In this document: positions 1 to 32,000 of the stretch, piece after piece
How the letters are laid out: each line of letters opens with the position of its first letter
Numbering within the stretch: the stretch's first letter is position 1
NCBI RefSeq assembly: GCF_021044755.1
Contig: NZ_JAJNOR010000011.1
Location: 43,920-75,919 of the forward strand
Direction of reading: 5' to 3'
DNA from: Lientehia hominis
Lineage (GTDB): Bacteria > Bacillota > Clostridia > Lachnospirales > Lachnospiraceae
DNA: 32,000 bases
The notes under the pieces: model-generated
What the model was told of the DNA's origin: nothing
The model's database searches: none
What the model saw: only the letters and a program-made list of their open reading frames with translations
Translations under genes and position numbers: made by a program

Positions 1-1098
1 AATGATACGGGATCCACGGATAAAGGACAAAATTCTAAGGATATAAAAAATACATCAGATGCGTCTCAGAGCCAGCCGGCGGAGAACACGACGAACGCAG
101 CGGATCAGCCTGGCACAGAGGCAGAGCCCGAGACGGTTCCCGTTGCAGAGCCTTCTCCTTATGCAGATGTGGCCGTTTCCCGAGTGGGGAATGATGAGGA
201 TTATGTGAATATCCGCGACGCCGCCAGTACAGAAGGTGAGATAGTAGGAAAAATCTACAATAACAGCGCGGCTACGATCGAAGAGACAGTAGAGGCGGAA
301 GACGGAACCTGGTACAAGATCCACTCCGGGTCTGTGGACGGTTATATCAAAGCAGATTACTTTGTGACGGGTGATGAAGCGGAGGCTTTGGCGATTCAGA
401 TCGGAAAGATGTTCGGATATGTGGAAGAAGGCGGCCTGAGAGTGCGTACGGAGCCGAACACGGAAAGCGAAGTGATCACCAAGCTTTACAGCGGTGAGAC
501 TTATACCGTTCTGGAAGAGAAGGACGGTTTTGTGAAACTGTCCCTGGGAGACGATGAAAACGGTGAGGCGATCACCGGATACGTGGCAGAACAGTATGTA
601 GATGTCTATGTGAAGTTTGACAAGGCTATTTCTTTAGAAGAAGAGAAGGCCAAAATTGAAGAAGAGAAGCGGCGTGCGGCTGAAGCACAGGCAGCAGAGG
701 AAGCGGCCAAGAAGGCGGAAGCGGCAGAGGCACAGTCTTCCACCAGAAGCGCCGTGGTGGCTTATGCGAAGCAGTTTATCGGCAATCCCTACGTATGGGG
801 CGGTTCCAGCCTGACGAATGGTACCGACTGCTCCGGTTTTACAAAGGGAGTCATGGCTCACTTTGGGGTATCCATTTCTAGGACCTCCAGGTCCCAGGCG
901 GGAGACGGATATCAGGTTTCCGTCAATAGTGTAGAACCTGGCGATCTGATTTTCTACGCCAGCGGCGGAAGTATTTACCATGTGGCAATCTATATCGGAG
1001 GCGGAAAGATCGTCCATGCCATAGATGAAGCGCATGGAATCGGCATTTCTTCCATGTATTTTACGACACCGTACTGCGCGGTGGACGTGCTTGGATGA
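1..1098 (+). CDS. SH3 domain-containing NlpC/P60 (C40) cell-wall peptidase, 5' partial
   Basis: Frame 1 is open from base 1 with no stop before the listed GTG at 169, so the gene very likely starts upstream of the window. It has a Thr/Ser/Pro/Glu-rich linker, two SH3-like repeats (YVNIRDAAS..GKIY..WYKI and LRVRTEPNTESEVITKLY) and an Ala/Glu/Lys-rich linker. The C-terminal NlpC/P60 core carries the catalytic Cys in GTDCSGF and His in YHVAIYIG. A terminator follows. Confidence 0.85.
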   Translation, partial: NDTGSTDKGQNSKDIKNTSDASQSQPAENTTNAADQPGTEAEPETVPVAEPSPYADVAVSRVGNDEDYVNIRDAASTEGEIVGKIYNNSAATIEETVEAEDGTWYKIHSGSVDGYIKADYFVTGDEAEALAIQIGKMFGYVEEGGLRVRTEPNTESEVITKLYSGETYTVLEEKDGFVKLSLGDDENGEAITGYVAEQYVDVYVKFDKAISLEEEKAKIEEEKRRAAEAQAAEEAAKKAEAAEAQSSTRSAVVAYAKQFIGNPYVWGGSSLTNGTDCSGFTKGVMAHFGVSISRTSRSQAGDGYQVSVNSVEPGDLIFYASGGSIYHVAIYIGGGKIVHAIDEAHGIGISSMYFTTPYCAVDVLG

Positions 1099-1117
1099 CA
1101 ATAACTGAAATATTTAA

Positions 1118-1155
1118 GCGGGTATGCGGTGAGCATACCCGCTTTGTTAATTTTT
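1118..1155. terminator. Rho-independent terminator after the NlpC/P60 gene, possibly bidirectional
   Basis: Perfect 10-bp stem GCGGGTATGC/GCATACCCGC (1118-1127 / 1133-1142) with loop GGTGA, followed by TTTGTTAATTTTT. On the other strand the hairpin is followed by a weaker TTAAATATTT tract, so it could also stop minus-strand transcription arriving from 1215-1632. Confidence 0.75.
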
Positions 1156-1214
1156 ACGATTATACCTTGCCGCACGAAGTGCGCCTGCCCGGAGGGCATG
1201 GATTTAAGGATGCC

Positions 1215-1632
1215 CTTGGGTATGATACTAAATACTTTTTGGAATCATTTATAGTTAGCTCCGATCAAGTTCCGGTTAAGCGCTGGCAGAAGTTCCGGAC
1301 CGCCGCGATTTCGGTTCGCTGGCGATGAAGGGGCCGCTTTATCCCCGCTCCGGCAGTACCGCTCACATGTCGACAGGAAATCTTTATGATTTCCCGTCTC
1401 CTGTTCGCTCAGAAACGGAATCGGTATTTCCGTTTCTGTCTTCCTCCGTCTGGGGAACACCGGCCGCTGCCCTGCGGCGCTCACCTTTAGGCCGGCCCGG
1501 AATCTCTCTGCCGGCGCCCTGCCTGCCGCACTGTACCGGACAAATTTCATTTCTTAGATTCCAGAAAAGGATCGGATATCCGCAAGGCCCGCGCGCCTAC
1601 GGCAGCGGGCCTCCGTGGCCGCTCCAATGGCT
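1215..1632 (-). ncRNA. Candidate unclassified structured RNA, copy A (inverted partner of 10952-11365)
   Basis: The reverse complement aligns by eye with 10952-11365 at roughly nine positions in ten over the core. It contains a perfect 11-bp hairpin (1410-1420 / 1428-1438) and an 11-bp hairpin (1372-1382 / 1388-1398) that is fully paired with one G.U only when read on the minus strand. A 7-bp GC stem lies at 1586-1592 / 1605-1611. ORFs are open on both strands, there is no RBS, and differences between the copies are not biased to third codon positions, so coding is unlikely. Boundaries are approximate. Confidence 0.5.
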
Positions 1633-1722
1633 TTCAAAACAAACTGGAGGTTATTTCGGTGCGGGAAGCGGACTTACTCCTGTCTCCTCTGATTTGCAAA
1701 AATAAGTTTGGTTAAAAGGTAT

Positions 1723-2610
1723 TCAAAGGTATTCCTGCTCCGACCAGGACTGCAGGTATTCGATGAATATCCGGGCGATGGCCGATAAATAAGCATTTTT
1801 GCTTCGGATTACGGAGATACTGGAGGTAAGGCGCTCATCGTCGATCTGTTTCCAGATAATATCCTTATGATGGAACAAGGTCATGGCGGAAGCAGGCAGG
1901 ATTCCGACACCCAATCCGGCGTCAGTCCAGAACGCGGTGGTTCTGGCGTCATCATTTTTACAGAAGGGTGACAGTTCCAGGTCGGCGGAGTGAAATGCTT
2001 CTTCCAGGATACCTTCCCACCGGCGGTAGAGGATCAGCGGCAGGCGGGATAATTCACGAAGTGTAATCTTGCCGGAGGATATCTGCCCGAAAAAACTGCG
2101 GTGTCCGGCCGCCAGGATGGGTTCTTCCTTAAGAGGGATACAATAAAAATCACCTGCTGGAAAAGGCGTCCTTACAATGGCCAGTTCAATGAGGCCGCCG
2201 TGGAGCTTTTCCAGGAGCTGGTACGTGTCGGCTTCTGATATTTCAAACCGGATATCAGGATGGCTTTCGTGAAACTCGCGGAACCATTGACAGAAAAGCG
2301 TGCTGCCCACAGAGGAGACGACGCCGAGACGCAGGGTACCGTGGGAGCCATGTCTGTATTCCTGCAGCTCATCCTTCATCAGGGATGACATATGGAGCAG
2401 AGTGGAGGCGCGGCTGTACATCATACGGCCGGCGTCAGTCAGCTGGATGGAGCGGGGGCCGCGTTCGAAGAGCAGGCAGCCGACCTCGTCTTCCAGAAGA
2501 CGGAGCTGAGTACTGAGAGGCGGCTGAGTCATGTGGAGTTTTTTGGCTGCGGCGGAGATAGTCCCTTCGTTGACCACGGTAATGAAATAAGTCAATTGTT
2601 TAAAATCCAT
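1723..2610 (-). CDS. LysR family transcriptional regulator
   Basis: 295-aa ORF with an N-terminal LysR winged HTH (MDFKQLTYFITVVNEGTISAAAKKLHMTQPPLSTQLRLLEDEVGCLLFERGPRSIQLTDAG) and a C-terminal substrate-binding domain. It is divergent from the ABC exporter pair. Confidence 0.9.
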   Translation of the reverse strand: MDFKQLTYFITVVNEGTISAAAKKLHMTQPPLSTQLRLLEDEVGCLLFERGPRSIQLTDAGRMMYSRASTLLHMSSLMKDELQEYRHGSHGTLRLGVVSSVGSTLFCQWFREFHESHPDIRFEISEADTYQLLEKLHGGLIELAIVRTPFPAGDFYCIPLKEEPILAAGHRSFFGQISSGKITLRELSRLPLILYRRWEGILEEAFHSADLELSPFCKNDDARTTAFWTDAGLGVGILPASAMTLFHHKDIIWKQIDDERLTSSISVIRSKNAYLSAIARIFIEYLQSWSEQEYL

Positions 2611-2631
2611 TTAATCCTCCATTCAGATAAA

Positions 2632-2650
2632 CCATACGAATAAAGTATGG
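2632..2650. promoter_or_regulatory. Candidate LysR-type binding dyad in the divergent intergenic region
   Basis: Inverted repeat CCATAC-N7-GTATGG whose core TAC-N7-GTA fits the T-N11-A LysR-box pattern. It lies between the lysR-type gene start (2610) and the ABC exporter start (2737). A possible extended -10 (TGATAGTAT) sits near 2690-2698. Confidence 0.35.
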
Positions 2651-2736
2651 AAACTATATAAAACAAATAATATTCATATATTAAATTTTATGATAGTATA
2701 GGGAACAGAAAAATGCAAGAATACAGAGGTGAACTT

Positions 2737-4494
2737 ATGAAAAAGCTTCTCGTTTATCTGAAGGATTATAAAAAGGAGAGCATTTTGGGACCGTTTTTTA
2801 AACTCCTGGAAGCATCCTTTGAGCTGCTGGTCCCGCTTGTCATGGCGGCGGTGATTGACACTGGCATCGCCAACCGGGATTCCGGATATGTAATCCGTAT
2901 GTGCCTCATCATGGTTGGGCTGGGAATCGTTGGGCTTGCCAGCTCGGTCACTGCCCAGTATTTCGCGGCGAAGGCGGCGGTGGGATTTGCCACAGGGGTG
3001 CGCCGTGCGCTGTTTTCTCATATTCAAGGGCTGTCTTATACGGAAATGGATACGCTCGGGACATCGACGATGATCACCAGGATGACGAGTGATGTCAATC
3101 AGGCCCAGTCGGGTGTCAATATGACGCTGCGCCTGTTCCTTCGCTCTCCGTTCATTGTATTTGGGGCCATGTTCATGGCGTTTACTATCAATGGGAAAGC
3201 GGCCATGGTCTTTGTGGTCACGATTCCTCTTCTGTCGGCGGTGGTGTTCGGCATCATGCTGGCCACGATCCCGCTGTACCGCAAGGTACAGGCGGGACTT
3301 GACAAGGTGCTGGGGACCACCCGGGAGAACTTGACCGGGGTGCGTGTGCTGAGGGCATTTAATAAGGAAGAGGAAGAACGGGCACGTTTTTCTGAGCGGA
3401 ACGAATCGCTGACCAAGATGCAGATTTTTGCGGGGCGGATATCGGCTCTCATGAATCCTGTCACATATGTGATTATCAACGGCGCGGTGGTGGTACTTAT
3501 CTGGACAGGTGCTATACAGGTGGACAACGGGATCATCACACAGGGAGAAGTCGTGGCACTTGTGAATTATATGTCTCAGATACTGGTGGAGCTCATCAAG
3601 CTTGCAAACCTGATCATCACTATCACGAAGGCTCTGGCCTGCGCCAACCGGATCTCCGCCGTTCTGGATACGGGATCCAGCATGGAAAGCCCCAGGCTGG
3701 AGGAATGGGTCCGCGCCGGTAAAAAGGAAGAAGCCGGTTCTGAGCGGGGCACGGTGGAATTCGATCATGCCTCTCTTATGTATAAGAATGCTGGCGCGGA
3801 ATCATTGACTGATATCCATTTCCGCGCAGAGCGGGGGCAGACCATTGGCATCATCGGAGGGACTGGTTCTGGGAAATCCTCCCTGGTAAATCTGATTCCG
3901 CGGTTCTACGATGTAAGCAGCGGCGAAGTGCTGGTGGACGGCGTAGATGTGAGGGAATATCCGCTTGAAGTGTTGAGGAGCAAGATAGGGGTAGTGCCCC
4001 AGAAGGCAGTATTATTCCGCGGGAGCATACGGGACAATCTGAGGTGGGGTAAAAAGGACGCGACGGACAGCGAGATGTGGGAAGCGTTGGAGCTTTCCCA
4101 GGCAAAGGAATTTGTGGAGAAGAAAGAGGATGGGCTGGATGTCCACATCGCCCAGGGAGGGAAAAATCTTTCAGGCGGCCAACGGCAGCGCCTGACGATT
4201 GCCAGGGCGCTGGTGAAAAAGCCGGAGATTCTGATTCTCGATGACAGCGCTTCTGCCTTGGACTTTGCCACAGACGCGAAGCTGCGGGGGGCCATCCGGG
4301 CCATGAAGGAAAGGCTCACCGTGTTCATCGTATCTCAGAGGGCTTCTTCCATCCAGTATGCTGACCAGATTGTGGTATTGGACGACGGGGAAGTGGCCGG
4401 CATCGGCAGCCATAGCAGTCTTTTGGAAAGCTGCCCGGTATATCAGGAAATTTATTATTCTCAGTTTCCGAAGGAGGACAGACAGAATGGATGA
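2737..4494 (+). CDS. ABC exporter permease/ATPase fusion, heterodimer subunit with degenerate nucleotide-binding site
   Basis: The ORF is 2713..4494. I prefer the ATG at 2737 (MKKLLVYLKDYKK), which has AGAGGTG 5 nt upstream. It has a six-TM exporter domain plus an NBD with Walker A GGTGSGKSS and canonical signature LSGGQRQR. Walker B is ILILDD (Asp replaces the catalytic Glu) and the H-loop is SQR rather than AHR. Confidence 0.9.
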   Translation: MKKLLVYLKDYKKESILGPFFKLLEASFELLVPLVMAAVIDTGIANRDSGYVIRMCLIMVGLGIVGLASSVTAQYFAAKAAVGFATGVRRALFSHIQGLSYTEMDTLGTSTMITRMTSDVNQAQSGVNMTLRLFLRSPFIVFGAMFMAFTINGKAAMVFVVTIPLLSAVVFGIMLATIPLYRKVQAGLDKVLGTTRENLTGVRVLRAFNKEEEERARFSERNESLTKMQIFAGRISALMNPVTYVIINGAVVVLIWTGAIQVDNGIITQGEVVALVNYMSQILVELIKLANLIITITKALACANRISAVLDTGSSMESPRLEEWVRAGKKEEAGSERGTVEFDHASLMYKNAGAESLTDIHFRAERGQTIGIIGGTGSGKSSLVNLIPRFYDVSSGEVLVDGVDVREYPLEVLRSKIGVVPQKAVLFRGSIRDNLRWGKKDATDSEMWEALELSQAKEFVEKKEDGLDVHIAQGGKNLSGGQRQRLTIARALVKKPEILILDDSASALDFATDAKLRGAIRAMKERLTVFIVSQRASSIQYADQIVVLDDGEVAGIGSHSSLLESCPVYQEIYYSQFPKEDRQNG

Positions 4495-6247
4495 TAAATG
4501 GAAAAAGAAAGCCGTCAAAAAGGATACCTTCCGGAAGATATTGAAATACATTCGGAAATACTGGTTTTTTGTTGGTCTGTCTCTGATCTTCGCGGCGGCG
4601 ACGGTGGCTTTGACTTTATATATTCCGATTTTGACCGGCCGTGCCATCGACAGTATCCTGGGTCCGGGAGAGGTAGACTTTAACGGAGTGCGGAATGTGT
4701 TGCAGACGATCGTTGTGGTAATCATTTTGACCTCATTGGCCCAGTGGGTGATGAACGTATGCAACAACAGGATTACTTATCATGTGATCCGGGATATCCG
4801 GAGAGACGCCTTTGGCAAAATAGAGATTCTTCCATTAAGATATATCGACAGCCATTCCTACGGAGAGATCGTGAGTCGTGTGATCGCTGATGTGGACCAG
4901 TTTGCGGACGGACTTCTCATGGGGTTTACCCAGCTGTTTACGGGAGTCATGACCATATTCGGTACACTCGGCTTTATGCTGCTGGTAAATGTGAAGATTA
5001 CACTGGTCGTGGTGCTGATTACGCCGGTCTCCCTGTTTGCGGCCAGCTTTATCGCCAAAAGGACATATTCTATGTTTAAGCTCCAGTCAGAGACTAGAGG
5101 AGAGCAGACGGCGCTCATTGAAGAGGCGATTGGAAATCAGAAAGTCGTGCAGGCTTTTGGACATGAGGAAGAGAGCCAGAAGCAGTTTGACGAGATCAAC
5201 GGCCGCCTGGAAAAATGCTCCCTTCGGGCAACCTTCTTTTCTTCTCTGGTGAACCCGTGTACCCGATTTGTGAATAGTCTCGTGTACACCGGAGTCGGCA
5301 TAACAGGGGCGCTGTCTGCCATAGCCGGGGGAATCAGCGTCGGACAGCTGGCCTGTTTTCTGACCTACGCCAATCAATATACGAAGCCCTTCAACGAGAT
5401 TTCCGGGGTGGTGACGGAGCTTCAGAATGCCATTGCCTGTGCGGCAAGGATTTTTGAGCTTATTGAGGAAGAGCCCCAGGTTCCCGACAGAGCGGATGCC
5501 ATAGAGCTTACGCATGCAGCCGGAAATGTTTCATTGGATCATGTGCGCTTTTCCTATAGTCCGGGGCAGAAGCTGATCGAGAATTTTAATTTGAATGTGA
5601 AGCCCGGACAGAGAGTGGCCATCGTGGGACCGACCGGATGCGGAAAGACTACAGTGATCAACCTGCTGATGCGTTTTTATGATGTGGACAGCGGAGAGAT
5701 CCGGGTGGACGGGACGGAGATTCAGGACATGACCAGAAAGAGTCTTCGGAGCAGCTATGGTATGGTACTTCAGGATACCTGGCTGAGAAACGGCACCATT
5801 AGGGAGAATATTGCAATGGGGCGGCCGGACGCTGCAGAAGAAGAAATCATAGAGGCGGCCAAGGCGTCTCATGCCCACAGTTTCATAAAGCGCCTGCCTC
5901 AGGGCTATGATACCGTTATCGCCGAGGACGGTGATAACCTCTCTCAAGGCCAGAAACAGCTTCTGTGCATTACCAGAGTCATGCTCTGCCTGCCCCCGAT
6001 GCTGATCCTGGATGAGGCCACCTCTTCTATAGATACCAGGACAGAGATTCGGATACAGAAGGCCTTTGCCAAGATGATGGAGGGCAGGACCAGCTTTATC
6101 GTGGCCCACAGGCTTTCCACGATCCGAGAGGCGGATATCATACTGGTGATGAAGGACGGGAATATAGTAGAGCAGGGAAACCACGCCGGTCTGCTGGAGA
6201 AAAACGGGTTTTATGCGAAGCTGTATAACAGCCAGTTTTCGGTATGA
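4487..6247 (+). CDS. ABC exporter permease/ATPase fusion, heterodimer subunit with consensus catalytic site
   Basis: The ORF is 4358..6247. The likely start is the ATG at 4487 (MDDKWKKK), with AAGGAGGA 8 nt upstream, overlapping the upstream stop (4492-4494). Walker A is GPTGCGKTT, Walker B is LILDEATSSID with the catalytic Glu, and the H-loop is AHR. The signature motif is degenerate (LSQGQKQL). Confidence 0.9.
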   Translation: MDDKWKKKAVKKDTFRKILKYIRKYWFFVGLSLIFAAATVALTLYIPILTGRAIDSILGPGEVDFNGVRNVLQTIVVVIILTSLAQWVMNVCNNRITYHVIRDIRRDAFGKIEILPLRYIDSHSYGEIVSRVIADVDQFADGLLMGFTQLFTGVMTIFGTLGFMLLVNVKITLVVVLITPVSLFAASFIAKRTYSMFKLQSETRGEQTALIEEAIGNQKVVQAFGHEEESQKQFDEINGRLEKCSLRATFFSSLVNPCTRFVNSLVYTGVGITGALSAIAGGISVGQLACFLTYANQYTKPFNEISGVVTELQNAIACAARIFELIEEEPQVPDRADAIELTHAAGNVSLDHVRFSYSPGQKLIENFNLNVKPGQRVAIVGPTGCGKTTVINLLMRFYDVDSGEIRVDGTEIQDMTRKSLRSSYGMVLQDTWLRNGTIRENIAMGRPDAAEEEIIEAAKASHAHSFIKRLPQGYDTVIAEDGDNLSQGQKQLLCITRVMLCLPPMLILDEATSSIDTRTEIRIQKAFAKMMEGRTSFIVAHRLSTIREADIILVMKDGNIVEQGNHAGLLEKNGFYAKLYNSQFSV

Positions 6248-6436
6248 TACCCTGCTGAAGAAACAGGAGGAATTCCTATTTTATTCAGGCGGGCCGCCGG
6301 CTGCCGTAATCAGTATCTTTACGGCTTCCGGGCGGTCCTGCAAAGCTGACATGGATAAACCGGTATTTTTCCATGTCAGATTCCAGCAAAAAGATGTGCT
6401 TGATCCTGTAGTAAGTTCGTTTTTTGGTGTTATTTT

Positions 6437-6676
6437 TTATGAAGGCAGCTGATTATCTTTCTTGTCAAACAATCCCCATACCGCTATTACAAGTCCGATG
6501 ACTGCAATTGCAATAAAGCAGTAAAATGCGGGCATAAGTCTATATTGCGATATGTTCCAAAATGAGGAGAATTGACCATTTACCGTCCACTCGTTACTCA
6601 TGCTTCCTGCCAATACTATTGACAAAGAAAGCACGCCTGCAAGAAACATCATTGATCCCAAAACTACTTTTTTCAT
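6437..6676 (-). CDS. Small hypothetical membrane protein (79 aa, about three hydrophobic helices)
   Basis: GGAGG lies 6 nt upstream of the ATG (6683-6687 on the + strand as CCTCC). The sequence is hydrophobic (MKKVVLGSMMFLAGVLSLSIVLAG..FYCFIAIAVIGLVIAVWGLF). It is the first gene of the AT-richer island. I recognise no family. Confidence 0.55.
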   Translation of the reverse strand: MKKVVLGSMMFLAGVLSLSIVLAGSMSNEWTVNGQFSSFWNISQYRLMPAFYCFIAIAVIGLVIAVWGLFDKKDNQLPS

Positions 6677-6957
6677 AAGCTTCCTCCATAAATTGTAATT
6701 TGAATATCAGTAAATCATGACCTCTCAACAGAGGTTACAGTGTTTTAATAAAATCTTCCACAAGCCTTGAAAATAAAGGATTTATCGCAATGTGTTCGCT
6801 TAATCTCTTTATACGGTTACACACAAGTTTACTCTTTCTCTCATTGCTCATAAGGGCAAATGCAAGGGCAAGAAAATCTCATAACAAGATATAACAGAGT
6901 GTGGCATTCGGAGAACTGTGATGTATGTGTGAATATATTATAGCGGAGGATTTTTCA

Positions 6958-7225
6958 ATGGACAAGTATATTTACAATGATAAAAATGGTCTGTGGTATA
7001 AATTGTAGGGAGATTATTATATCCTTTGTCTTATTGAACAGCTATCTTGCGGCTGTTGACAAACAGGCGAAAGATATGTTTCTTCGGTTAGTAAAGCAAA
7101 TGGCGAAGCGTGAGGGCGTGACCGAGTGGCTAAAGGCAGATAATCAAATGGAATGGGTAAAAAAGATGGGCAATATCCATGCAAGAGCAAGGGAAATTGT
7201 TAATGCAGAATTGATATTTTCATAA
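6958..7225 (+). pseudogene. TnpV-like small transposon/ICE protein, disrupted
   Basis: The C-terminal part of ORF 6977..7225 (LNSYLAAVDKQAKDMFLRLVKQMAKREGVTEWLKADNQMEWVKKMGNIHARAREIVNAELIF) matches my recollection of TnpV-type proteins of clostridial Tn4451-like/ICE elements. An N-terminal piece, MDKYIYNDKNGLWYKL-TAG-GDYYI, starts at 6958 in a different frame. That implies a nonsense codon plus an internal deletion or frameshift. The family assignment is from memory, not from a search. Confidence 0.55.
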
Positions 7226-7286
7226 GGATAGTTGGGGAACTGTATTAAAAACGTCGTTCCCCTTTCCTTGATCAAAACACAAAGTC

Positions 7287-7336
7287 TTGACTTTGCCATA
7301 AAAACCAGTATAATATACATATACCCCCAAGAGTAT
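7287..7336 (+). promoter_or_regulatory. Candidate promoter and partial operator of the CsoR-family gene
   Basis: TTGACT (7287-7292), a 16-nt spacer, then TATAAT (7309-7314). This is followed by ATACCCCCAAGAGTAT (7321-7336), a weaker version of the ATACC..GGTAT dyads found upstream of the ATPase. Confidence 0.45.
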
Positions 7337-7348
7337 AGGAGTGTTGCG

Positions 7349-7624
7349 ATGAAACAATGTATGGATGCTGATAATCTGCATCGCAGATTGAAAAAAATAA
7401 TCGGACAAGTACAGGCAATCGACAGAATGATCGATGAAGATGTCCCCTGTGAAGATGTCCTTTCACAGTTAAATGCCGCTAAATCTGCATTGCATAAGTG
7501 CGGACAGGTGGTGCTTGAAGGACACATTAAGCACTGCGTCAAGGACGGGATAGAACACGGGGACGCAGACAAAACGATTGAGGAATTTACTAAAGCGGTA
7601 GAGCGTTTTGCTAATATGGGTTAA
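7349..7624 (+). CDS. CsoR/RcnR-family (DUF156) metal-sensing transcriptional repressor
   Basis: The ORF is 7232..7624. The likely start is the ATG at 7349 (MKQCMDADNLHRRLKKIIGQVQAIDRMI), giving 91 aa, typical for the family, with AGGAG upstream. Family hallmarks are present: L.RI.GQ..ai.rMi, Cys in DVPCEDV, and His-x3-Cys in GHIKHC (an x-C-H-C ligand pattern). Confidence 0.85.
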   Translation: MKQCMDADNLHRRLKKIIGQVQAIDRMIDEDVPCEDVLSQLNAAKSALHKCGQVVLEGHIKHCVKDGIEHGDADKTIEEFTKAVERFANMG

Positions 7625-7637
7625 CGAAATTATTGCG

Positions 7638-7670
7638 AAAAGCAGTTGAAACAGACTGCTTTTTTCTTTT
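7638..7670 (+). terminator. Rho-independent terminator after the CsoR-family gene
   Basis: Stem AAGCAGT/ACTGCTT (7640-7646 / 7655-7661), 8-nt loop, followed by TTTTTCTTTT. Confidence 0.7.
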
Positions 7671-7676
7671 GCATTC

Positions 7677-7728
7677 TTGACAAACCTATACCCCTTATGG
7701 TATTCTGTACCCATACCCCATAGGGTAT
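7677..7728 (+). promoter_or_regulatory. ATPase promoter with two CsoR-type operator dyads
   Basis: -35 TTGACA (7677-7682), an 18-nt spacer, then -10 TATTCT (7701-7706). Dyad 1 is ATACC-N6-GGTAT (7688-7703) and overlaps the spacer and the -10. Dyad 2 is ATACCC-CATA-GGGTAT (7713-7728), just downstream of the -10. RBS GGAGGG (7734-7739) precedes the ATG at 7745. Confidence 0.6.
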
Positions 7729-7744
7729 AGAACGGAGGGCCTCA

Positions 7745-9625
7745 ATGAAAGCATTTATGGAGAAATTGGAGTATTTGCTTGAAATCGGAGGAACGAAGAA
7801 AGATATTACATTTCTTGTTATCTCAGGTATTGCTCTTATTTGCAGTCTGACAGGCATACTTGATTTTCTGCCTTTTGATGTCGCTTGGGTGTCAATCGTT
7901 TTATGCGGTGTGCCTATTATTTTGGAAGCGGTCATTGGTCTTATTACAGCCTTTGATATCAAAGCGGATGTGCTGGTATCCCTTGCGCTGATTGCTTCTG
8001 TCTGCATAAGCGAGGATTTTGCGGCGGGTGAGGTTGCTTTTATCATGCAGATCGGCTCTCTGCTTGAAGATTTAACCGTAGCAAAAGCAAGAGCAGGCAT
8101 TGAAAAATTGGTAAAGCTGACGCCGCAGACAGCACGCATCATGCGTGGCGGAGTAGAATCTGTTATTCCCGCAAGTGAAGTAAAAATCGGAGATATTCTC
8201 CGTGTTTTGCCGGGTGAAGGAATTGCCGTTGATGGTATTATTACTTCAGGACAAACTTCTATTGACCAAGCGGTTATGACGGGGGAGCCTATTCCTATCG
8301 ATAAAACGGTTGGAGATGAGGTATCAAGCGGAACAGTAAACCGCTTTGGAGCTTTTGAAATGAAAGCCACAAAGGTTGGCGAGGACAGTTCTATTCAGCG
8401 AATGATCAGTCTTGTTCAATCGGCAGATGCGGGAAAAGCAAAGATTGTCGGCATGGCAGACCGATGGGCAACTTGGATTGTAGTGATTGCTCTGGCCGCC
8501 GCATCACTTACTTGGGCAATAACGGGAGAAATTATCCGTGCGGTCACAATTCTTGTTGTGTTTTGCCCCTGTGCTTTGGTGCTTGCGACGCCTACTGCGA
8601 TCATGGCAGCGATTGGCAATGCCACAAAGCACAGTTTCCTTGTGCGTGAAGGAGACGCTTTGGAAAGATTATCAAAGGTTTCGAGAGTGACCTTTGACAA
8701 GACAGGAACATTGACCTACGGAAAGCCAAAGGTAATAGCTGTAAAATCCCTTTCGGAAAGCTATGCGGAACAGGATATTTATGCTCTTGCCGTCGCTGCG
8801 GAGCAGTTCTCGGAACATCCGCTTGGTAAAGCAATTGTTAGTTGCTACAAGCAGAATACGAATACATCTATCCCAAAAACGACTGATTTTGAAATGCAGC
8901 TTGGACAGGGCGTATGCGCTGTTGTAGATGGAAAGCGTATTTTTGCGGGCAAGCTGGATATGATGAATGGGGATAAAGCTGCTTGTCAGACAAATCCCGA
9001 AATTCAAGGTTTTTTGAATAATGGCAGCACAATAACCTACATATCCGCAGATGACGAGATGATTGGATATCTTGTGTTGTCTGATACTATTCGAAAAGAA
9101 AGTACTGAAATGATTGATGCTTTGCGGAACTGTGGTGTTCAGCCTGTGCTTTTGACGGGTGATAACGAAAACTCTGCAAATAGTATTGCAAAGCAGTTAG
9201 GTATTGGTGAAGTATATGCAAGCTGTTTGCCTGAAGATAAGTTGAAGCTGATTGAAGAATATCAGGAGAAAAGGCAGGCTGTTTGTATGATTGGGGACGG
9301 TATTAACGATGCACCCGCACTGAAAAAGGCAACGGTTGGTATTGCAATGGGCGGGATTGGAAGTGATATTGCAGTAGATGCAGCTGATATTGTATTGGTA
9401 AATGATGAAGTTAAAGAGCTCCCTCATTTAATATCCCTGTCTAAACGAATGATGATCACGATAAAACTTAACTTGGGTTTTTCAATGGGACTGAATTTCC
9501 TTGCCATCGTTCTTGCTATAACAGGTATTCTGAATCCTGTTGTGGGTGCACTTGTCCACAATGCAGGCTCTGTGCTTGTAATTATAAATTCAGCATTACT
9601 ATTAAAATGGAGGAAAAGAAAATGA
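7745..9625 (+). CDS. Heavy-metal-translocating P1B-type ATPase, short form without an N-terminal metal-binding domain
   Basis: 626-aa ORF with TGE (MTGEPIPIDK), a CPC transmembrane motif (VFCPCALVLATP), DKTGT (FDKTGTLT), TGDN and GDGINDAPAL. There is no N-terminal CxxC/HMA domain. The last TM carries HNAGS rather than the Cu-type MxxSS or the Zn/Cd-type ADxG. Confidence 0.92.
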   Translation: MKAFMEKLEYLLEIGGTKKDITFLVISGIALICSLTGILDFLPFDVAWVSIVLCGVPIILEAVIGLITAFDIKADVLVSLALIASVCISEDFAAGEVAFIMQIGSLLEDLTVAKARAGIEKLVKLTPQTARIMRGGVESVIPASEVKIGDILRVLPGEGIAVDGIITSGQTSIDQAVMTGEPIPIDKTVGDEVSSGTVNRFGAFEMKATKVGEDSSIQRMISLVQSADAGKAKIVGMADRWATWIVVIALAAASLTWAITGEIIRAVTILVVFCPCALVLATPTAIMAAIGNATKHSFLVREGDALERLSKVSRVTFDKTGTLTYGKPKVIAVKSLSESYAEQDIYALAVAAEQFSEHPLGKAIVSCYKQNTNTSIPKTTDFEMQLGQGVCAVVDGKRIFAGKLDMMNGDKAACQTNPEIQGFLNNGSTITYISADDEMIGYLVLSDTIRKESTEMIDALRNCGVQPVLLTGDNENSANSIAKQLGIGEVYASCLPEDKLKLIEEYQEKRQAVCMIGDGINDAPALKKATVGIAMGGIGSDIAVDAADIVLVNDEVKELPHLISLSKRMMITIKLNLGFSMGLNFLAIVLAITGILNPVVGALVHNAGSVLVIINSALLLKWRKRK

Positions 9626-9798
9626 TCATTTCGACTATCGGTATGTTGATCGGCGCTTTGGTTGCTGGAGTAGGTATTTACTATCTCGTCAAAGAAAAAC
9701 AGGATAAGGAATCCGTGAAAATTTACGGAATCATCAGTGTTGTCGGCGGCGTTATCTTTATTGGAATGCTTGTCAAGTTGATTTTAGAACTACTATAA
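9622..9798 (+). CDS. Small two-TM membrane protein, translationally coupled to the ATPase
   Basis: The ATG at 9622 overlaps the ATPase stop (ATGA), and GGAGGA (9609-9614) lies 7 nt upstream. The product is 58 aa: MIISTIGMLIGALVAGVGIYYLVKEK..IISVVGGVIFIGMLVKLILELL. The ORF track start at 9607 is less likely. Confidence 0.55.
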   Translation: MIISTIGMLIGALVAGVGIYYLVKEKQDKESVKIYGIISVVGGVIFIGMLVKLILELL

Positions 9799-9818
9799 TT
9801 GTGCAGGACTTATAAGAG

Positions 9819-9987
9819 ATGGACATATTGGCTTTGTAGTGGATTATTTGCCCTATCTGCGGCAATAAAACTCGCACAATGATACGGGACAAAATTAAGA
9901 AACTTTCCCCTATATTGTCCGAAATGCAAAAAGGAAACACTCATCAACGATCAAGATATGAAATTCATGCTTTCAGAACATAAATAG
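9819..9987 (+). pseudogene. Cysteine-rich KTR-type small mobile-element protein, disrupted
   Basis: WIICPICGNKTRTMIRDK is in one frame and continues after a 1-nt shift in an A-run as LRNFPLYCPKCKKETLINDQDMKFMLSEHK-stop. An in-frame TAG sits immediately before the Trp. The pattern CPxCGNKTR..NFPLYCPKCK matches my memory of the Cys-rich KTR family seen in Firmicute ICEs and transposons. No intact ORF is present. Confidence 0.5.
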
Positions 9988-10001
9988 GATTCTTTATGTA
10001 T

Positions 10002-10045
10002 GCCGCCGCATGGTTAAAACCATAGCGGCGGTGTTTCCTTTATCA
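10002..10045. terminator. Rho-independent terminator, probably bidirectional
   Basis: GC-rich stem CCGCCGCATGGTT / AACCAT(A)GCGGCGG (about 10002-10032) followed by TGTTTCCTTTAT. It lies between the + strand KTR remnant and the end of the minus-strand frameshifted ORF. Confidence 0.65.
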
Positions 10046-10266
10046 TCAGTTTTTGCATGGTGCGGAACACTTCCATATTTATCTCAACAATCCTATCAAA
10101 GACGGTCGGCTTAAAAGTTTCCGTTACAGCCGCTACAATTGTTCTTTCTGGGTTTACATAGATTACATTCCCTCTGTCCCGGCATAATAATCTCTTCTTT
10201 CAAATAATAGAAAGTTCGAAACATTTTCCTATCTGAATTTTTATCTATAACAGGTCTTGCAGCCAT
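10014..10266 (-). pseudogene. Frameshifted small ORF of unknown family
   Basis: The ATG at 10266 is preceded by AAGGGGAA. It reads MAARPVIDKNSDRKMFRTFYYLKEEIIMPGQRECNLCKPRKNNCSGCNGNF-stop. The +1 frame continues openly as GNVIYVNPERTIVAAVTETFKPTVFDRIVEINMEVFRTMQKLMIKETPPLWF-stop. This looks like one roughly 85-aa gene broken by a single frameshift. I recognise no family. Confidence 0.3.
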
Positions 10267-10337
10267 ATTGTTCCCCTTCTTAAATTTTGATTTTCAGCTT
10301 ACAAGCTGGAGCGTATCGTTTTCTGTTAATATAACAG

Positions 10338-10496
10338 TCAACTGTCACGCATTGTCTGTACTGCGGCAATAAATACAATCGTTCCGACGATACTTGTAAC
10401 TGCACCCATGACTCGAATAACGGTAAAGCTATGACTTTTTCCAATAAAGATACTGAAAAGTCCTGCTGCAGATACAAGAACAGCCGCGATCTTCAT
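10338..10496 (-). CDS. Unannotated 52-aa two-TM small protein
   Basis: It falls below the ORF-track size cutoff. The ATG at 10496 has GGAGG 5 nt upstream. Product: MKIAAVLVSAAGLFSIFIGKSHSFTVIRVMGAVTSIVGTIVFIAAVQTMRDS. It is co-directional with and 17 nt downstream of the 39-aa ORF. Confidence 0.4.
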   Translation of the reverse strand: MKIAAVLVSAAGLFSIFIGKSHSFTVIRVMGAVTSIVGTIVFIAAVQTMRDS

Positions 10497-10513
10497 AGTG
10501 ACCTCCACAAATT

Positions 10514-10633
10514 TCACAAAGCCAGCTTTGTCTTTTCCGATTTGGTCTGTCTGTATTCTCTGCTTTTGGATACATTTTTACAGCAAAGCAAGCTGTTTTT
10601 TCCTTCTGACATTGTTCTGATTTTGCAGTCCAT
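10514..10633 (-). CDS. Unannotated 39-aa basic Cys-containing peptide
   Basis: The ATG at 10633 has GGAGG 5 nt upstream. Product: MDCKIRTMSEGKNSLLCCKNVSKSREYRQTKSEKTKLAL. It lies just downstream of a consensus-like minus-strand promoter. The ORF is very short, so the coding status is uncertain. Confidence 0.3.
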   Translation of the reverse strand: MDCKIRTMSEGKNSLLCCKNVSKSREYRQTKSEKTKLAL

Positions 10634-10666
10634 AACCGCCTCCTACAACATTGGATTGATAAGGGT

Positions 10667-10695
10667 ATTATACCGTCATTTAATACCGCTTACAA
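10667..10695 (-). promoter_or_regulatory. Candidate sigma-A promoter for the small-ORF micro-operon
   Basis: On the minus strand: TTGTAA (10690-10695), a 17-nt spacer, then TATAAT (10667-10672), about 30 nt upstream of the first small ORF. Confidence 0.4.
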
Positions 10696-10951
10696 GTTAA
10701 ACAGTTACGCCTATTTAAGAGGGAGGTTTTGCTTGACGAGTGCGCTGTTTTATAATAAAATAATGTCGTTGAGCGTATATATATTCATAGCATGGATGAA
10801 TGTTTCTACCAACTGCCGTTTCAGTTGACTATAGGTTCTCACTAAGGAGAAGCTGTAGCATTGGGACGGTAGTTTTTGATTTTTATACCTTTGAAAATCT
10901 TTCAAACAAGTTTTCTATACCTGATTTAAATTGGCAAGAGGAAATCCGATT

Positions 10952-11365
10952 CCATCCAGGCGGCTCACCGCGGCCCGCTGCCGTAAAGCGCGCGGGCCCT
11001 GTGGATATCCAATCCTTTTTTGGAATCAGGAAAATGGCGAATATTCTTAACGGTGCGGCAGGCAGGGCACCGGCAGAACGATCCCGGGCCGGCCTAAAGG
11101 AGAGCGCCGCAGGGCAGCGGCCGGTGTTCCCCTGGCGGAGGGAGGCAGAAACGGAAATACCGATTCCGTTTCTGAGAGAACAGGAGGCAGGAAATCATAA
11201 AGATTTCCTGTCGACATGTGAGCGGTACTGCCGGAACGGGGATAAAGCGGCCCCTGCATCGCCAGCGAACCGAAATCGTGACGGTCCGGAACTTCTGCTA
11301 GTGCTTAACCGGAGATTAATCGGGATTAGCTAAAAATGATTTCTAAAGGTATACCATAGAGTATG
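10952..11365 (+). ncRNA. Candidate unclassified structured RNA, copy B (inverted partner of 1215-1632), possibly a leader of the downstream FAD-oxidoreductase gene
   Basis: GC-rich and hairpin-dense. There is a 7-bp stem at 10972-10978 / 10992-10998, a 6-bp stem at 11051-11056 / 11067-11072, and a perfect 11-bp hairpin at 11146-11156 / 11164-11174. An 11-bp hairpin at 11186-11196 / 11202-11212 is fully paired (one G.U) only on the + strand. The listed ORFs 10800..11333 (+) and 11047..11259 (-) overlap on both strands and lack RBSs. The element ends about 30 nt before the RBS of the gene at 11397, with no obvious terminator between. Boundaries are approximate. Confidence 0.5.
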
Positions 11366-11396
11366 TACAAGAGTTTTTAAGAAAGGGGTTTTAACG

Positions 11397-12791
11397 ATGA
11401 AGTATGATGCAGTGATTATTGGCGCGGGGCCGGCCGGGATTTTTACGGCCTTGGAGATGCTCAGGAAGGGCAGCAGAAAGAAGATTCTGATGGTGGAGCA
11501 GGGACGGCCGGTGGAAAAACGGAAATGTCCTAAGGGAGAGGCCGGCCGGTGTATCGGCTGTGACCCCTGCAGCATCACGACAGGGTTTTCCGGAGCCGGA
11601 GCTTTTTCTGATGGGAAGCTTTCTTTAAGCTGTGAGGTAGGCGGAGATCTGCCGGAGCTCATTGGGGAAGAATTCGCCCAGGAGATTATAGATTATGCGG
11701 ACAGCATTTATCTGGAGTTCGGAGCGGACAAAAAGGTCGAGGGAATCGGCCAGGGAGAAAAGATCAAAGGGATCCGGAAAAGGGCAATACAGGCAGGGCT
11801 TAAACTGGTCGACTGTCCGATACGGCATTTGGGCACGGAAAAAGCCCAGGCTCTTTATCGGTCCATAGAAGAATATCTGCTGGAGCACGGCGTGGAAATA
11901 TGGTTTGGTTACCGGTGTGAGGACATCCGGATAGAAGACAATGTCTGCCGCAGCGTCCTGCTTAAAAAGAACGGTGCACAGGATGAGGGAGAATATGTGG
12001 ATGCGGATAGTATCGTTCTGGCGACCGGCCGGCGGGGAGCCGACTGGCTGGAGGGAATCTGTTCCAAATATGGAATTGCCCATAAACCGGGCACCGTGGA
12101 TATCGGAGTTCGGGTGGAGGTGCGGAATGAGATCATGGAGGATGTCAACAATGTGCTGTATGAATCCAAGCTGATCGGATATCCGAAGCCTTTTAAGAAT
12201 AAGGTCCGTACCTTCTGCCAGAATCCCGGCGGTTTTGTCAGCCAGGAAAATTATGAAGGCAATTTGGCTGTGGTGAACGGACATTCCTTCAAGGAACTCA
12301 AATCGGGCAACACCAATCTGGCAATCCTGTGTTCCCATAATTTTGCGGAACCGTTCAGCCAGCCCATCGCCTATGCCAGAAAAATGGGAGAGCTCACCAA
12401 TATGCTGGGAGACGGCCATATTCTGGTACAGCGTTATGGGGATATCCTGGATGGAAAGCGGACCTGGCAGAAAGAATTGTCCCGTTCCAACGTGAAACCG
12501 ACACTTCCGGACGCGGTGGCGGGAGATATCACATCCGCTATGCCATACCGGGCCATGACGAACATCATCAACTTTATTCAGGCTGTAGACATGGTGGTGC
12601 CGGGTTTCGCCAGCACCGAGACTCTGCTCTATTCTCCGGAGATTAAATTTTACAGTAACCGGGTGAAGATGGATAAAGAACTTACCACCAGCGTACAGAA
12701 TCTGTTCTGCCTGGGTGACTCCAGCGGATGGACCAGAGGGCTTATGATGGCCTCGGCCATGGGGATCCTTTTAGGGCGCCGGCTGGCGTGA
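11397..12791 (+). CDS. FAD-dependent oxidoreductase (uncharacterised FAD-dependent dehydrogenase family)
   Basis: 464-aa ORF with an N-terminal Rossmann dinucleotide motif (KYDAVIIGAGPAGIFTALEM) and a late GD motif (FCLGDSSGWTRG). Its length and layout fit the uncharacterised COG2509-type FAD proteins. RBS AAAGGGG is upstream. Confidence 0.85.
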   Translation: MKYDAVIIGAGPAGIFTALEMLRKGSRKKILMVEQGRPVEKRKCPKGEAGRCIGCDPCSITTGFSGAGAFSDGKLSLSCEVGGDLPELIGEEFAQEIIDYADSIYLEFGADKKVEGIGQGEKIKGIRKRAIQAGLKLVDCPIRHLGTEKAQALYRSIEEYLLEHGVEIWFGYRCEDIRIEDNVCRSVLLKKNGAQDEGEYVDADSIVLATGRRGADWLEGICSKYGIAHKPGTVDIGVRVEVRNEIMEDVNNVLYESKLIGYPKPFKNKVRTFCQNPGGFVSQENYEGNLAVVNGHSFKELKSGNTNLAILCSHNFAEPFSQPIAYARKMGELTNMLGDGHILVQRYGDILDGKRTWQKELSRSNVKPTLPDAVAGDITSAMPYRAMTNIINFIQAVDMVVPGFASTETLLYSPEIKFYSNRVKMDKELTTSVQNLFCLGDSSGWTRGLMMASAMGILLGRRLA

Positions 12792-12828
12792 CCGGTGCCG
12801 TGGGCTTTAGTCGGATTGAATTATATAG

Positions 12829-12885
12829 TTGACATACAAATACAGAACCGGTATAATACAAAACAGATGTTGCAAAACAGATGTT
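12829..12885 (+). promoter_or_regulatory. Consensus sigma-A promoter plus tandem operator-like repeats of the TetR/ABC operon
   Basis: TTGACA (12829-12834), a 17-nt spacer, then TATAAT (12852-12857). Directly after it, the 13-mer CAAAACAGATGTT occurs twice (12859-12871 and 12873-12885). Each copy contains the near-palindrome AACAGATGTT. Confidence 0.6.
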
Positions 12886-12910
12886 ATGTATTGGGAGGGG
12901 AAGTGACGTT

Positions 12911-13498
12911 ATGCCGCCGAAACAGAAATACACCAAAGAAGAGATGATCGCCGCCGCAGTGGAGATCATTAGGAAAAACGGCAGAGAAGGTCTGACGGCC
13001 AGAGGCCTGGGAGAGGAACTGGGCAGTTCTTCCAGACCGGTTTTCACTGTATTTCGGAATATGGAAGAAGTATATCAGGAGACGGTGAATGCGGTAAAGG
13101 GTATTTATAATGGATACATTCAGGAAGGATTGTCGAAAGAACCGGCTTTTGAAGGAGTGGGGATACAGTACATACGCTTTGCCAGGGAGGAACCAAATCT
13201 ATTTAAACTGCTGTTCATGACAGGGGGAGAAATATCTCCGCGATTGCCGGATGTCCTTTCCGTGATCGATGAGAACAGCAGCCGGATTTTGGAAGCTGTA
13301 AGGAAAGAATACGGCATGGACGAGGAAAATTCCCGGAGACTTTATCAGTGCCTGTGGATATTCACCCATGGAATTGCCACTTTGTGCGCGAATGGAGTAT
13401 GCCGCTTCACAGAACCCGAGATAGGAGGAATGCTGACGGATGTATGCGGGGGAATGTTAATAAAGCTGGGAGGCGTCAGGAGGAGAAAAGATGATTGA
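12911..13498 (+). CDS. TetR/AcrR family transcriptional regulator
   Basis: The ORF is 12881..13498. The likely start is the ATG at 12911 (MPPKQKYTKEEM), with GGGAGGGGA upstream. The N-terminal TetR HTH is AAVEIIRKNGREGLTARGLGEELGSSSRPVFTVFRNMEEV. Confidence 0.85.
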   Translation: MPPKQKYTKEEMIAAAVEIIRKNGREGLTARGLGEELGSSSRPVFTVFRNMEEVYQETVNAVKGIYNGYIQEGLSKEPAFEGVGIQYIRFAREEPNLFKLLFMTGGEISPRLPDVLSVIDENSSRILEAVRKEYGMDEENSRRLYQCLWIFTHGIATLCANGVCRFTEPEIGGMLTDVCGGMLIKLGGVRRRKDD

Positions 13499-14183
13499 GA
13501 TCAGTGAAGTCAAAAAGTCCTATGGAAACGGTGAGAGCTCCTCTATGGCGCTTCGCGGCATATCCCTGAAGATCGAGAATGGGACTTTTACAGTCATCCT
13601 GGGTCCTTCTGGCTCCGGGAAGTCTACGCTGCTGAATGTGGCCTCCGGCCTGGAACGTCCTGACAGCGGCAGTATCCGTTATGACGAAATGGACATCAGC
13701 AATTTGGGTGATAAGCAGCTTACACAATTCCGGAAAGAAAACGTAGGTTTTATTTTCCAGCAGTATTATCTGCTGCCGAATCTGAATGTGGACCGGAATG
13801 TGAAGATGGGCGCCGATCTGGCTGGAAATAAAGAATACAGACAGATTATTGAAGCCGTTGGACTGGGAGGGAAGGAAGAAAAATATCCGGATGAACTGAG
13901 CGGAGGAGAACAGCAGCGGGTATCCGTAGCAAGGGCTCTGGCAAAAAATCCAAAAGTGCTGTATCTGGATGAACCGACGGGAGCGCTGGATGAAGAAACA
14001 GGAAGGCTTGTTCTGGATTATATTGACAGGCTTCAGCGGCAGCTGGGATTTACGGTTGTCATGGTCACACATAATGTCAATATAGCGGAAATGGCGGATA
14101 CGGTCATCCGAATGAACAGCGGAAAGATCGTGGAAAGATATGCAGGTCAGGCGCGCAAGACCGCCTATGAGATAGGATGGTGA
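13491..14183 (+). CDS. ABC transporter ATP-binding protein (MacB/FtsE-like)
   Basis: 230 aa, with Walker [10 protein letters not shown], signature LSGGEQQR and Walker [13 protein letters not shown]. Its start overlaps the TetR stop. Confidence 0.92.
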
Positions 14184-14187
14184 CCAT

Positions 14188-15342
14188 ATGATCGTAAGGA
14201 CTAAGGACGCGCTGAGGCTTGCCGGCATCTCCGTCATCGCCTTCTGTGCAGTATTTGTGTGTACTCTGTTTTTGAATTTCAATCTTGATATGGTGGGGGT
14301 GAAGTCTCTCGTTTTTTCCGGTGAAGCGATGGCGTTTTATGATGCCCAGGTGCTGATGGGGAATGTGATCAGCTCCGTCAGCGGAGGATGTCTTTTGATG
14401 ACCTCCGTCGTCATGCTGCTCTTTTATATCAAGCACTACATAGACGCCCATAAAAAAGAATTGGGTATCTTAAAAGCGCTGGGATATTCCAACTGGAAAA
14501 TAGCGAAAGGCTTTTGGGTCTTTGGACTGAGTATCCTCACCGGTACGGCTTCAGGATTTGCCGGTTCTTATTTGCTGATGCCGGTCTTTTATGACGCGAT
14601 GAACGGAGGCGGGATCCTGCCGGACATCACACCGCACTTTCATATTTTGCTGGCAGTGTGCCTGGCCATTTTGCCCTCGTTATTTTTTGGAGCGCTGGCC
14701 GTCCTATATGGCTGCTATAAGATGAAATGCCCTCCGCTGGATCTGATACGGGAAAGGACGGAGGCATCCAAAAGGCGGAGAAGAAAAAGGAGACGGGCTC
14801 CGAAAGAGAGTCATTTCCTGGGGGAGCTCAGACGGAGTACCGTGAGGAGCCGGCCGGCCCTTGTTTTCTTTATCGCGTTTTCCTCCTTCTGCTATGCGTC
14901 GATGATGCAGATGTCCGTAAGCATCACAAAGGATGAGCTGGCCGGCCCCATGTTCACAGCGATTGTTTTTATCATTGGCGTTCTCCTTTCCTTTGTCACC
15001 CTGCTCCTGGCTGTCACAACAGTCGTGAACGCCAACGCCAAGAGTATTTCCCTCATGAAGGTGTTTGGCTACTCCTATCAGGAATGCAGAGGGGCGGTCC
15101 TGAATGGATACAGGACGGCGGCATATCTTGGTTTTGCGGTTGGGACTGCGTACCAGTATATGCTGATCAAGATTATGGTCGGGTTTTTTGCTTCGACGAA
15201 AAAAGCTGTGCCGGAGACAAGTTTCAATTTTGCCGGTTTTGCGGCGGTACTCGTTTCCTTTGTCCTGGTATATGAAGCTGTCATAGGTTTCTATGCCATG
15301 AAGATAAGAAGGATTTCTGTGAAAGGTATCATGCTGGAATAA
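14188..15342 (+). CDS. ABC transporter permease, FtsX/MacB-type
   Basis: 384-aa polytopic membrane protein immediately after its ATPase, with FtsX-like helix bundles at both ends. The central cytoplasmic loop carries a very basic run (EASKRRRRKRRRAPKE). Confidence 0.85.
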   Translation: MIVRTKDALRLAGISVIAFCAVFVCTLFLNFNLDMVGVKSLVFSGEAMAFYDAQVLMGNVISSVSGGCLLMTSVVMLLFYIKHYIDAHKKELGILKALGYSNWKIAKGFWVFGLSILTGTASGFAGSYLLMPVFYDAMNGGGILPDITPHFHILLAVCLAILPSLFFGALAVLYGCYKMKCPPLDLIRERTEASKRRRRKRRRAPKESHFLGELRRSTVRSRPALVFFIAFSSFCYASMMQMSVSITKDELAGPMFTAIVFIIGVLLSFVTLLLAVTTVVNANAKSISLMKVFGYSYQECRGAVLNGYRTAAYLGFAVGTAYQYMLIKIMVGFFASTKKAVPETSFNFAGFAAVLVSFVLVYEAVIGFYAMKIRRISVKGIMLE

Positions 15343-15343
15343 A

Positions 15344-15392
15344 TAAAAAAAGGGGCGGTTCCGAATGCGGAACGCCCCTTCTTTGCTTGTTT
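15344..15392. terminator. Bidirectional rho-independent terminator between convergent genes
   Basis: Stem AGGGGCGGTTCCG / CGGAACGCCCCT (15351-15379) with one bulge. An A-run lies upstream and TCTTTGCTTGTTTT downstream. Confidence 0.75.
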
Positions 15393-15994
15393 TATAAGGT
15401 TTCGTACAGAGCTGCCAGGGTGGTGACGATCTGTTTTTCGCTTAAGCGGCTGCTGTCCAGGCAGATGTCATACTGGCTGAGATCCAGCCAATTCTGTCCG
15501 GTGTAATGCTCATAGTATTCTCTTCTTTGTTTGTCCGTTTTTTTCACCAGGGACGCGGCCTTGGACCTGTCAATATCGGCCCGTTCCATGATGGCATCCA
15601 CGCGGTATGCGTACGGCGCACTGATACATACGCGGAGTACATGAGGCACATCGGAAAGGATATGGTTGGCACAGCGTCCGACGATCAGGCAGTCCTCTTT
15701 TTCGGAAAGCGCCCGAATGATATCCTCCTGGGTGTGGAACAACACGTCATTCATGGGGTAAAACCGGTACTGCCCCTCCATTAACGTAGGATCATCCACA
15801 GGATAACGCCATGGATTGGGCCTCTGTTCATCCACCTTCACCAGTTCTTCGTAGGGAATGTTTTTCTGCTCCTGGGCCAGCTTGAGAAGCTCCTTGTCGT
15901 AGAAATGGATGCCCAATGCTTCCGCCAGCTGGATGCCGATGACTCTTCCGTTGCTCCCATAGGTACGGTTGACGGTAACTACGCGTTTGGCCAT
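15392..15994 (-). CDS. Cytidylate kinase-like family protein
   Basis: 200 aa. The N-terminus VTVNRTYGSNGRVIGIQLAEALGIHFYDKELL is typical of the cytidylate-kinase-like (Cytidylate_kin2) family. It is 47 nt downstream of hpf on the same strand. Confidence 0.8.
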   Translation of the reverse strand: MAKRVVTVNRTYGSNGRVIGIQLAEALGIHFYDKELLKLAQEQKNIPYEELVKVDEQRPNPWRYPVDDPTLMEGQYRFYPMNDVLFHTQEDIIRALSEKEDCLIVGRCANHILSDVPHVLRVCISAPYAYRVDAIMERADIDRSKAASLVKKTDKQRREYYEHYTGQNWLDLSQYDICLDSSRLSEKQIVTTLAALYETL

Positions 15995-16041
15995 TGGAAA
16001 TCCTCCTTTCTGTCTGCAGATTCCTATCTTTCAGGCAGGCA

Positions 16042-16569
16042 TCAGAAATCCGGTTCTATAAGACCGTAGGTGTTGCCCTTCCTTTTATATACCACGTTGA
16101 CTTCCTCTGTATCTGCGTTCCGAAAAACAAAAAAGCTGTGTCCCAGAAGCTCCATCTGTACGCAGGCCTCCTCCGGGTCCATGGGTTTTACAGCGAACCG
16201 TTTGGTACGTTCGATTTTTATGGTTTCGGCTTCTTCGGCCTCTTCTTCCATATACGCTTCTGAGAAAGACGCAGCATTCTGCTTCTGGTCGATCAATTTC
16301 GTTTTATAGCGTTTTAACTGCCGCTCAATGATTTCTTCCACAAGATCAATGGACACATACATGTCGCTGCTGACCTGTTCAGAACGGATAATAGAGCCTT
16401 TTACGGGAATGGTGACTTCGATTTTCTGGCGGTCCTTTTCAACGCTGAGTGTGACATGGACTTCGGTGGCAGGAGTAAAATACCGCTCCAGCTTACCAAT
16501 CTTTTCATGGACGGCCGATTTTAGACCCTCTGTAATGTCGATATTTCTTCCTGTAATGATGTACTGCAT
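16042..16569 (-). CDS. hpf: Ribosome hibernation-promoting factor, long form
   Basis: The ORF is 16042..16629. The likely start is the ATG at 16569 (MQYIITGRNIDITEGLKSAVHEKIGKLERYF), with AAGGAG upstream, giving 175 aa. It has an S30AE/YfiA N-domain plus the C-terminal dimerisation domain (FAVKPMDPEEA..LLGHSFFVFRNADTEEVNVVYKRKGNTYGLIEP). Confidence 0.9.
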   Translation of the reverse strand: MQYIITGRNIDITEGLKSAVHEKIGKLERYFTPATEVHVTLSVEKDRQKIEVTIPVKGSIIRSEQVSSDMYVSIDLVEEIIERQLKRYKTKLIDQKQNAASFSEAYMEEEAEEAETIKIERTKRFAVKPMDPEEACVQMELLGHSFFVFRNADTEEVNVVYKRKGNTYGLIEPDF

Positions 16570-16645
16570 AACATCAACTCCTTTTCTGCGTATTCTTGGA
16601 GGTCTTGTAAAAAGACTTCCTAAATCCACGGAAAACCTCAGATGG

Positions 16646-16673
16646 ATTATATTGAAATTATATCATAAAGCAA
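16646..16673 (-). promoter_or_regulatory. Candidate hpf promoter
   Basis: On the minus strand: TTGCTT (16668-16673), a 16-nt spacer, then TATAAT (16646-16651). A second TATAAT is present at 16657-16662. Confidence 0.4.
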
Positions 16674-16843
16674 AAAATATACAAGGCAAAAGATGAAAAG
16701 AAGGTGAATTGTTTGACAACAAAATGTGAAAAAATGTAGGAACGTGGTGACGGAAAAAGTCAAGGGAAAAAGAAGAGAAAAGGTCGAAAAAATGAAAAAT
16801 TGGTTAAGTTCACAAAACAAGTGTTTTTTTTCGACGAAGGGAG

Positions 16844-16962
16844 TAGTCCACACAAAACAGGGGTGAAATTGTGGATAGTGTGGATAAGTCCGTGGACAAC
16901 TATAAAACCTTGTAAAATCAACAAATAAGATTGTGCATAACTTTTGTGGATAATGTGGATAA
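16844..16962 (+). promoter_or_regulatory. DnaA-box cluster
   Basis: Three perfect TGTGGATAA 9-mers (the complement of TTATCCACA) at 16879-16887, 16945-16953 and 16954-16962. One-mismatch boxes: TGTGGATAG at 16870-16878 and TGTGCATAA at 16932-16940. Weaker boxes: CGTGGACAA at 16891-16899 and, in inverse orientation, TAGTCCACA at 16844-16852. All strong boxes share one orientation within about 95 bp of an AT-rich intergenic region. Confidence 0.7.
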
Positions 16963-17097
16963 CTTCTCACGTTACGTGTCGAAAGCCGCAAATCGATTTG
17001 TCGAATTGTGCAACATGTATAAAAAGCAAAATTTGTGTCTAAAACGCTCCCGGAGGGTAAAAGAAGAGAGGAGGGGGGAAGAGTTCCGGAAAAACAG

Positions 17098-17126
17098 TTG
17101 AACTGAGAAGAGGTTGGTGATACAAT
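17098..17126 (+). promoter_or_regulatory. Candidate secA promoter
   Basis: TTGAAC (17098-17103), a 17-nt spacer, then TACAAT (17121-17126), about 90 nt upstream of the secA start. Confidence 0.45.
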
Positions 17127-17217
17127 AAGAAAGATTTATGGTAGATTATCATTGGATAGCTGTGTACTTTTGACGGGACCTGGTCCCAGATTAGTAAAGA
17201 AGCAGGAGCGTACAGAT

Positions 17218-19794
17218 ATGGGTTTAGTACAAAAATTATTTGGAACACACAGTGAGCGCGAGATAAAGCTCATTAAGCCGACTGCGGACAAGGTGGTAGC
17301 CCTCCGCCCGGAGATGATGAAGCTTTCCGATGAGGAACTCCGCGGAAAGACCAGGGAATTCAAAGGAAGGCTGGAAAAAGGGGAGACCCTGGACGATATC
17401 ATGCCGGAGGCTTATGCGGTGGTCCGTGAGGCGGCCAGAAGAGTTCTCAACATGGAACACTATCCGGTGCAGATCCTGGGCGGCATCATCCTCCATCAGG
17501 GACGTATCGCCGAGATGAAGACCGGTGAAGGAAAGACCCTGGTGGCTACTCTTCCGGCTTATTTGAATGCTCTGGAGGGAAAAGGCGTCCATATCGTGAC
17601 GGTCAATGATTATCTGGCCCACCGTGATGCGGAATGGATGGGGCAGGTCCATGAATTTCTCGGGCTGACCGTCGGAGTCGTGCTGAACAGCATGAACAGT
17701 GATGAGCGGCGCGCTGCTTATAATTGTGACATCACCTATGTGACCAACAACGAATTGGGATTTGACTACCTTAGAGACAATATGGTCATTTATAAGGAAC
17801 AGTTGGTGCTCCGGGAGCTCCATTACGCCATTGTCGACGAGGTAGATTCGGTGCTCATTGACGAGGCCAGAACCCCTCTGATCATTTCCGGGCAGAGCGG
17901 GAAGTCCACGAAGCTTTATGAGATCTGCGACAGCCTTGCAAAGAGGCTCCAGCGCGGAGAAGAAAGCGGAGAGATGACCAAGATGGCTGCCATCATGAAG
18001 GAGGAGATCACCGAGACCGGAGATTTCATCGTCAATGAAAAGGAAAAGGTCGTGAACCTGACGGCACAGGGAGTGGAAAAGGTTGAGCAGTTCTTTCATA
18101 TTGAAAACCTGGCCGATCCGGAGAATCTCGAGATCCAGCATAATATTATCCTGGCTCTCCGCGCAAACTATCTGATGTTCCGCGACCAGGACTATGTGGT
18201 CAAGGACGACCAGGTGCTCATTGTAGATGAGTTCACAGGGCGTATCATGCCGGGCCGGCGCTATTCCGACGGTCTGCATCAGGCGATTGAGGCGAAAGAG
18301 CATGTGAAGGTAAAACGAGAGAGCAAGACTCTTGCTACGATCACATTCCAGAACTTCTTCAATAAATTTGACAAGAAAGCCGGCATGACCGGAACGGCTC
18401 TCACAGAGGAAAAGGAATTCCGTGATATTTATGGGATGGACGTCATAGAGATCCCCACCAACAAACCGGTCATCCGTGATGACAGGCAGGACGGCGTATA
18501 TAAGACGAAGAGAGAAAAACTGACTGCCGTTGTGGAAGCGGTCATGGAAGCGCACCGGAAGGGGCAGCCCGTTCTGGTCGGCACTATTAATATTGATTCC
18601 TCTGAGGAAATCAGCAATCTGCTCCGGAAAAAGGGGATTCCCCATAAGGTGCTGAACGCCAAGTTCCATGAGATGGAAGCGGAGATTGTCGCAGAAGCCG
18701 GTGTGCATGGCGCGGTGACCATCGCAACCAATATGGCCGGCCGTGGTACCGATATCAAGCTGGATGATGAGGCGCGGGCTGCAGGCGGGCTGAAGATCAT
18801 CGGCACGGAGCGGCATGAGTCCAGGCGTATTGACAATCAGCTGCGCGGGCGTTCCGGCCGTCAGGGAGACCCCGGCGAGTCCAGGTTCTATATCAGCCTG
18901 GAGGACGATCTGATGCGTCTTTTCGGCTCTGAGCGTCTGATGTCCGTGTTCAATACATTGGGAGTGGAGGACGGAGAGGAGATTGAGCACAAGATGCTCT
19001 CCAGCGCCATTGAAAAAGCCCAGAAAAAGATCGAGGGGAATAACTTTGGCATCCGTAAGAGACTGCTGGATTATGATGAGGTCATGAACGAACAGCGCGA
19101 GGTGATCTATAATGAGCGCCGCCGTGTGCTGGACGGGGAAAGTATGCGGGATGTCATTTATAAGATGATCACTGATACGGTGGAGAACGCGGTGGACGGC
19201 ACCATCTCCGACGATCAGGCGCCTGAGGACTGGGATATCGTGGGTCTGAATGACCTGATCTCTCCAATTATCCCGATCAAGCCCATCGCGATACAGGAAG
19301 AGGAATATAAGAACTATAATAAGAGCCAGCTCAAGCACATGCTGAAGGAAGAAGCCGTAAAGCTTTATGAGGAAAAGGAAGCACAATTTCCTGAAGCGGA
19401 GCAGGTCCGTGAGCTGGAGCGGGTGATTCTCCTAAAAGTGATAGACCGGAAGTGGATGGACCACATCGATGATATGGACCAGCTGCGCCAGGGCATCGGT
19501 CTCCAGGCTTACGGCCAGAGAGATCCTCTGGTGGAATACAAAATGGCCGGTTACGAGATGTTTGACGCCATGACGGCCAATATCCAGGAGGATACGGTCA
19601 AGCTCCTGTTCCATGTCCGAGTGGAGCAGAAGGTAGAGCGTGAACAGGTCGCCAAGGTGACCGGGACCAACAAGGATGATTCGGCTGTCAATACACCCAA
19701 GAAGAGGGAAAATAAGAAAATTTATCCCAACGATCCCTGCCCCTGCGGTTCTGGAAAGAAATATAAGCAGTGCTGCGGCAGGCTGGAAAAATAA
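17218..19794 (+). CDS. secA: Preprotein translocase ATPase SecA
   Basis: The ORF is 17152..19794. The likely start is the ATG at 17218 ([17 protein letters not shown]), with AGGAG upstream. It has the DEAD-like motor ([33 protein letters not shown]) and the C-terminal zinc-binding tail [14 protein letters not shown]. Confidence 0.97.
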
Positions 19795-19814
19795 AAAGAA
19801 AGAAGGTGAAGCTA

Positions 19815-20928
19815 TTGGTAGAACTTGATCAATTTAAAGTCGATCTCGCGGCTCTGGCAAAACCTTTAGTGGAAGTGAGGGATTCACTTTAACCTGGCTG
19901 GGAAAAGTGAACGGATCGCAGAGCTGGAGAAGTATTTGGAGGAGCCGGATTTCTGGAATGATACGGCGCGCTCCACGAAGATCATGCAGGAGCTTAAAAA
20001 TCTGAAGGATACTGTGGAAGAATTCCACGAGCTGGAAGAAAAGAGAGAAGAAATACAGATTCTCATCGATATGGGATATGAAGAAAACGACGCTTCCGTG
20101 ATTCCGGAGATTGAAGAGAGTCTGACTGCGCTTACGGATAAATTGGAGGAGCTTCGTCTGTCCACACTTTTATCCGGGGAGTATGACCGCGACAGCGCCA
20201 TCCTGACGCTCCACGCGGGAGCCGGCGGCACCGAATCCTGTGACTGGGCCGGAATGCTGTACCGGATGTATACCCGGTGGGCGGAACGAAAGGGCTTTTC
20301 GACAGAGGTCCTTGACTATCTGGACGGTGAAGAAGCGGGAATTAAATCCGTGACCGTGCAGATAAACGGACTGAATGCCTTTGGATATCTGAAATCGGAG
20401 CGGGGAGTCCACCGTCTGGTCCGCATTTCGCCCTTCAACGCGGCGGGAAAAAGACAGACCTCCTTTGTATCCTGTGATGTGATGCCGGATATAGAAGAGG
20501 ATATCGATATCGATATCAATCCCGACGATCTGCGAGTGGATACGTACCGTTCCAGCGGGGCTGGCGGCCAGCATATCAACAAGACATCCTCGGCCATCCG
20601 GATTACCCATATTCCCACTGGAATCGTGGTACAGTGCCAGAATGAGCGTTCTCAGCATATGAATAAGGACAAAGCCATGCAGATGCTGAAAGCGAAGCTG
20701 CTGCTTTTGAAGCAGCAGGAAAATGCGGAAAAGATCTCTGATATCCGCGGGGATGTAAAGGAGATCGGCTGGGGGAACCAGATCCGCTCTTATGTCATGC
20801 AGCCCTACACCATGGTGAAGGACCACAGGACCAATGAGGAGAGCGGAAATGTGGCCAGTGTTCTGGACGGGAACCTGGACAACTTTATCAGCGCATATTT
20901 GAAGTATATTCAGCTGGGTAAGGAATAA
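19815..20928 (+). CDS. prfB: Peptide chain release factor 2, expressed via programmed +1 frameshift (19815..19889 joined to 19891..20928)
   Basis: Frame 0 starts at TTG 19815 (AAGGTGA RBS 6 nt upstream) and reads (M)VELDQFKVDLAALAKPLVEVRDSL, then CTT TAA C. The +1 frame continues NLAGKSERIAELEKYLEEPDFWND through the SPF and GGQ motifs (RISPFNAAG, SSGAGGQHINKT). Confidence 0.93.
19877..19893 (+). promoter_or_regulatory. prfB recoding signal (internal SD-like element plus slippery CTT-stop)
   Basis: GAGGGA (19877-19882), then the 4-nt spacer TTCA, then CTT TAA C (19887-19893). The layout matches the classic AGGGGG-N3-CUU-UGA-C, but the stop codon here is TAA. Confidence 0.85.
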
Positions 20929-20941
20929 AAGAAATGAAAGA

Positions 20942-20975
20942 GGGGTATCTGCTCTGTGCGGATATCCCTTAAAAT
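20942..20975 (+). terminator. Weak terminator-like hairpin after prfB
   Basis: Stem GGGGTATC / GATATCCC (one G.U) followed only by TTAAAATT. A candidate promoter for the next operon lies downstream: TTGCAT (20997-21002), 17 nt, TAAGAT (21020-21025). Confidence 0.35.
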
Positions 20976-21094
20976 TGCAGGAAACTGACATTCGCAAAAA
21001 AAGTAGTTGCATCTTTGGAATAAATGTGCTAAGATTCTTCGTGGTGAAAACACTTGTATCTGATGGGCGGACGCCTGGAGGAAACGGAGGATGT

Positions 21095-21538
21095 ATGGCA
21101 GAAGATAATCAATATTATGTAGTCAGGAACAAAGCGGTACCGGAGGTGCTTCTTAAAGTGGTGGAAGCAAAACGGCTTTTGGACTCGGAAAAAGTGATCA
21201 CGGTGCAGGAAGCTACCGAGCGGGTCGGCATCAGCAGAAGCTCCTTTTATAAATATAAAGACGATATCTTTCCGTTCCATGACAATTCCAGGGGAAAGAC
21301 CATTACCTTCGTGCTGCAGATGGATGATGTGCCGGGGCTTCTGTCCGCGGTATTAAAGACCATAGCGGACTACAATGGGAACATTCTGACCATTCATCAG
21401 ACGATTCCTATCAACAGCGTGGCTTCCCTGACATTGAGCGTGGACGTATTGCCCACTACCGGCGACACTTCAGCCATGCTGGCTGAGATCGAGAAGCTGG
21501 ACGGGATACATTATTTGAAAATATTAGGCAGAGAGTGA
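21095..21538 (+). CDS. ACT domain-containing protein (UPF0735/PheB-like) with N-terminal HTH-like segment
   Basis: The ORF is 20975..21538. The likely start is the ATG at 21095 (MAEDNQYYVV), with GGAGGA upstream. The C-terminal ACT fold is ITFVLQMDDVPGLLSAVLKTIADYNGNILTIHQT. Its position directly upstream of hom is common in Clostridia. Confidence 0.8.
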   Translation: MAEDNQYYVVRNKAVPEVLLKVVEAKRLLDSEKVITVQEATERVGISRSSFYKYKDDIFPFHDNSRGKTITFVLQMDDVPGLLSAVLKTIADYNGNILTIHQTIPINSVASLTLSVDVLPTTGDTSAMLAEIEKLDGIHYLKILGRE

Positions 21539-21549
21539 GAGGAAAACCA

Positions 21550-22761
21550 ATGAAGATTGCAATTATGGGATACGGCACCATCGGCTCCGGAGTGGCGTCA
21601 GTTGTGGAAGAAAACAGGGAGAGTATTTCCAGAAAGGTCGGAGAACCTTTAGAAGTAAAATACGTTCTGGATTTGAGAGAATTTCCGGGAGACCCCATAC
21701 AGAAAAAAATCGTGCATGACGTGGATGTCATCATGAATGACCCTGAGGTAGCTATAGTGGTCGAGACCATGGGCGGCGTGGAACCTGCCCGGACATTTGT
21801 AAAAAAAGCACTGTCGGCGGGAAAATCCGTGACGACTTCCAATAAAGAGCTGGTAGCCAAGTGTGGGACGGAGCTTCTGGATCTGGCAAAAGAGAACCAG
21901 GTCAGTTTCTTGTTTGAGGCAAGCGTCGGCGGAGGAATTCCAATCATCCGGCCGCTGAACCAGTGCCTGACGGCGGACGAGATCATGGAAATCACGGGAA
22001 TTCTGAACGGAACGACCAATTATATGCTGACGAAGATGGACAAAGAAGGGATGACCTTTGACGCGGTCCTCAAGGAAGCCCAGGAAAAAGGATATGCGGA
22101 GAAAAATCCTTCCGCCGATATCGACGGTTTTGACGCATGCAGGAAAATTGCGATCTTGTCTTCTCTGGCATACGGGAGCCAGGTGGACTATGAGGATATC
22201 TATACGGAAGGGATCACAAAGATAACCGATACGGATTTTAAATACGCCAATAAAATGGGGACTTCGATCAAATTATTCGGCACCAGCCGGCGGGTAGGAG
22301 AACAGTTCTACGCGATGGTGGCTCCTGTTATGATCGACTCCAGCCATCCTCTGTACGCAGTGAACGACGTGTTCAACGGCATCATGGTCGAGGGCAATAT
22401 GGTGGATAAGCTGATGTTCTACGGCCGCGGCGCAGGGAGCCTTCCCACCGCCAGCGCGGTAGTGGCAGATGTGATCGAGGAAGCGAAAAATCTTCATTCG
22501 ACGCTGCTGACCAGCTGGAGCACGAAGAAGCTTCCGCTGGCTGATATGGGAACCTATTCCAGGAAATTTTTTGTAAGGATGGCCGGAAAACGGTCGGAAA
22601 AAGCCGCCCAGGCGGAAGCAGCTTTCGGCAGAGTGACATATATTGAATTAGAGGGACTGGATGAATTCGCGTTTGTGACTCCGGAGATGAAGGAATCCGA
22701 CTATACGGAAAAGGCGGCGAAGCTGGACGGTGTGCTGCAGATGATCCGTATGGATATGTAG
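21550..22761 (+). CDS. hom: Homoserine dehydrogenase
   Basis: The likely start is the ATG at 21550 (MKIAIMGYGTIGSGV, an NAD-binding GxGxxG). The catalytic-domain motifs are conserved (TTSNKELVA, EASVGGGIPII, ILNGTTNYML) and there is a C-terminal ACT-like tail. The gene ends with TAG. Confidence 0.92.
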   Translation: MKIAIMGYGTIGSGVASVVEENRESISRKVGEPLEVKYVLDLREFPGDPIQKKIVHDVDVIMNDPEVAIVVETMGGVEPARTFVKKALSAGKSVTTSNKELVAKCGTELLDLAKENQVSFLFEASVGGGIPIIRPLNQCLTADEIMEITGILNGTTNYMLTKMDKEGMTFDAVLKEAQEKGYAEKNPSADIDGFDACRKIAILSSLAYGSQVDYEDIYTEGITKITDTDFKYANKMGTSIKLFGTSRRVGEQFYAMVAPVMIDSSHPLYAVNDVFNGIMVEGNMVDKLMFYGRGAGSLPTASAVVADVIEEAKNLHSTLLTSWSTKKLPLADMGTYSRKFFVRMAGKRSEKAAQAEAAFGRVTYIELEGLDEFAFVTPEMKESDYTEKAAKLDGVLQMIRMDM

Positions 22762-22814
22762 GAAATGGGATTCGGAAGGCAGCAGTTCTATAGCATGGAT
22801 AGCAGGAGGATAAT

Positions 22815-24026
22815 ATGTTAATTGTTAAAAAATTCGGCGGCAGCTCGGTGGCCGACAAGGAAAGGATCTTCAATGTGGCGAGGCGCTGCGCTGAGGATTA
22901 TAAGAAGGGGGACGATGTGGTCGTGGTTTTGTCCGCCATGGGCAAGACGACAGACGGTCTGATCGCTCAGGCCCACGATATCAATCCCAACCCGCCCAAA
23001 AGAGAAATGGACATGCTCCTAGCAACTGGTGAACAGATGTCGGTGGCATATATGGCCATGGCGCTTTCGTCTATGGATATTCCCGCGGTTTCTCTTAACG
23101 CGTTCCAGGTGGCAATGCATACCAGCTCTGCTTATATGAACGCCAGGCTGAAACGGATCGACACAGAACGTATCCGGAACGAACTGGATGCCAGGAAGAT
23201 CGTGATCGTGACGGGCTTCCAGGGGGTCAACCGGCACGACGATTTTACGACTCTGGGAAGGGGCGGCTCCGACACGACAGCGGTGGCGCTGGCTGCGGCG
23301 CTTCACGCAGATGCCTGTGAAATCTATACGGATGTGGAGGGCGTTTATACCGCGGACCCCAGGATTGTGCCCAACGCAAGGAAGATGAGCGAGGTGACCT
23401 ATGATGAGATGCTGGAATTCGCGTCCCTGGGCGCCAAGGTACTTCATAATCGTTCAGTGGAGATGGCAAAAAGGTACGGTGTTCAGCTGGTGGTGCGCTC
23501 CAGCTTGAGCTATGCGGAAGGAACTGTTGTTAAGGAGGAGACAAAAATGGAGAAAATGATCGTAAGCGGTGTCGCTTCAGATTTGAATACGGCAAGAATT
23601 TCAGTAATCGGTGTGAATGATGAGCCTGGTATCGCCTTTAAGCTGTTTAACTACCTGGCTGCGAAGAATATCAACATTGATATCATCCTCCAGTCCGTGG
23701 CGAGGGACGGAAGAAGGGATATTGCGTTTACGGTCCCGAAGACAGAGCTTCATGAGGCGCTTGCCATTATCGATGAGCATAAAGATACGTTTACCGCCCG
23801 TTCTTTCCAGTATGATGAAAATGTAGCGAAGGTATCCATCATCGGAGCGGGCATGACCTCCAATCCCGGGGTGGCGGCCAAAATGTTTGAAGCGCTTTAC
23901 AACGCGGATATCAACATCCAGATGATCTCCACTTCCGAGATCCGTATCACGGTGCTGATTGACGAGAACGATGTTGCGCGCGCCATGAGAGCGATCCATG
24001 ACAAGTTCGATCTGGGCGATGACTGA
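22815..24026 (+). CDS. lysC: Aspartate kinase
   Basis: 403 aa, with MLIVKKFGGSSVADKERI (the kinase KFGGTS-type motif), GRGGSDTTAVALAAAL, and two C-terminal ACT domains. Confidence 0.93.
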   Translation: MLIVKKFGGSSVADKERIFNVARRCAEDYKKGDDVVVVLSAMGKTTDGLIAQAHDINPNPPKREMDMLLATGEQMSVAYMAMALSSMDIPAVSLNAFQVAMHTSSAYMNARLKRIDTERIRNELDARKIVIVTGFQGVNRHDDFTTLGRGGSDTTAVALAAALHADACEIYTDVEGVYTADPRIVPNARKMSEVTYDEMLEFASLGAKVLHNRSVEMAKRYGVQLVVRSSLSYAEGTVVKEETKMEKMIVSGVASDLNTARISVIGVNDEPGIAFKLFNYLAAKNINIDIILQSVARDGRRDIAFTVPKTELHEALAIIDEHKDTFTARSFQYDENVAKVSIIGAGMTSNPGVAAKMFEALYNADINIQMISTSEIRITVLIDENDVARAMRAIHDKFDLGDD

Positions 24027-24480
24027 AAAAAAAGGCGGAGCGGGCAGCGGAGGAAAGACAGAACGGACTTTGTACCTATTGGGACTGGCGGCTATCCTTG
24101 TGGTAGCCGCCGCCTCTTTTATCATTCGGTATTTTCATATTCCTCTGGGGGGTCCGCTCATGGCCTGTCCCATATATTCCCTGACCGGATTTTTCTGTCC
24201 GGGGTGCGGGGGGACGAGGGCTTTCCGCCTCTTGTTCCAGGGGAAAATAACAGCGAGTATCATCTGCCATCCTCTGGTGATCTACGGGATGGCTGTTTTT
24301 GGTATTTTCATGGTAAGCCATACTCTCAGGATTTTCACCAAAGGGAAAATAGGGGGGATGACTTATCGGCACATTTATATTAAAATAGCAGTAGTGCTTT
24401 TGATCTTAAATGTGATTGTCAAGAATCTGGCCTGGATCTGCTGGCACGTGAATCTCATAGAATGGGCATCCGCCCTGTAG
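24019..24480 (+). CDS. DUF2752 domain-containing membrane protein
   Basis: The signature CPIYSLTGFFCPGCGGTRAF is followed by hydrophobic helices. The start is uncertain (ATG 24019 or 23998), and both overlap the lysC 3' end. Confidence 0.7.
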   Translation: MTEKKGGAGSGGKTERTLYLLGLAAILVVAAASFIIRYFHIPLGGPLMACPIYSLTGFFCPGCGGTRAFRLLFQGKITASIICHPLVIYGMAVFGIFMVSHTLRIFTKGKIGGMTYRHIYIKIAVVLLILNVIVKNLAWICWHVNLIEWASAL

Positions 24481-24518
24481 GCCGGATATACCGATTGATT
24501 TGGAGGATGGTTAATAAA

Positions 24519-26663
24519 ATGGATATTATGAAGATGCTTTCCGAAGAGCTCGGGATAAAGAGGAGCCAGGCAGAGGCCGCCGTACAGCTGATCGACGAGG
24601 GGAATACCATTCCGTTTATCGCCCGCTACCGAAAGGAGATGACGGGCTCTCTGAATGACGAGGTGCTGAGGGACCTGGATGAAAGGCTCAGATATCTCCG
24701 GAACCTGGAGGATAGGAAGGCCCAGGTGCTGGAGACCATAAAGGAACAGGGCGCCCTGACCAAAGAGCTGGAAAGGCAGCTTTTGGAAGCGCAGACTCTG
24801 GTGCTGGTGGAGGATCTGTATCGCCCTTATAAGCCGAAGCGCAGAACAAGAGCGACTATCGCCAGAGAAAAGGGTCTTGAGCCTCTGGCAGATGTTCTGA
24901 TGCTGCAGATGCTCAAGGTCCCGGCTATTTCGGAAGCGGCCGGATATGTGTCGGAAGAAAAAGGGGTGGAATCGGCGGAGGCGGCTTTGGAGGGAGCCGG
25001 AGATATCCTGGCGGAAAGGATTTCCGATGAGGCAGATTACCGCACTTATATCCGGAGCCTGACGGTGGATAAGGGGCTTTTGCAGTCGTCGGCCAAAGAC
25101 GAAAAAGAAAAATCTGTATATGAAATGTATTATAATTTTGAGGAGCCAGTGAAAAAGACCGCAGGACACAGGATTCTGGCAATTAACCGGGGGGAAAAGG
25201 AAAAATTCCTGACTGTGAAGATAGCTGCTCCGGAGGAGGATATCCTTAAGTATCTGGAGCGGAAGGTCATTGTCAGAGATAATCCGTACACAGCTCCGGT
25301 GTTAAAAGACGTGATAGCAGACAGCTATAAAAGGCTGATCGCCCCTGCCATAGAGCGGGAGGTGAGGAGCAGCCTGACAGAAACAGCCGAGGCAGGAGCC
25401 ATCAAGGTCTTTGGCAAAAATCTGGAGCAGCTTCTGATGCAGCCGCCCATTGTGGGACATGTGGTGCTCGGCTGGGATCCCGCTTTCCGCACCGGCTGTA
25501 AGCTGGCCGTGGTGGACGCTACGGGGAAAGTGCTGGACACGGTGGTCATCTATCCGACGGCGCCTCAGAATAAGGTAAAAGAAGCGAAAGCCGTGCTTAA
25601 GAAACTCATTGAGAAATATGGCGTGACCTTAATATCCGTGGGAAACGGGACCGCATCGCGGGAGTCGGAGCAGGTGATCGTGGAGCTTTTAAAGGAGATT
25701 CCGCAGCGGGTCCAGTATATCATTGTCAACGAGGCCGGAGCATCGGTCTATTCTGCCAGTAAACTGGCAACGGAGGAATTTCCTGATTTCGACGTGGCGC
25801 AGAGGAGCGCGGTCTCCATTGCGAGGCGTCTGCAGGATCCGCTGGCGGAGCTGGTGAAAATCGACCCGAAATCCATCGGAGTGGGGCAGTATCAGCATGA
25901 TATGAATCAGAAGAACCTGGATGAGGCTTTAAAAGCAGTGGTAGAGGATTGTGTGAACAAGGTCGGGGTGGATCTCAACACGGCTTCGGCTTCCCTGCTG
26001 GAATATATTTCTGGAATCAGCAAGGCGGTCTCCAAAAATATCGTGGCTTACCGGGAGGAAAATGGAAGGTTTACAGACCGCAGGCAGCTTTTGAAGGTGG
26101 CAAAGCTGGGACCCAAGGCATATGAGCAGTGTGCCGGCTTCATGAGGATACAGGGAGGGAAGAATCCGCTTGACGCTACCGCGGTCCATCCGGAGAGTTA
26201 TCCGGCGGTGGATGCTCTGCTTGATAAACTGGGATACGATAAGACACAGATAACCGTGGGAGGCCTTTCCGGTATCAGCAGAAAGGTGATGAGGCCGAAG
26301 GAGCTTGCCGGAGAGCTGGGGATCGGGGAAATTACTCTGTCCGACATCCTGAAGGAGCTGGAGAAACCGGCCAGGGATCCGAGGGATGAGATGCCTAAGC
26401 CGATTCTCCGGACCGATGTTCTGGACATGAAGGACCTTAAGCCGGGGATGGTCCTTAAGGGTACGGTGCGGAATGTCATTGATTTCGGGGCGTTTGTGGA
26501 TATCGGCGTCCATCAGGACGGCCTGGTCCATATCTCCCAGATGAGTGACCGCTTTATCAAACATCCGCTGGAGGCGGTCAGCGTAGGGGATATTGTGGAG
26601 GTGCAGGTATTAAGCGTGGATCTGGACAGGAAGCGGATTCAGCTGACCATGAAGATAAAATAA
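24519..26663 (+). CDS. Tex-like transcription accessory protein (S1 RNA-binding domain protein)
   Basis: The ORF is 24462..26663. The likely start is the ATG at 24519 (MDIMKMLSEELGI). It has the N-terminal Tex motif GNTIPFIARYRKE, a YqgF-like core, HhH repeats and a C-terminal S1 domain (GMVLKGTVRNVIDFGAFVDIGVHQDGLVHISQMS). Confidence 0.92.
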   Translation: MDIMKMLSEELGIKRSQAEAAVQLIDEGNTIPFIARYRKEMTGSLNDEVLRDLDERLRYLRNLEDRKAQVLETIKEQGALTKELERQLLEAQTLVLVEDLYRPYKPKRRTRATIAREKGLEPLADVLMLQMLKVPAISEAAGYVSEEKGVESAEAALEGAGDILAERISDEADYRTYIRSLTVDKGLLQSSAKDEKEKSVYEMYYNFEEPVKKTAGHRILAINRGEKEKFLTVKIAAPEEDILKYLERKVIVRDNPYTAPVLKDVIADSYKRLIAPAIEREVRSSLTETAEAGAIKVFGKNLEQLLMQPPIVGHVVLGWDPAFRTGCKLAVVDATGKVLDTVVIYPTAPQNKVKEAKAVLKKLIEKYGVTLISVGNGTASRESEQVIVELLKEIPQRVQYIIVNEAGASVYSASKLATEEFPDFDVAQRSAVSIARRLQDPLAELVKIDPKSIGVGQYQHDMNQKNLDEALKAVVEDCVNKVGVDLNTASASLLEYISGISKAVSKNIVAYREENGRFTDRRQLLKVAKLGPKAYEQCAGFMRIQGGKNPLDATAVHPESYPAVDALLDKLGYDKTQITVGGLSGISRKVMRPKELAGELGIGEITLSDILKELEKPARDPRDEMPKPILRTDVLDMKDLKPGMVLKGTVRNVIDFGAFVDIGVHQDGLVHISQMSDRFIKHPLEAVSVGDIVEVQVLSVDLDRKRIQLTMKIK

Positions 26664-26714
26664 TGCCGGAGGCTTTAAGACCCGCCGGAGAATTGACGGA
26701 GGAAATAAGATAGA

Positions 26715-27245
26715 ATGGATAAAATCAGAGTCACAACGGAGATCAAACCAAAGTATTTATTCCGATTTCAGGTATATCACACGTATTTCGGGCTGACCGG
26801 CATCCTGCTTGTCCTGCTGTCTGTGATGGCATTGGTGGATTTGATCGGGAATTTTGGCAGCATGGCGGTATGGGCCAAGATATTCTGTATCTTTATTTTA
26901 ATATGGGGACTTGTTTTAAATCCACTGAATCTGTATTATAAGTCTAAAAAGCAGGCGGCTACCACCGAGCTTTTCCAGCATCCTATTGACGTGGAAATAT
27001 CAAAGGACGGACTCGGAATCTTTCAAGGTGACAAGGGCGGCCTTGTTGAGTGGAAGGATATCACAAAGATCGTTGTTCTCAAAAATGTCGTTCTGTTTTA
27101 TATGGGAAAGGTGAGGGCGCATCTGCTTCCTCTGGACCAGAACCCCGAGCAGGCAGACGATATCGTAGAGCTCATCCGGAAGTCGGCCAAGGGCAGGAGA
27201 GTCATTGTCCACAGAAGGAAACGGAGGAAAAGGAAAGGTGCTTGA
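26715..27245 (+). CDS. Hypothetical membrane protein, YcxB-like layout
   Basis: 176 aa. It has two N-terminal TM helices, then a soluble domain ending in a basic tail (HRRKRRKRKGA). The family assignment is tentative. Confidence 0.6.
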   Translation: MDKIRVTTEIKPKYLFRFQVYHTYFGLTGILLVLLSVMALVDLIGNFGSMAVWAKIFCIFILIWGLVLNPLNLYYKSKKQAATTELFQHPIDVEISKDGLGIFQGDKGGLVEWKDITKIVVLKNVVLFYMGKVRAHLLPLDQNPEQADDIVELIRKSAKGRRVIVHRRKRRKRKGA

Positions 27246-27675
27246 GCAGGTTGAGACATACAGTCCGGAAGAAACGTTTTCGTTTGGGAAGCGTCTGGGA
27301 GAGGACGCCGGACCGGGCACAGTGTTCTGCCTGGACGGCGATCTGGGAGTGGGGAAGACCGTTTTCACCCAGGGCTTTGCCGCCGGGCTCGGGATCACGG
27401 AGCCTGTGAACAGCCCTACCTTTACCATTGTGCAGGTTTATGAGGAGGGACGCCTTCCTCTGTATCATTTTGATGTATACCGGATTGGCGATGTGGAAGA
27501 GATGGAAGAGATCGGATATGAGGATTATTTTTTCGGGGACGGGGTATGTCTCATAGAGTGGGCTTCCCTGATCAGGGAGCTTATACCGGGATCTGCGGAA
27601 TGGATCACCATCGAGAAGGACATGGAAAAAGGGTTTGATTACCGGAAAATAACCATAGGACGGGAAAGGCAATGA
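27238..27675 (+). CDS. tsaE: tRNA t6A37 biosynthesis ATPase TsaE
   Basis: Motifs GDLGVGKTVFTQG (P-loop), SPTFTIV and HFDVYRI. The start is uncertain: GTG 27238 gives 145 aa, and the ORF-track start is TTG 27205. Confidence 0.88.
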   Translation: MLEQVETYSPEETFSFGKRLGEDAGPGTVFCLDGDLGVGKTVFTQGFAAGLGITEPVNSPTFTIVQVYEEGRLPLYHFDVYRIGDVEEMEEIGYEDYFFGDGVCLIEWASLIRELIPGSAEWITIEKDMEKGFDYRKITIGRERQ

Positions 27676-28403
27676 AAATATTAGGAATCGAAAGTGCTTC
27701 TTTGACAGCTTCGGCCGCCGTCTGGGAGGACGAGAGGCTGACGGCAGAATATACGGTGGACTTTAAGAAGACCCATTCTCAGACCCTGCTTCCAATGATT
27801 GATGAGATCGTAAGGATGACAGAAACGGACCTGGAGACGATCGACGCCATAGCGGTGTCCGGTGGTCCTGGTTCCTTTACCGGATTAAGAATCGGCTCAG
27901 CGACGGCAAAGGGGCTGGGGCTGGCTCTTGATAAACCGCTCATCCATGTGCCGACTTTGGATGCCATGGCGTATCAGCATTTTGGAACGGACCGTCTCAT
28001 ATGCCCGATCATGGATGCCAGAAGGGGACAGGTGTACTGCGGACTGTATGAGTTCCATTCGGAATTCCAGGTTCTGAAGCCGCAGGCGGCTATGGATCTT
28101 AAAGAGCTCCTGGAAGAGATTAATGAAAAGAAGCGCCCTGTAGTCTTTTTGGGCGATGGAGTGCCCGTTGGGAGAGCGGTGATCGAAGAAAGAACCCGGG
28201 TTCCCTTTGTGTTTGCCCCTTCGTTTTCATGCCGTCAGAGGGCCGGAGCCGTAGCGGCCCTGGGAGCAGAGTACTTGAAAGCAGGGAGGACAGAACAAGC
28301 CGGGGATTATGCGCCGGAGTATCTGCGTGTATCTCAGGCGGAGCGGGAGATGCTGGAAAGAAAAAAACGGGCGGAGGGTCCGGCGAAGGAGACCATATCG
28401 TGA
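27672..28403 (+). CDS. tsaB: tRNA t6A37 biosynthesis protein TsaB
   Basis: MKILGIESASLTASAAVWEDE and GPGSFTGLRIGSATAKGL are typical of TsaB. Its ATG overlaps the tsaE stop. Confidence 0.88.
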   Translation: MKILGIESASLTASAAVWEDERLTAEYTVDFKKTHSQTLLPMIDEIVRMTETDLETIDAIAVSGGPGSFTGLRIGSATAKGLGLALDKPLIHVPTLDAMAYQHFGTDRLICPIMDARRGQVYCGLYEFHSEFQVLKPQAAMDLKELLEEINEKKRPVVFLGDGVPVGRAVIEERTRVPFVFAPSFSCRQRAGAVAALGAEYLKAGRTEQAGDYAPEYLRVSQAEREMLERKKRAEGPAKETIS

Positions 28404-28894
28404 ACGGAATTCTGATAAGAAATCTGGAACCGGAGGACGCCCTGGAAGCGGCTGCCTTGGAACAGAGGGCTTTCGGCACACCCTGGTCAGAGAAGCTTAT
28501 TTCTGAGACGATACGGCAGGCTTTGGATAGCAGAAGGAAGGAGCTTGAGGCTGAAGCGCCTTTGAAGCTGTCCTTTGGTGCCATTGGAGCCTGGAAGGGA
28601 ACATGTCTGGCGGGATATCTGTTCGCCATGATTGTGGCCGGAGAGGGAGAGCTTCACCGAATCGCCGTTTTGCCGGAATTTCGCAGAATGGGAATCGCAG
28701 GCCTTCTCATGGAAGCATTTCTGTCCTGGATGAAAGAGCGGGGTACAGGGGCTGCCACCCTGGAGGTGCGGGAAGGAAATCTTGCCGCCGTTTCTCTGTA
28801 TGAGAAGTACGGCTTCCAGGAAGAAGGGCGGAGAAAGGACTATTATCGGAATCCCACGGAGGATGCGAGGATCTTCTGGCTCAGAAAGCTTTAG
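28400..28894 (+). CDS. rimI: Ribosomal-protein-alanine N-acetyltransferase (GNAT)
   Basis: The GTG at 28400 overlaps the tsaB stop (GTGA). The GNAT core is LHRIAVLPEFRRMGIAGLLM...LEVREGNLAAVSLYEKYGF. It sits in the conserved tsaE-tsaB-rimI position. Confidence 0.85.
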   Translation: MNGILIRNLEPEDALEAAALEQRAFGTPWSEKLISETIRQALDSRRKELEAEAPLKLSFGAIGAWKGTCLAGYLFAMIVAGEGELHRIAVLPEFRRMGIAGLLMEAFLSWMKERGTGAATLEVREGNLAAVSLYEKYGFQEEGRRKDYYRNPTEDARIFWLRKL

Positions 28895-28917
28895 AGGAAG
28901 ACGACGGAAGGAATTCC

Positions 28918-29241
28918 ATGGATTACCGCTTTCTTATTCCGGCTCATGATTTTATAATGATAAAGAAGGATAACAATAAAAGAACGAGCTTTTGGAAAGG
29001 CTGTGAGAATTGCATGGAGACAAAACAGGAATTCCGGATCTGCAACCAATGCGGAAAGACGGTTAAGACAGATGGCACACCTCCTTACGGGGAGGGCCTG
29101 TCCGTGGCGAAGACCTGGGGATATTTTTCCGGGAAGGACGGAGAACGGCATCATTTCTTTCTCTGTGAGGACTGCTATGACAAGCTTGTAAAAGGGTTTT
29201 CCGTGCCCGTGGATATAGAGGAAGAGACAGAGCTTCTTTAA
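28918..29241 (+). CDS. Hypothetical small protein with CxxC...CxxC (zinc-ribbon-like) motif
   Basis: The ORF is 107 aa. The true start may be the internal ATG at 29014 (METKQEFRICNQCGK...FFLCEDCYDKL), giving 75 aa. There are two CxxC pairs and an acidic tail. I recognise no family. Confidence 0.5.
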   Translation: MDYRFLIPAHDFIMIKKDNNKRTSFWKGCENCMETKQEFRICNQCGKTVKTDGTPPYGEGLSVAKTWGYFSGKDGERHHFFLCEDCYDKLVKGFSVPVDIEEETELL

Positions 29242-29259
29242 AACGAGAACAATTTACAG

Positions 29260-29320
29260 ACCGCCCCGGGATATGAGAGAGAATACTCTTGTATCAGCGG
29301 GGCGGTTTATGTTATGATAA
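29260..29320 (+). terminator. Possible terminator (long-loop GC hairpin)
   Basis: 9-bp stem ACCGCCCCG / CGGGGCGGT (29260-29268 / 29298-29306) with a 29-nt loop, followed by TTTATGTT. The large loop lowers confidence. Confidence 0.4.
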
Positions 29321-29377
29321 TGCAATGTGAGAACAGAATGAAAAAAATGGATATGTATTTCAGAAGGAAGGATTGCC

Positions 29378-30292
29378 ATGCTTGATATATGCTTATTGGG
29401 AACCGGGGGGATGATGCCGCTGCCCTACCGGTGGCTGACCTCTCTTATGACGCGGTGCGGTGGCAGTCATCTGCTCATCGACTGCGGAGAAGGGACACAG
29501 ATTGCCTTAAAAAAGAAAGGATGGAGCGCGAAGCCCATCGACGTGATATGCTTTACTCATTACCATGCGGACCACATCAGCGGCCTTCCTGGCCTGCTTT
29601 TGACCATGGGAAACGCGGAACGGACGGAACCGCTTAAGATGATTGGTCCCAGGGGGCTTGAGCGTGTCGTTACCGCTCTGCGGACCATAGCTCCCGAGCT
29701 GCCCTTTCCCATTGAATTTCATGAGCTGTCGGAACGGGAGCAGGATCTGACCGTGGGTCCGTATTCGATTCGCGCGTTTCGGGTCAATCATAATATTCCC
29801 TGCTATGGATATTCCGTCTCCTTAAAGCGGGCGGGGAAATTTCAAGTGGAGAAGGCAAAGGCACTTGAACTTCCGGTGCGTTTTTGGGGTGTTCTTCAGA
29901 GAGGGGAAAATGTGGAGCTTGACGGCCGGCTTTATACGCCGGACATGGTGATGGGAGAAGAGCGGAAGGGCATTAAAGTGACTTACTGCACGGATACCAG
30001 ACCGACGCCCGGCATCGCAGAGGAGGCGAAAACAGCGGACCTGTTTATCTGTGAGGGTATGTACGGAGACCGGGAAAAAGCAGCTAAAGCGCGGGAGAAT
30101 AAGCATATGACCATGTATGAGGCGGCGAGGCTGGCCAGAGATGCGGATGTGCCGGAGCTTTGGCTTACTCATTACAGTCCGTCCCTGATGTGGCCGGAGG
30201 ATTATATGGACGAGGTGCGGAAGATTTTCCCCAGGGCGCTGGCGGCGAAAGACGGACAGTCGGCGGAGCTTAAATTTGAAGAAGACGATTAG
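29378..30292 (+). CDS. rnz: Ribonuclease Z (MBL-fold)
   Basis: 304 aa. It has LGTGG near the N-terminus, the metallo-beta-lactamase motif HYHADHISG, and a C-terminal THYS motif. The size is typical of short-form RNase Z. Confidence 0.85.
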   Translation: MLDICLLGTGGMMPLPYRWLTSLMTRCGGSHLLIDCGEGTQIALKKKGWSAKPIDVICFTHYHADHISGLPGLLLTMGNAERTEPLKMIGPRGLERVVTALRTIAPELPFPIEFHELSEREQDLTVGPYSIRAFRVNHNIPCYGYSVSLKRAGKFQVEKAKALELPVRFWGVLQRGENVELDGRLYTPDMVMGEERKGIKVTYCTDTRPTPGIAEEAKTADLFICEGMYGDREKAAKARENKHMTMYEAARLARDADVPELWLTHYSPSLMWPEDYMDEVRKIFPRALAAKDGQSAELKFEEDD

Positions 30293-30316
30293 CGGTTTTA
30301 GCAGAGATGGAAACGG

Positions 30317-31375
30317 ATGATAGGAATGGATGATAAAATGGAAGCAGAAAAAAAAGAACAGGATGTATATATTTTAGCTATCGAAAGCTCATGCGACGAA
30401 ACAGCGGCGGCGGTGGTCAAGAACGGCAGGGAGGTTTTGTCCAATGTGATATCATCACAGATCGCGCTGCACACGCTGTTCGGGGGCGTAGTGCCGGAGA
30501 TTGCTTCCAGGAAGCATATTGAAAAGATCAATCAGGTGATCCAGGAAGCCTTGGACGAAGCGGATATGACTCTGGATGAAATGACCGCTGTGGGGGTCAC
30601 CTATGGCCCCGGCCTGGTGGGCGCTCTGCTGGTAGGTGTATCCGCCGCAAAGGCAATCGCGTATGCGAAGAAGCTGCCGCTTATCGGCGTACATCATATA
30701 GAAGGCCATGTCAGCGCCAACTTTATTGAGAACAAAGAGCTGGAGCCGCCTTTTTTATGCCTGATCGTCTCCGGCGGCCATACTCATCTGGTGAAGATGA
30801 AGGACTACGGGGAATTTGAGATTATCGGAAGGACCAGGGACGATGCCGCGGGGGAGGCCTTTGACAAGGTGGCGCGGGCGATTGGGCTTGGGTATCCGGG
30901 AGGACCGAAGATAGATAAGGCCGCAAGGGAAGGGAATCCCCACGCGATGGAATTCCCGCGGGCGAAAATAGAAGGAGCGCCTTATGACTTCAGCTTCAGT
31001 GGTTTGAAGTCGGCAGTGCTCAATTACCTGAACCATGAAAAGATGCGGGGAGAAGAGGTCAGCCGGAACGACCTGGCCGCTTCCTTTCAAAATGCGGTGG
31101 TAGAATCCCTGGTGAGCCGCACGATTCTGGCTGCCAGAGAATTCAATATCCGGGATGTGGTCATTGCCGGCGGTGTGGCCTCGAATTCAGCTCTCCGGGC
31201 AGCCATGAAAGTGGCATGCGAGAAGGAAGGATTCCGCTTTTACTATCCGTCTCCCGCTCTTTGTACCGACAATGCGGCGATGATCGGCGCGGCAGCCTAC
31301 TATGAGTATCAAAAAGGGACAAGGAGCGGCTGGGATCTGAACGCGGTTCCCAACCTGAAGCTGGGAGAGCGGTAA
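30317..31375 (+). CDS. tsaD: tRNA N6-adenosine threonylcarbamoyltransferase TsaD
   Basis: Motifs [24 protein letters not shown] and SGGHTHL, plus a conserved C-terminal half. The start is uncertain among the ATGs at 30317, 30326 and 30338. Confidence 0.95.
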
Positions 31376-31452
31376 AGCGTGGTGCGAAAATTAATCTGAA
31401 AAATGCCGGTCAGGATAAATATATGGTTTAATACTATAGGATTCTATGAAAA

Positions 31453-31490
31453 GCTCTTGCCAATACGGTAAGAGCCTTTTTCTATTCTTT
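31453..31490 (+). terminator. Rho-independent terminator after tsaD
   Basis: 9-bp stem GCTCTTGCC / GGTAAGAGC (one G.U) with loop AATAC, followed by CTTTTTCTATTCTTT. Confidence 0.75.
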
Positions 31491-31528
31491 ATTATGATTA
31501 TATTTTTTGGGAAGTTTGATGGTATAAC

Positions 31529-31557
31529 TTGATTACAATATGAAAAGGTGATAAAAT
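31529..31557 (+). promoter_or_regulatory. Candidate promoter of the BlaI-family gene
   Basis: TTGATT (31529-31534), a 17-nt spacer, then TAAAAT (31552-31557). The spacer contains ATTACAAT, reminiscent of the TACA/TGTA half-sites bound by BlaI/MecI repressors. Confidence 0.4.
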
Positions 31558-31605
31558 ACAGGTAAGTAAAAAAGAGTAATATATTATAATTAAAAGGAGA
31601 AAACA

Positions 31606-32000
31606 ATGCTGGAAAAAGCAAAATTAACGGCGACTGAACTGGAGCTGATGAGAGTTATCTGGGAAGTGGGGGAAATCGGTCAGGAAACGACTACTTCCAA
31701 TATCCGAAAAACATATCAGGAATATTTAAATGAGCAGGTTCTTCCGCAGACTGTGAACACATATGCAGGTCATTTGGAAAAGAAAGGTTATATCCGAATC
31801 ATTAAATCGGAGAATGGACGCCGGATCCATATTCCTCTTGTAAATAAACATGATTACATGAAAGAGCAGACAAGATATTGGAGGAAATTTTGGAATCAAA
31901 GCAGTGCCGCATATGCAATGATGGCATTAAAGGGAGATGAAGAAGGTCTTTCTAAAGAAGATTTAGAAGAATTCAGGAGATTTTTGGATGAACTTGATTA
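31606..32000 (+). CDS. BlaI/MecI/CopY-family transcriptional repressor, 3' partial (runs off the window)
   Basis: It is absent from the ORF track because there is no stop before the window end. The ATG at 31606 has AAAGGAGA 5 nt upstream. The frame is open for 131 codons: MLEKAKLTATELELMRVIWEVGEIG...VNTYAGHLEKKGYIRI. This is the winged-helix signature of penicillinase-repressor family proteins. Confidence 0.8.
   Translation, partial: MLEKAKLTATELELMRVIWEVGEIGQETTTSNIRKTYQEYLNEQVLPQTVNTYAGHLEKKGYIRIIKSENGRRIHIPLVNKHDYMKEQTRYWRKFWNQSSAAYAMMALKGDEEGLSKEDLEEFRRFLDELD

Follow-up and report, generated by a model that had tools for sequence, protein, structure and literature searches.

REP/BIME sequences and REPINs, mobilised by RAYT (HUH Y1) transposases, and the IS200/IS605-derived PATEs are among the described systems closest to the element analysed here, a hairpin-rich stretch lying upstream of an FAD-dependent oxidoreductase gene in the window (the whole 32,000-nt stretch of DNA that was analysed). 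This stretch, hereafter copy B, is likely to be a decayed and internally deleted insertion of a non-autonomous, ORF-less interspersed repeat of ~730 nt, specific to a few Lachnospiraceae. Like REP/BIME and REPINs, the family comprises hairpin units (here a 58-nt unit, the T-unit) and larger quasi-palindromes, with a short motif beside the hairpin. Its copies are intergenic, typically lie after gene ends or terminators, occur singly, in tandem (locus L013) or inverted, and show neither an ORF nor a target duplication. The family differs from REP/BIME and REPINs by a main unit of ~730 nt instead of ~35-150 nt, by a multi-domain fold with a conserved interior, and by a host belonging to the Clostridia. 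With PATEs it seems to share the lack of clear terminal inverted repeats (TIRs) and of target duplication, the pentanucleotide ATACC at the left flank and right end, a compensated subterminal 5' hairpin and a strand-symmetric structure signal, as DNA hairpins predict. Unlike PATEs, no tnpA/tnpB relic or matching autonomous IS was found within the flanks examined, the termini are the least conserved part of the element, and the three Qiania copies show no obvious replication-strand bias.

Invertible 5'-UTR switches exist, for example at C. difficile cwpV. The resemblance lies in an element located between a promoter and an ORF that has opposite orientations in different genomes while its junctions stay the same. 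Invertons do not form dispersed families of homologous 730-nt units, and no within-population mixture of orientations was seen here (six samples with locus L027). HEARO/IscB and TnpB omega-RNAs are, like the present family, structured, multi-copy, associated with mobile elements and able to stand without an adjacent ORF, but no Rfam HEARO match was obtained for our element, which is two to three times larger and has no IscB or TnpB gene nearby.

Classical MITEs (Correia, RUP, bcr1; PMC10969869) and stem-loop repeats (PMC2267715) are non-coding, dispersed and intergenic, vary in their presence and show internal deletions, as does our family; they are often co-transcribed with their neighbours and mis-annotated as small ORFs (PMC10969869, PMC2267715). 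The family is multi-copy, is present or absent at an orthologous site (empty in L018-L022), and has a length at the top of the MITE size range. It departs from classical MITEs by having no consistent target duplication, ends that are less conserved than the interior, and a global fold supported by covariation.

ORF-less group IIC introns insert just downstream of Rho-independent terminators (PMC4748821, PMC4424553). They resemble the family in their size (~0.7 kb), their multiple copies, the long-range helices that close their domains, their mostly sense insertion after terminators and a probable dependence on a factor acting in trans. Unlike group II introns, the family has no match to domain V or D1-D4 (Rfam E≤10, full-length copy), its ends are ATACC/TTTGAA... 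and ...GTATCATACC instead of GUGYG...AY, it carries no strand signal, and some copies are antisense to all adjacent genes. With respect to post-terminator insertion, the resemblance to group IIC introns is one of behaviour only. A group I intron or IStron was rejected, with no match to RF00028 and none of the six boundary registers within ATACC ending in G. No described equivalent of the ~730-nt repeat was found in a literature search; the family is undescribed, a structured element of no known class. Taken as a single copy, copy B is ordinary, and the family is moderately interesting.

Copy B and its surroundings in the window

The features of the window that belong to the family, or that adjoin it, are as follows.

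1162-1221, + strand: 58-nt hairpin T-unit ("tail"), with ATACC before it; it abuts the 3' end of copy A and lies just after the NlpC/P60 terminator (1116-1144)
1219-1732, - strand: copy A, profile positions 2-66 and 281-730, middle module deleted
6232-6394, + strand: third copy, a fragment (profile positions 21-178), directly after an ABC-transporter gene
10755-10851, + strand: aptamer of a purine riboswitch (RF00167) with a score of 44.6 bits, above the gathering score of 37; a neighbour of copy B, not part of it
10811-10884, + strand: expression platform of the riboswitch, consisting of a long terminator hairpin and, after it, the U-tract TTTTTGATTTTT
10885-11355, + strand: copy B, an internally deleted family member (~470 of ~730 nt), with ATACC at 10885-10889 and 11351-11355
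10885-10966, + strand: 5' module of copy B, profile positions 2-79
10959-10966, + strand: junction of the internal deletion in copy B, at a short repeat CCAT..GGCGGC that the 5' module has in common with the beginning of the 3' module
10959-11355, + strand: 3' module of copy B, profile positions 325-724
11146-11212, + strand: conserved hairpins 11146-11174 and 11186-11212 of the 3' domain, each with compensatory changes across the family
11356-11364, + strand: ATAGAGTAT, a possible remnant of a T-unit between copy B and the flank GTACAAG
11397-12791, + strand: FAD-dependent oxidoreductase gene, downstream of the riboswitch and copy B; its protein is 100% identical to that of Lacrimispora sp. 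NSJ-141

The four stems that an earlier note had listed in the hairpin-rich stretch are all present in the letters of the window: 10972-78/10992-98 (GGCCCGC/GCGGGCC), 11051-56/11067-72 (CGGTGC/GCACCG), a perfect 11-bp hairpin at 11146-56/11164-74, and the hairpin at 11186-96/11202-12, which contains one G.T. The jump in GC content and the inverted second copy reported there were equally recovered: GC is 0.60 in the hairpin stretch and 0.35 directly upstream, and copies A and B share an ungapped core of 303 nt with 90% identity, or 86% identity over ~400 nt. When folding of copy B was compared with shuffles, z was -3.0 for the + strand and -1.85 for the - strand. The limits had to be redrawn for both copies. 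An element does exist at 10952-11365, where the note had placed it, with true limits at 10885-11355; copy A, given there as 1215-1632, runs on the - strand from 1219 to 1732 and is accompanied by the T-unit at 1162-1221. The LysR gene (1723-2610, - strand) takes its stop codon from the 5' end of copy A. Copy B is devoid of ~245 nt of the middle module and, according to the profile search, of one third of the family consensus.

At the gathering threshold, the purine riboswitch is the sole Rfam family in the whole window. It lies behind a promoter-like site (10733-10761), and its terminator ends in ...GGUAGUUUUUGAUUUUU, the ATACC of copy B (10885-10889) starting at the very next base. The riboswitch had been overlooked in the earlier note. 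On the other side of copy B, the flank GTACAAG is common to the window and to Lachnospiraceae bacterium MGYG-HGUT-00118; this genome also carries a longer copy after the ABC-transporter gene, at the same place as the window fragment 6232-6394.

A mobile, non-autonomous, ORF-less repeat family

A search of 185,579 species representatives with a 20-mer of the element returned 14 occurrences, on six contigs of a single genome, MGYG-HGUT-00118, and one further chance match. Additional copies were gathered using as protein probe the spurious ORF that runs through the element. This probe led to the recovery of at least 17 annotated "hypothetical proteins" in Qiania dongpingensis; it also added five loci of NSJ-141 and a number of short contigs from gut metagenomes. 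The copies number at least 15 for MGYG-HGUT-00118, at least 17 for Qiania dongpingensis and several for NSJ-141, and on the basis of these searches the family appears specific to these Lachnospiraceae, of which MGYG-HGUT-00118 is a relative of Lacrimispora sp. NSJ-141. The window itself is assigned to NSJ-141, given the 100% identity of its FAD-oxidoreductase, and of an ORF in copy A, to proteins of that organism. A full-length copy had no BLAST match in plasmid and phage collections; JGI metagenomes gave 0 matches for a core 23-mer and for a degenerate left-end motif, and IMG/VR gave 0 matches for the core motif and three for the left-end motif, all by chance. In agreement with the earlier note, to which the class of the element was not familiar, no Rfam family was matched by the element at the gathering threshold in the window, in five full-length loci or in the Qiania loci, and even at E≤10 the window copies and a full-length copy produced only noise (11-17 bits).

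Comparison of the MGYG-HGUT-00118 loci indicated that the full-length unit measures 719-733 nt, lacks an ORF and is built of a 5' module of ~65 nt, a middle module of ~200 nt and a 3' module of ~440 nt. Length is uniform among full-length copies despite a divergence of 12-15%. Copies within one genome are 83-90% identical, and the divergence between Qiania and MGYG copies is no greater, the three Qiania copies that were fetched being full length and ~86% identical to those of MGYG. All 17 copies examined are intergenic, in mixed orientation, and three of them are antisense to both adjacent genes.

The ends of the element carry a recurrent pentanucleotide. ATACC, or a variant with one mismatch, stands directly before the TTTGAATAC... 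of the core and again at the 3' end, ...GTATCATACC. Of ~20 copies, 13 have the exact motif at the 5' flank; for the 3' end the count is 9 of ~18, and most of the remainder deviate by one mismatch. The 58-nt T-unit, which contains two hairpins, is flanked by ATACC likewise. Since the two end pentamers deviate independently, as in L004 (ACACC and GTACC), ATACC is no random duplication but a fixed motif, either terminal or belonging to the target. The search for a target duplication was negative, the longest string shared by the flanks being 5.5 nt in true pairs vs 5.2 nt in mismatched pairs. T-units occur singly beside the core, inverted, or in tandem (L013), most copies carrying one or none, and the palindrome GGTATACC is formed at unit junctions. 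A single copy, the metagenomic L027, has a T-unit at both ends, as inverted repeats of ~60 bp. As inverted repeats, the core's own ends match well in copy B (14/16) and L002, but only weakly in the majority of copies.

A terminator hairpin with a T-run is located immediately 5' of the repeat, in sense orientation, in ~9-10 of 21 arrays, including copy B and all three Qiania copies (one after a tRNA gene), and a terminator abuts the opposite end in 3-4 further arrays. The family is thus preferentially found just after intrinsic-terminator T-tracts. The earlier note had also considered that homologues of the element might always form the ends of a transposase-bearing IS. In flanks of 4-10 kb around more than 20 copies no transposase was detected, nor was a recombinase or reverse transcriptase (RT) gene found near them. 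The family is a mobile, non-autonomous, ORF-less repeat.

Fold, strand and route of mobility

Twelve full-length copies were folded with RNAalifold on both strands, and ~195 pairs were obtained on either one. In the 101 pairs predicted on both strands, 97.9% of the cells are paired; 14 pairs are changed on both sides, compared with 5.3 ± 1.5 in column shuffles, none of the 500 shuffles reaching 14. When partners were slid by 1-3 columns, only 0-2 compensated pairs were left, and the covariation score was 0.090 vs 0.054. The supported helices comprise hairpins as well as long-range pairings (columns 57-115 with 217-279, and 442-458 with 662-677), and the 5' hairpin (columns 35-54) shows compensatory changes. 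Substitutions are strongly clustered (chi-square 117, 35 df, P about 1e-10). Variability peaks in the outermost ~60 columns at either end and conservation peaks in the interior, where unpaired blocks such as CTAAAGGTGAGCGCC and GACATGTGAGCGGTACT are almost free of change. In one copy a 30-nt insertion, itself able to form a stem, is placed exactly at the tip of a conserved hairpin. Taken together, the covariation, the clustered substitutions and this stem-forming insertion indicate that the fold of the family is under constraint. The structured element proposed in the earlier note is thus backed by compensatory changes, at a rate well beyond that of the shuffles.

The strand did not follow as easily. 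According to the earlier note, replacement of A-U by G.U at two stem positions of the 11186-11212 hairpin, between copy A and copy B, fixed the transcribed strand. This swap is real, but it concerns a single hairpin and is not general across the family. Among the 101 strand-neutral pairs, G.U and AxC stand at 14:21 (p=0.31). Alifold energies are about equal (-223 vs -229 kcal/mol), and the preference reverses on a broader, gappier alignment (-90 vs -116). The proportions of unpaired A and U are 0.35 and 0.31 (p=0.5). The strand of the element is therefore not established by these three tests. The family profile partly matches its own reverse complement, so that the unit can be described as a large quasi-palindrome.

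With regard to mobility, an enzyme encoded elsewhere would move the element in trans, recognising either its folded ends or ATACC. Transposition would most likely proceed via a single-stranded DNA intermediate, as for REP/REPIN or for IS200/IS605-derived PATEs moved by a HUH (Y1) transposase. This route fits best because of the fixed pentanucleotide at the left flank and right end, the missing target duplication, the weak or absent TIRs, the compensated 5' subterminal hairpin, the mini-unit sharing the ends of the core, the strand-symmetric pairing and the position of copies after terminators. It would explain in particular the strand-symmetric compensation, the absent target duplication and the hairpin mini-unit. 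Analysis of these features leads us, mobility being granted, to retain a single-stranded DNA route of the REP/REPIN or IS200/IS605-PATE type tentatively, with a probability somewhat below one half.

Two of the three Qiania copies have opposite orientations, both being located in the first half of the record's coordinates. These orientations argue weakly against a strict lagging-strand insertion, the position of the origin in the record being not known.

Models in which an enzyme reads only the ends leave the conserved interior and the long-range covariation (helices spanning ~200 nt) unaccounted for. For this reason a mobile structured RNA keeps a real probability, even if we regard it as rather unlikely. 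In such a scheme the ~730-nt fold would act as RNA (a ribozyme, the RNA of a retroelement, or a guide or scaffold RNA) and would spread via an RNA intermediate to post-terminator sites, like ORF-less group IIC introns with a trans protein. Besides the long-range helices, it would agree with an interior far more conserved than the ends and holding near-invariant unpaired blocks, with the uniform full-length size at 12-15% divergence, with the 30-nt stem-forming insertion at a conserved hairpin tip, and with copies that are mostly in sense orientation after terminators, as group IIC introns are (PMC4748821). It is opposed by the absence of a strand signal in wobble vs AxC counts, alifold energies and A-richness, by the failure to find a conserved internal promoter, and by the three of 17 copies that are antisense to both adjacent genes. 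Moreover, Rfam at E≤10 disclosed no group I or II intron, ribozyme or HEARO, no possible boundary gives GUGYG...AY or a terminal G, and an RT gene is absent nearby. A narrower version, in which the family would represent a new class of terminator-targeting, trans-mobilised mobile structured RNA of ~730 nt, with its three covariation-supported domains as the active molecule, is a little more doubtful again; it would be like ORF-less group IIC introns or a giant transposon guide or scaffold RNA, unrelated to described families. A DDE-type MITE, with the hairpin units serving as long inverted repeats, is a further candidate.

Should the fold work as single-stranded DNA, REP/REPIN-like biology would reach into the Clostridia, and on a far larger scale; should it work as RNA, the family would represent a new class of mobile RNA. 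In both cases, structured sequence is put into 5' and 3' UTRs, and gene ends can be rewritten, as exemplified by the LysR stop codon.

Orthologous sites and neighbouring genes

The orientation of the repeat was compared at four orthologous sites between genomes, and at three of them the core is inverted, with the same flanks and hairpin unit. At the site of copy A, between the NlpC/P60 terminator and the 3' end of LysR, the core is inverted relative to MGYG-HGUT-00118, flanks and hairpin unit being unchanged. A site between a MerR-type promoter and the MerR gene shows the same arrangement when MGYG-HGUT-00118 is compared with a metagenomic organism. At the fourth site, after the ABC gene, the orientation is equal in both genomes. 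Copies sharing a site are only 83-84% identical, about as much as paralogues, and are not mutual closest relatives; neutral divergence between these genomes may itself be of the order of 83-84% identity. At this level of identity, an ancestral insertion followed by inversion and a repeated site-specific insertion appear indistinguishable. A symmetric unit-core-unit element could insert or recombine in either orientation, and this symmetry removes the apparent paradox of a fixed hairpin unit beside an inverted core.

These observations bring to mind an invertible, phase-variable cassette, whose core would be turned around between two inverted hairpin units, or between ATACC/GGTATACC sites, and would by its orientation gate read-through from a promoter, riboswitch or terminator into the downstream gene. 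Along with the inverted cores between conserved flanks and hairpin units at three of the four sites, the inverted units at both ends of L027, the palindrome GGTATACC at unit junctions and the several copies that stand between a promoter or terminator and a gene start are of the kind expected for such a switch. We nevertheless judge it very unlikely. All six metagenome samples with the L027 locus share one orientation, hence there is no sign of frequent flipping, and opposite orientations were seen only between genomes. Most copies have one hairpin unit or none, and their surroundings are free of recombinase genes. Besides their orientation, the inverted copies are set apart by deletions and by an identity of only ~83%, so that independent insertions in either orientation fit equally well.

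The relation of copy B to the gene downstream was approached by comparing orthologous sites built on homologues of the window FAD-oxidoreductase protein, for which an exact look-up in the assembly collection gave no record. The purine riboswitch is kept in all three lineages (48.5 bits in L018 and 41 bits in L033). In a more distant relative (L018-L022; FAD-oxidoreductase 88% identical), ABC-transporter genes are followed by the riboswitch, ~97 nt and the gene, the element being absent. MGYG-HGUT-00118 (FAD-oxidoreductase 98% identical) has the junctions of the window on both sides, ...GTTTTTGATTTTTA| on the left and |GTACAA... on the right, and its riboswitch site contains an element inverted with respect to copy B, with another internal deletion and a hairpin unit. 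Because of the empty site in L018-L022 and of the inverted, differently deleted allele in MGYG-HGUT-00118, copy B is an insertion between the riboswitch terminator and the ribosome-binding site (RBS) of the FAD-oxidoreductase gene, not an evolved leader. As relatives have either no element or an inverted one, copy B would not be required for regulation. It would be transcribed only upon read-through of the riboswitch terminator, adding in that case a structured 5' UTR of ~470 nt to the FAD-oxidoreductase transcript.

The earlier note had favoured a long cis-regulatory leader, that is, a copy B dedicated to the control of the FAD-oxidoreductase gene, a view encouraged by its place in the 5' UTR, on the sense strand and 45 nt before the start codon, with no terminator in between. 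We consider this reading highly improbable: a conserved purine riboswitch, complete with terminator, already precedes the gene; in relatives the element is missing, or inverted and differently deleted; copy B has lost a third of the family consensus; and at least 20 further copies are scattered, in either orientation, over unrelated intergenic sites. Regulation of the FAD-oxidoreductase gene falls to the purine riboswitch, the hairpin-rich stretch being a passenger insertion.

Annotation of the region as coding for a small hypothetical protein, as found in GenBank, deserves next to no credit: copies A and B do share an open frame, and an ORF through the element has been called by gene callers in several genomes, but no codon periodicity is apparent, dN ~ dS, no Pfam domain was found in the ORF, its limits vary copy by copy, and long ORFs arise by chance alone at ~60% GC. 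The coding hypothesis was rejected on the substitution pattern between the window copies, the 30 substitutions that separate copy A from copy B showing codon periodicity in none of the six frames and amounting, in the shared open frame, to ~18 amino-acid changes per 100 codons; the earlier note had likewise seen no credible CDS. GenBank nevertheless annotates repeat copies as hypothetical proteins, at least 17 of them in Qiania, and the ORF 1245-1550 (- strand) in copy A corresponds, at 100% identity, to LQE92_13860, listed as a hypothetical protein of Lacrimispora sp. NSJ-141.

Insertion of the repeat at gene ends and promoters

The LysR-family gene of the window (1723-2610, minus strand) takes its stop codon from the 5' end of the element, reading GAA TAC CTT TGA (window 1723-1732). 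The LysR-family gene of the close relative MGYG-HGUT-00118 takes its stop from the opposite element end, GAA TGA (L033 3735-3740). The native C-terminus of this gene is replaced through insertion in both genomes.

A MerR-type promoter, TTGACATAGAG..AGGTCC.GATG.TATG, is conserved in two different organisms (L014 3440-3500; L027, a metagenomic copy, 1290-1350). At both sites an element of about 0.8 kb lies between this promoter and its MerR gene, with the core in L014 in the opposite orientation to that in L027. MerR transcription would have to pass through the repeat. At a Qiania locus (L025 9518-9590), a tRNA gene and its terminator are directly followed by a full-length copy, downstream of which lies a gene pair encoding a DNA methyltransferase and a helicase (ResIII).

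The purine riboswitch and its AT-rich neighbour

Two features of the window occupy this region:
6395-10730, AT-rich segment of about 4.3 kb, GC 0.35-0.47
10733-10884, purine riboswitch (RF00167, 44.6 bits), accompanied by a promoter-like site and by a terminator that is long

The riboswitch controls an FAD-dependent oxidoreductase (PF21688/PF07992 type), which to our knowledge is outside the usual purine-regulon gene set. The pairing is kept across three lineages, with RF00167 scores of 48.5 bits in a more distant relative (L018) and 41 bits in L033. An ENA metagenome (L024 4001-6169) encodes an oxidoreductase homologue of 722 aa with two tandem matches to the query (window 11427-12763, then 12075-12763); the double match points either to part of the gene being duplicated internally or to a gene call that is a fusion.

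The AT-rich segment, bordered by the ABC-transporter genes on one side and by the riboswitch on the other, contains small ORFs as well as a P-type ATPase gene (7745-9625). L018 lacks this segment, and MGYG-HGUT-00118 has a DUF4624 gene at the corresponding position instead. Because its left edge directly adjoins the repeat fragment 6232-6394, the repeat could be the sign of a hot spot for recombination or indels.

Spurious proteins annotated from the repeat

The window ORF 1245-1550 (minus strand) is 100% identical to the annotated hypothetical protein LQE92_13860. Neither a Pfam domain in the repeat-derived hypothetical proteins of NSJ-141 and Qiania dongpingensis nor a coding signal in the repeat-spanning ORFs was found. 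Such spurious ORFs account for four further hypothetical proteins in NSJ-141 and for at least 17 in Q. dongpingensis (CP060634.1).

Hairpin units

A 58-nt two-hairpin unit, TTGCCGCACGAAGTGCGCC...GGGCATGAATTAAGGGATGCCCTTGGGT, flanked by ATACC, was located at:
L013 6034-6155
L001 5003-5069
L008 7647-7712

It is arranged in tandem in L013 and is also found solitary beside terminators; it behaves as an independent mini-element would, resembling REP elements. In L027, 820-870, a 30-nt insertion lies precisely at the conserved GC-rich hairpin tip and folds into a perfect stem of its own, AAGAATCCTG...CAGGATTCTT.
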